64,000 nt of DNA, from the NCBI GenBank assembly GCA_963702845.1, contig OY969763.1, positions 1,184,001-1,248,000 on the forward strand. The letters are read 5' to 3'. Every line of letters begins with the position of its first letter. Within the stretch, counting starts at the first letter, position 1. Both the position numbers and the translations under genes were made by a program. Shown piece after piece: positions 1 to 64,000 of the stretch. A model generated the notes under the pieces. That model worked only from the letters and a program-made list of their open reading frames with translations, did no database searches and had not been told where the DNA came from. This DNA comes from an uncultured Verrucomicrobiae bacterium. GTDB taxonomy: Bacteria; Verrucomicrobiota; Verrucomicrobiia; Limisphaerales; Palsa-1400.

Positions 1-274
1 TCACTTCCAACTTGCACTTCTCGCTCATCTGCAAAATTTCAGTTTTATTTTGCGGGACAGCCGCTTCCTTTGTGCTGATCTCGTAATAATTGTCCCATTT
101 GAAAATTCGATGGAGGTCGGAAGAGAGTTTAGGGTCCTGCACCAGCTTGTGACTGACCTTATCCGCCGGGTCACTACTTCCCCATATCAGCTTGGCCTCG
201 AGCTTCATGTCAGCCGCTCGCGCGCTCATCATTGCGATGAGTAAACTAAAAACGACTACTGCTCTGGACATCAT
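1..274 (-). CDS. Exported hypothetical protein, third gene of the ECF sigma operon (3' end beyond window edge)
   Basis: Read by hand: ATG at 274 overlaps the anti-sigma stop (ATGA); MMSRAVVVFSLLIAMMSARA signal-like N-terminus then DMKLEAKLIWG...FKWDNYYEI; frame open to position 2. Confidence 0.7.
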   Translation of the reverse strand, partial: MMSRAVVVFSLLIAMMSARAADMKLEAKLIWGSSDPADKVSHKLVQDPKLSSDLHRIFKWDNYYEISTKEAAVPQNKTEILQMSEKCKLEV

Positions 275-788
275 ATTAAATTGTCATCACTGCTATCGGC
301 GTTGTTCTCATCCGTTGCCGGTTGGTCATTATCCTGCAACCAGACAACCGTCATGCCAGCCGATTGATCGTGGAAAGTCAATGCGCTCATTTCATCAGAA
401 GTCGCCGTCACTTCGTCAGCCCCCTGCGTAGAAAATTGATCTACCGACAACATCGCCACAGCGCAAGCCACAGCCACACCGGCTAAAGGCAATGCGATCC
501 GGCGCAAAATTGCCAATGGATCCCACGATGGAGCAGGGGAGCGCTTCGTGCCGGCCGCTTCCTCGCGTTCGATCTGCAACCGGATCTTGTTCCAATAGAA
601 CTCACGCAACTCAGGCAACGCAACCGTCATCTCGTTTCCCGCGAGAGCCGCTTTTGTCTGGCGCAGTTCAGTCGCCAACGCCTTTGCTTCAGCGTCGCGT
701 TCGACCAACTTCGCCACACCGCGCGCCTGCCAGGCAGACAATTCCCCATCAACCCATGCCTGAATCTTCAATGTAATTCTTCGTTCAT
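271..788 (-). CDS. Putative membrane anti-sigma factor (probable 1-bp frameshift near 773)
   Basis: Directly downstream of ECF sigma; QAWVDGELS N-terminal anti-sigma-like motif, one TM helix; ATG at 788 (MNEEL) joins ORF 271..771 if one base is restored. Confidence 0.7.
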
Positions 789-817
789 TTTGTTCGTTTG
801 GGCGTTTCGCCCGAAAT

Positions 818-1420
818 TCATTCTTTCTGCTCTCTTTTTAAACCTTGCAGTAGCGACGCCATCCGCCGTCGTGCATAAAACAATCGCGACATCACAGTCC
901 CAATCGAGCACTTCATCCGCTTCGCGATTTCCTTATATTCCAACTCTTCAAATTCGTGCAGCACCAGGACCGTCCGATGCTCATTCGACAACTGCGCCAG
1001 CGCCCGATCAATCCGCTGCCTTAACTCGCCGCGCTCCAAACCTTCCGTCGGATTCACCGTCACCACCGGCATCTGCCGCTCCACCCCGCCGGTTTCTTCA
1101 TCCATCATTTCGATGGACTCCGCGCGTTGCCGTTTATGTTTGCGCAACTGGTCCAGGCACAAGTTGATTACAATTCGCGTCATCCATGTGACAAAACTGG
1201 AATCGCCCTGGAACTGAATCAGCCGCTGCCAACCTTTCACCCACGCTTCCTGAGAAAGATCAAGCGCTTCATCCTCGTTACGCATCATGCTGAACGCCCG
1301 TGCGTAAATCTTATCGCGATGTCGCGCCACCAATTCCTCAAAGGCCACCATATCGCCTTTGCGGGACGACATAACCAGGTCTTGGTCGCTCATCGCTGAC
1401 TTATCCTGGTTCGTCGACAT
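818..1420 (-). CDS. ECF RNA polymerase sigma-70 factor (RpoE-like)
   Basis: Region 2 (DLSQEAWVKGW...FQGDSSFVTWMTRIVINLCLD) and region 4 (YKEIAKRMKCSIGTVMSRLFYARR); start uncertain (1420/1444/1393). Confidence 0.93.
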   Translation of the reverse strand: MSTNQDKSAMSDQDLVMSSRKGDMVAFEELVARHRDKIYARAFSMMRNEDEALDLSQEAWVKGWQRLIQFQGDSSFVTWMTRIVINLCLDQLRKHKRQRAESIEMMDEETGGVERQMPVVTVNPTEGLERGELRQRIDRALAQLSNEHRTVLVLHEFEELEYKEIAKRMKCSIGTVMSRLFYARRRMASLLQGLKREQKE

Positions 1421-1461
1421 AGGTTTGACGCTGCTGATAGACAATTATTCAGCGACGTGCG

Positions 1462-2125
1462 TTACAATTTACCTTTAGTGGAAGGAAGTTTGTTGGCGAT
1501 GCGCGGGTCACGTTGGCACGCCGCATCGATGGCTCGTCCAAACGACTTAAATAGCGCCTCCACAACATGATGCGGCTCATCTCCGTATAGAAGTTCCAGA
1601 TGCAAATTGGCCCTGCCTTCGTTGGCAAAACCTTGGAAAAATTCTTTTGCTAACCCAAATCGAAAGGCAGACGACACATCCTGCTTCTTCTCCGCTTTGG
1701 TCACCGACTTATAAGAAAAATCATCAAGACCGCGCCAAATGAAATGCGGTCGTGCCACCAAAATCAATCACGCATCGCGCGAGCGTTTCATCCATCGGCA
1801 CATACGCTTCCCCGGTAAAAGGATTACGCGGATCAAACCCGGTGCCGTACCTTTTAATTCCTTTTTTGTCCCCAAGCGCCTGCACAAAAGCCTGCCCGAG
1901 CGCGAGTCCACAATCTTCCACCGTATGATGCGCATCGATGTGCAAATCCCCTTTGCATTTCAGTTCGAGATCCAGCGTCCCATGCTTCGCCATCAACGTG
2001 AGCATGTGATCGAAAAAACCGACCCCAGTCGAAATGGAAGACTTCCCAGTCCCGTCAATATTCAGGGACAGAGAGATCTGGGTCTCAGTAGTTTCACGTT
2101 TGATGCGCGCCTGCCTCTTTTGCAT
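1462..2125 (-). CDS. hisB: Imidazoleglycerol-phosphate dehydratase, split by a 1-bp frameshift near 1753
   Basis: [28 protein letters not shown] in ORF 1724..2125; HHVVEALFK and PSTKG in ORF 1462..1767. Confidence 0.95.
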
Positions 2126-2173
2126 CCGCAGAACTTAAACAGCGTCACTCGGGAAAACAAACCGTAATTCCTA

Positions 2174-2229
2174 GCAGCGCCGATTGGCAATCGGCGAACT
2201 TCAAGTCGGAGCGCCGGTTTTTAATCAGC
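2174..2229 (+). repeat. Two tandem REP-like short hairpins
   Basis: gcagCGCCGATTggcAATCGGCG and ggagCGCCGGTTtttAATCAGC. Confidence 0.55.
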
Positions 2230-2354
2230 TTTTCTTTTCACTTGGACAGCCTTTGTCCAAGTGACCTTGCTACCATCCTCGCAAATATGAATATAGAAAT
2301 CTCTTTATCGTCCGGGCAATCGCTCGGCGACCGATGCTTCCAAAGCGTCAAAAA

Positions 2355-2387
2355 CTTGACCGTTTCTTTACCGTTTCTTTACCGAAA
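2355..2387. repeat. Three 11-bp direct repeats (CTT[G/T]ACCGNNN)
   Basis: cttgaccgttt/ctttaccgttt/ctttaccgaaa. Confidence 0.85.
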
Positions 2388-2476
2388 TTCGGCGTCTTTT
2401 TTCACCCAATCTGTGCACCACAATGACTTACAAACATTCGCCCCTAAACTCGGTCGGTTTTTTACATCCGTCACGC

Positions 2477-2526
2477 CATAACGCCAAATTGCGCCTTGTA
2501 ACGCTTCATAACGGCTTATAACGCCA
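2477..2526. repeat. Five-unit 10-bp-period array, core TAACG
   Basis: cataacgcca/aattgcgcct/tgtaacgctt/cataacggct/tataacgcca. Confidence 0.85.
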
Positions 2527-2570
2527 AAAAAATAAAAAAATATTTTTCACCATCCAACCCGGTCTATAAT
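2526..2570 (+). promoter_or_regulatory. Possible imuA promoter (A/T tract plus TATAAT -10)
   Basis: TATAAT at 2565-2570, 18 nt before the ATG, preceded by aaaaaaataaaaaaatattttt; no good -35. Confidence 0.35.
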
Positions 2571-2588
2571 TAACACAGAATCTTTGCC

Positions 2589-3250
2589 ATGACTCCTCAT
2601 CGGGAAATAGTCCAACTCCGACAGCTCCTCGCCGAGCGTTTCCCGCACCTCAGGAATTGGACCGACACGCCGCCCGCGCCAACTTTTTGGAAAACCGGCA
2701 TCGACCATCTTGATCACTTGATCGGCGGCGGCTTGGCAAAAGGCTCCATCACCGAAATCGTGGAGCAAAATCTGCCTCCGGCAGCGGTCTCTTGTTGCAT
2801 ACGCTCATTCAACAAGCCCACACCACGCAGCAAATCATCGTCCTTATCGACGCCGCCGATTCCTTCGACCCATGCTCCTTCGATCAGGAAACCTTGTCGC
2901 GCCTTCTCTGGGTCCGTTGCAAAAACGCCGCCGAAGCACTCAAAGCCACCGACATCATCCTGCGCGACCGCAATCTGCCATTGGTGTTGCTCGACCTGAA
3001 AATGAACCCAGCCGCGCAGCTCCGAAAAATTTCCGGCACAACCTGGTATCGCCTCCAACGCATCGTCCAACAAAACGGCACCGCGTGTGTCGTGTTCACT
3101 CCAAATGCGATGGTGAGCAGCACCGAAGTCCGAATTTCCTTAGACACGCATTTCAACATCACCGCGCTATCGCACACGCAAGAAGAACTCATCCCTGAAC
3201 TCCAATTCAATTTAGATCGCGAAAACTTGAGAGCCGTGGAGGTCGGCTAA
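2589..3250 (+). CDS. imuA: ImuA/RecA-like mutasome accessory protein (frameshift near 2762)
   Basis: TGIDHLDHLIGGGLAKGSITEI, then LIDAADSFDP...RLLWVRC...DIILRDRNLPLVLLDL; first gene before imuB-dnaE2. Confidence 0.85.
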
Positions 3251-3270
3251 CAGGACGCGCTGTTTCGATA

Positions 3271-3337
3271 TGGAACTTGGAGCTTCTCTGGATCTTGGAG
3301 TTTTTATGAATTTTGGAGTTTGAATTTTGAAGTTTCC
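3271..3337. repeat. Degenerate heptamer array (TGGAGCT/TGAATTT type) between imuA and imuB
   Basis: tggaact tggagct tctc tggatct tggagtt ttta tgaattt tggagtt tgaattt tgaagtt. Confidence 0.8.
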
Positions 3338-3339
3338 AA

Positions 3340-4944
3340 ATGTTCGCCGTCATCTACATCCCCAACTTCCACCTCCAAGCCGCCTTGCGACTTGAGCCCG
3401 AGCTACGCACTCGTCCCGTCGCGCTCATCGACGACCGACTCCCCAAAGCCACAATTTTCCAACTCACCGAAGCCGCCGCCAACTCCGGCGTCAACATCGG
3501 CCTGACCTCCACCCAAGCCATGGCCCGCTGTCGCGACATCATCATCCGCTCCCGTTCCATCGCGCAGGAAGAAGCCGCCACCGAAACGTTGCTCCAATGC
3601 GCCTACTGTTTTTCGCCCAACATCGAATCCACCGCCGCCGGAATTTGCACGATTGATTTGCAAGGCCTCAATATTTGTAGGAGACGAGGCGACGAGTCTC
3701 TAACTTTACCTGGCGTTGAGGACGCCAACACGTCAGAGAATCATCACGTCGTCTCTTATACAGAAGAATGGGCTGACAAAATCCTTTTCGCTTTAGGTCA
3801 ACTCGGCTTCGAAGCACAACTCGGCCTGGCCGAAACGCCTACGCTCGCATTGCAAGCCGCGAAACACGCATCTTCTCCCTCTCTTCCCGAGGGGAGGAGA
3901 GGGCCGGGGAGAGGAGGCATTTTGTTCGTAGAAAATCCCGACACCTTCATCACGTCCCTCCCCATCGAAAGCCTCTCCCCACCATCCGAAATTTTCGAAG
4001 TCCTGCAAAAATGGGGCATCCACACCGTCGGCGCCTTCCTCGCCCTCGGCAAAGACAGACTCGCCGAACGTCTCGGCCCCGAAGCCGTCGAACTTTTCGA
4101 TTCAGTTTCGACGCACGAAATCCGTCCGCTCAAGCTCTACATTCCCTCAGCCGTTTTCGAAGAGTCCATCGAATTTGAAAACCCCATCGAAACCCTCGAG
4201 CCACTCCTGTTCATACTCAAACGTTTCGTCGATCAACTCAGCCGCCGTTTTGAAATCATCTACCTCGTCGCTGGCGAATTGCATCTGTGCATTGGTCTGC
4301 AATCAGGCCAAAACTACGAACACACATTCCGCGTTCCCGCACCCACTCGCGATGTGGAAACACTCTTCCGCATGCTCCACACGCATTTGGAAAATGTGCG
4401 AACAGAAACCCCAATCATTTCACTCACACTCGCCGCCAAACCCTGCCGCGCCGGCAACCACCAATTCGGCCTCTTCGAAGTCGCCCTGCGCGACCCAAAC
4501 CAATTTCACGAAACGTTGGCACGGCTGACCGGCCTATTGGGCCCCAACCGCGCCGGCACTCCGCGATTAGAGCAAAGCCACCGTCCCGACGCCTTCAAAA
4601 TGGAGTCCCCCAATTTCGAATCCGATCCTGCAGTGCGGGACGGTAAGCAACTTTTGAAATCCGAAATTTCAAATTTAAAATTCAAAGTCCTCGGCCCGCC
4701 GCTACGTCGCTTTCGTCCTGCAATTCGCACTACAGTCGAAATCCGCAACAACAAACCAGTTCTGATGCACAGCAGCCAATTCACCGGCCCAATCAAAGAA
4801 GCCCGCGGCCCCTGGCGCATCTCCGGCAACTGGTGGGAAAACGGTTGGGGCCGCGACGAGTGGGACATCGAAACCACAAACGGCGACATCTTCCGCCTCG
4901 CCCAACAAAACGACGAATGGTCGATAGAAGGAGCGTTGGACTAG
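3340..4944 (+). CDS. imuB: ImuB, inactive Y-family polymerase scaffold
   Basis: Y-family N-terminus lacking catalytic acids, QFGLF clamp-binding motif, C-terminal GPWRISGNWW...RDEWD; position in the imuABC cassette. Confidence 0.92.
   Translation: MFAVIYIPNFHLQAALRLEPELRTRPVALIDDRLPKATIFQLTEAAANSGVNIGLTSTQAMARCRDIIIRSRSIAQEEAATETLLQCAYCFSPNIESTAAGICTIDLQGLNICRRRGDESLTLPGVEDANTSENHHVVSYTEEWADKILFALGQLGFEAQLGLAETPTLALQAAKHASSPSLPEGRRGPGRGGILFVENPDTFITSLPIESLSPPSEIFEVLQKWGIHTVGAFLALGKDRLAERLGPEAVELFDSVSTHEIRPLKLYIPSAVFEESIEFENPIETLEPLLFILKRFVDQLSRRFEIIYLVAGELHLCIGLQSGQNYEHTFRVPAPTRDVETLFRMLHTHLENVRTETPIISLTLAAKPCRAGNHQFGLFEVALRDPNQFHETLARLTGLLGPNRAGTPRLEQSHRPDAFKMESPNFESDPAVRDGKQLLKSEISNLKFKVLGPPLRRFRPAIRTTVEIRNNKPVLMHSSQFTGPIKEARGPWRISGNWWENGWGRDEWDIETTNGDIFRLAQQNDEWSIEGALD
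3676..3762. repeat. REPIN-like GTAG inverted repeat inserted in-frame in imuB (87 bp, 29 codons)
   Basis: TGTAGGAGACGAGGCGACGAGTCTCT...AGAGAATCATCACGTCGTCTCTTATACA; left arm near-identical to the copy at 6013. Confidence 0.85.
3871..3918. repeat. Purine/pyrimidine-skewed hairpin repeat in-frame in imuB (SSPSLPEGRRGPGRGG)
   Basis: ccctctcttccc-ga-ggggaggagaggg followed by ccggggagaggagg. Confidence 0.7.
4653..4687. repeat. AT-rich heptamer array in-frame in imuB (LKSEISNLKFK)
   Basis: tttgaaa tccgaaa tttcaaa tttaaaa ttcaaag within a GC-rich gene. Confidence 0.75.
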
Positions 4945-4958
4945 CGATGAAACCTCAG

Positions 4959-5312
4959 TTACATCACGACATGGACCGATTGCCTGTCCAACTCCACCAG
5001 GGAATTCTGCTCCAGGGCAGCGATAATTTGCGGCAGATGTTTTTCGAACAGCGCGATGAGATCGTTTTTGCGAATGTTGCCCGTGCGCACGAGCAACAAC
5101 TTCCACGGTTTTCCGTGCAGAAGATGCGAGTGATAAAAGTCGGAATCTTTGGTGATCAGCACGCGTCGGTGCTCCAAGGAGAGTTTATTCAACGTCTCAT
5201 CAACCGTCTGATTTTGTGCAGGGAGATTTATCGTGTGGATGGCATCATGTCCCGCGATTTGCAGCAGCTTGCACAAGCTTGGCGGAACGTGTGCGTCCAC
5301 CAGAAAGTTCAT
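4959..5312 (-). CDS. DUF5615/VapC45-like PIN-domain toxin
   Basis: MNFLVDAHVP...GHDAIH...DETL...RVLITKDSDF; ATGA-coupled to the upstream DUF433 gene. Confidence 0.88.
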   Translation of the reverse strand: MNFLVDAHVPPSLCKLLQIAGHDAIHTINLPAQNQTVDETLNKLSLEHRRVLITKDSDFYHSHLLHGKPWKLLLVRTGNIRKNDLIALFEKHLPQIIAALEQNSLVELDRQSVHVVM

Positions 5313-5542
5313 GCCAACACTAGATGCTTACTCTTGAGCTTCAACGACTGCGTCGCGAATTCGAGGCACGCCTGTAAGTCTTCGCGTTCCAAGTCCGGAA
5401 ATTCAGCGAGGAGATCTTCGAAAGTATCACCGGCAGTGAGATATTCGAGCATAGCTTCCACAGGATACCGGAGATGCCGAATGGCTGGTTTGCCATGGCA
5501 AATCTCGGGATCAATTGTGATTCGAGAAAGCAGGTCGCTCAT
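5309..5542 (-). CDS. DUF433 antitoxin
   Basis: RITIDPEICHGKPAIRHLRYPV...LLAEFPDLEREDLQACLEFA. Confidence 0.92.
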   Translation of the reverse strand: MSDLLSRITIDPEICHGKPAIRHLRYPVEAMLEYLTAGDTFEDLLAEFPDLEREDLQACLEFATQSLKLKSKHLVLA

Positions 5543-5610
5543 ACGTTCCAACATACCGGTTTTAAGCAGCCATTACAAGCAATGCCATTTTCAGCCAAGT
5601 AGTTGATTGT

Positions 5611-8600
5611 ATGTACGTCGAACTCCATTCTCGCAGTGCTTTCAGCTTTTTGCGCGGCAGTTCTCTGCCGGAGCAATTGGCCGAAGTCGCTGCCGAATTG
5701 CAAATGCCCACGCTGGCACTTTGCGATCGTGATGGAGTTTACGGCGCACCGCGATTCTTCGCCGCCGCCAAAGAAAAAAATCTCCGTCCAATCATCGGCG
5801 CAGAATTGACGATGGAAGACGGCAGCGTCTTGCCCGTGCTCGTCGAAAACCGCGGCGGCTACCAACACCTCTGCCAACTCCTCACCCGCGGCCATCTTCG
5901 CAGTGCCAAAGGCGAAACCAAATTCCGCTGGAGCGAGCTTCCCGAATTTGCCGAAGGTCTAGTTGCGCTCACTGGCGACGAAGAAGGCCCGCTCATCAAA
6001 AACCTTTTCTCTTGTAGGAGACGAGGTAACGAGTCTCTAACTTTAAAAAAAGAAAATCAGAGACTCGTCACCTCGCCTCCTACACAAGCTCTAGATAAGC
6101 TCATCGAAACCTTCGGCCCCAATCGCGTCTTCATCGAAATCCAGCGCCACCACCTCCGTGGCGAAGAACGCATCAACAACGCTCTCATCCAACTCGCCGA
6201 ACACACGCGCCTCCCACTCCTCGCCACAAACGGCGTCCTCTACGCCAAGCCTTACGCCCGCCAGGTCCACGACGTCTTCACCTGCATCCGCAATCACACG
6301 CACTTGGACGCCGCCGGCACCTTGCTCGCGCCCAACAGCGAACGCTTCCTCAAAACTGCGGTCGAAATGGAATCCCTCTTCCACGATTTGCCTCAAGCCA
6401 TCGAAAACACCGCGCGCCTCGCCGATCGCCTGCAATTCACACTGGCCGATCTTGGCTACGAATTTCCAAAATTCCCAGTCGGTCCCGGCGAAACCATGGA
6501 CGGCGTTCTGCGCGAACAAACCTTGGTTGGCGCGCGCAAACGTTACGACGGCACAATCCCCGAGAAAGTCGCCAAACAAATCAAACACGAGTTAGCGCTC
6601 ATCGAAAAACTCGGGTTCGCCGGTTACTTCCTCATTGTCGCCGACCTCGTAAAATTCTGCTGCGAAAACGACATCATGTGCCAGGGCAGGGGAAGCGCCG
6701 CCAACAGCACCGTTTGTTTTTGTCTCGGCATCACCGCCGTCGACCCGCTCAAGTTCAACACACTGTTCGAGCGTTTTCTAAGCGAAGGCCGCAAAGGCTG
6801 GCCCGACATTGATATTGATTTGCCGAGCGGCGACCGACGCGAACGCGTCATTCAGGAAGTCTATCGTCGTTACGGCAAACACGGCGCCGCCATGACCGCG
6901 AACGTCATCAGCTACCGCGGCAAAAGCGCCGCACGCGAAATCGGCAAAGCACTCAATTTATCCAACGACGTCATTGACCGTTTCTCTCATCTGTTCGCAA
7001 ATGGCGATTTCCCGCACACCATGGAACTCGCGCAGCAAATGGAACAGGCCGGTCTGCCTGCCGACCATCCGCGCGCCGCGTCATTCGTGAATCTTTACAA
7101 ACAGATTTACGCTTTGCCGCGCCACCTCGGCCAACACTCCGGCGGCATGATTATTTGTCAGGGCAAACTTAGTTCCATTGTTCCACTTGAAAACGCCTCC
7201 ATGCCCGGCCGCGTCGTCGCGCAATGGGACAAAGACGATTGCGAAGACCTCGGTATCATTAAAGTGGATTTGCTCGGCCTCGGCATGATGTCCGTTCTGC
7301 AAGACGCCATCAAACTAACCGAACAACGCGGCCATCCTGTCGATCTTGCTCGCATCCCCGTCGACGACGCGCCCACGTTCAAGATGATGCAAGAAGCCGA
7401 CACCATCGGCGTTTTCCAAATCGAAAGCCGCGCGCAAATGGCCACCTTGCCGCGCATGAAGCCGGATTGTTTTTACGATGTGGTTATCGAAGTCGCGATT
7501 ATCCGCCCGGGACCGATTCAAGGCGACTTGATGCATCCGTATCTGAATCGCAGGGCAGGCCGTGAACCCGAGACTTATTACGATGAGAAATTGCGCCCTG
7601 TTCTGGAGCGCACGAAGGGCGTACCGCTTTTTCAGGAACAACTCCTTCAAATTGCGATGGTCATGGCCGACCTATCTCCAAGCGAGGCTGAGGATTTACG
7701 CCGCGCCTTGAGTTTTCATCGTTCCGAAGAACGCATGAACAAAGTTGTGGTGAAGATGAAAAGTAAGATGGAGCAAAAAGGAATCGCTGCTGATGTCATC
7801 GGAAAAATTCTCAAGTGGATTGGATCGTTTGCTCTTTACGGTTTTCCAGAATCGCACACCATCAGCTTCGCCATTCTCGCTTATGGCAGCACCTATTTGA
7901 AAGTCCATCACGCCCCCGAATTTTACGCGAGCCTTCTCAACAATCAGCCAATGGGTTTTTATTCGCCGGCGACAATCGTGAAAGATGCCAAACGTCATGG
8001 TGTCAAAACTCGTCCGATCTGTATCGAGAGTTCTGATTGGCTTTGTACAGTCGAAGACGATGGCTCGATACGGTTGGGCTTCTGTGTTGTGCAAGGTCTT
8101 CGTCTCGAACACGGTCAACGCATCATCCAACAGCGGGCACGTAAACCGTTTGGTTCAATAGACGATTTCAAATGGCGCACAGGATTGAACAAAGCCGAAT
8201 TGCGGACCTTGGCCGAAATCGGCGCATTGAATAAGCTCGCCAAACACCGTCGCGATGTGCTCTGGCAAATCGAGAAGGACAGTTGCGAGTTCGACCTCTT
8301 CAATTTCCGGAGAGACGAATCACACGAATCCCAACCTTCTCCTCTGGCCATTATGGACGCAGTCGAACGCGTTCGCGCCGACTATCGCGGAACCAATCTT
8401 ACGACGGGACCGCATCCCATGACCCTAGTGCGTGCCGACTTGCCCGACGTTTGGCGTGCAGCCGATCTCTCTAAAAGCCGTAACGGCGAAACAATCCGCA
8501 TCGCCGGCAATGTCATTTGCCGTCAACGCCCCGGCACTGCCAAAGGCTTCGTCTTCATTAGCCTCGAAGACGAAACCGGAATCAGTAACGCAATCGTCAA

Positions 8601-8766
8601 TCCAGACCTATTCGAGGAACTCCGCCTCGTAATTACACACGAGCCATTCCTCATCATTGAAGGCATTGTCCAAAACAGGGAGAATGTTGTTTTGGTTCAG
8701 GCAAGGCGAATCATGCCCATGCCTAATGAGTCGCTTGCTGCCGCGCCGTCGTACGACTTCCACTAA
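5611..8766 (+). CDS. dnaE2: Error-prone DNA polymerase III alpha (DnaE2/ImuC)
   Basis: PHP N-terminus YVELHSRSAFSFLRG, GRGSAANS, PDIDID, RHLGQHSGG, YGFPESH, OB-fold RQRPGTAKG, C-terminal SYDFH (S[R]DFH-type tail). Confidence 0.97.
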   Translation: MYVELHSRSAFSFLRGSSLPEQLAEVAAELQMPTLALCDRDGVYGAPRFFAAAKEKNLRPIIGAELTMEDGSVLPVLVENRGGYQHLCQLLTRGHLRSAKGETKFRWSELPEFAEGLVALTGDEEGPLIKNLFSCRRRGNESLTLKKENQRLVTSPPTQALDKLIETFGPNRVFIEIQRHHLRGEERINNALIQLAEHTRLPLLATNGVLYAKPYARQVHDVFTCIRNHTHLDAAGTLLAPNSERFLKTAVEMESLFHDLPQAIENTARLADRLQFTLADLGYEFPKFPVGPGETMDGVLREQTLVGARKRYDGTIPEKVAKQIKHELALIEKLGFAGYFLIVADLVKFCCENDIMCQGRGSAANSTVCFCLGITAVDPLKFNTLFERFLSEGRKGWPDIDIDLPSGDRRERVIQEVYRRYGKHGAAMTANVISYRGKSAAREIGKALNLSNDVIDRFSHLFANGDFPHTMELAQQMEQAGLPADHPRAASFVNLYKQIYALPRHLGQHSGGMIICQGKLSSIVPLENASMPGRVVAQWDKDDCEDLGIIKVDLLGLGMMSVLQDAIKLTEQRGHPVDLARIPVDDAPTFKMMQEADTIGVFQIESRAQMATLPRMKPDCFYDVVIEVAIIRPGPIQGDLMHPYLNRRAGREPETYYDEKLRPVLERTKGVPLFQEQLLQIAMVMADLSPSEAEDLRRALSFHRSEERMNKVVVKMKSKMEQKGIAADVIGKILKWIGSFALYGFPESHTISFAILAYGSTYLKVHHAPEFYASLLNNQPMGFYSPATIVKDAKRHGVKTRPICIESSDWLCTVEDDGSIRLGFCVVQGLRLEHGQRIIQQRARKPFGSIDDFKWRTGLNKAELRTLAEIGALNKLAKHRRDVLWQIEKDSCEFDLFNFRRDESHESQPSPLAIMDAVERVRADYRGTNLTTGPHPMTLVRADLPDVWRAADLSKSRNGETIRIAGNVICRQRPGTAKGFVFISLEDETGISNAIVNPDLFEELRLVITHEPFLIIEGIVQNRENVVLVQARRIMPMPNESLAAAPSYDFH
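6013..6084. repeat. REPIN-like GTAG inverted repeat inserted in-frame in dnaE2 (72 bp, 24 codons)
   Basis: TGTAGGAGACGAGGTAACGAGTCTCT-aactttaaaaaaagaaaatc-AGAGACTCGTCACCTCGCCTCCTACA; 26-bp arms with 2 mismatches. Confidence 0.9.
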
Positions 8767-9431
8767 ATGAGCTTCTTTAACTTCCTCAAATCCTCGGTGA
8801 ATCTTTCACGTTCGCGATGCCGCGTCTCTTCATCCGGCGTGCGCAAGATGGCCGAGGGATGCACCGTTGCCATCACATGGAATCCAGAGTTTGTTTCAAT
8901 TAACTCTCCGTGCCGTTCCGTCACCCTAAAATTACGTCCCAACAACGCCTGCGCCGCCGTTGCTCCGAGACAAACCACTACCTTCGGTTTGAGTAATGCG
9001 ATTTCCGCATCCAACCACGGCCGGCACGCCGCGATCTCTTTCGCATTCGGTGTTTTATGAATGCGTCGCTTCCCCGCCGGTTCCCATTTGAAATGTTTCA
9101 CAGCGTTGGTGACATAACACTCACTGCGCTTGATACCCACTTCTTCCAATGCGAGGTCGAGAAGTTTTCCAGCAGGTCCAACGAACGGATGCCCGGCGAT
9201 GTCTTCCTCATCCCCCGGTTGTTCACCAACAAGGATGATCTTCGCCTTCAACGGCCCTTCTCCAAAAACCGTTTGCGTTGCGCCCTTCCAAAGCGGGCAA
9301 GCCGTGCAACCAAGCGCAGTTTTGCGAAGGTTTTCGTAAGTGGGATTCGCAGGGACCAGTGGCGCGGCAGTTTGCACTGCAGCCTTCTTGCCCGCGCGTT
9401 TTCGAACCGGAGTATCCAACACTTGTGCCAT
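8763..9431 (-). CDS. udgX: UdgX-family uracil-DNA binding protein (family 4 UDG-like, Fe-S)
   Basis: CTACPLW, GEQPG, FVGPAG, TNAVKHFK, diagnostic R-loop KRRIH, HPSAILR. Confidence 0.9.
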   Translation of the reverse strand: MAQVLDTPVRKRAGKKAAVQTAAPLVPANPTYENLRKTALGCTACPLWKGATQTVFGEGPLKAKIILVGEQPGDEEDIAGHPFVGPAGKLLDLALEEVGIKRSECYVTNAVKHFKWEPAGKRRIHKTPNAKEIAACRPWLDAEIALLKPKVVVCLGATAAQALLGRNFRVTERHGELIETNSGFHVMATVHPSAILRTPDEETRHRERERFTEDLRKLKKLI

Positions 9432-9455
9432 GCTCCCAATCTAGCACGAATTCAA

Positions 9456-10385
9456 TCAGCCCCAAACTTCTGCTTGCCGCAGTTGTTTCAACAGCAATTG
9501 CTCCAGCGACGTATCCGAGCTAACACTGAAGAAGCTTGCGCCGCGCGCCTGACAAAACTCGCGCAATCGTTGGCAGTAGTTCTGAACGGTCTGCTGGTAA
9601 TGCTTGAGCCGGTATTTCCCGAACGTCACTTCCTGCATCACGCCCGTTTCCGAATCGACCAGTTTGAGGTCGCCGTAGGTCGATGGATTCAATTCTTCCG
9701 GCGAGAGAATCTGAATCGCGTTGATATGAAAGCCACGTCCGATCAGCGCATTGAGACCGGGCTCGTATCCAGCAGGATCAAGAAAGTCACTCAGCACGAC
9801 CGCTACGCCCGCCTGCCTTGCTGCGAGTGCGCCACGTCGAAGCGACTCATTGAAATCACAAGCCCCGCGAGCGGTGAGCGCGCCGAGATTTTGGAAGAAC
9901 TGCATCGAAGATTTCCGTCCACGCACTGCGCGCAATCCGCCGCGGGCCGCCGCTTCTCCGCTAAGCGCCTGACGGTCGAGATTCGGATTGTTCATATCCA
10001 AATCGGGAAACGGGTAAACAGTGACACGATCAAATCCGCACAGCGCGACGTATCCAACGGCCGCCGCAATCTGGCGAGCAAAATCAAATTTTGGCGGCGT
10101 CCCGAAACTCATCGATTCGCTGGCATCGAGAAAAATGCGGACCGGCAATTCGCGTTCCTCTTCGTAGAGTTTGAGGAACAACTTGTCGAGCCGTCCATAG
10201 AGATTCCAGTCGAGATACCGGAAGTCGTCGCCAGCGACATAGTTGCGGTAGTCGGCGAATTCAACGGATTGCCCGCGCGCTTTGCTGCGGCGTTCACCTT
10301 TGGCCGAACTCTTCGCGCGGCGTGCCGCCAGCAATTGGAATTGTTCCAATCGTCGCAACAGGTCTGGTGTGAGCAAGGCGCTCAT
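9456..10385 (-). CDS. DUF58 domain protein
   Basis: GQSVEFADYRNYVAGDDFRYLDWN, LDASESM, VLSDF; follows moxR. Confidence 0.92.
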   Translation of the reverse strand: MSALLTPDLLRRLEQFQLLAARRAKSSAKGERRSKARGQSVEFADYRNYVAGDDFRYLDWNLYGRLDKLFLKLYEEERELPVRIFLDASESMSFGTPPKFDFARQIAAAVGYVALCGFDRVTVYPFPDLDMNNPNLDRQALSGEAAARGGLRAVRGRKSSMQFFQNLGALTARGACDFNESLRRGALAARQAGVAVVLSDFLDPAGYEPGLNALIGRGFHINAIQILSPEELNPSTYGDLKLVDSETGVMQEVTFGKYRLKHYQQTVQNYCQRLREFCQARGASFFSVSSDTSLEQLLLKQLRQAEVWG

Positions 10386-10391
10386 TCACGA

Positions 10392-11393
10392 TTAGACTTC
10401 AATCGCTGCAACATCGCGCGGGACGTCCTGGAGGATTTGCGTGATGATGTGATCGGTGGTGATGCCTTCGGCTTCGGCTTCGAAATTCAGAATCAAACGA
10501 TGACGCAATGCCGCTGCTGTCACGGCTTCGATGTCTTCGAAGCTGACGTTGAAACGGCCATGGGTGAGGGCGCGGACTTTGCCGGCCAGCATCAAAGTTT
10601 GGCCGCCACGTGGGCTGCTGCCGAAGCGCAGGTATTGGTTCGTGATCGGGACAGCGGTTTCGCTTTTTGGATGGGTCGCGAGGACAAGGCGCACGGCGTA
10701 GTCTTTGACGTGGGATGCGACCGGGACTTGCCGGACGAGCTTTTGAAGTTCGAGAACTTGCTCCTTCGCCAGCACGCGGTTGACTTGCACTTTCTTTCCT
10801 TCGGTCGTGCGGGTGAGGACTTCGGTCAGTTCCGCGCCGGAAGGGTAACCGACAATCAGTTTAAAAAAGAACCGGTCGAGTTGTGCTTCGGGAAGAGGAT
10901 AGGTTCCTTCCTGATCAATCGGATTTTGCGTCGCGAGAACGAAGAAAGGTTCGTCGAGCTTACGAATCTGACCGCCGGCAGTGACGCTCTTTTCCTGCAT
11001 CGCTTCCAACATCGCAGACTGCGTCTTCGGTGTGGCGCGGTTGATTTCGTCGGCGAGCACGAGGTGCGCAAAAATGGGACCGTGTTGAAACTGGAACTCG
11101 CGTTTGCCGCCCGGCGTTTCCATCACGATGTTCGTGCCGAGAATGTCCGCTGGCATCAGGTCCGGCGTGAACTGGATGCGGTTGAAACTCATGTCGAGCA
11201 CTTCGCTCAGCGTACGGACGAGGAGCGTTTTACCGAGTCCGGGCACGCCTTCGAGCAGGACATGGCCACCGCCGAAGACGGCGATGAGGGTGCCTTCAAC
11301 GATCTCGTCGTGGCCAACGATGACTTTGCCGATTTCGGCGCGGAGAGATTCGTAAGCGTTGCGGAATTGTTGGATCTGCTCTTCGGTATTCAT
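10392..11393 (-). CDS. MoxR-family AAA+ ATPase
   Basis: GHVLLEGVPGLGKT, RIQFTPDLMPADI, DEINRATPKTQSA, ATQNP, LPEAQLDRF; AAGGA upstream of ATG 11393. Confidence 0.96.
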   Translation of the reverse strand: MNTEEQIQQFRNAYESLRAEIGKVIVGHDEIVEGTLIAVFGGGHVLLEGVPGLGKTLLVRTLSEVLDMSFNRIQFTPDLMPADILGTNIVMETPGGKREFQFQHGPIFAHLVLADEINRATPKTQSAMLEAMQEKSVTAGGQIRKLDEPFFVLATQNPIDQEGTYPLPEAQLDRFFFKLIVGYPSGAELTEVLTRTTEGKKVQVNRVLAKEQVLELQKLVRQVPVASHVKDYAVRLVLATHPKSETAVPITNQYLRFGSSPRGGQTLMLAGKVRALTHGRFNVSFEDIEAVTAAALRHRLILNFEAEAEGITTDHIITQILQDVPRDVAAIEV

Positions 11394-11410
11394 GACGCCA
11401 TTCCTTTTTA

Positions 11411-11460
11411 ACTGCAATCAGGTGCAATTAGCTGCAAACAGGTGCAATCGACTGCAACTG
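11411..11460. repeat. Five-unit 10-bp-period array, core TGCAA
   Basis: actgcaatca/ggtgcaatta/gctgcaaaca/ggtgcaatcg/actgcaactg. Confidence 0.92.
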
Positions 11461-11538
11461 ACCCCGAATCTAGCGAAAGGGTTATGAAAGGCGAGCAGAA
11501 TGAGGAACGGTGGGGGCACCCTTCCCGGGGTGTAGACC

Positions 11539-11630
11539 CGTTACATCGTTACAACCCTTGTAAACATTGGGGATTTTTGCGTTTTTACCCGTAACATTGG
11601 CCGTTACAAACCCTCTGCGGACCCGTTACA
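11539..11630. repeat. CGTTACA iteron-like cluster around a central core
   Basis: CGTTACA at 11539, 11547, 11602, 11624 and inverted-type CGTAACA at 11590. Confidence 0.8.
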
Positions 11631-11687
11631 AAAGGCGAAGGGGCGAGTGCAGGGACGGCGTTATTTGAGACGAACGTTGGTGGCTGC

Positions 11688-11715
11688 AAACCGCTTGCTC
11701 ACGCGCGCGGCTCGG
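11688..11715 (-). repeat. Solo REP-like unit, same family as 61549-61627
   Basis: Reverse complement ccGAGCCGCGCGCGTGAGCAAGCGGTTT versus GAGCCGCGCGCGTGAGCGAGCGGTTT at 61550. Confidence 0.85.
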
Positions 11716-11720
11716 TTGAA

Positions 11721-12140
11721 TTACCGGGCGCGGACCTGGAGCTGGCGGACTTTGGCGCGGATGCGTTTATAATCGCTATGCTCGCGCAGGTTCTTGAGGT
11801 CAGGGTCTTGCATCATCCACTTGAAATCTCGATAGCCGAGATTGAGGGCAAGTTCCAGCGCTTCGGCAGCGAGGTCGCACTGGTGAGTGAGCGAGTAGCT
11901 GCAGGCGAGATTGTAATGAATCAGCGAATCGTCGGGTTTGATGCGCGAAAGCTTCTCGTCGATGCGAAGACCTTCGTCGTAGCGCCCACGGCGCGTGTAA
12001 TCATCACCGAGGATCTGGAGAGCATCGATATAGCCCGGATACCGGCGGATGACCCCTTCCATAAACTGAATTTCGAAGTCCAAATCGCGCAATTCTTGAC
12101 GGGTCGGCCTCTTGCGCGAGCTGGCGATCTTTTTTGCCAT
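11721..12140 (-). CDS. TPR-containing protein
   Basis: ALQILGDDYTRRGRYDEGL, HYNLACSYSL...A..LELALNLGY...DPDL. Confidence 0.8.
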   Translation of the reverse strand: MAKKIASSRKRPTRQELRDLDFEIQFMEGVIRRYPGYIDALQILGDDYTRRGRYDEGLRIDEKLSRIKPDDSLIHYNLACSYSLTHQCDLAAEALELALNLGYRDFKWMMQDPDLKNLREHSDYKRIRAKVRQLQVRAR

Positions 12141-12264
12141 AGTGAACGCCTGATAGATGCCTCAGGTGAACTTGTAAGTCGATTCTTTTTGGATTAGGGC
12201 CGCGAAATTTTTTTCTAAATTCCTCTTGCGCCCCGATAGGGGACGCACACAGTTTTGCACGCAA

Positions 12265-13272
12265 ATGAACTGCTTTGTCACAGGCGCATCTGGATTCATC
12301 GGCGCGAATCTCGTGCACGAATTAATCGCGCGCGGACATCGCGTCAAAGCGCTTGTTCGCAAAGGCAGCGACACGCGCGCCCTGGGCGAGGTCAATTGCG
12401 AATTTGTGCAGGGCGATGTGCTGGATCGCACTGCTTTGGATGAAGGACTGCGCGGGTGTGATTGGTGTTTTCATGTGGCGGCGAGTTATCACCTTTGGCT
12501 GCGCGATTATGCGCCAATGTATGCGGCGAATGTTGAGGGGACACGAACGGTTCTCGAAACTGCCGCGAAAGCGGGATGCAGTCGGATTGTTTATACGAGC
12601 ACGGTGGGTTGCATTGGTTTGCCGAAAGAGGTGAATGGCAAAGTGACGCCGACGGATGAAGCGACGCCGGTTTCCGGCGCGCAGATGAGCAATCATTACA
12701 AGAAATCGAAATGGGAAGCGGAAGTTGTGGCGCGTGAGCTCGCGACGAAGGGTCTGCCGATTGTCATCGTGAATCCCAGTGCCCCGATTGGACCGCGGGA
12801 TGTGAAGCCGACACCGACGGGGCAGGTGATTGTCGATTTTCTCAATCGTAAGATGCCGGCATATTTGGACACCGGTTTGAATTGGGTGCATGTGCGAGAT
12901 GTGGCGATTGGTCATATTCTTGCCGCGGAGAAAGGCCGTATCGGTGAGCGATATATCCTCGGGAACGCGGAAGGGAATTGGACGATGAAGGAATCTTTGG
13001 ACGAACTTGCGCGTGTAACCGGTTTGCCTGCGCCAAAATTTCAAGTGCCCTATGCGGTTGCGCTTACCGCTGCTTATTTCGACGAAGCAATTTCCAAAAT
13101 TTCCGGCAAGCCGCCGAAAGCGCCTCTCGCCGGTGTGCGAATGGCGAAATACAAAATGTTTTTTAACCCGAGCAAAGCGGTGAAGGAACTCGGGATGCCG
13201 CAAACATCACCGCGCCAGGCGTTCGTCGATGCCATCGAGTGGTTTCGCGCGAATGGGTATGTGAAGAATTAA
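12265..13272 (+). CDS. hpnA: NAD-dependent epimerase/dehydratase, hopanoid-associated HpnA-like
   Basis: VTGASGFIG, FHVAASYHLW, YKKSK, IGPRDVKPTPTG, PAYLDTGLN. Confidence 0.8.
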   Translation: MNCFVTGASGFIGANLVHELIARGHRVKALVRKGSDTRALGEVNCEFVQGDVLDRTALDEGLRGCDWCFHVAASYHLWLRDYAPMYAANVEGTRTVLETAAKAGCSRIVYTSTVGCIGLPKEVNGKVTPTDEATPVSGAQMSNHYKKSKWEAEVVARELATKGLPIVIVNPSAPIGPRDVKPTPTGQVIVDFLNRKMPAYLDTGLNWVHVRDVAIGHILAAEKGRIGERYILGNAEGNWTMKESLDELARVTGLPAPKFQVPYAVALTAAYFDEAISKISGKPPKAPLAGVRMAKYKMFFNPSKAVKELGMPQTSPRQAFVDAIEWFRANGYVKN

Positions 13273-13287
13273 ACGCCGCAAGGGCTA

Positions 13288-14174
13288 CTACTTCAATTCA
13301 GCTTTTATTTCGCGGATCATTTGTTCCAACTGCCGGCCGTATTTGACGTAGCTGTCGTAAACGTGTTTGTCGTCAGCTTTGACGGTGGCGTCGTGGAAAA
13401 CGACGGCGACGTGCGGTTCGATGGAGATACCGGCGTCGTAGCCGCGTGGAAGGCATCTTTTAAAATCTTGCGGACGTGGCCCTGGCCTTCGCCGGGATAG
13501 TTGTAGTCGCAATCGTTTTTCGCGGGGACGTAAGTGGCGTCTTTGACGTGGATATGGGCGACGTGGTCGCGGATGTGTTCCCAGAATTCCCATGCGTCCT
13601 GTCGCGGCCACGGCTTGGACTTCATGCGGTCAGCGTTGAAGACGGGATTACCGGTGTCGAAAACCCATTTCAAGCCGGGGCATTTTTCGAGGAGTTCCAG
13701 GCCGTGTTGCCAGCTCATGCCGCCGTAGTTCATGCAGTTTTCATGCACGGGTTGAAGGTCCGCGTCGGTAAACATTTTCGTGACTTCGCGAATACGATGA
13801 AATACTTCGTCGGGAGTTTTTTCGTCTGTATCGGCCGGCTTGAAACTCATGATGCGAACGTATTTGGTGCCGAGCCGTTGCATGCGCGGGATGCAGCGTT
13901 TGACTTCGCAAACGGTGATGTCGAAAGGGTCCGTGATTTTCTTGGCCCAGTTGGCGATGGCGGAGCCAAAGGCGTAAACGCCGAGACCGCTTTCTTTCAA
14001 CTTGGCTTCAACGACGTCGAACGCTTTGTCGGGGATATCGTGGAGGTTGCCTTTGGGAAAGCCGTCGACTTCGACGACGCGCATCTCAATATATTTCCAG
14101 CCGAGCTCCTTGGTGGCGTTGGTCTGGGCGTCGAGTTTGGCGCCTGCTTCATCTCCGATACCTGTCAAAATCAT
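13288..14174 (-). CDS. Sugar phosphate isomerase/epimerase (xylose isomerase-like TIM barrel), frameshift near 13449
   Basis: TGIGDEAG, HENC, FDTGN, HIHVKDA, then GYDAGISIEPH in the alternate frame. Confidence 0.85.
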
Positions 14175-14187
14175 GGGTCAATTTAGC

Positions 14188-14220
14188 CACAGATGAAACA
14201 CGGATGGAACACAGATTTTC
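14188..14220. repeat. Three 11-bp repeats CAC[A/G]GAT
   Basis: cacagatgaaa/cacggatggaa/cacagattttc. Confidence 0.8.
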
Positions 14221-14223
14221 CGT

Positions 14224-14248
14224 GGCGCGCGCGGAGCGACAGCCCTAC
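14224..14248 (-). repeat. Solo GTAG-type REP; related copy at 24421-24447
   Basis: ggcgcgcgcggagcgacagccctac versus ggcgcgcgacggagcgacccgtcctac. Confidence 0.7.
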
Positions 14249-14527
14249 TTTGAACTCCAACATTCCAGTAGCGGGCCTTCGGCGCCGTAAACGGGATCGA
14301 ATTTCGGGAGGGGAAGCATGGCGATGATGTGCGGATGATTTAGCACTTTGGCGAATGCCTGTGGCAGTTGTAATGCGGTTTTCATACTCCCAAAAATTAA
14401 TTTAGCGCAGAAGCGAGTTGTAATAGTTGGCGCTGCGAAGTGCGTCGGGGGTGTTCCTACGGAAAATAGCAAGAATGGATGAGGCACATGTATTCCAATT
14501 TCGTGTAGCGTTCTATGGGAAAATGCG

Positions 14528-17394
14528 ATGGGCGAATCAGCAGGCAACAACGAACACGAACGGCACGAGAGTTTGTCGAAATACGACATTCTCGATACGC
14601 CGGCTGACCCGGCATTTGATGATTTAGCTTCTTTGGCGGCACAGTTTTGCAACGTGCCCGTATCGCTCATCTCGTTTTTGGATGGCGATCGTGAATGGAT
14701 CAAGTCGGAGGTTGGCACTTCAATCCGCGAGATTCCCCGGAACCATGCGTTTGCCAAGCGCGCCGTTTACTCCAACGATTTTGTCGTTGTATCGGATGCC
14801 GAGGCCGACGAGGAATTGCGAGACAATCCGCTGGTTAAAGATGAACCGCACGCGCGATTTTTTGCGGGTTGGCCTTTGATCAATCCACAGGGCGTGGCGG
14901 TTGGCGCGCTATATGTTATTGACGATCACATCCACCATCTGACCGATCAGCAGACGCAGATTCTGAAGGTGCTTAGCCATGAAGCAGTGATGCTGCTGGA
15001 ATTACGTCGTGAGCTGCATGAGTCACGGGAAAAAAACGAACGCACGCGCGCCGAGTTGGAGGAGATGAGGCTGAAATTGCAGGCACGGTCGGCGGAGCAC
15101 CTTCGCGTTGAAACTGAATTGAAGCGGCGCGAACGACAGTTGTCGGACGCTCAACGAATAGCGCATTTAGGCAGTTGGGAGTGGGATCTTTGCACGAATT
15201 TAGTAACATGGTCGGACGAGCTTTTTCGCATCTACGGTGTGAAACCGAACCAGTTTGAGGCGACGTATGAAGCCTATCTTCGATACGTTCATCCTGACGA
15301 TCGGGTCAAAACGAATCATGCCGTCGAGCAGGCGCTCGTCACCAAGGGCTCTTTTGATACGGAAGAGAGAATTGTTCGAGCGGACGGGACGGTGCGCACT
15401 CTGTCCACATGCGGCGAAGTCATCCGGAACGAAAAGGGTGAACCAGTCCGTATGGTCGGCTGTTGCTACGACATCACGGAACGCAAGCAGATAGAAAACA
15501 AGCTGCAACACTTATTGTCGCTGTTAAACGCAACGATTGAAGCCACTGCCGATGGCATACTGGTCGTGGACATGGATCAAAAGATCGTTCAGTTCAATCG
15601 AAAGTTCGCTGAACTATGGCACTTTCCGAAGGAATTCGCTTCTATTTACGAAGATGGACGGCTGATCAACTTTGCTTCTGATCAACTGAAAGATCCGCTT
15701 GGATTTCGGCAGAAGGTGGAAGCGATGTATAAATCGCCCGAATGCGATAGTTTTGATGTGCTCGAGTTCAAGGATGGCCGGACGTTTGAGAGATATTCGT
15801 GTCCGCAATACCTCGCAGGCAAACCCGTTGGCCGGGTTTGGTCGTTTCGGGATGTAACCGAACGCGAGCGGGCCATTCAAGTGATGCGCCTAAGTGAAGA
15901 GCGATACCGGTCCCTGGTTCTTGCGTCTACCCAAATCGTATGGTCGACGGATGCGGACGGTCAGGTGATGGAAGATAGCCCGTCGTGGCGGGCCTTCACG
16001 GGCCAAACCGTGGCCGAAACAAAAGGGCGCGGGTGGTTGTCAGTTGTGCATCCTCGCGACCGGGCACGCATTGCTGAAATGTGGGAGCACGCGACAAAGA
16101 CTGGGTCGATTTACCAGGTGGAATATCGGATCCGCCGCGCCGATAGTGAGTGGCGATATGTCACCGTGCGTGGCGTTCCCGTTCATGAAAAGGACGGCAA
16201 AATCCGGGAATGGGTCGGTTATTGCATGGACATTACGGACGCCAAGAATGCAAACGATATCATATTGAAAGAACGCGATTTTTCGAATGCGTTGATCAGC
16301 AGTTTGCCGGGAATTTTTTATGTGCTGGACGAGACCGGCCTGAATCTGCGGTCGAACGAAAACCTCGAAAAGGTTACCGGATATTCGTCACTGGAAATCT
16401 CAAGAATGCGGGGGCCCGACTTCGTTGCTGACGACGAGAAGGAGATGCTGGCCGCACGATCCACAAAGTTTTTGAAACCGGTGAAGCGGATGTTGAGTTG
16501 CAATTGTTGACGAAGGCCGGGGAGCGCGTGCCTTTTTATTGCACTGGCCGACTCGTTCATCTGGATGGCCGGCCGCGCCTCGTTGGCGTCGGTATCGATA
16601 TCTCTGAATTAAAGAGAGCAGAGGCGGAAAACAAACGGCTCAATGCCGAGTTGGAACAGCGCGTGCAGGAGCGGACGCTGCAATTGAACGAAGCGAGCAA
16701 GGAAATGGCGACGTTTACCTACACAGCGTCGCACGACCTGCGTTCGCCTGTTCGTGCAATCGTCGGTTTTGCGCGCGCCATTCGCGAAGATTCCGCTCAT
16801 TTGTTGGGCGAAGAAAGCAGGCTTTACCTGGACCGCATCATTCACGCGAGCGACCGCATGATGCAGTTGATTGACGATCTGTTGAAATATTGCCGCGTTG
16901 GGCAACAGGCGGTCCATTTGCGCGCAGTTTCGATCCAGAAGATGATCGAAGAGATTTTTCAGGAGTTTGAACCGCGACTTAAAAGTATTGGAGGAGAAGT
17001 TTTAATCGCAAGCGACCTGCCGCGCGTTCTTGGTGATTCCACTTTATTGCACAAGATTTTCGAAAATTTGATCGAAAACGCCGTCATTTATCGAAAACCA
17101 CAAGAGCCATTGCGAATAGACGTGAACTGGCGAAAAGGAGTCGACGACGTCGTCGTCTTCGTTGCCGATAACGGAATCGGGATCGCTCCGCATCATCACG
17201 AGCGGATTTTTGACGTGTTCCAACGCCTGCACGGAACTGACGATTTTCCAGGGACGGGTATTGGCCTGGCCACAGTCAAACGGTCGATCGAAAAACTTGG
17301 TGGAGAAGTGTGGGTTGAATCAGAGTTGGGTAAGGGAAGCGTATTCTGCGTAAGGCTCAAAACAGTGGACGCCACGGCCAGTAACGGATTGTGA
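14528..17394 (+). CDS. Cytoplasmic GAF + multiple PAS/PAC sensor histidine kinase (frameshift near 16458)
   Basis: GAF (YDILDTP..FDDL..LAA, DNPLV..EPHARFFAG), four PAS/PAC units, HisKA SHDLRSP, HATPase NLIENA/DNGIG/GTGIGL. Confidence 0.92.
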
Positions 17395-17439
17395 TGCTTT
17401 TTCCTGAAGGTTTTTCAAAGGGATGTCGTCAAAAGCGGT

Positions 17440-18717
17440 ATGTTTGACTGTGGACTTCAGAAACGAAATTTCAGGACATTCGGCGCTTTGATTGCAACAA
17501 GTGTATTTCTTGTTGGTGCAATAAATTCCCATGCAGAATTGCCGACGGTGAAGTTTCGTTCAGTTTTCCCGGAGTTAACCCTGGATCGCCCGGTGCGAAT
17601 GGAAGAGGCGAATGATGGGTCGGCGCGTTACTTTGTTGTGGAGCAGAAGGGGCGGATTGTTATTGTGCCAAAAGGGAGCGATTGCAAAGCGACGAAAGAG
17701 TTTTTCAATATCGTCGATCGCAAGCCGCTGGAGTCTAACGAGGAGGGGCTGCTTGGCCTTGCGTTTCATCCGCATTTCCGCACGAACGGATTGATCTATG
17801 TCTACTACAACCAACAGAAACCGCGGCGCAGTATCATCAGTGAGTTCAAGGTTTCAGCCACAGACTCGAACAAGGCTGACGTGGCATCCGAACGAAAGGT
17901 GCTGGAGGTCGAACAACCTTACCCGAATCACAAAGGCGGCACGGTGACGTTTGGCCGCGATGGCTTTCTTTATATTGGTCTCGGCGACGGCGGTTCGATG
18001 AATGATCCGCACAACAACGCACAAAATACCGCGGTGTTGTTGGGAAAAATTTTACGAATCGACGTCGATTCACGGACGAACATTGTTCAAGGCAAACACA
18101 CAAATTCACTTCAGTACGGCATCCCATCCGACAATCCATTTGCGAACCGGCCATACGGCGTGCGCGGTGAGATTTGGGCCTATGGGTTACGGAATCCCTG
18201 GCGGTTCAGTTTTGATCGCGAGACGGGAGAGTTGTGGGTTGGCGATGTCGGGCAGGATTTGTGGGAAGAGGTCGACGTGGTTGTCAAAGGCGGCAACTAC
18301 GGCTGGAATGTGCGTGAGGCGTTTCATCCTTTTAAACCTGAACCCGAAGGCGCGCGTTACAAAGAGCCTGTGATAGAATATCCGCACACCCCAGCGATCC
18401 TGTCACAGTCGAAGTTTCCGAAACATGGGATCGGAACGTCGCTCACCGGCGGGTACGTTTATCGCGGCAAAAAATTCCCTGCGCTTCAAGGCATTTATCT
18501 TTACGCGGATTACACGTTGGGGACGATTTTTGGTTTGCGATGTAAAAACGGCAAGGTGACGGAGTATGGGACCTTATTGTCGCAACCAAAAAACATTGCC
18601 AGTTTCGCAGAGGACCTGGATGGAGAGATTTATGCGCTAGCGTTCGACGGAAAAGTTTATGCGATCGAACCGGACGCGGCTGGGAAATCGGTAGAGTCGA
18701 ACATTCCCAAGGATTGA
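17440..18717 (+). CDS. PQQ-dependent sugar (glucose/sorbosone) dehydrogenase family beta-propeller
   Basis: [48 protein letters not shown]. Confidence 0.9.
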
Positions 18718-18719
18718 AG

Positions 18720-18795
18720 TGGTGGGCCCGCCCGGATTTGAACCGGGGACCAAGCGATTATGAGTCGCCTGCTCTAACCGCTGAGCTACGGGCCC
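18720..18795 (-). tRNA. tRNA-Ile2 (CAT, lysidine-modified)
   Basis: GGGCCCGTAGCTCAGCGGTTAGAGCAGGCGACTCATAATCGCTTGGTCCCCGGTTCAAATCCGGGCGGGCCCACCA, 76 nt with encoded CCA; the anticodon arm GCGACTCATAATCGC resembles ileX rather than Met tRNAs. Confidence 0.9.
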
Positions 18796-18873
18796 AATCA
18801 GCTGATGACAGCGCATTAAACAATAGCCAGCACAGGCCGTTTTACAATCTGATACTGGTTTCTGCTATCGACC

Positions 18874-21635
18874 TCACTGCACAATTTTGAGCCGATAGTA
18901 GCGCGCCTTGTTAGTAGATTGGAGCAGAGCGCCCGCATCTGTAAAAGTCTGCGTTGAAGGCGAGCCGTACGCGCCGGGTCCATCTCACTTTGAATCGGTC
19001 GAACAATGTCGATTAATGGACCATTAAAGCCCCCGTTCGCATCGCCGTCGCAATATTGAAGTCGATACCGGGTTCCACCGACCGTCGACCACGTTAAAAC
19101 AATGTCACCGTTCGGTTGCATCGCGGCGTTGGTGACTCGCAGGGATGAGGCCGAATTGGTCGGATTCGTGTTCGCAAAATATTCGTTAAGGTTGCTTTGA
19201 CCGTCCCCATCGTCATCACCATTTGGATCGGTGACGCCGTAGCGCACTTCCCAGGCATCAGGAAGTCCGTTGCTGTTGAGGTCCGGCGGCGCGTTGACAA
19301 CCAAATCAAGATTGGCACTGGCGCTGATCGCAACGCTATCGGTTGCCGCAAAAGTGAATCGGTCAGTGCCGCGATAACCATGGGTCGGCAGATAAGTGAT
19401 CGTGCCGGTCGCAGGATCGAAATTGTACGTCAGTCCACGGGTTGGCTGACTGTTAGTTCGAAACGCCAGGACATCTGCATTCGCGTCCGAAGCGACGAGA
19501 TTAAAAGTGGTTGGCTGATCGCCTATAACAGTAACCGTTCGATTGGTGGCGACGGGAGCGGTGTTAGCGGTAGTCGTGAAAACACGCGAAGAACTCAGAA
19601 AGGTGTTGCCGGCGGAATCGGTAACTTTGACATACCATTCGTAGGTTTTGCTGGCCTGAAGGCCCGTCCAAACAAAACTATTCTGCGCTCCGGGAGGGAC
19701 GTTCGTATTGGTTCCGAGCGCGACCCACGGAGTTCCCGGCGAGCCTGCTCCATTCGGTTGCATGTTGTAGCTAAACGAAAACTGGCTGTTGCCATCTGTC
19801 TCGTACGCGTCGGTATACGGCGAATACGTTTTCACGCTGACTAAGTTGTTGCTCGGCGAAAAAGTCATCACTCGCATCAGGCCGTTGCCACCGTTGATGC
19901 GCCCCTGATAATCGGAGATGAGCGTGTGAACGGTATGCCCGTTGAAAGTATCTGTGCGCCGGCCTTCGCCGCCCTCGTTGAAAACGTGACCGCCCAGCAT
20001 CAGGAAAAAATTCGGATTCGTTTTCAACTCATCGTAAATCGCCTGGCCTTGGGCGCTGAATGGGGAAACGGTGGTGTCGTCCGGCGTATCGTCTCCTGCA
20101 AAATGCGTCAGAACGATGACTCGCCGATTCTGATTGGTCGCCAAAACATCATCGGCCCAGCCCAAAACGGTGGAGCCGTAGCGCCCATACTCGAAGGAGA
20201 GCACAATAAAATCCAATCCACTGACGCTGAACAAAGCAAACCATGTGTCGTTGTTGGTGCTGAAATGACCACCGTAATAGGGCATGTCGACAAAATGGGA
20301 GGTGCCGAAATATTTGTTATAATTATCGGTTGTACCGTCAGGATCGCCGTTTGGTTCCTGATCGTGGTTGCCGACAGACACGAGGTATGGAATGCCATTA
20401 TTCAAAAGCGTTCGTGCGGGGTTTTCGAGACGGTACATGGCGTTCGTTGCATTGCGCCATTCGGTGGTGTTCGAATTGCCATTCAGGATATCACCATTTT
20501 GCACGCAATCGCCGAGGGTCGCGACAAACGGGATGTTTTGGCGGACGCGGTTGGTGATGATCCATTCGGTTTGGGAATACCACATTTCCATTGTTGCATT
20601 ACCGGAACCCGACGCTTCACGAGCGTAATTTTGTGTGTCGGGCAATACTGGAATGAGAAAGTCTGGACCGGGATACGGCTTCGGAGCTTGACGACCAAAG
20701 TACGTCACCGTGACGTTTCCGGGCGCAGCATTCGAAGGAATCGCTCGCAGCGATGCGGTCGCCCCAAAGTTCGAGGCGCCGTTGGCCGGTGCAGTCAACC
20801 CGGCGGAAACAGGAACCGGGACCACGGAAAAGTTATCGTACGTAACCGGGCCAGCACTGGGAGCAATATCCCAAATGACGTAACGCCCTGGGCCAATAAA
20901 ACGCCAACCATTCGGCAAGTCTGGATCCGTAGCAGTGTCGTAAATCCACGTGAAACCGCCATCCATTGAAACCTGCACGCGCGAGTGAAACGAACTCGTT
21001 TCAGCGCCGGCGTCTGTTACGCGGATGACAAACGTTACCTCAGTGCCAGAACTGCCGGGAACGGTGTTCGTAATGAACGTGTTGAGGTCGACGGCCAGCC
21101 CGGACGCGGCCGTATCAATGCGTTTACCGATGGTGTAAAAATTATCCTCGTTTGCCGTGCGAAACAATTGAACGCCAAAACCCCACGTCGTTGCATCGCC
21201 TTCAGCGCTGGCAATGGCAAACGAGAAGCGCTGTGTGCTAGGGGAATTGTTCGCCATGCTGATAGAAAGATCATACACGACGGGCTTTTGCGTCGTCGCG
21301 GCAGTTGACCCGAATGCAGGTGCTAAATCAAACGGTGTGGACCCGTTTGCGGAAAGGACGAACCGGCCAGCATTAGTCGCGACGTTTACCTGCAGTTTGT
21401 TGCTCGTAATTGCAAATGCCGAGTTGGGTTTCGTGCTCGTGGGAATGTAACGCAAGTTTGCCGACGCCGTTCCCGTGAGACGTGTAGCAGGTGGATTAAT
21501 TCCCGAGTTTACACCTTGATTCAACGAGAAGCCGGTGCCGCTGCTGGTGGCATTGAAGTTGTCCGAAATGATCGGCTGCGCCGTCGCCGACAGGCATAAC
21601 GCCAACGTCAAAAAAACATAAACGACTTTTTTCAT
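18874..21635 (-). CDS. Secreted multidomain calcineurin-like metallophosphoesterase with Ig-like/Big_9 and Ca-binding repeats (frameshift near 18970)
   Basis: Signal peptide MKKVVYVFLTLALCLSATA; LPDTQ, LGDCV, VGNHD, LTH, GGH motifs; NTAPVA..GTDRFTF; DLNSNGLPDAWE; likely true C-terminus ...ARYYRLKIVQ. Confidence 0.82.
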
Positions 21636-21796
21636 GCAATCAGCACGGAACGGCGCTGGATCGAGGTAGCTTTTGTTCCGGTAATTCTGTTGATTGTAGC
21701 GGACGCACGCTGTCATGCAAAGCTTTGCTACGCTGAAATTCAGTACAGGCGGTTCCTGAGTTCCGTCAGCCGACGCGTCGGGCGCGGTCCGGTAGC

Positions 21797-22879
21797 TTAT
21801 CTCTGAATTCGGGCCGAGCCGCCTTTGGCCAAGGCTTCGACTTGATCGAGCGTCGCCATCGTCGTGTCGCCCGGGAACGTTGTCAGCAACGCGCCGTGAG
21901 CCCATCCGAGGTTCACCGATTCCTGCGGTGAACGGCCGGTGAGCAGGCCATAGAAAAATCCCGCGGCATAACCGTCGCCGCCACCGACGCGATCCAGCAC
22001 GTCGAGTTCGCACACGGGCGATTGATACGTTTCACCTTCCATCCACGCCACGGCGCTCCAGCTATGGCGATTGGTCGAATGCACTTCGCGCATCGTCGTC
22101 GCAACGGCTTTGATGTGCGGATGTTTTTTGGTGACGTTCGTCATCATGCTGAAGAACGCGCTCGGATCGAGTTTGCTCTTCGCGTGAACTTCAGGTCCGG
22201 GAATACCGAGGCCGAGTTGAAGGTCTTCTTCGTTGCCGACCAACACGTCGACGTTCTTAACGATTTTGTCCAGGACTGCAACGGCACGTTCGTGACCGCC
22301 GGCAATATTCCAAAGTTTGGCGCGATAGTTGAGGTCGAAGGAGGTGACCGCGCCGGCGGCCTTGGCCGCTTGCATGGCTTCGATGATTACTTCAGCAGTG
22401 GTGTGCGAAAGGGCGGCGAAAATTCCGCCGCTGTGAAACCATCGAACTCCTGAGCCGAAAATTTCTTTCCAATTAAAATCGCCCGGCTTGAGTTGTGCGG
22501 CCGCTTCGTTGCAACGGTTGTAGAAAACGATTGGGGCACGAACGCCATGGCCTTGATCGCTGTAAACCGTGGCCATGTTCGGGCCATGCACGCCATCGTG
22601 CTTGAACGTTTTATAGAACGGCTTCACGCCCATGGCGCGCACGCGTTCGGCAATGAGATCGCCGATGGGATATTGAACCATTGCGCTGGCGATGCCCGTT
22701 TTGAGTTGGAAGCAGTCCGAAAGATTGGCCGCGACATTGAATTCACCGCCGCTGACGTGGATGTCGCAGTGTGTCGCTTTGCGAAAGGGGATCAGGCCAG
22801 GATCAAGGCGATGGACGAGTGCGCCGAGAGAAAGAAAATCCAACGCTCCAGATTTAGGAATGCTCAAAGTCGATTTCAT
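21797..22879 (-). CDS. PfkB-family sugar kinase (2-keto-3-deoxygluconate kinase-like)
   Basis: GGEFNVA, SFDLNYRAKLW, GNEED, DRVGGGDGYAAG. Confidence 0.9.
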   Translation of the reverse strand: MKSTLSIPKSGALDFLSLGALVHRLDPGLIPFRKATHCDIHVSGGEFNVAANLSDCFQLKTGIASAMVQYPIGDLIAERVRAMGVKPFYKTFKHDGVHGPNMATVYSDQGHGVRAPIVFYNRCNEAAAQLKPGDFNWKEIFGSGVRWFHSGGIFAALSHTTAEVIIEAMQAAKAAGAVTSFDLNYRAKLWNIAGGHERAVAVLDKIVKNVDVLVGNEEDLQLGLGIPGPEVHAKSKLDPSAFFSMMTNVTKKHPHIKAVATTMREVHSTNRHSWSAVAWMEGETYQSPVCELDVLDRVGGGDGYAAGFFYGLLTGRSPQESVNLGWAHGALLTTFPGDTTMATLDQVEALAKGGSARIQR

Positions 22880-23370
22880 GGTCGCGGTCGGTATAACATG
22901 GCGACGAACGGATGAAAGTCGGAAATGGTTTCCCGTAATCGTGCCGAATTGTTGCGGCATGTATCATGCGTGTCCTCAACATTTAACGTATGCGTCCATG
23001 AAGCACTCAATGACCCTTAAGTTCAAGTGTAACCGTTGATTAGCATGAGGAAGTCTACGATCGGTTTTGCGACGGGTGCAAGGTCGTGGGGGCGGCTGCT
23101 GATGAGGTTGTGAAACGGTGTCGGTCAATGCTATGGCATATTTTCCCTAAATACCGAATAATTCAAACGGCGACGGCGGTCACACATGCCTGGTCACTCA
23201 CCACTTTCACCTTGCCAATACCGCTACTACATTGTAACACAGTGTCGTTGCCGAAATTAGGCGACGGGGAATCGGGCCCTGGTTGTTTTCGACATTGGAT
23301 CGAAACTCCGTTAGTAGCGTCGTAGCCTTGTGCGAAGACGAATGCTCTTTGAAAATATGAATGTCGATGT

Positions 23371-23440
23371 CAGTTGTCCTGACTTGTCACCAATTGCGAC
23401 GAATCAGGACGGCTTACGACCCATTGTGACCAAATCGGAT
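23371..23440. repeat. 10-bp-period array (two GTC units, then five GAC/GAT units)
   Basis: cagttgtcct/gacttgtcac/caattgcgac/gaatcaggac/ggcttacgac/ccattgtgac/caaatcggat. Confidence 0.7.
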
Positions 23441-23650
23441 ACACCGCCTCCGGGTAGGACAGCGTCTCGCCTGTCGTTAGTGGCGTCCCGCAGCTCACAC
23501 CCTGTGAATTGAACGGTTTCGGAGAGTTGCGGGTAGTTTCGGTTGAAAAGACCTACCCCTCAAAAACGGCTCAGTTTATGCGTTGATCTCTGCGGATTAG
23601 GCGCATACGCCGATGCAACACACCAAAAAACCACGTGTTTTCCCAGCAAA

Positions 23651-23690
23651 TTGTCGTATCTCTCCGCAAGACTCCGCATCTCTCCGCAAA
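23651..23690. repeat. 10-bp-period array, core CTCCGCA
   Basis: ttgtcgtatc/tctccgcaag/actccgcatc/tctccgcaaa. Confidence 0.85.
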
Positions 23691-23750
23691 ATTCGCGGGG
23701 TGGTGCCTGGGACGGTCGCACCGCGCGGGCGCATTTCAAAGTTGTAAAAG

Positions 23751-23800
23751 TAGCTACGAGTTGCTGTTAGTAGCTACGTGTAGCTGATTGTAGCAACATT
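23751..23800. repeat. Five-unit 10-bp-period array, core TAGCT
   Basis: tagctacgag/ttgctgttag/tagctacgtg/tagctgattg/tagcaacatt. Confidence 0.88.
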
Positions 23801-23872
23801 CCCGCGATTTTTTTGCGGGAGGGGTGCTGCTTTGCCTTTCAATGCAAGCGACTAGGACTCCGAATTGTCTCG

Positions 23873-23900
23873 ATTCAGAATGCGGAATTCAAAATGCGGA
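23873..23900. repeat. Heptamer array
   Basis: attcaga atgcgga attcaaa atgcgga. Confidence 0.7.
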
Positions 23901-23941
23901 AGGGATACCGTGTATTGTGCCGAACGGTAGGACAGGGTTTA

Positions 23942-24349
23942 ATGGAGCAGGTGATTTTGAAAATTTTGAAATGGCATTGTTTGGTTTTTGTTCTCGCGTT
24001 CGTTGCCGGGTGTGCGACTGGCCCACGTCCAGATGAACGGATCGCAAAGGCGTATCAGACGGGTATGACGCGGGAGGCTGTGCATCAGCTTCTGGGTAAT
24101 GCGCGACCGTTGGAATCTGTTTTGCGGCCGGCGGGTGGATGGTCAGGTAGTGATACTCGTTATATGGCGAACCGGGCGGCTGCGTATTTCGAGCGGGAAC
24201 ATCACGGTGTTTTGGTCCAGTCGTGCGAGGTATACTGGATTGCGCGCGGCAGCAACGTGGCATGGGTCGTCGGCGGTGTTTTTTGGGACTACTTATTTTT
24301 TGACGGGGACGGAAAGTTGCTTGGGTATCACCGCAGGCTTTTGGATTGA
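23942..24349 (+). CDS. Putative lipoprotein (SmpA/BamE-like GMT..V..LLG motif)
   Basis: Lipobox VAGC after a hydrophobic stretch; GMTREAVHQLLG. Confidence 0.65.
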   Translation: MEQVILKILKWHCLVFVLAFVAGCATGPRPDERIAKAYQTGMTREAVHQLLGNARPLESVLRPAGGWSGSDTRYMANRAAAYFEREHHGVLVQSCEVYWIARGSNVAWVVGGVFWDYLFFDGDGKLLGYHRRLLD

Positions 24350-24626
24350 GGAGAGGGGACATTGCGAAGCCACAGCGGGCACCGGGGGTGGATATTTGAG
24401 GTTAAGTAAATGATGAAGACGGCGCGCGACGGAGCGACCCGTCCTACCGAAGTGTGGCGGGTGGCGCGACATTTCGTTCAGTTTTTCCCCGATTGCGGGC
24501 GCAGGTAAAAAATGAAAGCATCCGTGTAACCCAGCCGTCTGTTCAAAGTTCGTGCGTCATTTTGTTTTGCAGGAGCGATTTGGCGTCGATTTTCAACCCT
24601 GCAAACAACAACTGAATACGCAAAAT

Positions 24627-25391
24627 ATGAAACACACGAATCAACTTAGATCGATAATGGGAATTCTGGCGGCGGTGGCCTTGAGTTTTGGAACCGGTTC
24701 GGTCCGGGCCAATAACATCTTGGGCATCGACGTCTCAAGCGCCCAGGGCTTCATCAACTGGTCGAGCGTTCATGGCGATGGAGTGGTGTTTGCGTTTGCC
24801 AAGGCTTCGGAAGGCACTGCGGTGAGCGATGTCGATTTCGCCGGGAATATGACTCGCGGCAAGGCCGCCGGAATTCAAATGGGCGCGTATCATTTCGTGC
24901 ATCCTGACGTGAATTGTCCCAGCGCTGAAGCGAATCACTTTTGGAACGTGGCCGGGGCTTACATCCTGAAGGATGGAAAGTCGCTCAGTCCGGCGATAGA
25001 TTTCGAAGTCTTCAACGGCACCGCCTGCCAGTCCAGCTATACGGCGTGGGCCAATGCGTTCAACAACGCTGTCAAAAACAAGACAACGAATTCGCTGAAT
25101 TGCCAGATCATCATCGCGCCATGCGGGGGTTGCAATTTCACCAGCAGCCTCACCCTTGGACCGTGGATTGTAAATTATAATGGAGAGAACCTATTCACCG
25201 GTAGCCCATGGAACGTCTGCTGCACGTGCAATGTATGGGATTCGACGCACATATGTGGCAGCAAGGTCTGGAATTATTGGGGTGTCAGCGGCACGGGCGC
25301 GATCAGCGGTATTTCGGGCAATGTCGATTTGGACGCGTTCAATGGAACATTGACGTTTTTGAAATCGTCGCAGGGAATTGGAGGAATTTAA
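24627..25391 (+). CDS. Secreted GH25 lysozyme/muramidase
   Basis: GIDVS, FAFAKASEG, GAYHF, DFE (DxE), GISGNVDLD; signal peptide. Confidence 0.9.
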   Translation: MKHTNQLRSIMGILAAVALSFGTGSVRANNILGIDVSSAQGFINWSSVHGDGVVFAFAKASEGTAVSDVDFAGNMTRGKAAGIQMGAYHFVHPDVNCPSAEANHFWNVAGAYILKDGKSLSPAIDFEVFNGTACQSSYTAWANAFNNAVKNKTTNSLNCQIIIAPCGGCNFTSSLTLGPWIVNYNGENLFTGSPWNVCCTCNVWDSTHICGSKVWNYWGVSGTGAISGISGNVDLDAFNGTLTFLKSSQGIGGI

Positions 25392-25495
25392 GTTAAGGCT
25401 GAAGTAAAAAACAGTTCGTTTTCCCGCGTAGGTGTGAGCTTGCGCGGGATTTTCAATTAAATAAGAAGGTCGAGCAGCGACGGGACGACGATGTA

Positions 25496-26221
25496 CTAGC
25501 GGCGGCCGTCGTACCAGGGGATGCAGGCTTCGCGGCTTTTGACGGTGGCGCGGGGGCTGAAGAGGGCTTTGCGGAAGAAGTGGAAATATTCGGTTCGCGA
25601 ATAGAGACGCATTTTGCGGGCGGAGGTGAGCATCGGGTGCCGGTGCAGGATGACGATTTTTTCGCGGCGTTGTTTCGCGAGTTTTTTCAGGCGGTTGCTG
25701 AGGTCGATTTCTTCGGATGCGAAGAGTTCGAGGTTGAAGCCGCCGATTTCGCGGAAGGCGTCGGCGCGGCAAAAGATGAAGGAGCCGGCGCTCCATTTGC
25801 GAATGCGGCTGATCCAATTCCACACGCTCGTGAGGCGGTCGGCAAAGAAATGGCGTTCGTCCATGCGGATAACGCAGCCGCCGGCCATGCAGCGGCCGCT
25901 TTGAATTTGTTCGGCGACGTCGGCGAAGAGTTCGGGGGTGGGGTGGGAGTCGGCGTCGATGAAGATGAGCCAATCGCCGGTGGCGACGCTTGCTCCGGTG
26001 TTTCGGGCGCGGGCGATTTGGTTGATTTTTTCGGGGACGACTTTCGCTCCAGCGGCTCGCGCGATGTCCGGGGTTTTATCGGTTGAGTTGTTGTCGCAAA
26101 CGACTAACTCGGTTTCCCATGTGAGCGCGGTGAAGCTTTTCGCGGCGTCTTGAATGCTGCGGAGGGTTGCAACGAGAAGTTTCTCTTCGTTGAACGCAGG
26201 GACGACGATGGAGATTTTCAT
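25496..26221 (-). CDS. Family 2 glycosyltransferase
   Basis: ISIVVPAFNEE, VCDNNSTD, ARNTGA, FIDAD, GGFN...EEIDL. Confidence 0.92.
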   Translation of the reverse strand: MKISIVVPAFNEEKLLVATLRSIQDAAKSFTALTWETELVVCDNNSTDKTPDIARAAGAKVVPEKINQIARARNTGASVATGDWLIFIDADSHPTPELFADVAEQIQSGRCMAGGCVIRMDERHFFADRLTSVWNWISRIRKWSAGSFIFCRADAFREIGGFNLELFASEEIDLSNRLKKLAKQRREKIVILHRHPMLTSARKMRLYSRTEYFHFFRKALFSPRATVKSREACIPWYDGRR

Positions 26222-26937
26222 TTGCGCCCGAAGTTGATACTCATCGCGCCGCCGACAGATTGACGATGCTGACATCTTTGCAGCCGAGTTGTCTCATGTG
26301 CGCGGCGACTCGCGTTTTGGGCAGGATAGGCGAGCAGCGATTCGTAGATATAAGCGTGAGTCGCGGCATCGCCACAAAACAACTTACCGAAAATCGGGCA
26401 CGAAATAGTTTTAGATATCCAAAATAGATCGCGCGCAAGAGTGCATTGTCGGGTTTACCAAATTCGAGCACGAGAATGCGCGCTCCAGGCTTTGCCACGC
26501 GATGCATTTCTTCGAGGCCGCGCTGCCAGGATGAAAGATTGCGAAGTCCGTAGCCAACGGTAACGATGTCGAAGGGTTGATTTTCGAATGGCAGGTTTTG
26601 CGCATCGCCCGTGAGGAATTTCAGATTTGAGATTTGCAATTTCAGATTTCGTTTTGCGGCGACTTTTAACATCGCTTTGCTGAAATCCAAACCGGTCGTT
26701 TCTGCTCCTGCTTTCGCGCGAGAGCGGTGGCAATGTCGCCAGTGCCACAACAAACATCCAATGCGCGGTCACCTGGTTTTACGTCGGCCATGCTGGACGA
26801 GACGGCCGCTTCCACACACGATGCATCCAGAAACTTTGCAGATCATTGATGCGATCGTATTGCGGTGCAATTGCTGCAAAGAGATCCTCGACACGCTCGG
26901 CCCGTTTTTCGCCCGGTTCGTAATATGTATTAGCCAT
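26218..26937 (-). CDS. ubiE: UbiE/MenG quinone C-methyltransferase with several frameshifts
   Basis: Hand-read N-terminus MANTYY..RVEDLFAAIAPQYDRINDLQSFWMHRVWKR; GLDFSKAML, GDAQNLPF, VTVGYGLRN, LEEMHRVAKPG..VLEFGKP. Confidence 0.85.
26618..26652. repeat. Heptamer array in-frame in ubiE (RNLKLQISNLKF)
   Basis: atttcag atttgag atttgca atttcag atttcgt. Confidence 0.8.
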
Positions 26938-28246
26938 GCGGGGCGAGCGCAGGTTGCGCGGGCTTCTCAGGTTTGGGTGGTTGATTCTGGACTTCGTCCA
27001 CGCCGGTGATGATACGCGCGCCGCGTTTGTAAGTTAAATAGGAATATGTCCACTGAATGAGCACCGAAATTTTGTTTCGAAACCCAACGAGGAAGAGCAA
27101 GTGGACGACCAACCACATCATCCATGCGATCCAGCCGGAGAGTTGAAGGTTTTTGATTTGAGCGACTGCCGCGGAACGGCCGATCGTCGCCATGGTGCCT
27201 TTGTCCCAGTATAGAAATGGTGGACGTTTTGTCGGTTTCCCGTCCAGATCATGTTCGATAATTCGTGCGATGTGACGCGCTTCCTGCATCGCACTCGGTG
27301 ACACGCCGGGAACGGGTTTGCCATCGGGCTGGATGCACAGCGCCATGTCGCCGATGGCGAAAACGTTTGGATGACCGGGCACGGAAAAATCGGAATTCAC
27401 TTTCACGCGACCGGCCTTGTCCAATTCGACGCCAAGTTTTTTCGTGAGCGGACTCGCCGACACACCGGCTGCCCAGATGATATTGGCTGCGCGAATTTCG
27501 CGATTGGGTAATTGCACGGAACCTTGGCTGATGTTCTGAACGCGCACGCTGGTGAGCACTTCGACGCCGAGTTTCTTCAGTTGCTCGGCCGCTTTGATCG
27601 ACAGGTGGTCAGGGAAACTGCCGAGAACTCGTGGCGAGCCTTCGACCAAAATAATTCGTGCGCGCGACGGATCGATGTGTCGAAAATCCCGGCGCAAAAC
27701 AAACCGCGCCAGTTCCGCGAACGTGCCTGCAAGTTCCACTCCGGTTGGCCCACCGCCCACGACAACAATCGTCATCAGCTCCTGCTGCCGTTGTGGATCG
27801 GTTTCGTCATCGGCGTGTTCGAACGCGAGCAGGATATTGCGCCGGATGCGGAGGGCGTCATCGAGCGACTTGAGGCCGGGCGCAAATTGTTCCCAATCGC
27901 GGTGCCCGAAATAACTGGTCACACTGCCGAGCGCGAGGACGAGATAGTCGTAGGTCAAAATATCTTTCGAGAGCACCACCTGTCGTTGCGCCAAATTAAT
28001 GTCGATGACTTCTTCCATCAGCACGTCGATGTTGCGCTGCTTCGAGAGAATGGCGCGAATGGGCTGCGCAATGTCCGGCGCCGACAGACCAGCTGACGCA
28101 ACTTGGTAGAGTAGTGGTTGAAACAAATGGTGATTCTGGCGGTCGACAATCGTGACGTGCGCATTCGGATGATCGAATTTTTGGCAAAATGTCAGTCCGC
28201 CAAAACCGGCGCCGAGCACCACTACATGTTTGCCATTTGGATTCAT
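26930..28246 (-). CDS. ndh: Type II NADH:quinone oxidoreductase
   Basis: GAGFGGL, HLFQPLLYQVA, GGGPTGVELAG, FAIGD, DKGTMATIGR. Confidence 0.93.
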   Translation of the reverse strand: MNPNGKHVVVLGAGFGGLTFCQKFDHPNAHVTIVDRQNHHLFQPLLYQVASAGLSAPDIAQPIRAILSKQRNIDVLMEEVIDINLAQRQVVLSKDILTYDYLVLALGSVTSYFGHRDWEQFAPGLKSLDDALRIRRNILLAFEHADDETDPQRQQELMTIVVVGGGPTGVELAGTFAELARFVLRRDFRHIDPSRARIILVEGSPRVLGSFPDHLSIKAAEQLKKLGVEVLTSVRVQNISQGSVQLPNREIRAANIIWAAGVSASPLTKKLGVELDKAGRVKVNSDFSVPGHPNVFAIGDMALCIQPDGKPVPGVSPSAMQEARHIARIIEHDLDGKPTKRPPFLYWDKGTMATIGRSAAVAQIKNLQLSGWIAWMMWLVVHLLFLVGFRNKISVLIQWTYSYLTYKRGARIITGVDEVQNQPPKPEKPAQPALAPHG

Positions 28247-28525
28247 CGTGAATCAATTTTTAGCTGTTCGATGTAAAAAGCAAACTCAGCGTGAGAGCCG
28301 TTGCTGTAAGTTGTTGATTTTCAGTGGAGTGACGGTATCGTCAGCCGCAACCCGAGAGCGGTTCAGGGTTTTTACCAGCCCAAAAACCCTTGCGAAAAAT
28401 TTACAAGGGTGTTTAATAATTAATGTTAATCATTTGGATGGGCCGTGCCCATTGCTCCGATTGTTTCGGAGCGTGTTTTTGATGTTAGACCAATTCATGA
28501 AACAGCTTCAACCGGTGAGGGCCTC

Positions 28526-29244
28526 TTGAGTCGCCCTTTTTCTCCTCGACCTGCTCCTGGTCCTTTTATACGCGTCAACGGGAAGATTCGCGCTCGCGAT
28601 GTTCGCGTTATTGACGTCGACAAGAAACAGCTCGGCGTTATACCGCTCGAGCGATGCTATCAATTTAGCGCGCGTCAAAGGCGTCGATCTCGTTGAAATC
28701 GCGCCAAACGCGAACCCGCCGGTGTGCCGATCTGGTGGACTTCGGCAAGTATCGTTACGAACTGGCCAAGCAAGAGAAGGAATCCAAAAAACATCAGCAC
28801 GCGAACAAGGTTAAGGAAATTCAACTTAGCCCGAACATCGACCCGCATGATTTCGGGGTGAAGTTCCAGCACGCGATCGATTTCTTGTGCTCGGACATGA
28901 AGGTCAAAGTGACCTTGCGTTTCCGCGGCCGTGAAATGGCGCATAAAGAATTTGGTTTTCAACAGGTGGACAAATTTGTCAAAGAACTGACGCCTTTTGG
29001 CCATCCTGATGCCGCCCCGAAACTGATCGGCAAAGGCATCAACGTGATGATCAGTCCGCTGCCTCGCAATAAGCGCGCGGCGAACCCGCGTGGTGAGGAC
29101 ATCGAATTGCCGGAAGATGATTCCGATCAATCCGATGAATCGAACGTGAGCGAGGATCAAGAGAATGGCGCGTCGAATGGAAGTTCGGCTAAGCCGGGTG
29201 TCGGGAACGAGGCGTTGTCCAAATTGGAAACCGAAAAGTCCTAA
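28526..29244 (+). CDS. infC: Translation initiation factor IF-3 (frameshifts near 28649 and 28731; probable TTG start)
   Basis: RVNGKIRARDVRVID, VDLVEIAPNANPPVC, DFGKYRYE, KVKVTLRFRGRE; GTGAGG upstream of TTG 28526. Confidence 0.93.
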
Positions 29245-30686
29245 GCGGGCTGCTGCGTTTGCGCGTTCCAACTGCGCACGAGATCCGGAAACAAGCAATC
29301 TGTGCACACCGCATCGGTGTGCTCACAGAAATCCCGTGATACTTGCAGCAATCCCTGCTGAGTCGCTGCCGTCGTCGCGCCGCGCAGAGTGCGGCCTCCT
29401 AATAACCGTTGGCGTGCCAGTTTCAGCACGGAGTTGTCCTGCGCTGCTGGCCAGGCGAAGTAGCGCTTTTCAGCGAGCGTTTCGAGCTTCTGGTTTTTCC
29501 CCGTATGTGCGCGGATCCAGAACCAAGGTAAGATGACGTTGATGGCGAGGTCGGTCACGCGACTGGCTCCGAGCAATGGTTGAGGTTTGGACAGGCGAGG
29601 GGAACGCAAGCTCCAGTGCCAGGACCAGAATTCGTCACAGTCCGGTTGCAGACGTTTCAAGAGCGAGTCGATTTCGGATCGGTCGGCGTCATCTTCCACG
29701 AACCACTTTTCGACGCGTTGCAGAAAATTCGGCGCCGCGACCCAGTGGGCGGCGAGCGCGAGACGGCGTTGTGGTTGGTTTGCGGGACGTAAGCCGTTAA
29801 AACGCCAGAGACTTGGCGGGAGCGCCACATCGGAAAACTTTTCGCGTTCGCGCCACCAGATGTCCCACAGATTTCGCAGATAAGGGCCGGATGAACGATC
29901 GTTCCGCACGTCGTCCGGCAAGAGTCCGCCGCTTCCCAGAAATCTGGCCTGCAACGTCAGCGTTGGCGTTGCGCGCTCGCTCGTCCGCGGCAAGAGTTCG
30001 GCCAATCGTTGCATCGGCCAGACATTTTGTTTGTAACCGAGCGCGCGAAAAAGTCCTTCCCACAGCGCCTGGTCCCAACCGGCTTGTCGCGCGCGCGCTT
30101 CGAGTTCGCCTGCCTTACGCTGAAGTCGAATCCAAGCTGCCTGTTGCAATAGATCGACGACGCGTTCAGGCGAAAGCTCGTTCAACGGCGCACAACATTT
30201 GCCGCGCCATTCATCTGGCCAGCTATGGCCCGTTTCGCCGCCGATTGCTGATTGGATGTCGCTCAAGGGAGCATCGAGAAAAGGTTCGAGCGCCAGCGTA
30301 TCCAAACCGCTGCTGCGTTCGGGCGTGTTCCAGACCACGTGCAGAATCACGTTTTTGAAAGCGGGGTTGCGGTTGTGCCCGTGTCCACGCCAGCCGGCTG
30401 GAACTAAATCGATTTCAACATCGCCGGATTTCGGAGGTTCGCCTTCAAATTGAATTACGGCGTTCCGAAAATCGGGGCCGGATTCGTGATTCCAAAAGCC
30501 CGGATGCAACACGCGAACGGTTCGCCCATCGAGCGTGCGCAATTTGTCGCGCACAATGCGTTGATGATGCCAGATGCTTTGGACGAATCGCTCCGCTGGT
30601 TGCGGTTCGTCTGGTTCACGAAGAAAAAGGCGCGTCTGATTTTCAGCGCGCCATTTCGCATAAAAATTGTTCCGCGGAATTCCCAC
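29241..30686 (-). CDS. DUF2851 family protein
   Basis: PGFWNHESGPDFRNA, GDVEIDL..W.GHGH..NPAF.NVILHVVW, RPANQPQRRLA, C-terminal Cys cluster. Confidence 0.85.
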   Translation of the reverse strand: MGIPRNNFYAKWRAENQTRLFLREPDEPQPAERFVQSIWHHQRIVRDKLRTLDGRTVRVLHPGFWNHESGPDFRNAVIQFEGEPPKSGDVEIDLVPAGWRGHGHNRNPAFKNVILHVVWNTPERSSGLDTLALEPFLDAPLSDIQSAIGGETGHSWPDEWRGKCCAPLNELSPERVVDLLQQAAWIRLQRKAGELEARARQAGWDQALWEGLFRALGYKQNVWPMQRLAELLPRTSERATPTLTLQARFLGSGGLLPDDVRNDRSSGPYLRNLWDIWWREREKFSDVALPPSLWRFNGLRPANQPQRRLALAAHWVAAPNFLQRVEKWFVEDDADRSEIDSLLKRLQPDCDEFWSWHWSLRSPRLSKPQPLLGASRVTDLAINVILPWFWIRAHTGKNQKLETLAEKRYFAWPAAQDNSVLKLARQRLLGGRTLRGATTAATQQGLLQVSRDFCEHTDAVCTDCLFPDLVRSWNAQTQQPA

Positions 30687-30705
30687 AGGTGCCCTAATCA
30701 GTAAA

Positions 30706-32146
30706 TCAGGCGATTAATTTTGTCACTAATTCACCTTCAACGTCTGTCAGCCGGAAATCGCGACCTTGGAAATGATAGGTCAGCTTCGTGTGATCGAAGC
30801 CGAGCAAGTGCAGAAGCGTCGCATGCAGGTCGTGCACGTGAACGCGGTCCTTCACGACGTTGAAACCAAAGTCATCCGTCTCGCCTAAAGTCAGTCCCGG
30901 TTTAATTCCGCCGCCCGCCATCCACATCGTGAACGCTTGCGGATGATGATCGCGCCCCATGCTGCGACCTGCTTCCTTGTTCGTCTCCACCATCGGCGTG
31001 CGGCCGAATTCACCACCCCAGACGACGAGCGTGTCCTCGAGTAAACCGCGTCGTTTCAAGTCCGTCACTAGTGCTGCCGCGGCCTGGTCGGTCGCTTTGG
31101 TTTGTGCTTTGATACCGCCGTAAACATCCGAGTGATGGTCCCAGGCCTCGTGGAATAATTGCACAAATCGAACGCCGCGTTCGACAAGCCGTCGCGCCAA
31201 CAAACAGTTGTTCGCGAACGAACTCTTTCCCGACCTCGGCGCCATACATAGCCAACGTCTCGGGCGATTCCTTGGAAATATCCATCAACTCCGGCGCGCT
31301 TGTTTGCATGCGATACGCCATTTCAAACGAATTAATACGCGTGGAGATTTCCGGATCACCAACAACATCCAGCCGCTGCAGATTCAATTTGCGCAATGTA
31401 TCGAGGGATTTGCGTTGCATGGCCGGCGTGATGCCCGGCGGATTTGCTAAAAACAAAATCGGATCACCCGTGCGACGGAAGGGCACGCCTTGATAAACAG
31501 TCGGCAGAAATCCACAGCCCCAGTTTGCCGCGCCGCCACTTGTGCCGCCGGCTGAACTCAGCACGACGAACGCTGGTAAATCCTGCGACTCACTTCCCAA
31601 ACCGTACGTCACCCAGGCTCCCATGCTCGGACGGCCGAATTGGGTCGAGCCGGTGTTCATCAAAATCTGTCCGGGCGCATGGTTGAAGGCATCGGTCGTC
31701 ATCGACTTTACGATGGCAATGTCATCAACGATTTGGGCCAGGTTCGGTAATGCTTCGGAAAGCTCAGCGCCGCATTGACCATGTTTGGCAAATTTGAACT
31801 TCGTCGCGAATAGTTCCGCATCGGGCCGAATGAAAGCGTAGCGCTGGTCTTTCACCAACTCGGACGGAACCGTCTTGCCGTCGTATTTGGTGAGCGTCGG
31901 TTTGTAATCGAACAAATCCAACTGACTCGGCGCGCCTGCCTGGAACATGTAGATCACGCGCTTGGCTCGTGCTTTGAAATGAGGCGCGCGGGGAGCGAAA
32001 GGGTTGGCTACGGCTGCGGGAGTTCCCGCAAAAAGATTGTTGCCCTTCAGCAGCGAGGCGAGTGCGAGCGAGCCGACGCCGATGCCGCAGTCACGAAAAA
32101 AGAACCGCCGCGTAATTCGTTTGCGCGATTCCAAATCAAGATTCAT
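30706..32146 (-). CDS. DUF1501 protein with Tat-like leader (frameshift near 31227)
   Basis: [60 protein letters not shown]. Confidence 0.92.
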
Positions 32147-32218
32147 AGGCTGGCGTTAGCATACCCTTACTGTGTCAAAAGCGTAAAACTGTTTTTCAGC
32201 GAATAATATTCAGGGAAA

Positions 32219-33067
32219 CTACGGACTTATTCGAACAGAGCAGTGGTCCGATAAAAACCGCATGTCTTGGTTCCCAGGCGTGGATTGCACCGACGACCAC
32301 ATGAAAACACCTTTCACAGGGGCCTTGGTACAGATCGTCTTGCCAGCGGTGGCGTTCCAGATGCCCATCTGCAAAGCTGATTGAACAGCCGCCATTATGG
32401 TAACTCGCCGGCACGTCAACCATGAAGAATCTTGAATCGGGGAGGCCATCGTTCATCGCTACCGCGAAATCACCGAAGTTTAGGCTGTCAGCATTTTCGT
32501 CTAGCATCACGTAAGCCTTGGAAGGGCCCATTGCCTGGATGTCTGTATATTTGTGGAAAACCCAGTATTTCGCGTGCGTTAAATAGCTCATCCAGTCGTC
32601 CTGAGAGTTCATCGCCTGGCTCAGCGAGATGCTACGAACCCGCGGATAGGTTGTGCCGGAAATCGTGACGGTGCTCATGTCGGATGGGCATTTGTAAATC
32701 TTCGCGCTTTTCACCGTGTAGGGCGCAAGCAACGCTGACGTCGGATCAAGTAAGTAATTTAAATTGGTGTTGTCGGGATTGCTCCCGTCGCAGTTAAGTT
32801 CTCCTTTGACCCAACCGACACCGCCCTGACTCAATGCATTGGTGACCAGCAGACCACGGTTGTCACCCGGATACATCATCCAACCGATCATCAGTTGTCT
32901 GACGTTGTTCATACACTGAACCATCTGCCGGATTCCTTTGCACGAGCCAAAGCCGGGAGCAGCATTGCAGCTAAAATTGCGATGATGGCGATAACGACGA
33001 GAAGTTCAATGAGTGTGAAAGCTCGACGCCAACCAAGCTTGTGGTGGAGACTCCCTTCGATTTGCAT
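32219..33067 (-). CDS. Prepilin-type N-terminal cleavage/methylation protein with H-X9-DG motif (frameshifts near 32925 and 32335)
   Basis: AFTLIELLVVIAIIAILAAMLLPAL; C.NN.RQL; YKCPSD; HNGGCSISFADGH. Confidence 0.88.
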
Positions 33068-33141
33068 TCCTCGAAAAAGCAATACCCTGTCAAACAACGT
33101 TTGACAAGGTATTGCGCGAATTCTGTTAAGGTCGAAGGCGC

Positions 33142-34551
33142 TTAGTAGCGATAGTGGTCGGGCTTGTAAGGACCGTCTGGCGAGACGCCGAGGTATTCGG
33201 CTTGTTTCTTCGAGAGCTTCGTCAGTTTCACACCAATCTTTTCTAGATGCAGGCGGGCGACTTCTTCGTCGAGCTTCTTCGGCAAACGATAAACGCCGGG
33301 CTGATAAACGTCCTTGTTCTTCCACAGGTCCAGTTGCGCGAGCACCTGGTTGGAGAACGAGTTGGACATCACGAAGCTCGGATGACCCGTGGCGCAACCA
33401 AGGTTCACCAAACGACCTTCGGCGAGCAAATACAGGCTGTTGCCTTTGGGGAAGGTGTATTTGTCGACCTGTGGTTTGATGTTCAGCTTCTTCACGCCTT
33501 TTTTCGCGTTCAAAAGGTCGACCTGAATTTCATTATCGAAATGGCCGATGTTACACACGATGGCCTGGTCTTTCATCTTCGCCATGTGATCGAGCGTGAT
33601 GACGTCGCGGTTGCCAGTGCAGGTGACGTAAATGTCAGCTTCGCCCAACGTGTCTTCGATCGGCTTCACTTCAAAACCTTCCATCGCCGCTTGCAATGCG
33701 TTGATGGGATCGATTTCCGTCACGATGACGCGAGCGCCAAAGCCGCGCAACGAATGCGCTGAACCTTTGCCGACATCGCCGTAGCCGCACACGCAAGCAA
33801 CTTTGCCCGCGACCATGACGTCGGTCGCGCGCTTGATGCCGTCCGCAAGTGATTCGCGGCAGCCGTAAAGATTGTCGAACTTCGATTTGGTGACGGAATC
33901 GTTCACGTTGATGCAAGGCACCAACAAATTACCGGCTTCCTTCATCTGGTAGAGACGATGAACACCCGTGGTGGTTTCTTCGCTGACGCCGCGCCAGTTC
34001 TTAACCATGTTGTGCCAAATGCCAGGGCGCTCCTTGTGGATGCGCTTGAGCAAGTTTTTGATCACATCGGCTTCGTGTGAATCGCTCGGTGAGTGAACCC
34101 ACTTGTCGCCGTTTTCGAGTTCGTAGCCTTTGTGGATGAGCAGGGTGGCATCGCCACCGTCATCGACGATCAGTTGCGGTCCAAGTCCACCGGGATGCGC
34201 CAATGCTTCAAACGTGCAGTCCCAATATTCTTCGAGCGTCTCGCCCTTCCACGCGAACACGGGAATGCCAGCCTTGGCAATTGCCGCCGCCGCATGGTCC
34301 TGCGTTGAGAAAATGTTGCAGCTTGCCCAACGCACCGAAGCGCCGAGGGCGTCCAACGTTTCAATCAAAATTGCCGTCTCAATCGTCATGTGCAACGAAC
34401 CGGTGATGCGCACGCCTTTGAGTGGTTTAGACTTCGCGTATTTGTTGCGGATCGACATCAAACCCGGCATTTCGTGCTCGGAGATATCAATCGCTTTGCG
34501 ACCATACTCCGCGAGACTCATGTCCCTTACCTTATAATCTGCTTTTGCCAT
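33142..34551 (-). CDS. ahcY: Adenosylhomocysteinase
   Basis: [58 protein letters not shown]. Confidence 0.98.
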
Positions 34552-34577
34552 AAAATTTCTTTGTTCCTGTTTATTGA

Positions 34578-35756
34578 TTACTTAACAGCGCTCTTCAACG
34601 CCTGGACCTTATCGGTGCGTTCCCAAGTGATGCTCTTGATGTCATCAATCTTGCCGAAGTGACCGTAGTTGGTCGTCTTCGTGTAAATCGGACGCAGCAA
34701 ATTGAGCTGCTTGATGATTGCTGCCGGCTTGAAGCTAAACACTTCGCGAACGGCCTTTTCGATATTCTCATCGCTAACCTTGCCGGTGCCGAACGTGTCG
34801 ACGCAGACGGAAACTGGTTCCGGATAACCGATCGCGTAAGCGAATTGAATTTCCGCTTTGTCGGCCAAACCTGCTGCGACGATGTTCTTCGCAACGTAAC
34901 GGCCCATGTAAGCGGCGCTGCGATCGACCTTCGAGGGGTCTTTGCCGCTGAACGCGCCACCACCGTGACGGCCCATGCCGCCGTAGCTGTCGACGATGAT
35001 CTTGCGGCCAGTCAAACCAGTGTCGCCTTGAGGTCCGCCGGTCACGAAACGACCGGTCGGGTTGATCAAAAATTGTGTGTTCTTGTCGAGCAGGTTCGCC
35101 GGGAGAACTTTTTTGATGAGTTCTTTAATGATGAACGATTTGATCTCGCTGTGCTTCACGTCGGCGGCGTGCTGCGTTGAAACAACCACATTAACGATGC
35201 GGGTCGGTTTGCCGTTCACGTATTGCACCGAGACCTGCGTCTTGGCGTCGGGGCGCAGCCACTTGGCTTTGCCGGCTTTGCGCAAGCGGGTCAGTTCGCG
35301 ACCGAGACGATGCGCGAACATGATTGGCGCCGGCATCAATTCAGGCGTTTCGTTGGATGCATAACCGAACATCAAACCCTGGTCGCCCGCGCCTTGTTCG
35401 GCGGTATCTTTACCTTCAGCGGCCGAGGCATCAACGCCTTGGGAGATGTCAGGGCTCTGGCGCGTCACCAAATTGGTGATGAAAACGCGGTCAGCATGAA
35501 ATACATCATCATCGTTCACATAACCGATCTCGCGAATTGCTGCGCGGACGATTTCGTTCACGTGAACTTTGGCTTTGCTGGTGATTTCGCCACCGACGAC
35601 GACCATGTTGCTCTTGGCGTAGGTCTCGCAAGCCACGCGGCTCTTGGGGTCCTGGGCCAAATGCGCGTCGAGGACTGCATCAGAAATCAGGTCGCAAACC
35701 TTGTCAGGATGGCCTTCGCCAACCGACTCCGAAGAAAAGATGAAGGATTTGTTCAT
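34578..35756 (-). CDS. metK: S-adenosylmethionine synthetase
   Basis: [50 protein letters not shown]. Confidence 0.98.
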
Positions 35757-35805
35757 TTTTTGGTAAATTTGTGTCGCTACGAGCGCGTCGTTATGTTTCT
35801 TAAAC

Positions 35806-35840
35806 ATACGTCACATTGACGTATCTTGATAGGTTGATAT
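35806..35840. promoter_or_regulatory. Candidate operator between metK and the SahR-like regulator
   Basis: Perfect ATACGTCA-cat-TGACGTAT plus two TTGATA half-sites 9 bp apart (cttgatag, gttgatat). Confidence 0.55.
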
Positions 35841-35897
35841 ATTAGTTAGGTAATCGTTGCCGTCAACCGTTAATTCGTCAGAGTTTCCAGTAAATCG

Positions 35898-36827
35898 ATG
35901 TCAGGCACGTTAAAATCTTTGCGAGCGTTAAGCGATCCAACCCGGTTGCGGATCGTGGCTTTGCTCGAGCGCGGCGAGCTCTCCGTCAATGAACTTCAGG
36001 AGATCACGCGCATGGGGCAGTCGCGCATCTCTACGCACCTCGGCTTGCTCCAGGATTCCGGCCTGCTCGAATCTCGGCGTGAAGGAAAACGCACCTTCTA
36101 CAAGGTTTCAACGCAAACGGACGATCTCGCGCGCGAATTCGTGCAACTTGCCATACGCGGTTCAAAAGAGTTGCCCGAACATTCGGCGGACCAACTCAAT
36201 CTTAAACGGATTCTGGTCCGTCGCAGCCAAGCGCAAGAACTTTATTTTAACCAGGTCGCCGGTCGTTTTGATCGGAGCTACGGCCCGGGCCGTTCCTGGC
36301 AGGCGTTCGGCCAACTTTTGCTGCGCCTCATTCCAAACATTACCGTCGCCGACCTGGGCTCCGGCGAAGGGCTGCTTAGCGAACTTCTCGCTCGCCGCGC
36401 CAAAAAAGTGATCGCCGTTGATAATTCGGAAAAAATGGTCGCGTTCGGTGCCGCCAAAGCGAAAAAGAACAAACTTAAGAATTTAGAGTTTCGTCTCGGC
36501 GATTTGGAAAATCCACCGATCGACCCCAACAGTGTCGACCTCGTTGTCCTAAGCCAAGCTCTTCATCATGCTGCTGATCCCGCAAAGGCCATCGCTTCTG
36601 CCTATAATATATTGCGCCCGGGCGGCCAGCTTATGATGTTGGATTTACTCGAGCACACGTTCGATAAAGCCACTGAACTCTACGGCGACCGCTGGCTCGG
36701 CTTTCCCGAGGGCACGTTGCATCGCTGGCTCGAAGCTGCTGGATTTAAAAAAATCGAAGTCACGGTCGTCGCCCGCGAAGAACAGCCGCCGCATTTTCAA
36801 ACGATTTTAGCAGGCGGCGAAAAATAA
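35898..36827 (+). CDS. ArsR HTH + SAM-methyltransferase-fold regulator (SahR-like)
   Basis: ALSDPTRLRI..ELSVNEL..QSRISTHL; ADLGSGEG; divergent from metK-ahcY. Confidence 0.88.
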   Translation: MSGTLKSLRALSDPTRLRIVALLERGELSVNELQEITRMGQSRISTHLGLLQDSGLLESRREGKRTFYKVSTQTDDLAREFVQLAIRGSKELPEHSADQLNLKRILVRRSQAQELYFNQVAGRFDRSYGPGRSWQAFGQLLLRLIPNITVADLGSGEGLLSELLARRAKKVIAVDNSEKMVAFGAAKAKKNKLKNLEFRLGDLENPPIDPNSVDLVVLSQALHHAADPAKAIASAYNILRPGGQLMMLDLLEHTFDKATELYGDRWLGFPEGTLHRWLEAAGFKKIEVTVVAREEQPPHFQTILAGGEK

Positions 36828-36828
36828 G

Positions 36829-36850
36829 GAAGCGGCCTTCAGGCCGCTTC
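36829..36850. terminator. Perfect hairpin between convergent genes (possible terminator)
   Basis: GAAGCGGCCT-tc-AGGCCGCTTC; lacks a U-tract. Confidence 0.5.
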
Positions 36851-36859
36851 ATCGTTCAT

Positions 36860-38815
36860 TCACTGGCGTCGTCCCAGCGGTCCCGCCACCTCAACCGTCT
36901 CGCCGACTTTCGGCAACCTGAACGGCACATAATCGTAATCAGGCCGCCAAACAAACTGCAGCCAAAGTCGGTTATCCGATTCCAGCGGTGAATCAAAACG
37001 AATCGCCACCGATCGCGGCTCGCCATTCGCGGTGGCCTCGACGACTTCAATCGTCCATCCTTTTCGCACGACTCGATCTCCATTCTTCCATTTCATCGCG
37101 TTGAACAAAAAATCATTTGCCGTTTTGCAAGCGTAAGCGACGTGCGCTGGCCCGAAGTTCGGCACCGACAGCAAGCTGCCGCTCTTCGCCGTAACGATGA
37201 GCGTGTTCTCGTTCGATCGCGTAATCCGCAAACCCGTCAAACCAAGCGCCAGGTTTTTGACGCTGTTCGGTAAAGCGCCGCCGCGATACGCGCGATAAAT
37301 CGGCATCAGTGCATAAACCGGTCCGGGATCATTGACTACTACCACATTACGATCGCCACCATCCGGAAGGTGCTCGAATCCCCAGTCAAAACTGGGCCCT
37401 AGATATGGCGTGATGAACCCCAGGACTCCCCGTGTAGCGACGGCTCCAAAAGTATGCGCCAGCAACAGCCAGATCACGACAGCCCAACAAATCACTTTGC
37501 GAAATATCGGCAATATTTCACGTTCGTGCCGCTGCGCAAAGTTGACGAAGAAAGTCGCGATCAATCCGAATGCTCCTACTGCCACGAACCCAAGATTCTT
37601 GCTGAGCGGTGCAACCGTCGCTGCCGGCACGAGCGCGAGCAACATTGCCGTCGTCCAAAATCGTGCCACGGCCTTCTGCCGAATAACCGGCAGAAACACA
37701 TACGCGCAGACCAAAACAAATAGCAAAAAGAACAGCGCTAACCCCAATCGCCACGCTGGATTCAGGCCGAAATAGATTTCCGGCGTTACACCCGATAATT
37801 GCCCGCCAAGCAGCGCAGTGGTTCTTGGCAGCAGATTCTTCAAAAACAACAATGGCGCATACCCCGGATCGATATAGCCTTCGAAATTTTTGACCCCACA
37901 ATTCTGCGAGACGTAAATGATCCGCCACACGGCGACTGCGACGATTGCCGGAACTAAACTTAAAAGGGGACGCGGAGATAGCCGTGACTTTCCGCCTGTC
38001 GGTTCAAGCACCACCGCATACGCGATGAGGAACGCCATTGTCGAAACACCGGCTTCATTCGCGAGCATGGCTAAGAACAGGCACAACACCGAAGCGCAGG
38101 CCCACCATTTCCGTCGCGTCGTCCGCCATTGGTGATGTGCATACAAACTTACTAACCCGAAAAACAGCGCAATAAAAAATCCTCGATTCGCCACATACAT
38201 CACCGGGAAGTAGGTGTTCTTATCCACAAGAAAAAGAAACGCGCCGAGTGCGGCCGCATTCGCCGTGGAGGAGGTCGCACCCATTTGCATGCCGTACGCT
38301 CGCCCGATCATCCGATAAACAATCGCCACCATGAATACGATCCCAGCGAACCATAGAATATTGTGCAGGTGCATGAGCCACGGCGTGTTCGGAAAAACGC
38401 GATAATCAACCCAGTGCGTAAACGCTGTCAGTGGGCGCCACAGCGCCGCTTGCCAGTGCAACGACGCCCACCACGGCGCGACGCCGTAATCCGCTGCGTG
38501 TTGTGCCTGTTCCGGATATTTCAGATATCCAAACAAATCATTCACCACTCCAGACAACGTCCCACAATTGGTCGAAACCAATCCCGTCTCGAAAACGCGC
38601 TCCGGCAGATCGGCGCGATTCCTCTGCGTCAGTCCCTGGATCATGTCGTCCCCGAACAGCCCGCCGAACAATGCGGGGATCATTATGATCACAGCCGCGA
38701 TCGCCAATATGTGCGGTAGGTAAGGGGACCGTGCGATTGAAAGTATAACCGTTCGTAACCTGGCCCATTTTGAAGGCCTGATAGCGACACGCTCACTGGT
38801 TTCTGGTTGCAACAT
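36860..38815 (-). CDS. Polytopic membrane protein, possibly GT-C-fold glycosyltransferase-like
   Basis: About 12 hydrophobic segments, FGDD after the first TM, WRPL..H, H.HN, NE motifs; soluble C-terminal domain. Confidence 0.5.
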   Translation of the reverse strand: MLQPETSERVAIRPSKWARLRTVILSIARSPYLPHILAIAAVIIMIPALFGGLFGDDMIQGLTQRNRADLPERVFETGLVSTNCGTLSGVVNDLFGYLKYPEQAQHAADYGVAPWWASLHWQAALWRPLTAFTHWVDYRVFPNTPWLMHLHNILWFAGIVFMVAIVYRMIGRAYGMQMGATSSTANAAALGAFLFLVDKNTYFPVMYVANRGFFIALFFGLVSLYAHHQWRTTRRKWWACASVLCLFLAMLANEAGVSTMAFLIAYAVVLEPTGGKSRLSPRPLLSLVPAIVAVAVWRIIYVSQNCGVKNFEGYIDPGYAPLLFLKNLLPRTTALLGGQLSGVTPEIYFGLNPAWRLGLALFFLLFVLVCAYVFLPVIRQKAVARFWTTAMLLALVPAATVAPLSKNLGFVAVGAFGLIATFFVNFAQRHEREILPIFRKVICWAVVIWLLLAHTFGAVATRGVLGFITPYLGPSFDWGFEHLPDGGDRNVVVVNDPGPVYALMPIYRAYRGGALPNSVKNLALGLTGLRITRSNENTLIVTAKSGSLLSVPNFGPAHVAYACKTANDFLFNAMKWKNGDRVVRKGWTIEVVEATANGEPRSVAIRFDSPLESDNRLWLQFVWRPDYDYVPFRLPKVGETVEVAGPLGRRQ

Positions 38816-38941
38816 ATTGCCTCCTTAAACACGCGTGAGGTGCGTGCGTTGAGTTGAAGCCAGAGTATCTCGTGACAAATTGGTGTCAAGCAGCAGCGTA
38901 ACGCACTCGCCAAGGCGATTTAGCAGACAGTTGGGAAGTAA

Positions 38942-41035
38942 TTATTTCAACCTCGCTACCCACTTCACAATCTCGTCATCCTTCGGCCACGCGTATTCCC
39001 ATTGAAACGCTCGTGTGGCGTGAAGGTCTTTATAAACGTCTCGAAGCAGGCCTGCCGAAAACTTTTTATAATCTGCACAAATCAAAATCGGATTCGGCGC
39101 GGCTAACGTCGCCACGCCAATGAAATCCCCAACACTTCGCAAACCCGGCACGAATATCTCCGGCTTCACGCGAAACAAATCTGAATTATCCGCCGCGCTG
39201 CAATCGGCCGCCACCGCGTCCACCAAAGGCGCTGCGAGGATCGCCGCCAGGCCCGCCTTGCCTTCACCGATCAATACCAATTTTGTCGCAGCTTTCGTTG
39301 CTCCGCGTGCGAAGGCAGCAACCGTCGCGATATCCTGCACGCGCTCCTGCATGGTCGTTTTATTGTAAGTCGTGAAAAACAAATCGACTTCGTTCCGGTT
39401 CGTTGGAGTTGAAAATAGATCAAAGGTGATCACCTGAATATTTGCGTCGACCAACGACCGAGCCAACCCGGTCGGTTGCCCTTTGTTATCCAGAAAAACG
39501 GCGTTGCCTTTGTTACTTGCGAGAACGACGAGGGTGTTATTTATGGGCCTAGCTGGTTTAAACATCATCGCTGAAATCCGATCACCTTTTCCTGATCTGC
39601 CGATGGCGAGGCGAGTCCAGGAACATCCTGAAAATTCATCGGTGACCTTTGAGGCCGCATCGAAAGTTCCACTCACTCCATTCTCCGGAATATCCAATTG
39701 CAACGTGTGCCGCCACGCTGGCGACAAAACCTTTTTATAATCGGCGAGCGACGCCTTGCCGTGCGGCGTCAGCTTGTCCAGTTGTTTGCGCGTTCGCTCC
39801 ATCAAATAGGTGATGAGTTCATTCTCTGAGATTGCCTGCGATGGCAATTTATTCTCTGGGAACACCAGCAACTCATTGTCGGGATCTTTCGTGTAAGTTG
39901 CTTCCTTCACAGGCGCACCATCGCCGCTGTTCAGTAAACATTTATCGAACCACCCGTAAACGGCCTCGCGACTGGTTTGATTGTAATTGTGCTTCGATTC
40001 ATACCGCACATACCGAAGCCGTTCCGTCGCGTCGAATAGTTTGTAAATGCTTTCCACGGTGGGTCCTTCCACGGTCATCATATCCTTGGTCCAATCGCCG
40101 GATGCGGCGACCATGAGCTGCGGACGAGGCGCGGCCGCTGCGGCAATGTCCATATTCGAAAACTCCACGCGCAATCCCGGCATATTCTCGCAACCACATC
40201 CGCCTTGCATCGTATGGCTCACCATTACGACCGGGCTTTGCGCGGCGAGACGGTCGTCCACTGCGCCAAGCATGAAAGTTTGCGTGCCGCCACCGGACGC
40301 TCCTGTGATCGCAATCCGTGTTTTATCGACGTCCGCCAATTCCTCCAGGAAATCCATCGCACGAATGCTGTCCCAAAGTTGCAATCCCATCAGATTGATA
40401 TTCCACAACATGGGCACCGGGGTGTTCGTGGCGAAATGCCGATGCGTGGCATAGAACGTTTCCAGCGTGTGCTTGGAGCCAGCGGGCAGGGGAAAGTGCG
40501 TGTCGTTGTAGCCAAACATGTCATAGGAAAACGCGATCATGCCTTGCTTCGCGAAATTGATGCACCGCGCCGCCACACTGCCGTTTGTGTTATCGACCAA
40601 GCGTCCTTCCGGCCAATGTCCGTGCGGATTTAACACCGCTGGAAACGGCCCGTGTCCTTTTCCGGCGGGTCGATACAGATTCCCGCAAACGAAAAATCCA
40701 GGCAGCGATTCGAAATAAACTTTCTCAACGGTGTATTCCTCATGCTCGATTTTGCCAAACACACTCGCGTTGAGGGACGTCTTCTCCGGCATCGGCCAAA
40801 GCCCCGCGCTCACCAGAATCTGCTCCCGAATCTCCTTCGCGCGTTTTTCCCAATCGGCTTTCGATGTGATTTCGGGAAACGTGCGCGGCGTATTGAGCGT
40901 TGTGATTTCCCTCGCGCGCTGGTCCGTTGCGGGCAAACGCGATTGTGCGGTGGCGCAGAATCCGCTGAGAAGAAGTGCGACGGTTAAAAGTCTCAAACCC
41001 AAATAAAGCCCCAGTTGTTTGGAAAAACTGGTCAT
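38942..41035 (-). CDS. Secreted alpha/beta hydrolase (acetylxylan esterase-like)
   Basis: NPHGHW, GASGGGTQT nucleophile elbow, GGCGCEN, HNYN. Confidence 0.8.
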   Translation of the reverse strand: MTSFSKQLGLYLGLRLLTVALLLSGFCATAQSRLPATDQRAREITTLNTPRTFPEITSKADWEKRAKEIREQILVSAGLWPMPEKTSLNASVFGKIEHEEYTVEKVYFESLPGFFVCGNLYRPAGKGHGPFPAVLNPHGHWPEGRLVDNTNGSVAARCINFAKQGMIAFSYDMFGYNDTHFPLPAGSKHTLETFYATHRHFATNTPVPMLWNINLMGLQLWDSIRAMDFLEELADVDKTRIAITGASGGGTQTFMLGAVDDRLAAQSPVVMVSHTMQGGCGCENMPGLRVEFSNMDIAAAAAPRPQLMVAASGDWTKDMMTVEGPTVESIYKLFDATERLRYVRYESKHNYNQTSREAVYGWFDKCLLNSGDGAPVKEATYTKDPDNELLVFPENKLPSQAISENELITYLMERTRKQLDKLTPHGKASLADYKKVLSPAWRHTLQLDIPENGVSGTFDAASKVTDEFSGCSWTRLAIGRSGKGDRISAMMFKPARPINNTLVVLASNKGNAVFLDNKGQPTGLARSLVDANIQVITFDLFSTPTNRNEVDLFFTTYNKTTMQERVQDIATVAAFARGATKAATKLVLIGEGKAGLAAILAAPLVDAVAADCSAADNSDLFRVKPEIFVPGLRSVGDFIGVATLAAPNPILICADYKKFSAGLLRDVYKDLHATRAFQWEYAWPKDDEIVKWVARLK

Positions 41036-41099
41036 GTCTCTATCTGTGCACATCCGGCGGAGAAAGGCCAACTGTTTCGAATGTTTGGATGGTTTGCTT

Positions 41100-42458
41100 T
41101 TACTTCGCACCCAACCTCACGATGACCGCTGATGCCGGTTCAACGTTAACCACACACTTCCCATCCGAGATGCGGACCTTCTTCCATTTCCCGTGCCAAT
41201 CCTTGTCATTTGAAATATTGCTACCGCCCAAAGTCACGTCCTTCATCGCCATAACATTCACATTCGCCGCCTTGAGAGCCATCACCTGAGCGCGCTTCGC
41301 CTCAAACCCATTTGCAGCAATCGTCACGGTCGCCTTTTCGGCATTCGCGCCATGCTCCTTATTGATAATCGTCACGCAGCAATTCGTCTCATCCCCCACC
41401 GCATACGCCGTCACGTTCAGCGCGCGTGGATTTTCCATCGCCACCGACTCCGTCCAACCGTGACTCCCGACCTCGAACGCCCGAAGCCCATAAGCCTTCG
41501 GATGCATTTGATATTGTCTCTTCGCATCGATGTAAAATGTATCCGTTGGCAACCACTGCGAATTCTGGAAATTCACTCCCGTCGCGCCATGTTTTGCCCA
41601 CCAATGCGTGCAATCCAGCGCCCATAAAGCCGCAGAAAAACTATCGCTCGCGTTCGTCACCCCGTGCACGAAATCGTCCAACTCCGTCAGTCGATAACCC
41701 AACCCATCCTTCAAGACCGGATGACACACCTGCTGATACAGTGCAGGATAAGATGTCTTCGGCCATTCGCTCGACAACATCAGGTCCACGCCGTGCGGAA
41801 CGTCGATGCCCTTCTTCCTTGAATTCCCGCCAATATAAGTATGCTGCGTCACCAACTCGAGGCGGCCAGTGTCCTTGACCTTCTCTATAAACTTCAACGC
41901 CAGCGCGCGCCCGGCCGCATCCGGCCCGGCAAACTTCGCGTCCGGCACTGCGTTCGTCACTTTTTGCACGACAATTCTCCAATCCTCAAAAAACTGCTGC
42001 GCGCGTCCGTCCGGCTCGTTGTCGAAGGCAAAATAATCCAACCATGGCCGATAATGATCCCAGACATACTTCGCCGTTTCACCTGCGTCCGCAGCGTGCA
42101 GTGAGAAAATCACTTTCACATCCGTTGCCTTCGCAAACGCAAACAAGGCATCGATCTCATCGTGAGTCAGATTCGGCGTTTCACTTTTCGCTGAGCCCGT
42201 CGCGCCGAGCCGCACATGTCTGATCCCCGCGTTACGGAATAAAGTCACCAATTGTTTGTTTTCCTTCGAAAATAAAAATCCTTTCATCCCGCGATGGTCC
42301 CGAACCTGCCCGCGTGTAAAAATGCTCACTCCGGAAAAATGCGGGTCAATCGCGTAGCCGCGTTTTTGAGTATCCACTGTCACCGAAATCGGCACCTGCC
42401 CATTCAAGGCAATTGCGCTCAAACCCATCACGAACAGAACACTTAACCAGGACTTCAT
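41100..42458 (-). CDS. Secreted glycoside hydrolase, GH79-like
   Basis: FSGVS, DNEPD acid/base, QHTY, RLTE nucleophile, SDSFSAALWALD, GVNF. Confidence 0.7.
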   Translation of the reverse strand: MKSWLSVLFVMGLSAIALNGQVPISVTVDTQKRGYAIDPHFSGVSIFTRGQVRDHRGMKGFLFSKENKQLVTLFRNAGIRHVRLGATGSAKSETPNLTHDEIDALFAFAKATDVKVIFSLHAADAGETAKYVWDHYRPWLDYFAFDNEPDGRAQQFFEDWRIVVQKVTNAVPDAKFAGPDAAGRALALKFIEKVKDTGRLELVTQHTYIGGNSRKKGIDVPHGVDLMLSSEWPKTSYPALYQQVCHPVLKDGLGYRLTELDDFVHGVTNASDSFSAALWALDCTHWWAKHGATGVNFQNSQWLPTDTFYIDAKRQYQMHPKAYGLRAFEVGSHGWTESVAMENPRALNVTAYAVGDETNCCVTIINKEHGANAEKATVTIAANGFEAKRAQVMALKAANVNVMAMKDVTLGGSNISNDKDWHGKWKKVRISDGKCVVNVEPASAVIVRLGAK

Positions 42459-42548
42459 CCCGCGTCTTTACCATCTGCGGATTCGACATGCTATCTTATT
42501 TCGAAATCGCTAAAAGCCATTCGGCTGACGCCCTACCGAATGAGGGAC

Positions 42549-43685
42549 CTACGAAGAGATGACCGAAGAAAGTTCGGCTAAGCGTCCGTCGCTTGTAATG
42601 CGAACGATGCAAAAATCAGCGCGTTGGCCAACGGCAATTTCTTTTTGCAAATCCATGAACTTCGAAGGTGCTTCGGCGGCGCGTTTCCAGGTTTCCTGCC
42701 ACGGCACATCCAGCATCTCCGCGGCACGAAAGACGCCGTCGATCGGGCGGAGCGCTGAACCCGCGAAATTTGTTTTGCCGGGTAATCGCACGACCTGGTC
42801 CTCACCCACTTCGAGTTCCATTGCGCCGAGTTTGTATTTGCCCGGTCCAGCGCCAGCGGCTGACATCGCGTCAGTCGTGTAGAAAATTTTGTCCAAGGTC
42901 CGATGCACCAATCGGAACAGCGTTGGTGACACGTGAATCTTATCGGGAATCAAACTGACTGTAAGTTCTGGTCGTTCGAAGATGCGCCAAAGAATGTTGT
43001 CGTGTCGGTCGAGGTCGCGAGGGCAACCGTTGCCGAGATGAGTGAAGCCCGTCGCGCCCGCGTCCACCGCTTGTTTGATTAATTCTGCTGAGGCGTTCGT
43101 GTGTCCCAAGCTGACTTTTGCGCCGCGCGACGCCGCGTACTTTATCGCACCAATGGCTCCGTTGCGCTCGGGAGAAATAGTGAGCAAAAGAGGATCGCCA
43201 GCTGCGATGTCGCATAGTTCGTCGATCGCGTGCGGAGTTGGATCGAGCATCAACGCAGGGTCGTGAGCGCCGTGGAACCCGGGCGCGCTCGACATAAAAG
43301 GTCCTTCAATTTGCCAGCCGGCAATCGCCGAACGAAGCTCGTTGGATTCGTCGCGGAGCTGTTTCGCGCGGCGAAATCGCGCCGTGAGCTTTTTCCAATC
43401 CGCCGTAATGAGCGTCAGGAAAAACTTTCCACAACCGTGTTCGCGAAGCTTCCGCGCAGCGAGCAGGAGGTCATCCGCCGTGAAGTCGTCCCGCTGAAAA
43501 TCGATCCCGCCGTAGCCGTTGATTTGCACGTCAAACAACGACGGCGCGATCCATAAAGAATCAGCGGGAGCATTGCTGCTCCCGCTGGTCAGATCTTCAA
43601 TTTTTGTAACGACCCCATTTTTCCAGGTGACACGCACCGGCTTGCGCGATGCGTAATGCCACGCTGCAATTTCGCCATCGTTCAT
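42549..43685 (-). CDS. nagA: N-acetylglucosamine-6-phosphate deacetylase family amidohydrolase
   Basis: DVQINGYGG, IEGPF, GAH, SLGHT, THLGN, DKIHV, TDAM, FAGS. Confidence 0.85.
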   Translation of the reverse strand: MNDGEIAAWHYASRKPVRVTWKNGVVTKIEDLTSGSSNAPADSLWIAPSLFDVQINGYGGIDFQRDDFTADDLLLAARKLREHGCGKFFLTLITADWKKLTARFRRAKQLRDESNELRSAIAGWQIEGPFMSSAPGFHGAHDPALMLDPTPHAIDELCDIAAGDPLLLTISPERNGAIGAIKYAASRGAKVSLGHTNASAELIKQAVDAGATGFTHLGNGCPRDLDRHDNILWRIFERPELTVSLIPDKIHVSPTLFRLVHRTLDKIFYTTDAMSAAGAGPGKYKLGAMELEVGEDQVVRLPGKTNFAGSALRPIDGVFRAAEMLDVPWQETWKRAAEAPSKFMDLQKEIAVGQRADFCIVRITSDGRLAELSSVISS

Positions 43686-43697
43686 TATTTGCGCAGC

Positions 43698-44357
43698 TTA
43701 GTAGTGCCAGGTCAATGCGAGCACGACGGCGTGGGTGAACAATTTGTCGGTGCGCACCTGCAAGCTGTTCTCTTTCCAGTCGTGGCTGGTTGTGCCGAGG
43801 AATTTGTATCCGAGCGCGACATGTGCATTATCGCAAAGTTTGTAGCGCAAGCCACCAAACGCCTGATAAGCGAAGGTGAAATCTGTGTCACTCAATTTGC
43901 CGGAAGGAAACTGCGCGTCGAACATCGCGGCTTCACCGCCTGCGCCAACTCCAAGGTATGGTGACAAACATTTTTCCGGACAGATTTTGTAAACGACGTT
44001 CAGCAAAAGCGGAATCTGGTAAAGGTCACCCTTGCCGCTTTCGTAGGTTTCTTCCGTAGCTGGTGGGGGCGGAGGAACAACATTACCCACCCGTTTCATG
44101 TGGTTCCAAATCACGCCGGTCTGCAATTGCAGGCCGAGATTCTCATTCAGCATCAATCCCCAGGTGAGGTCGGCGCGCACACCAGGATTGAAATGCGCTT
44201 TTTGACCTTCCGTATCCTTAAGTGTCTCGCCTTGCACAAACGAGGCGCCGGCATCAACACCGAAGTAGGATTTTGTAAAGTCGAGTGCCTGAACATTTAC
44301 AGTCGCCAAAATCGCGGCTCCTGCAATTACCGATTTGAAAATGGTGGTTTTGCTCAT
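43698..44357 (-). CDS. Outer-membrane beta-barrel protein (OmpA/OmpW-like)
   Basis: Signal peptide, SPYLGVGAG, FAYQAFGGLRY, aromatic C-terminus. Confidence 0.85.
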   Translation of the reverse strand: MSKTTIFKSVIAGAAILATVNVQALDFTKSYFGVDAGASFVQGETLKDTEGQKAHFNPGVRADLTWGLMLNENLGLQLQTGVIWNHMKRVGNVVPPPPPATEETYESGKGDLYQIPLLLNVVYKICPEKCLSPYLGVGAGGEAAMFDAQFPSGKLSDTDFTFAYQAFGGLRYKLCDNAHVALGYKFLGTTSHDWKENSLQVRTDKLFTHAVVLALTWHY

Positions 44358-44560
44358 AGGGCGCAACTATCGTACGCTTGCGTTGAGTTGACAAGGTGCT
44401 TTTTTTGGAACCTTCGATCGAACCTGTGGACTGGTGGCGTGAATCGGTTTCCTTCTGCAACACGCATAAATAAATATTGACAGGTTTTTCACTACATACT
44501 ATTAGCAGTGTTTGCTGCGGGTGCATACTACAAGGCAAGGTGTAGCTGCGGCGACCGTTA

Positions 44561-46306
44561 ATGAAAAGGAAGGCCGATGGGCAGTTAAATTTGCTTCCGC
44601 TTGTTCCACAGCAGGCTGAATCTGAGCTTGTAGCTAAGTTGAACCCGGGCACGGCGCAACCGGAGTCGAAACCCGAACAGAGCCTGGTTCTCGTCGTCAA
44701 ACGCGACGGCACTTCCGAACCATTCAACAAAACGCGGATAACCCTCGCTCTCGAAAGCGCTTTTAAAGCCGTCCGCGATATTCCGGTAGACACAGCAATG
44801 ACGGATTCGATGATGGAATCCGTCACAAATCTTGCCGAGAAAATTTCCAAACGCGTTCTTGAAGACACTGCTCAAGGAACGACGCTCGATGTTGAATACA
44901 TTCAGGACGTTGTCGAAAACCAGTTGATGTGCGACGGCTATCTCACTGAGGCGCGCCGCTACATTCTCTATCGCGAAGATCGGCGCAAAATCCGCGAACA
45001 AACGCCAAGCGCACTTCCAGAAGCACCGGCCGCACCCGTTGAAGAAACGCCTAACACAAATTTATTGCTGAAGGTGATTTATGCGGAAGCGCTTCCTGAC
45101 GCTTCGTCTGCAAATGACCTTGCGGCAAGTCTCCGTCGCAATTTCAGCTACGCGATTCAGGATGCGGTTCACAACGACCAACTATCGCCGGAATTGCTGA
45201 TGTTCGATTTAGAACATCTTTCCAGTGCATTGCAGTTGGATCGGGACCGATTGATTTCTCGGGCGGGGGTTGAATGGCTTTACGCAAACTGTCTTGCGCG
45301 TGAGTGCGACCATTCTATCGAAACGCCGCAGTATTTCTGGATGCGCGTGGCGATGGCTATGGCCGCCAGCGAGGACGACCGGGAAGCGCGTGCGCTGGAG
45401 TTTTATGAAGTCCTGTCCACGTTGCGGTTTTTACCATCGGAAAAACTTCTTCGGACCAGCGGCCGTTCCAGCGCGATCGCCAATCGGATGCTGGCCGACG
45501 TTGAGGACTTCGATGCTTCTGCTCGTGTGGCTGGCCATGTAAATATCGCGGCGCACATCCAGAACGGGACGCTCGATGAATTGCTGCTCTATGGAACCAT
45601 TTCGAGCGCGGTCCGCTTGCTCGATAACGCGGTGGAGTTAGCCGGCGCGAAGTTGAATGCCGCAGCTATTCACGCGCGCGAATACCGCGACATTGCGCTC
45701 GGTATCGTCGGGTACGAAAAAGCGCTGGAGTCACTCAATATTTCTGCCGATACCGATGCAGCGATGAATTACGTCGAACGCGCCGCGGAAAGCATCGCGT
45801 ATTACACAACGCTCGCGTCCGCCACTCTGGCTGCTGAGCGCGGTTCTTTCCCGGGACATTCCGATTCGAATTGGAACATCGGTGCACTACCATTTGAATC
45901 GTTGAAACTTTTGCCCGCGCAAAGCGGCGGTTCACCCAACGTGAATTTCTCAAAGGAATGGCTGGCAGTGCGTGCTGCCGTGCGGCAGTACGGAATGCGA
46001 AATGGCCACATCCTTGCGCTCACGCCTGCGCAAGTGATCGAAAAAATAATCAGCGATGCCGCACCGCGTTTATCATTCAGCGCGCAACTCAATCGCCTCG
46101 TGCGCTGTCGCAAGTGGATTGATGGCAGGGTGTGGATCACGTTGCCCGAAGACCTTGCCGGTCCCGACCTGGAGCAGGCCTATTTGCTGGCTCAACAGCT
46201 CGGCATTCGTCCGTTTACGTTGCCGGTTCGTGTCACGATTTCAGAACCATTCACCGACGCTGCCGCTGCGACGAAGGTTCTGAAGAGCATTGAAAGATCT
46301 TCGTAA
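44561..46306 (+). CDS. ATP-cone + degenerate, internally deleted ribonucleotide reductase alpha-subunit-like protein (predicted catalytically dead)
   Basis: ATP-cone VVKRDGTSEPFNKTRI...IQDVVENQLM..ARRYILYRE; NrdA-like ETPQYFWMRVAM, VRLLDN, LAAERG, GMRN, KWID; no SSC, NLCxE, APT, YY or C-terminal Cys pair. Confidence 0.85.
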   Translation: MKRKADGQLNLLPLVPQQAESELVAKLNPGTAQPESKPEQSLVLVVKRDGTSEPFNKTRITLALESAFKAVRDIPVDTAMTDSMMESVTNLAEKISKRVLEDTAQGTTLDVEYIQDVVENQLMCDGYLTEARRYILYREDRRKIREQTPSALPEAPAAPVEETPNTNLLLKVIYAEALPDASSANDLAASLRRNFSYAIQDAVHNDQLSPELLMFDLEHLSSALQLDRDRLISRAGVEWLYANCLARECDHSIETPQYFWMRVAMAMAASEDDREARALEFYEVLSTLRFLPSEKLLRTSGRSSAIANRMLADVEDFDASARVAGHVNIAAHIQNGTLDELLLYGTISSAVRLLDNAVELAGAKLNAAAIHAREYRDIALGIVGYEKALESLNISADTDAAMNYVERAAESIAYYTTLASATLAAERGSFPGHSDSNWNIGALPFESLKLLPAQSGGSPNVNFSKEWLAVRAAVRQYGMRNGHILALTPAQVIEKIISDAAPRLSFSAQLNRLVRCRKWIDGRVWITLPEDLAGPDLEQAYLLAQQLGIRPFTLPVRVTISEPFTDAAAATKVLKSIERSS

Positions 46307-46307
46307 G

Positions 46308-47552
46308 CTATTGCGCGATTGTCATCAGCGCGTGCTCTCGTTCCAGCAACGTGGGATGCGAGTAATAGAAGCCACTGTAATACGGATGCGGCGTCAGGTT
46401 GCTGAGATTTTTTTCGTTCAACTTGCGTATGGCGCCGATCAACGATCGCACTTCAGACATCACGCCTGCCGCGTAGGCGTCGGCCTCATACTCGTACTTT
46501 CGCGAGAACATGTGGGACATCGGCGAAATCCAAAACGTCACTGTTCCCGCAAGCAATCCGAACAATAGAAACGCCGGCACGACACTCAACGTCGAAAATC
46601 CAAACGCTTGATAAAACCATGCCTGCTTGGCCAGGACAGAGATGATAAAAAAACCAATCAACGTCGCGACTGCCGACCAAATCATCGTCTTGGGAATGTG
46701 ACGTTTTTTGTAATGGCCGATTTCGTGGGCCAGAACGGCTTCCAGTTCGGTTGGCTGTAGTTGCTCCACCAGCGTGTCAAATAGAACAATTTTCCGGAAA
46801 TGACCGAACCCGGTGAAAAACGCGTTAGAATGGCGCGATCGTTTGCTGCCGTCCATCACTTGAATGTCTTTGGCCCTGAAACCCGCGCGTTCACCCAATC
46901 CCAGCAACTGCTCCCGCAACGGCCCTTCTGGTAACGGAGAAAACTTGTTGAACAGCGGCATGATCACGATCGGCGCGAGAACGAGCATGATGAGTTGAAA
47001 CACCATCATGCAACCCCACGCCCATAACCACCACCAGTCACCCAACCAATCGACCAGTTTGAAAATCAACCAAAGCAGCGGAAACCCAATGGTGATGCCG
47101 AGCAACAAACCTTTGATGCGATCCATCCAGAACGTTTTCGTAGTCGTCGTGTTGAACCCGAACCGCTGCTCCAAATTAAACTGTGAATACCAGTCAAACG
47201 GCAGGTCAGGCACGGTGAGTAAAATACTGGTTGCCACAACAAATGCCGCGCCGGCCCACATTGCATGGCCAAGCGAATTCTGAAACACGTTGTAAAACCA
47301 GGGGAGAACGCCACTGAACAAGACAAGCGCCAACACGATCACGCTCCACGTGAGTTCAACGCAGTGGAACTTACTTTTCGCGAGTGTGTAGTCGACGGAC
47401 TTTCTGTAATTCTCCGTCGTGACGACGGCTTTGAATGCTTCGGGCACCGCCGCGGCATTCGCGCGGACATGTTTTTGATTGAGAAGTTCCAGCCAGAGCT
47501 GCGCGAGCCAACGCGCGCCGAGCAGCACGGCGAATATGATCATTACAGTCAC
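46308..47552 (-). CDS. M48 (Ste24-like) zinc metallopeptidase
   Basis: DGSKRSRHSNAFFTG, AHEIGH, EYEAD, SHP. Confidence 0.95.
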   Translation of the reverse strand: MTVMIIFAVLLGARWLAQLWLELLNQKHVRANAAAVPEAFKAVVTTENYRKSVDYTLAKSKFHCVELTWSVIVLALVLFSGVLPWFYNVFQNSLGHAMWAGAAFVVATSILLTVPDLPFDWYSQFNLEQRFGFNTTTTKTFWMDRIKGLLLGITIGFPLLWLIFKLVDWLGDWWWLWAWGCMMVFQLIMLVLAPIVIMPLFNKFSPLPEGPLREQLLGLGERAGFRAKDIQVMDGSKRSRHSNAFFTGFGHFRKIVLFDTLVEQLQPTELEAVLAHEIGHYKKRHIPKTMIWSAVATLIGFFIISVLAKQAWFYQAFGFSTLSVVPAFLLFGLLAGTVTFWISPMSHMFSRKYEYEADAYAAGVMSEVRSLIGAIRKLNEKNLSNLTPHPYYSGFYYSHPTLLEREHALMTIAQ

Positions 47553-47576
47553 AGGGAAACCCTACACCGGATCGTG

Positions 47577-49766
47577 TTACCTGTTACTCCGTCCCGCGCC
47601 TTTTCGTTCGGGGCGCTTTCGTCCACGCAACTCTTCCTGGCTTGCCTCGCGTGCAATTTGGAAATCCACCTGCTTTTTGAAGCTATCGACCTTGAAAACC
47701 TGCACCACGACTTTGTCGCCAAGCTTGATCACGCGACGCGTTCGCCGTCCGACCAGATGATTTCGAGCGGAGTCGAACACAAAGAAGTCATCGTGCATGG
47801 AAGATAGGTGCACCAACCCACTCATGCCGAGATCGGTAACATCCACGAAGAAACCAAAGTTTCGCACGTCGGTGACGAGCGCCTGATATTTGTGCAGCGG
47901 CCCGTCTTTCAACTGCGCCTTCAAAAACGCGAACATCTTCACGTCTTTGCTGTCTCGCTCGGCGTCGGCAGAGTTGCGTTCGGTTTCCGAGATGTGATCG
48001 GTAATCGATTTCAACGCGAACCCGACTGCGCTGTTCTTGTTAAAGAGCGCGCGATGCACGAGCAAATCCGCGTAACGACGAATCGGCGAAGTGAAATGCG
48101 TGTATTTGGCTTTGGCCAATCCATAGTGGCCGATCGGCTCAACCGCATAGCGTGCGCGCATCAGTGACTTGAGAAAACCGATTTTCAACGCGTTGCCGAT
48201 CGGGATCGTTCCCAGTCGTTGCAAAAGTTTTTGAACCTCGGGACGATGCGTCAAATTTCCACATGGTATATTGTGGCTGACGACTTCCTCGCGATATTCC
48301 TGCAACCGCTCCTCGTTCGGAGGTTCATGAATGCGATGTGGCGCTGGGCGACGCATCGAAATTAGTTTTGTCGCCACCGCCTCGTTGGCGAGCAGCATGT
48401 ATTCTTCGATGAGTTGATGGGAAACGTCGTTTTCCATTTTCTCGACGAACAACACGCGCCCATGCGCGTCGAGCCGAATTTTGTTTTCTGGAAAATCCAA
48501 ATCCAGCGAACCCGCTTTGAATCGGGCGCGGCGAATCTTTTGCGCCATTTGATGCGCGTCATGCAGCATCTGTTCGACGGGATCGCCATTCCGCGGCTTC
48601 TGCAGGACGCCGAGCGCTTCTTTGTAAGTAAACCGCCGCTTTGATCGAATTACCGATTCGTAAAATTTCGTCTGCAAAACCGCGCCGCTATCCGAAAGCA
48701 AAAACTCCGCGCACTTGGTCAACCGGTCCACGCCGGGTTTGAGCGAACAAAGCTCATTGCTCAATGCCTCTGGCAGCATTGGGATAACGCGATCGACGAG
48801 GTAGGTGGAGTTGCCGCGTTTACCGGCCTCTTCGTCCAACGCCGTCCCCGGTGCGACGTAGTGCGATACGTCCGCAATGTGAACCCAAAGTTTCCAACGA
48901 CCGTCACCGGCAGGTTGCAAACAAATCGCGTCGTCGAAGTCCTTTGCGTCATCTGGATCGATCGTCACGACATTATGCCGGCGCGCATCGACACGTCCTC
49001 GCATTTCCTCTTCAGTCGGTTCGCCAAGCGGTCGCGCCTTTGCAATCGTATTGGCCTCGTGCAAAACATTCCGTGCGAAGTGCAGCGGCAAATTGTATTG
49101 GCGCAGCACCGACAACATGTCGACGCCTTCTTCATCCGGCTTGCCCAGCACTTCGACGATTTCGCCTTCGGGATTGCTGGAACGCGATAGCCACTCGCGA
49201 AGTTCCACGACCACCTTGTCGCCAACCAGCGGTTCGCGTCCGACATCTTTTGCCGGTGGCACATAAATGTCGTGCGGAATGCGCGGATCATCCGGAATGA
49301 CAAACCAAAATTGCGGCGACTTTTGCAGGGTGCCGACCAGTTGCACACGCTTTCTTTCGAGAATGCGCACAACCGAACCGCGCATCTCACTTTCGCGTTC
49401 GTGTGGTCCGCGCCGTGCGCCGTGCGCTCGAACCTCGCGTCGCACCAATACGCGATCGCCATGTAGCGCAGTGCCGGTTTGGTTCTCAGCAATGACAATT
49501 TCCTTTACGCCTTCTTGTTCAGGCAGAAGAAAGCCTTTCCCTGCGCGATTCATCCGAATGGTGCCGGGAACAAGATCTGCCTCGCGTGAGATAATGAAGC
49601 GGTCGCCTTTGGTGCGGAAGATCTGTCCGCTGTGCTCCATCTGTTTCAACGTTTTTTCAAGCTCTACAAATTCGTGATGCCGTAGGCCAAGCGGGGCGAC
49701 GAGTTGATGGGCGGTTGAGGGACGATAATCTTTTCGTCCGAGAAGCTTTAGAATCTTCTGTTGCAT
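47577..49766 (-). CDS. rnr: Ribonuclease R
   Basis: TIDPDDAKDFDDA, HIADVSHYV, YTHFTSPIRRYADL, C-terminal S1 domain. Confidence 0.96.
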   Translation of the reverse strand: MQQKILKLLGRKDYRPSTAHQLVAPLGLRHHEFVELEKTLKQMEHSGQIFRTKGDRFIISREADLVPGTIRMNRAGKGFLLPEQEGVKEIVIAENQTGTALHGDRVLVRREVRAHGARRGPHERESEMRGSVVRILERKRVQLVGTLQKSPQFWFVIPDDPRIPHDIYVPPAKDVGREPLVGDKVVVELREWLSRSSNPEGEIVEVLGKPDEEGVDMLSVLRQYNLPLHFARNVLHEANTIAKARPLGEPTEEEMRGRVDARRHNVVTIDPDDAKDFDDAICLQPAGDGRWKLWVHIADVSHYVAPGTALDEEAGKRGNSTYLVDRVIPMLPEALSNELCSLKPGVDRLTKCAEFLLSDSGAVLQTKFYESVIRSKRRFTYKEALGVLQKPRNGDPVEQMLHDAHQMAQKIRRARFKAGSLDLDFPENKIRLDAHGRVLFVEKMENDVSHQLIEEYMLLANEAVATKLISMRRPAPHRIHEPPNEERLQEYREEVVSHNIPCGNLTHRPEVQKLLQRLGTIPIGNALKIGFLKSLMRARYAVEPIGHYGLAKAKYTHFTSPIRRYADLLVHRALFNKNSAVGFALKSITDHISETERNSADAERDSKDVKMFAFLKAQLKDGPLHKYQALVTDVRNFGFFVDVTDLGMSGLVHLSSMHDDFFVFDSARNHLVGRRTRRVIKLGDKVVVQVFKVDSFKKQVDFQIAREASQEELRGRKRPERKGAGRSNR

Positions 49767-49769
49767 AAA

Positions 49770-49985
49770 TTATAGCTTGCGCAGCAACCACATGATGACT
49801 GTCAACACAATGCTGAACAGAAGGCACGTAACGATTGGAAAATGAAAGCTGAAACTGTCCCGAGAATAGTGAACGTCGCCCGGTAGCCGGCCCAGCCAAC
49901 CGCGTCCGACGCCCGTCCACATCATCACGCCGATGACCACAATGGCGACTCCAACCACGACGAGTAGTTTACCCATTTCCGGCAT
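49770..49985 (-). CDS. DUF2905 small membrane protein
   Basis: LGRLPGD...FHFPIVTCLLFS. Confidence 0.9.
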   Translation of the reverse strand: MPEMGKLLVVVGVAIVVIGVMMWTGVGRGWLGRLPGDVHYSRDSFSFHFPIVTCLLFSIVLTVIMWLLRKL

Positions 49986-49993
49986 ACCAAACG

Positions 49994-51829
49994 TTATTCC
50001 ACCGTTTCGATTTTTTCAAAGCTCTCTTCGATGAACGTCGTGTTTTGAATCCGGGCGAGCCGGGCATACAGCCCGCCTTGTTCCAGTAATTGCTCATGCG
50101 TCCCGCGCTCGACAATTTCACCGTGACGCATCACCAAAATCTGGTCCGCGTTACGAATCGTGCTCAAGCGATGCGCGATGACAAAGCTGGTGCGATTGGC
50201 CATCAAACGTTCCAACGCCTCTTGAATCAACTTCTCCGTCGCCGTATCAACACTGGCAGTTGCTTCATCAAGAATCAAAATCGGTGCGTTCTTCAATAAT
50301 GCTCGCGCAATACTCACACGTTGCTTTTCGCCGACGCTCAACTTCACACCGCGCTCGCCCACGCGCGAGTCATAGCCATCCGCCAATCGCGAAATAAAAT
50401 CGTGACAGTTCGCCGCGCGCGCCGCGGTCAGCAACTCCTCTTCACTCGCGTCCAACTTTCCGTAAAGAATGTTCTCACGTACCGTGCCGTTGAACAAAAA
50501 CGCCTCCTGGCTCACGACACTGATCTGCGACCGCAACGTGTCGAGCGAGAGTTGCGATACGTCGTGACCATCGATGGTGATTTTGCCGGATGTCGCCTCG
50601 TAAAATGCCGGCAATAAATTGACCAACGTCGATTTACCGGAACCGGTCGGTCCGACGAGCGCAATCATTTGGCCGGGCAACGCGTGCAAGTTGATGTCCT
50701 TAAGTGCGGCGCGATCGTTGCCGTAGCTGAAATGAACATGCTCGTAGCGCACGTCGCCTCGCACGTTTTTCAGATCGATATTTGCACGATCCACCAGTTC
50801 GGTTGTCGCTCGCTCTTCGGCGCTATCCAAAATATCGAACACCCGTTCTCCACCAGCGCGCGCCGCTTGCATCATTTGATTGAGCCCATGAAGCCGTGCC
50901 ACTGGCTCGTAAAAAAGCCCGAGGTAAATGACAAACCCGACCAACTGGCCGACTTTCATTGTGCCGTCGATGACCAATCCTCCGCCAACCCAAAGCACCA
51001 GCGCAATCCCAAGCGCTGCCGCGAAACTCATGGCTGGCGAATACATAGCCCACACTCTCATCACACCGAGCGTCCCCTGGCGTAAATCATCCGCGCGTTT
51101 CGCGAAGCGCGCGTCCTCGTGCTCCTGCCGACCGAACGCCTTGATCTGCCGAATCCCTTGCAAGCTATCCATCAGGAGTGCGTTCATGGCGCTGGAAGCG
51201 AGGCGCTGCGCACGATACCGCGTGTGCGCTGTCAGTGTGTACCAAAGCGCGCCACCGGCAAGAATCGGAATTGGAATCAGCGAAACCGCCGCGAGCAGGG
51301 GATTGGTGTAAAACAATATGCCGCCGATGACGAGCAGGCTCAGGATCGCGACCGTCCCTTGCTCCGTCCCATCAATCAAAACGCGCTCGACCGAATTCAC
51401 ATCTTCAATCACCCTCGTCATCAAATCACCCGAAGCGCGTTGATCAAAATAGCCAACCGGCAACCGTTGCAAGCGCGCGTAGACTTCGCGTCGCATGTCA
51501 TAGATGACGTTTTGTTCAAACGTATTATTGACCCAAAGACGCAAGCTATTGAATGCATCTCGCAATAAAAACGCGGCCAACAATCCAATCACCGCCCAGG
51601 TCAACCGGTCCGGTTTTTTGGCGCCGATCACGTCATCGATGACCACCTGCGTCAATTTGGGATAGGCAATCGCGCACAAGAGCGACAACAGCGCGCAACC
51701 GATGTTTGCCGCCGCCATCCGCTTGTATGGGCGCAAGTAGACCGAAACGCGGCGCAGGATTTCCATCGTCGAACGCGATTTGGCCGCAAACGTCGGGTCT
51801 TCTTTATTGGTATTTTGAACCGGATGCAT
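49994..51829 (-). CDS. ABC exporter, fused permease/ATPase (MsbA/MdlB-like)
   Basis: TM domain, GPTGSGKS, LSVGEKQR, ILDEAT, IAHRLST. Confidence 0.95.
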   Translation of the reverse strand: MHPVQNTNKEDPTFAAKSRSTMEILRRVSVYLRPYKRMAAANIGCALLSLLCAIAYPKLTQVVIDDVIGAKKPDRLTWAVIGLLAAFLLRDAFNSLRLWVNNTFEQNVIYDMRREVYARLQRLPVGYFDQRASGDLMTRVIEDVNSVERVLIDGTEQGTVAILSLLVIGGILFYTNPLLAAVSLIPIPILAGGALWYTLTAHTRYRAQRLASSAMNALLMDSLQGIRQIKAFGRQEHEDARFAKRADDLRQGTLGVMRVWAMYSPAMSFAAALGIALVLWVGGGLVIDGTMKVGQLVGFVIYLGLFYEPVARLHGLNQMMQAARAGGERVFDILDSAEERATTELVDRANIDLKNVRGDVRYEHVHFSYGNDRAALKDINLHALPGQMIALVGPTGSGKSTLVNLLPAFYEATSGKITIDGHDVSQLSLDTLRSQISVVSQEAFLFNGTVRENILYGKLDASEEELLTAARAANCHDFISRLADGYDSRVGERGVKLSVGEKQRVSIARALLKNAPILILDEATASVDTATEKLIQEALERLMANRTSFVIAHRLSTIRNADQILVMRHGEIVERGTHEQLLEQGGLYARLARIQNTTFIEESFEKIETVE

Positions 51830-52006
51830 TGTTACGAACAGGCAGCTTACGATGCTTTATTATTTGAAACATTCAAATTCGACTCAGCCAAATAGCGCGA
51901 AATTGAATTGCCCACCGGCGAATTTTCAGTAATACTTTCCCCTACAAAGGATTGTGCGTTCCCTTGCATTCTGAGTCCATGCTGAGCTAGGCGCAGTCAT
52001 TCGAAA

Positions 52007-53362
52007 ATGAGTAAAGTTTCTTCGCCAGCGCCCGTGGCCAAAGAGCCAGCGCCCAAATCTGCCGAGCGTCGTCGTTCAATTCCGGACCGCGAGTCCGATG
52101 GCATTCGCATCCACATCTCGCGACGCGCCTATATTATTTTGTATACGCTCGTCCTTGCGCCTGCCCTCGTTGGTCTCGGCATTTTCGTCGGGCAACACAG
52201 GCGATCCGTCACGCCACCATCGCAAACGCAAACCCAATTACCAACCACCGGGCTGCAGCCAGCCCTTCCAACTACCCGCACCTATCTCAACTCAGGACCG
52301 TGGGGGACCGTCGAATACGTTCCGTTTGAACTCACCATTCCCGAAGAGTTTTTGTCCGTGCGAATGGATGAAAAGAGCGATCGCCGTTGGTTTTTCAAAG
52401 GCCAAACTGCCGACACGCTAAAAAACTTCTTCCAACAACAACCGCTCACCGACGCCCAACGCCAGCGGTTGCTCCAGGCTAAATGGGAACCTGCGCCTGA
52501 CGGCATCCGCGTCACGCCTCCAGTCGACGTCATTCTCTCGATGTCAACGGAAGCGCGGCAATCCGTTTATAACGTGCTGGCGCAGTTTGCTGAAAACTCC
52601 TGGCAACGCGAAGACGCCTACGCGATTCCCGCCCGCGAGTTTGAGCACTTCTTCGACAAGGTCGATGTGTCACCGGAAACCATCGCGATGGTTAAGCGCC
52701 TCTGCTATCCACGCGGACGTGTCATGATGTTTTCGGACGTCGCAACTGTCCTAGAAAAAATCTCATCACCGACGGAAAAGCTAAATCTCGAGAAAGCGCT
52801 ATCTCGACGTTGGACGATGCTCTTGAAACTGCACGTCGCTGCCGGCGCGGATGTGGATCGTTTGCTCAGTTATTGGGGTCGTGCAGGGCAGGGCAAGGAC
52901 CTTCGTCCATTGTTGCAAGCAATGAGTAAATTGCCGAACGGCACGATTATCGACGTCACCCATCTGCTGCCGACCATGCCAACCTCGCGCATCTATACGT
53001 ATCCATATCCGTCTTACACTCAACCCGAGAACTGCCACTGGACTTCCTTCAACTTTTTCCACGATCCGCCCGAAGGCAACTATACAAGTGCGGACTCACT
53101 CCACAAGAAGCTCGACTCTGATTACTACCCGGTCTTTTCTGACCCGCGTTACGGCGACCTGGTCTTCCTGACCAAACCGAACGGCGAGATCATTCATTCG
53201 GCGGTCTACATTGCCGATAACGTGGTCTATACGAAAAACGGTGGGCACTTTTCCGCGCCGTGGCTGCTGATGGAAATGTCGCGACTGCTCGATTGTTACG
53301 TGACGTTTGTGGGACCGGACGAACAGCTCAAGATACTGTACTACCGGAATAAATATTACTAG
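52007..53362 (+). CDS. Membrane-anchored hypothetical protein with a possible C-terminal papain/NlpC-P60-like domain
   Basis: One TM helix; ENCHW...GDLVFL...IHSAVYI...YTKNG. Confidence 0.6.
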   Translation: MSKVSSPAPVAKEPAPKSAERRRSIPDRESDGIRIHISRRAYIILYTLVLAPALVGLGIFVGQHRRSVTPPSQTQTQLPTTGLQPALPTTRTYLNSGPWGTVEYVPFELTIPEEFLSVRMDEKSDRRWFFKGQTADTLKNFFQQQPLTDAQRQRLLQAKWEPAPDGIRVTPPVDVILSMSTEARQSVYNVLAQFAENSWQREDAYAIPAREFEHFFDKVDVSPETIAMVKRLCYPRGRVMMFSDVATVLEKISSPTEKLNLEKALSRRWTMLLKLHVAAGADVDRLLSYWGRAGQGKDLRPLLQAMSKLPNGTIIDVTHLLPTMPTSRIYTYPYPSYTQPENCHWTSFNFFHDPPEGNYTSADSLHKKLDSDYYPVFSDPRYGDLVFLTKPNGEIIHSAVYIADNVVYTKNGGHFSAPWLLMEMSRLLDCYVTFVGPDEQLKILYYRNKYY

Positions 53363-53729
53363 ATTGATGATACCTTGCAGCGAGTTGCATGGCGTGCTTC
53401 TGTTCGACTTCACGCACGAAGTGATGCAGCGCCAGAAGCCGTTCCACCGACACGCGCAGATATAATCGGCGGGCGAGGAATCCTGAATTAGGCCGCACTT
53501 CGTCCCGATATACCCCAACTGCGTCGAGTAAATCCTCTTTGTCCTTCGTATCGGTGATCAACTCCATGAACGCCTCCGCGGCGAGGATCGCCGGTCCGCC
53601 ACCCAATTCAAGCAACCCCCAAAGCACCCGGGCGTGCGGATAGAGACATCGGTTCAAGGCCTCTCGTTGGAAATTATCTGGTCTACACCCGAAACAATCC
53701 ACGAAGGCCTCTCTGAACGGCAAAGGCAT
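53328..53729 (-). CDS. Hypothetical protein
   Basis: Fills the gap downstream of eboE; protein-like composition; short 3' overlap with the convergent gene. Confidence 0.6.
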   Translation of the reverse strand: MPLPFREAFVDCFGCRPDNFQREALNRCLYPHARVLWGLLELGGGPAILAAEAFMELITDTKDKEDLLDAVGVYRDEVRPNSGFLARRLYLRVSVERLLALHHFVREVEQKHAMQLAARYHQSSNIYSGSTVS

Positions 53730-53792
53730 GATAGTACCCGTACGCCTTTTGACTAAGTCTGTCAACTGTTTCCCACTGACCCGATTTGCGAT

Positions 53793-54944
53793 TTAAGCCA
53801 GCGAGCGTTCGCGGAGCCGAGCGAGTGTCCATTCATACTCCGACGCCAACTGATCCACGACATCGCGACTCTTCACCTCCGGCGGCATGACTTCCCAGGT
53901 GTAAGTTTCCATTTCAAGATGTGAACAAAGCGCCGGATTGCCGCCCAAAATATCCAGAACGCCGATCAAATGATCCGTTGTGTTGTCCAACAGGCTGGTC
54001 GGTTGCCAATGGAGCGGAACGTGAAAATGCACGCGCCACTCATCGACGGCGTCGGTGTTCAGCGCGTCCGGCAGATCTCGATAGCGCGTCAACTTGCCGT
54101 CGTGACCGCGCGCGACGACCTGATGCAAATAAGTGCTTTCCGCAAACGCCGACAATGCCTCACGCCCTTCTGGCGAGTCTTTGATCTTCAGCGCCGAACT
54201 AAGATGCAGTTTGCTGATGCGGATATTGTGCTTCTGTAACTCAGCAATCGCAGTGGCCGGTTCCTCAAATTCGACCGCAATGTGACACGTGTCGTAATTA
54301 ACCCCGAGATGCTCATCGATGCGATGATCGTGGTTATGCTCGGCGCGCAACCGTTCGAAAAACATCGCCGTTTCGTGTGTTGTTTCGAACAGACAAAGTG
54401 GTTCAGGTTCAAGCGCCAGGTGCATGCGACGTCCAGTTTGTGCGCTAACGCGGGCTGCGTGTTCAACGGAGCGGAAGACATTTGCACGAATGACGCGCAA
54501 TTGTTCCGTGCTCTTAACAAATTCTTTGAATGACCCCGGCACCGTGCTGACGGAACCTTCAATGTGCGCCGGAACGAGTTGGGCCAGGATGTCGAAAAGT
54601 AAATTCGTGAAATCAACCCGTTCCTGCGAAGTCCAATCGGGCAAGTAGACCTGTTCCTTCACACGTTTGCCGTGGAAGCGGCCAAAAGGAAATCCGTTGA
54701 TCGTGAAAACGTAACAGCCGTTTTTGTCGAGCCACCGACGGAAGGCCGTGATCTGGTCAGGTTTACTGAGTTCATAAGCAGCCTGTGCGCTCAAGCGAAG
54801 ACCGATGGCGTAAGGCTTGGTCGGCGAGACGCGCTGCTTCACAGCCAGCGTGTATTTCTCAAGTGAAGCAAGGGTTTCAGCCCACGTCTCGCCGCGATGC
54901 ACGTTCGTGCAGTAGGCGAGATGCAAGTTGTCCTTCAGTTGCAT
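53793..54944 (-). CDS. eboE: EboE-like TIM-barrel metabolite traffic protein
   Basis: HLAYCTNVH.GETW, TINGFPFG.FH..VKE.VY.PDW, LEPEP, YLHQV, WRVHFHVP, HLEMETYTW. Confidence 0.9.
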   Translation of the reverse strand: MQLKDNLHLAYCTNVHRGETWAETLASLEKYTLAVKQRVSPTKPYAIGLRLSAQAAYELSKPDQITAFRRWLDKNGCYVFTINGFPFGRFHGKRVKEQVYLPDWTSQERVDFTNLLFDILAQLVPAHIEGSVSTVPGSFKEFVKSTEQLRVIRANVFRSVEHAARVSAQTGRRMHLALEPEPLCLFETTHETAMFFERLRAEHNHDHRIDEHLGVNYDTCHIAVEFEEPATAIAELQKHNIRISKLHLSSALKIKDSPEGREALSAFAESTYLHQVVARGHDGKLTRYRDLPDALNTDAVDEWRVHFHVPLHWQPTSLLDNTTDHLIGVLDILGGNPALCSHLEMETYTWEVMPPEVKSRDVVDQLASEYEWTLARLRERSLA

Positions 54945-54947
54945 GCG

Positions 54948-55751
54948 TTAGCTCAACTTGAACTTTGGGCTTTGCGACATGAACTTCAGCGGGTTTTGGT
55001 AGATCATCTTATCGATGTCTTCGGCTGTATGGCCGCGCTTTTTCATTTCGAGAGCGGTTCGTGGGACAGCAAGCGGGACGCTGACACCCCAATCACAAGC
55101 GCTGTTCATCCAGAGACGTTCGCCGCCGTAAATATTAATCATGTCAATTGCGCGGGCGGAAGTGCATTTCGAGTCAGGATACAAAGTCATGCCGCCCCAG
55201 AAACCCGAATCGAGCACGAGCTTGATTGTGTGTTCTTCCACGTGATCAATAATGACGCGCTCAGGTTTGATGCGTTTGTCATTTTTCAATGCATCGACGA
55301 TCAGGCGCGTGCCCTTGAGCTTATCCTCAAGGTGCGGAGTGTGGATAAGAATCAATTGATCGTGCTTGGCCGCGAGATCGACGTGCTTTTCAAAAACGCG
55401 CAGTTCGTTTCGGCTGTTTTTGTTCAGGCCGATTTCGCCGATTCCCAGAACCGTCGGCTTATCCAAAAACTTCGGTATAATGTCGACCACTTCTTCCGCG
55501 AGCTTCGTGTCCTCCGATTCCTTCGGATTAATGCACAGCCAGGTGTAATGGGGCAGCCCAAATTTCGCCGCCCGCGCGGGTTCGTGTTCGGTGAGTTGGC
55601 AAAAGTAATCGTAGAATCCATCGACCGAGCTGCGGTCGAAGCCGGCCCAAAATGCAGGTTCGCAAACAGCCTGGCAACCCGCCATCGCCATTGCCATGTA
55701 GTCGTCCGTCGTGCGGCTGACCATGTGCCCATGTGGTTCGATGTAGCGCAT
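54948..55751 (-). CDS. TatD-family hydrolase (EboB-like)
   Basis: [35 protein letters not shown]. Confidence 0.88.
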
Positions 55752-55752
55752 A

Positions 55753-56013
55753 CTATTTTCGGTATGCTCCGGTGGCGCCTTTGACGGTTGCTTTGGCGAG
55801 CGGTTCAGTCGTCGGATCACTCAGACTCAGCAAAACTTTCTCGGCGCGATTTGGCCCTTCGCCCTGCAATTCGTGCAACGCTTTGATGAAGGCGCGCAAG
55901 CGGAAGTCAGGCTCGCCTTGCGCGCGGTCGAGGCGATCGAGGAAGGCCGCAAGATCAATGAGCTTGGCGCGCGCTTCCATGAAATAAACATCGAGGACTT
56001 GTTGCCGAGTCAT
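55753..56013 (-). CDS. Small hypothetical protein
   Basis: [22 protein letters not shown]; tightly packed upstream of the TatD gene. Confidence 0.75.
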
Positions 56014-56041
56014 AACAATTTAGTGCGGTAAGGCAATAGTT

Positions 56042-56106
56042 AGGTAGGGCGAGGCTCCCGCCGAGCCTTTTGCTACCCGTGGCTCGGCAGGAGCCTCGCC
56101 TTACCT
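56042..56106. repeat. GTAG REPIN-like inverted repeat
   Basis: AGGTAGGGCGAGGCTCCCGCCGAGCC...GGCTCGGCAGGAGCCTCGCCTTACCT. Confidence 0.88.
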
Positions 56107-56120
56107 GGTTAGACGAACAA

Positions 56121-57914
56121 TTACGCCAGAACTTCAGCCGATTTTTGTTCTGGTTCAACCCACTTGCCGTGTTCGCGAATCAAATCAACAAGACGATCCA
56201 CAGCTTCCGCTTCAGGAATATTAAATTTCACCGCCGATTTGCCGACGTAAAGATTGATCTTATTCGGCGCGCCGCCGACATAGCCGAAATCCGCATCCGC
56301 CATTTCGCCTGGACCGTTCACGATACAGCCCATGATCGCGATCTTCACGCCCTTCAAATGTTGCGTCCGTTCTTTGATTCGCGCGGTGACGGTTTGCAGA
56401 TTGAACAACGTGCGGCCGCAACTTGGACACGCCACGTAATCGGTTTTAAAACTGCGGCATCCGGCCGCTTGTAAAATATTAAACGCAAGACGAAGACTTT
56501 GTCCGCCGCCAGATTCACCACGCACCAGAATCGCATCTCCAATGCCATCCGCCAGCAAAGCGCCGATCACAACTGAGGCACGGAGCAGGGCGATCTTCGG
56601 TTCAAGCGGGACCGGTTCAAAATTGATGCAGTCCTTAAGCAGGATCGGATTGTTGCGACCCAAACGCCGCAACTTCGCCGCGAGCATGCGAAATGCGCTG
56701 ATCGGCGCCAATGGCACGCCATCTTTAACTGTGACCAACTGAGTCTCGCAGTTGATTTCAAAATCGTGCGTCGGATCAACTTCGAAAATATTCAGGTCTT
56801 CGTAAATCGCTTCGGGCCGCACGTCGTCTTTTGGGCGAATCTTCGGCGCAACCTTTTCCCAGGTCGCCCGAGTGACAACAACGCGTTGAGTTTGTTCGCC
56901 ACCGCACTTCACGTTATCCGCCAATTGGATTTCAGGCGTTTCCCGACGCGAAAATGTGAATGGGTCAAATGGCCATTCTTTGACCGGCAGATTCGTTGCA
57001 TCCGCCTTTTTCGTCAGCAACGGTAGTTGCGCGAGCAGATCGGTGCACACTGCGATTTCGTGCGGCGAATCTTCCGTCAACGAAACGCGAATCGTATCGC
57101 CCAACCCGTCGCAGAGCAGGGAACCAATACCAATCGCACTCTTGATGCGACCATCCTCGCCTTCACCAGCTTCAGTGACGCCAAGGTGAATTGGGTAATT
57201 CCAATCTGGACCGAGTTCATCGAGCCGCGCAACCAGCAGGCGATAACATTCAATCATCACCTTTGGGTTCGACGACTTCATCGAGAACTTGAAATTGTGA
57301 TAGTCAAGATCGCGGGCAATGCGGGCAAACTCCAAAGCGCTCTCCACCATGCCGAGCGGAGTGTCGCCGTAACGGTTCATGATCCGGTCGCTCAACGAAC
57401 CGTGATTCGTCCCAATGCGCATGGCGCGGCCGAGTTGTTTGCAAAGCTCGACCAGCGGCGTGAACTGCTCTTCGATGCGCTGAAGCTCCGCGTCATATTC
57501 GTTGTCGCTGTATTCGCGGACCGCAAATTTCTTCTTGTCCGCGTAATTCCCCGGATTGATCCGTACCATCTCGACCCATTTCGCCGCTTCCATCGCCGCG
57601 TCGGGTTTAAAGTGAATATCAGCAACAATCGGGACATTGCATCCGCGCGAACGCAATTCCTCGACGATGTTCTTAAGATTAGCCGCGTCCTTTACCGTCG
57701 GTGCAGTGATGCGAACGATTTGGCAACCGACAGCAACTAATTCCAGCGTTTGCTTAACCGAAAGCGCCGTATCCATCGTGTCGCAAGTGAGCATCGATTG
57801 CTTCACGACAGCGTGGTCGCCACCAATGATCACGCCGCCATTTTTCGGATCACCAACAACGACTTCGCGAGTTTTGCGACGGCTATAAAGGTAAGGCGAA
57901 CGGCAGTATTGCAT
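56121..57914 (-). CDS. ispG: HMB-PP synthase (long three-domain form)
   Basis: VADIHF, RINPGN, RIGTNHGSLS, HLGVTEAG, GDTIRVSL, CPSCGR, MGCIVNGPGE. Confidence 0.97.
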   Translation of the reverse strand: MQYCRSPYLYSRRKTREVVVGDPKNGGVIIGGDHAVVKQSMLTCDTMDTALSVKQTLELVAVGCQIVRITAPTVKDAANLKNIVEELRSRGCNVPIVADIHFKPDAAMEAAKWVEMVRINPGNYADKKKFAVREYSDNEYDAELQRIEEQFTPLVELCKQLGRAMRIGTNHGSLSDRIMNRYGDTPLGMVESALEFARIARDLDYHNFKFSMKSSNPKVMIECYRLLVARLDELGPDWNYPIHLGVTEAGEGEDGRIKSAIGIGSLLCDGLGDTIRVSLTEDSPHEIAVCTDLLAQLPLLTKKADATNLPVKEWPFDPFTFSRRETPEIQLADNVKCGGEQTQRVVVTRATWEKVAPKIRPKDDVRPEAIYEDLNIFEVDPTHDFEINCETQLVTVKDGVPLAPISAFRMLAAKLRRLGRNNPILLKDCINFEPVPLEPKIALLRASVVIGALLADGIGDAILVRGESGGGQSLRLAFNILQAAGCRSFKTDYVACPSCGRTLFNLQTVTARIKERTQHLKGVKIAIMGCIVNGPGEMADADFGYVGGAPNKINLYVGKSAVKFNIPEAEAVDRLVDLIREHGKWVEPEQKSAEVLA

Positions 57915-57922
57915 TGAGTGTC

Positions 57923-59329
57923 TTAGTGTGCCGGAGCGGCTTTAGGCTGTTGTTGCGTCGGTTCAGGTTGTGCCTGTTGTTCGATTTTGGTCCCGTGATG
58001 GAACATCGAACGGAAGATCGGCATCCGTCTGGTAACGTCGTTAAACGACACGAACAGCATGAACGAAATAAGCAGCACAGCGAACGCCGTCGTGGTGTAT
58101 TCGACAAACCGCACGCTCAACGGCCTGCGACGAATCTTCTCAATGATCGACATCAAAATATGGCCGCCATCGAGCACGGGAATCGGCAGCATATTCAGGA
58201 TCGCGAGGTTGATGTTCAACAACACGAGGAAGCTCATCGCCAGACGGAAGTCCGTGTTCACTTCGTGCGCCAGCATCATCAAAATTCCCGGCGGGCCTGA
58301 CAAATCTTTCACCCCAATGCCGGTTTCTTTCGAGTGGAACAAAGCGCTGAATGTATCAATGGTGCGTTGCCATACACGGTTGATTTGTTCAATCGGCGTC
58401 GGACCCGGTCGTTTCAAAACGTAAACGAGATTTTCTCCCCAAAGAATACCAATGTGGCCTTCTTTGCTGCCGGGTTGTGCCGTTGGCGTGACTGTCAACT
58501 TCAATAGCTTGCCGTCACGCTTGATCAGCGTCTCAGTCGGTTGACCGGTGCGCTTGTGGATCATCTCCGCCAACAACACGTGGTTAACCGCTGGGATGCC
58601 CTGCATTGAAATAAATTCATCGCCCTCCTTGAAACCGGCCTTCGCCGCAGGGCCATCGGCTTCCATGATTTTGCCCACGGTAGGATGTTGCTTGGGATCG
58701 AGGTTTAGGAATTTACCACCAATCTCGCTGGATTGCGCCGTCAGTTGATATGTGTTCGTTTTGCCTTCACGAGTGACAGTGACCGGCAGAACGTTGGTGC
58801 GCGCCAGGATCGTGATTTCGCGGATTTGTTCCCATGTGCTGACTGGTTTGCTATCGACGCTCACGATTCGGTCGCCTTCTTGAATGCCGAGCTTAGCCTC
58901 TGCAGAACCCGATTCAACGTAGCCAATCACCGAGGGATTCACTGGTTCGGGCAATCCAACGAAATAAATAATCCCAGCCACAGCGAACGCGAAAATGACA
59001 TTCATGACCGGCCCCGCAATCGCGACCAGAATCTTCGAAAACGGCGCAGCGGGAGGAATGTGCGCATCAGCAGAACCTTCCAATTGCTGCGACGTAATCA
59101 TCTGCGGCAGCTTCACGAAACCGCCGGCGGGAATCCAACGCACCGAGTATTCGATCCCGTCGCGCACCCACGAAAAAATCTTCGGCCCGAAACCGATCGC
59201 GAACCCTTCCACCTTCAGGCCGCGTTTGCGCGCGACCCAGAAGTGACCGAACTCGTGGACGAAAATAGACGCACCGAAGAGCAGCAAAACGACAATGCTG
59301 ACGTATAGAATATTCAGTATTTGGCTCAC
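57923..59329 (-). CDS. rseP: RIP metalloprotease RseP with two PDZ domains
   Basis: HEFGH, GFGP, AGPVMN, NMLPIPVLDGG. Confidence 0.95.
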   Translation of the reverse strand: MSQILNILYVSIVVLLLFGASIFVHEFGHFWVARKRGLKVEGFAIGFGPKIFSWVRDGIEYSVRWIPAGGFVKLPQMITSQQLEGSADAHIPPAAPFSKILVAIAGPVMNVIFAFAVAGIIYFVGLPEPVNPSVIGYVESGSAEAKLGIQEGDRIVSVDSKPVSTWEQIREITILARTNVLPVTVTREGKTNTYQLTAQSSEIGGKFLNLDPKQHPTVGKIMEADGPAAKAGFKEGDEFISMQGIPAVNHVLLAEMIHKRTGQPTETLIKRDGKLLKLTVTPTAQPGSKEGHIGILWGENLVYVLKRPGPTPIEQINRVWQRTIDTFSALFHSKETGIGVKDLSGPPGILMMLAHEVNTDFRLAMSFLVLLNINLAILNMLPIPVLDGGHILMSIIEKIRRRPLSVRFVEYTTTAFAVLLISFMLFVSFNDVTRRMPIFRSMFHHGTKIEQQAQPEPTQQQPKAAPAH

Positions 59330-59431
59330 AATATGGTAATACCTGGCGCGAAGAATCTAGCTGGGGAAACCCCCGCTGGCAACTTCGGTTTCACTCCCAT
59401 GATAGCCTAAAGCGGGCCAATGTCGAAACTG

Positions 59432-60469
59432 TTACCACTCAATGACTGCCGCGCCCCATGTCAGGCCAGCCCCAAAAACCACCAACAGCACCAAATCACC
59501 GCGCTGAATCCTGCCACCCTGGACCGCTTCATCCAACGCAATCGCCACCGAAGCAGCCGAAGTGTTGCCGTATTTATCCAAATTCACGAACCGCTGCTCC
59601 GGCGTCGCGCCGAGGCGATCACAGACAGCGTCAATGATGCGCAAGTTGGCTTGATGCGGAATGATGAGTTTAATCTGCGTAACATCCACTTCGCACCGCC
59701 GCAAGGCTTCCTGCGCCGCGGTCAGCATGGCATTGACCGCGTTCTTGAACGTCTCTTTGCCATCCATGCGCAAATAATGATGACCCGCTGCCAAAGATTC
59801 CGCCGTTGGAGGCATGCGACTGCCGCCTCCGGGCATGCAAAGCAAATCAGCTTTATTGCCGTCCGAACCCATGCACGCCGTCAGCAAGCCGTGCGATCCA
59901 GGACGGTTTTGCAAAATAGCCGCTCCCGCGCCATCGCCGAAAAGCACGCACGTGTTGCGATCTTTCCAATTAATAATGGACGAAAGTTTTTCCGCGCCGA
60001 TCACTAACACCGTGTCGTACGTGCGCGACATGATGAATTGTTGCGCAATTTCGAGAGCAAAAATAAAACCTGAACACGCCGCTTCAATGTCGAAAGCCGC
60101 CGCGCGATACGCACCGATTTTCTGCTGAACCAGACACGCCGTGGAAGGGAAGGGCATGTCGGGCGTAATCGTCGCCACGATAATCAGGTCAAGCTGCGAT
60201 GCTTCCAACTCGGCGCGTTGCAAAGCCAGCGTCGCGGCCTTAGCGGCCATGTCGGAAGTAAATTCGTTGGCAGCGGCAATCCGGCGTTCTTTGATGCCGG
60301 TGCGGGTTGTGATCCAGTCGTCGGTCGTATCGACCAACTTCTCGAGCTCCGCGTTGGTCAGAATGCGTTCCGGGACGTATGCGCCAACCGAGGCAATCGA
60401 GCAGGTGCGCCCTTTGAAGCCGTGCTCGGCTCGAGGATTCTTAAAGTTACGTTCGGGCAGATTTGTCAT
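59432..60469 (-). CDS. fabH: Beta-ketoacyl-ACP synthase III
   Basis: AACSGF, FGDGAGA, PHQAN, GNTSAAS, FGAGLTW. Confidence 0.97.
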   Translation of the reverse strand: MTNLPERNFKNPRAEHGFKGRTCSIASVGAYVPERILTNAELEKLVDTTDDWITTRTGIKERRIAAANEFTSDMAAKAATLALQRAELEASQLDLIIVATITPDMPFPSTACLVQQKIGAYRAAAFDIEAACSGFIFALEIAQQFIMSRTYDTVLVIGAEKLSSIINWKDRNTCVLFGDGAGAAILQNRPGSHGLLTACMGSDGNKADLLCMPGGGSRMPPTAESLAAGHHYLRMDGKETFKNAVNAMLTAAQEALRRCEVDVTQIKLIIPHQANLRIIDAVCDRLGATPEQRFVNLDKYGNTSAASVAIALDEAVQGGRIQRGDLVLLVVFGAGLTWGAAVIEW

Positions 60470-60474
60470 GCCAC

Positions 60475-61494
60475 CTAGGCCTTTGGTTCGATCCGCGCGT
60501 TTACCGCCGCGATTTCTTCACGAATGCTTTGCGTAATTTGATGGGCGACGGCATTGCCGGTCACCCGGATTGCGTTGCTCATTGCTTTAGCTTTCGCAGA
60601 ACCGTGTACTTTCATAACAGTTCCGTTCAAACCTAGCAAGGGCGCACCACCGGGCCCGTCAGGGTCCATCCGGCGCTTAATTGTGCGCAATGCGTTCGCG
60701 GCCAGCATTGCGCCCAGCATGCGTTTAGGATTCTTCGAAAGCTCATCTTTCAGCCACCCAACCAAACCGCGCGCAAAGCTTTCGATCGTCTTGAGCACAA
60801 TATTACCGATAAACCCATCGCAAACCACCACGTCCACCCGATTATGGAAGAGATCGTGCCCTTCCACATTGCCGATAAAATTGAAGTTCGCCATTTGGCA
60901 AAGCTTGTAGGTTTCCAGCGTTAATTCAGTGCCCTTGTTCGATTCGGTGCCGTTGCACAGGATACCGACGCGCGGGTTTTTGTAACCGAGAACCTGTTGT
61001 GAATAAATCTTACCCATCACCGCGAAGTGGAGCAGGTGATACGGCTTGCACTCCACGCTCGCGCCGGAGTCGATCAAGACAAACTCATTCGCGGGAGCAG
61101 GAATTACTGTCGCAATGGCGGGTCGGTCGATCCCGGCAATCGGACGAAGCCGAATGGTCGAGGCGGCGACGATTCCGCCGGTGTTGCCGGTTGAAATGAT
61201 AGCGTCGGCTCGGCCTTCTTTGACCAGGTCAACTGCGCGAAGGATGGAACAATCTTTCTTACGACGCAGACCTTCGACCGGTTTGTCATCCATGGTCAGC
61301 ACTTCGCTGGCGTGGACGATCTGGATGCGACGATCGCGACAGCCGGTGTTTTTCATCGCGGCATGGATTTCGTCCTGGTGGCCAACGAGGAAAAGCTCGC
61401 TGATTTTGGAGTTATCCTCCAAAGCAAGCCGAACTCCATCGATCAAAACCTCCGGTCCGTGGTCGCCCCCCATGACATCCACTACAATTCGCAT
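60475..61494 (-). CDS. plsX: Phosphate acyltransferase
   Basis: VDVMGGDHGP, GNTG, DRPAI, GNVEG, CDGFIGN, GAPLLG. Confidence 0.97.
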   Translation of the reverse strand: MRIVVDVMGGDHGPEVLIDGVRLALEDNSKISELFLVGHQDEIHAAMKNTGCRDRRIQIVHASEVLTMDDKPVEGLRRKKDCSILRAVDLVKEGRADAIISTGNTGGIVAASTIRLRPIAGIDRPAIATVIPAPANEFVLIDSGASVECKPYHLLHFAVMGKIYSQQVLGYKNPRVGILCNGTESNKGTELTLETYKLCQMANFNFIGNVEGHDLFHNRVDVVVCDGFIGNIVLKTIESFARGLVGWLKDELSKNPKRMLGAMLAANALRTIKRRMDPDGPGGAPLLGLNGTVMKVHGSAKAKAMSNAIRVTGNAVAHQITQSIREEIAAVNARIEPKA

Positions 61495-61500
61495 ACTGTT

Positions 61501-61627
61501 CTTCTAACAGAGTCGCCTGCGTGCGCAAGCGACTTAAAAGCTTCTAATAGAGCCGCGCGCGTGAGCGAGCGGTTTACCTTCTCCATCCGCTATATCCCAA
61601 CCACTGCCTAACGTGCGCGGCTCTGTT
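61501..61627. repeat. REP cluster: two direct copies 40 bp apart plus one inverted copy
   Basis: cttctaacagagtcgcctgcgtgcgcaagcgactt / cttctaatagagccgcgcgcgtgagcgagcggttt / aaccactgcctaacgtgcgcggctctgtt. Confidence 0.8.
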
Positions 61628-61632
61628 TGCAC

Positions 61633-61672
61633 AAATAAAAAGAGCGCAGGAAAGTTACGACTCTCCGCGCTC
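61633..61672 (-). terminator. Possible intrinsic terminator after rpmF
   Basis: Minus strand GAGCGCGGAG...CCTGCGCTC followed by TTTTTATTT. Confidence 0.55.
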
Positions 61673-61698
61673 CCGGCAAATCAAAATTTATTCGATGA

Positions 61699-61887
61699 TC
61701 AAGCCGCCGCTTCGACGGTGATCACTTGCCGGCCCTTGTAGTAGCCACAGGACGGACAAACCCGATGAGGGATGGCCGGAGCGGCACACTGCGAGCAGGT
61801 GCCCAATTGGGGCAGGACCAGGTTGCTGTTATAAGCACGGCGCATACGTTGGCGGCTGTGCGACGGTTTACGTTTTGGGACTCCCAT
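61699..61887 (-). CDS. rpmF: 50S ribosomal protein L32 (Zn-ribbon form)
   Basis: MGVPKRK, CSQC...PHRVCPSCGYYKG. Confidence 0.97.
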   Translation of the reverse strand: MGVPKRKPSHSRQRMRRAYNSNLVLPQLGTCSQCAAPAIPHRVCPSCGYYKGRQVITVEAAA

Positions 61888-61899
61888 AAATTTTCGTGT

Positions 61900-62361
61900 C
61901 TAAAGTTTTAACTTATTCAATTCTGACCATGCCGACGAACCTTGCGTCTGGCCCTTTTCGGACGTCGCCGGCAATCCGGCGCACTCTTCGCTACACAACG
62001 GGTGTTGCGGAAAGTTGAGGAGAATATCTTCACGAAGGTAAGGCGTCAAGTCCACCATATCATTTTCTACCGGGGCCGGTTCTTCGCCCTGAAGCGGTAT
62101 TAAAGCCGCCCAATCTTCAAGCAGGACCTTGGTTTTGAAAGGTTTAAGGCACCTGGAACACTCGCATTGAATCGGAAGCTCCAGCCGGCCTTGTGCCAGA
62201 ATGTCGCTACCGTTCTTCTGGAGATTGATGTCGTACTGCAACGGTTTACGCGCCTGAACGAGCGGATCCTGGATTTCTATATCCAGTTCCTCGGGCGAGA
62301 GTTCCCCTTCGAGATGAACATCATTCTCGTCCAAATGCCGAATATTAAATTGTACCGCCAT
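61900..62361 (-). CDS. yceD: YceD/DUF177 protein
   Basis: CSRCL, DLTPYLREDILL, PLCSEECAGL; upstream of rpmF. Confidence 0.92.
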   Translation of the reverse strand: MAVQFNIRHLDENDVHLEGELSPEELDIEIQDPLVQARKPLQYDINLQKNGSDILAQGRLELPIQCECSRCLKPFKTKVLLEDWAALIPLQGEEPAPVENDMVDLTPYLREDILLNFPQHPLCSEECAGLPATSEKGQTQGSSAWSELNKLKL

Positions 62362-62372
62362 ATAATATTATT

Positions 62373-62454
62373 GTAGCAGCCGACGTCAGGATGCTCTCGA
62401 TTAATTTACCTCCAACTTGAAAAAACGTTAGAGTCTCCTGACATCGGCTGCCCC
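62373..62454. repeat. Intergenic GTAG REPIN-like element related to the imuB/dnaE2 inserts
   Basis: GTAGCAGCCGACGTCAGGATGCTCT...AGAGTCTCCTGACATCGGCTGCCCC; shares the GTAG.AG.CGA.GT.A.GA..CTCT skeleton. Confidence 0.8.
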
Positions 62455-62459
62455 GGAAA

Positions 62460-62942
62460 TTATTTTTGCCCGAACTTCCTCTTTAACGCCGCCTGCACAT
62501 GCGCCGGCACGAACGAACTGACATCCCCGCCGAGATGCGCGATTTCTTTGACGATGCGCGAACTGAGAAACGTGTAAGTCTCGCGCGGCATCATGAAAAT
62601 CGTTTCCACCCGCTCGTTCAGTTTACGGTTCATCAGCGCGAGCTGAAATTCAAATTCAAAGTCCGACACTGCGCGCAGTCCGCGAATGATGGCGCACGCG
62701 CCCTGTTGATCGGCGTAATTGACCAGCAGCCCATCCAACCATTCCACCGTGACGCTAGTGTAAGGCGTGATCGCTTCCTGAACGAGCGCGAGCCGTTCTG
62801 TGGGATCGAAGAGCGGTTGTTTACTTTCATTGCGCGCGATGGCGACGATTACGCGGTCAAAAAGTTTCGTCGCCCGTCCGACCAGGTCAAGGTGCCCATT
62901 AGTGATCGGGTCAAAGCTGCCGGGATAAATGGCCGTTCTCAT
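62460..62942 (-). CDS. coaD: Phosphopantetheine adenylyltransferase
   Basis: YPGSFDPITNGH, RGLRAVSDFEFE, SSRIVKE. Confidence 0.98.
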   Translation of the reverse strand: MRTAIYPGSFDPITNGHLDLVGRATKLFDRVIVAIARNESKQPLFDPTERLALVQEAITPYTSVTVEWLDGLLVNYADQQGACAIIRGLRAVSDFEFEFQLALMNRKLNERVETIFMMPRETYTFLSSRIVKEIAHLGGDVSSFVPAHVQAALKRKFGQK

Positions 62943-63020
62943 CGCCAGTCAATTTAATGATCATTGCGCAAATGCCCATTAAAAAACGGCGACTACTCCA
63001 GCAATCACTCTGGCTTCAGA

Positions 63021-63112
63021 GAATCGCGTTAGCGATTCATGAAGGTAGCCGTGGGTTTCAACCCACGGAGAAGGCCCAGACGAGAGAGCATATTGTGTCG
63101 CGTAGCGACACA
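63021..63112. repeat. Composite REP-like element with three hairpins
   Basis: gaatcgc-gtta-gcgattc; GTAG-ccgtggg-tttcaa-cccacgg; tgtgtcgc-gta-gcgacaca. Confidence 0.75.
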
Positions 63113-63152
63113 TCAACCCGCGTCCAACAGGCGGCCGTGTTCACGTCCGCAT

Positions 63153-64000
63153 CTAAAGCTTCCGCGCCTGAAAGTACAAATTCGTACAATTGCCATTCAC
63201 TGGCGCCGAAACTCCATAAACGTTGTTCGTCAAGTTCGCAGCGAGGCCAACGAACGTCCAATTGACAAGGTTCGATGAACTCCAGATGCCATATGGTCCA
63301 TCGGTATACGCATTGAATTGCAAAGTTATTTTGTTGGGGTCGGCAGCAAATTGCAGAATTTTGATCGGTGAAACAGTTCCGGCACCAGAGTAGGGGTCCA
63401 ATGTTGTTGAATCTTGCATGGGCTGGGATGTCGCCATACCCGCCTTTGCATCCATTTCGTCGCTAGTGAAATGGTCGCCTGGCGTGGCTGCCCACCATCT
63501 TGCAATCTGCTGAAGCGTTGCCGACGGCTGATACGGGCATTCTAAAGTATTGATGTTGGTCGCGCCGCCTTGTAGGAAAGCGGTCAAGACACTTCCCGAG
63601 CCCCCCGTAGGCACATAGCCAGGAGCCGAAATGTAATTCGTTACCACCGCTATTTGATTTAACACGCCTGCGGATGCAGGTGACGAGACAGATGAGTCCG
63701 CGTCATTTGTCAGCCATGGTGAACCCACATTTGTCGTCAGCATTGGCAGGTTTGCCAGATTTGTGACCATCTCCACCGACATTCCAAGGTTCGCAAAATT
63801 AACGAAGTCCAAAATGCGCCCAGATGAATTATCGAGGAGGGCATAAATAAACCGGTTTGTGGCTTGTACCATCCATGAATGCACCGGCAAGCCCACGTTT
63901 AATTCCCAATTAGTATTGTCGGGTGCAACAAACTGCCTGTTGCGCTCGTTATAAGCAAAAAACGGGAGTGTGTTTGTGCCGTTGCTAAGAACTTTATATT
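63153..64000 (-). CDS. C-terminal part of a large Asn/Thr-rich, probably secreted protein (5' end beyond window)
   Basis: Frame open to the window edge; ends YGIWSSSNLVNW...NLYFQARKL. Confidence 0.75.
   Translation of the reverse strand, partial: YKVLSNGTNTLPFFAYNERNRQFVAPDNTNWELNVGLPVHSWMVQATNRFIYALLDNSSGRILDFVNFANLGMSVEMVTNLANLPMLTTNVGSPWLTNDADSSVSSPASAGVLNQIAVVTNYISAPGYVPTGGSGSVLTAFLQGGATNINTLECPYQPSATLQQIARWWAATPGDHFTSDEMDAKAGMATSQPMQDSTTLDPYSGAGTVSPIKILQFAADPNKITLQFNAYTDGPYGIWSSSNLVNWTFVGLAANLTNNVYGVSAPVNGNCTNLYFQARKL

Follow-up and report, generated by a model that had tools for sequence, protein, structure and literature searches.

The window, that is the whole 64,000-nucleotide stretch of DNA from an uncultured Verrucomicrobiae bacterium that was analysed here, carries the gene for P0001, a catalytically dead relic of NrdA, the large (alpha) subunit of class I ribonucleotide reductase (RNR). 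Its frame is uninterrupted, as an earlier sequence-only reading had stated, and is preceded by a putative promoter and two NrdR-like boxes (Table 1). On either side (42549-44366 and 46308-49766) lie genes for a NagA-like deacetylase, an outer-membrane beta-barrel, an M48 peptidase and an RNase R-type nuclease; neither nrdB nor nrdR is adjacent, as had also been noted. Around the dead copies in the host's family no neighbour is conserved beyond genus or subclade, and the flanks of P0001 are syntenic within its own genus only.

Table 1. Features of the P0001 locus, in window coordinates
Feature	Position	Strand	Basis
Putative promoter, TTGACA, 17-nt spacer, TATTAG	44477..44505	+	Architecture anchored in 18/20 dead-copy upstream regions
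NrdR-like box 1, over the -10 element	44496..44511	.	Score 11.8, matrix trained without genus g1
NrdR-like box 2, 16-nt spacer	44528..44543	.	Score 3.8, weak in host; stronger in most relatives
Catalytically dead NrdA relic P0001	44561..46306	+	581 aa, no internal stop
ATP-cone, two-dATP type, with cone-cone interface residues	44690..44998	+	aa 44-146; best solved matches 5IM3, 5OLK
All-alpha domain of RNR alpha	45047..45463	+	aa 163-301; PF00317; ends at eroded substrate-phosphate motif
23-aa junction replacing 240 aa	45464..45532	+	Alignment to intact NrdA; modelled helix aa 304-314
Second half of alpha/beta barrel	45533..46216	+	aa 325-552, equivalents of strands F-J; partial PF02867, model and fold match
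New conserved C-terminal helix replacing the CxxC tail	46256..46294	+	aa 566-578; alignment of 17 proteins

Pfam places the ATP-cone at residues 44-142, in agreement with the span of about 44-146 proposed earlier, and Ribonuc_red_lgN (PF00317) at 233-303, while Ribonuc_red_lgC (PF02867) matches only in part, at residues 325-496, corresponding to positions 230-395 of the 523 in the profile. The best NCBIfam models are the class Ia NrdA models PRK12365 and PRK07207, at 270-276 bits against cut-offs of 965-1350, and the closest solved relative by both sequence and fold is the NrdA of P. aeruginosa (5IM3). Compared with the intact NrdA of G034, a genome of the same order as the host, P0001 has lost its inner cone (102 residues reduced to 30, net -72), a late 68-residue insert (97 to 29, net -68) and, between the conserved glycines G301 and G325, a segment of 240 residues for which 23 now stand (net -217). 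This last deletion, in frame and of more than 200 residues as first supposed, takes the first half-barrel, the specificity and dimer helices and the finger loop. According to PMC9531940 the RNR barrel is made of two halves of five strands each, with the finger loop connecting them; the deletion removes the first half together with that loop, so that P0001 consists of a cone, a helical domain and the second half-barrel. The idea that the scaffold had been kept is therefore right for the helical domain and the second half-barrel and wrong for the first half of the barrel.

At least 17 proteins, P0001 and 16 others, have in common the same deep junction and the new C-terminal helix, in which D566, A568, A570, K572, V573 and K575 are invariant in all 17 and which is modelled, with low confidence, at residues 567-580. 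The search for homologues sharing the deletion had been set beforehand as a test, and a misassembly at about 45430-45545 had been named as grounds for abandoning the reading; since the identical junction recurs in the 16 other proteins, all from independent assemblies, misassembly is excluded in practice. Contigs from four public runs held pieces of the gene only, none of them spanning the junction. A structural model built from 106 aligned rows reached a pLDDT of 86.2 and a pTM of 0.71, with 363 residues aligning to an RNR alpha (Z 30.8, rmsd 3.6) and about 365 to alpha chains of 675-740 residues (Z 24-31); as 50 of the rows are intact NrdAs, this model leans to the RNR fold. The 17-row alignment gave a poor fold (pLDDT 51.6), and a search of the ESM Atlas returned RNR-barrel look-alikes only.

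None of the catalytic apparatus survives in P0001. In E. coli numbering, which we take to apply to P0001 by motif, equivalents of T209, C225, loop 2, N437/C439/E441, C462, APTAT, Y730/Y731 and the C-terminal CxxC are all absent, and alignment puts no catalytic cysteine in register; most of these losses the earlier reading had claimed. T209 corresponds to E294 in the eroded substrate-phosphate motif, the segment carrying the finger-loop triad is deleted, and the redox pair is gone, C225 with its region and C462 by replacement with Arg; the retained second half-barrel is thus without C462, APTAT and YY. With its first half deleted, the ten-stranded barrel of an active NrdA is no longer there, and none of the five features by which we defined an active class I RNR alpha was found. 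No copy in the host's family (0/20) has the full triad, and at least 57 proteins without it occur among 120 matches listed of 635. In these 57 listed dead proteins one or the other redox cysteine survives singly in 16 and 25, the less eroded relatives, the Y731 equivalent in none, and no dead protein listed has a CxxC tail. Could such proteins have acquired a catalytic activity of a new kind, outside ribonucleotide reduction? The strong constraint described below and a few family-specific conserved positions (E53, N56, P292) would fit, but no new invariant polar cluster has formed, all 25 invariant columns also occurring in intact NrdA, and the active-site cavity is half deleted; we give this reading very little credence indeed.

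The host is a soil-type bacterium whose genome is a single contig, 89.8% complete. Besides P0001, its only PF02867 gene encodes a class II NrdJ of 1043 residues with intact motifs, scoring above the PRK06556 cut-off; no NrdB, NrdD or second NrdA was found in this genome at that completeness. NrdJ is the working RNR of the host, so the P0001 gene is an orphaned class I gene and not a duplicate, and the description of P0001 as a paralogue beside a real NrdA has to be given up, along with NrdA and NrdB as interaction targets, as both are absent. A recent private duplication was rejected on the same ground, there being no intact nrdA in the genome, and because the clade is family-wide. Host ATP-cones number three, in NrdR, P0001 and a kinase-like open reading frame; host NrdJ has none. 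The kinase-like frame (L007:406-1926; G000 C1 near 1354960) fuses a cone to a P-loop domain, presumably of the uridine-kinase type, and seems to shift near its C-terminus.

Of the family's 31 genomes, 20 have a match, spread over 9 of the 10 genera; among the 18 genomes that are at least 90% complete the count is 11. Every one of the 20 matches is dead. The other 11 genomes, near-complete ones among them, have no such gene, and in two of these, G012 and G017, no second cone was found. NrdB is missing from all 31 (64-98% complete), while among 30 genomes from the rest of the order the identical search recovers it in 8; NrdR is present in 31/31 and NrdD in 1/31. The nrdJ loci retrieved number 21, of which 18 come from carriers, and each has intact NrdJ motifs. 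The expectation that each carrier would also have a complete nrdAB or nrdJ was thus borne out for NrdJ in 18 of 20 carriers, and nrdB failed it throughout; of the remaining two carriers, G025 has an NrdJ divided between contig ends, and G019 (78% complete) yielded none. From each of the 20 copies at least 48 residues of the specificity/dimer segment are missing. Further losses are nested, and each lineage has shortened the retained body in its own way; 19 of 20 frames run through to the C-terminus. One copy, G025 L048:999-3062, has lost the ATP-cone in frame; another, G014 L051:6324-9150, has a one-base frameshift near codon 665 that may be a sequencing error, the rest being intact. Named relatives are labelled Verrucomicrobiota, some of them Limisphaerales.

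Maximum-likelihood dN/dS of the dead copies is 0.156 in the host's genus, g1 (three members); for three further genera the values are 0.242, 0.303 and 0.130. By comparison, nrdJ gives 0.065-0.079 and intact nrdA 0.049; dead copies thus evolve at 2-4 times the ratio of nrdJ and also above that of intact nrdA, and deletions are still accumulating. Between G000 and G002 (dS 1.4) the ratio is 0.08 in the cone, 0.10 in the helical domain, 0.08 in the barrel remnant, 0.20 in the C-terminal part and 0.10 in the tail, in none of which pN reached pS in 300 bootstraps, while the first 43 residues look neutral. On these values, selection on the dead copies has been relaxed yet is still strong, and it operates after the deletion. 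An overlapping gene or RNA is unlikely to lie behind the conservation, as synonymous sites are near saturation and the locus has no Rfam match. Synonymous divergence of the dead gene is about twice that of nrdJ, which suggests low expression.

An open frame under purifying selection after the loss of catalysis would class P0001, as judged from its sequence, as a pseudoenzyme and not a pseudogene. The earlier preference for a pseudoenzyme over random decay holds, given the shared deletion, a dN/dS far below 1 in every folded region and the lack of catalytic cysteines. A subtler form of decay, in which an expressed relic on its way out is selected only against misfolding, would explain the nested deletions, the 11 of 31 genomes without the gene, the single frameshift, the single cone loss and the relaxed dN/dS. 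We consider it very unlikely, as the frame has been kept over a dS of 1.4-2.1 within g1 and across the whole family, a new motif has been gained and fixed, a second clade has independently kept the gene, and the neighbours have been rearranged around a promoter that stayed conserved, although losing that promoter would have been an easy exit.

The genera are monophyletic in the gene tree of the family's dead copies, and it is on this monophyly only that its congruence rests. The P0001 clade is sister to the intact NrdAs of the same order and nested in the NrdAz descent, and with it branch full-length dead copies without NrdB from another family, f81 (G245, P0102; G303 is partial). A search for further origins, covering the phylum and representatives at 50% identity, added 144 representatives, scored as 23 dead, 110 live and 11 unclear. 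Two of the 23 (P0251, P0257) lie apart. A second dead clade, comprising G699, six representatives and a further one in which the triad is kept, has three-cone NrdAs of another order as its sister group, and a single origin of both dead clades was rejected (AU p 4.4e-6; LG+G4, quick tree, 23 rows, groups picked after the trees had been seen). The second dead clade arose independently, so that dead NrdA has arisen at least twice. Low-scoring NrdA-like proteins of 840-860 residues from another family were also considered as dead copies and turned out to be intact enzymes with NrdB.

Taken by sequence, P0001 is almost certainly a former class Ia NrdA that was orphaned when nrdB was lost and NrdJ became the sole RNR, and that was then kept as a pseudoenzyme. 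The f81 copies, full-length, dead and without NrdB, suggest that nrdB and the riboswitch would have gone first, followed by catalytic erosion and then by the deletions.

Among the parts kept is the ATP-cone. Its best matches among solved structures are the two-dATP cones of 5IM3 and 5OLK, and the residues described for the cone-cone interface and internal salt bridge of L. blandensis (D73, M80, K89, I92, I93 and R95; PMC5794259) align, assuming a three-residue offset between chain and paper numbering, to D116, M123, R132, I135, L136 and R138 of P0001; R102 corresponds to R145 by spacing only. Together these seven positions are 95-98% conserved in the 57 listed dead proteins, while Asp76, a residue named in the same paper, aligns to a Glu. 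In P. aeruginosa NrdA only the outer cone is described as binding ligand, the inner being non-binding (PMC9669993); among the family's dead copies the outer cone is present in 19 of 20, and the inner cone has been deleted in most lineages. From these alignments P0001 appears to have kept a two-dATP cone with an intact cone-cone interface, which would bind nucleotide.

We think that P0001 has probably been reused as a nucleotide-sensing switch. A different view would make the cone secondary and have the helical domain and half-barrel maintain an old protein contact of NrdA, for example with the replication or redox machinery. In g1 the barrel remnant and the tail are constrained as much as the cone, and a new invariant C-terminal helix has arisen; the G025 copy lost its cone and is still constrained (branch dN/dS about 0.3), so that the body may matter without it; and dead herpesviral R1 proteins are reported to act through protein contacts (PMC5469499). 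Against such moonlighting, which we think unlikely, the cone is among the most conserved regions in most pairs within genera and is missing from a single copy, and the body has been reduced differently lineage by lineage. The cone could conversely be all that matters, soaking up dATP as a passive dATP/ATP buffer and so delaying re-repression by NrdR, with the rest serving solubility only. The seemingly intact two-nucleotide cone and the NrdR-like boxes agree with this, yet a stop codon after the cone would have sufficed, and 19 of 20 frames are open to the end with constrained C-termini; the apparently low expression also speaks against it, and we find it improbable.

The promoter, too, is conserved among the dead copies. 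Upstream regions of the dead copies are otherwise dissimilar, and 18 of 20 contain the pattern TTGACN, 16-18 nt, TATTAG, with a 16-bp palindrome covering the -10 element and a second palindrome 15-16 bp further on. C4 and G13 of box 1 are invariant in all 18 anchored promoters. Published accounts give 15-16 bp as the usual spacing of NrdR boxes (PMC12051234) and a conserved C...G nine positions apart (PMC9110341). Box 1 has two mismatches to the published NrdR core pattern, host box 2 is not significant alone (65 of 200 shuffles are as good), and matches of single promoters to the published pattern are individually weak and mostly not significant. When 26 upstream regions were scanned over their last 200 nt with the strict published pair pattern, no short-spacer pair matched; that stretch does not reach the boxes of the intact genes. 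A generic sigma-70 scan did not call the promoter at 44477..44505 because it demands a T at position 6 of the -10 element.

Seventeen genomes of the family offer enough sequence upstream of nrdJ, and in 16 of them an NrdR-type matrix trained on dead-copy promoters outside g1 picks out a strong tandem pair there (0 of 30 shuffles in each). The matrix also finds such a pair upstream of 4 of 5 intact nrdA genes and one nrdD; at two nrdJ loci outside the family it finds no pair. When pairs are ranked across the host genome, that of nrdJ comes 5th, one just upstream of nrdR 9th and that of P0001 15th. By its promoter sequence, P0001 may stay in the NrdR regulon. In intact nrdA genes the boxes lie 340-430 nt upstream, and 3 of 5 such loci of the order have a cobalamin riboswitch; at the dead loci the start codon follows within about 45 nt of box 2, and no riboswitch occurs (0/20). 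Having lost the B12-riboswitch leader and kept the NrdR-box promoter, the gene would be transcribed together with nrdJ when dATP is low, free of B12 control.

For the nucleotide-sensing switch we propose the following mode of action. P0001 could bind neither substrate nor specificity effectors, nor form a normal alpha2 dimer; since the normal dimer helices are gone, dimerisation would have to proceed through the cones, and dATP versus ATP would move the protein between a monomer and a cone-linked dimer. The helical domain and half-barrel would be the output surface, engaging either NrdJ, which has no cone in the host, or NrdR; both the choice of partner and the sign of the effect are conjecture. 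To this picture of a dATP/ATP-gated, self-associating pseudoenzyme in the NrdR regulon we give roughly even chances. More tentatively, and with distinctly less confidence, we speculate that an orphaned class I RNR alpha has on several occasions become, in bacteria, a dATP/ATP sensor that acts in trans to regulate dNTP supply, operating through NrdJ or NrdR and rewired from B12-repressed to NrdR-only control. In the genus of the host it would have been pared down to a cone and a free half-barrel with a new C-terminal helix, and the half-barrel may self-pair into a symmetric pseudo-barrel. The sensor reading is favoured by G699, in which the dead gene lies directly upstream of a class II RNR-like gene; against it count the absence of the gene from 11 of 31 genomes, the cone-less G025 copy, a dN/dS above that of nrdJ and intact nrdA together with the continuing deletions, the weak host box 2 and mostly non-significant matches of single promoters to the published NrdR pattern, the lack of a conserved neighbour and the G014 frameshift.

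The G699 genome, one contig and 99% complete, has no NrdB and no NrdD. Its dead three-cone NrdA (L222:1961-5041) sits behind tandem boxes, and the following gene (L222:5109-7599) encodes a class II RNR of the monomeric, RTPR-like type with its own ATP-cone; as this enzyme has a cone already, a cone supplied in trans cannot be the general explanation.

A role in defence was also considered, in which the dead alpha captures class I subunits of phages and poisons their dNTP synthesis. Such a decoy would cost the host nothing, as it has no NrdB; induction on dATP shortage would fit, and phages carry related nrdA genes (134 records, all below 60% identity). On the other hand, the dimer helices are deleted in 20/20 family copies, g1 has also lost a further helix, which we take to be part of the beta-tail groove, and the gene is single-copy, vertically inherited and without conserved neighbours; we hold the decoy to be highly improbable.

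P0001 can be set beside several known systems. Its ancestor type is the NrdAz class Ia NrdA (P. aeruginosa 5IM3; PRK07207/PRK12365), with which it shares the outer two-dATP cone, the all-alpha domain and the second half-barrel, and from which it differs in lacking the catalytic and radical-path residues, the CxxC tail, the specificity/dimer helices, the first half-barrel and a partner NrdB. The R1 proteins of betaherpesviruses (HCMV UL45, MCMV M45) are likewise RNR large subunits kept after catalytic loss and reused via protein contacts, as described in PMC5469499; those are viral and act on host RIP1 signalling, whereas P0001 is bacterial, chromosomal and has kept its ATP-cone. Its cone may also be likened to that of the NrdR repressor, in which a cone with two nucleotide sites is described as driving an oligomer switch (PMC9110341), but P0001 has no Zn-ribbon or other DNA-binding domain, and the host has its own NrdR. 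Finally, PRK06948 (NCBIfam NF005401, listed in a table of PMC4981469) is by name a "ribonucleotide reductase-like protein" of about 600 residues, as P0001 is in size and resemblance; membership was rejected at 47.2 bits against a cut-off of 906, and the nearest relative that PRK06948 has in a 21-genome sample of the phylum belongs to the class II type and has its finger motif intact, so its descent is different.

In the literature searched no bacterial dead NrdA is described; supplements or RNR databases beyond it could list such sequences. The claim that no family like P0001 had been described thus holds for bacteria within that literature and needs qualifying for the betaherpesvirus R1 proteins treated in PMC5469499, UL45/M45 being the only precedent found for dead RNR large subunits. 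The P0001 group is a real bacterial family of RNR pseudoenzymes, and P0001 shows it at its most reduced. RNR belongs to the textbook essential enzymes. A selected, vertically inherited family of dead copies with at least two origins implies either that NrdA has a non-catalytic role so far unrecognised or that class II users control their dNTPs at a further, new level. The graded series, from full-length dead copies through those without dimer helices to the half-barrel, maps which parts the retained job needs, and P0001 offers a natural half of the RNR barrel for work on fold evolution. There is also a practical consequence: full-length dead members pass curated NrdA cut-offs (G245 L163:5205-8132 and P0102 pass both PRK07207 and TIGR02506), so that inventories of RNRs count them as active.

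Some smaller observations were made along the way. In four genomes, which belong to three genera, the dead nrdA is followed directly downstream by a 6S RNA (L040:8832-9015, L043:5000-5181, L045:6001-6183 and L044:3459-3642). Two tandem box-like matrix matches occur at G000 C1:2054989-2055221, at the start of a gene that, from its N-terminal motif, we take to be SMC-like. In G021 (L053:4756-7005) an NrdD carries an NrdA-type N-terminal leader and cone behind tandem boxes and a cobalamin riboswitch, and it looks as if the 5' part of an nrdA has been recruited onto nrdD.
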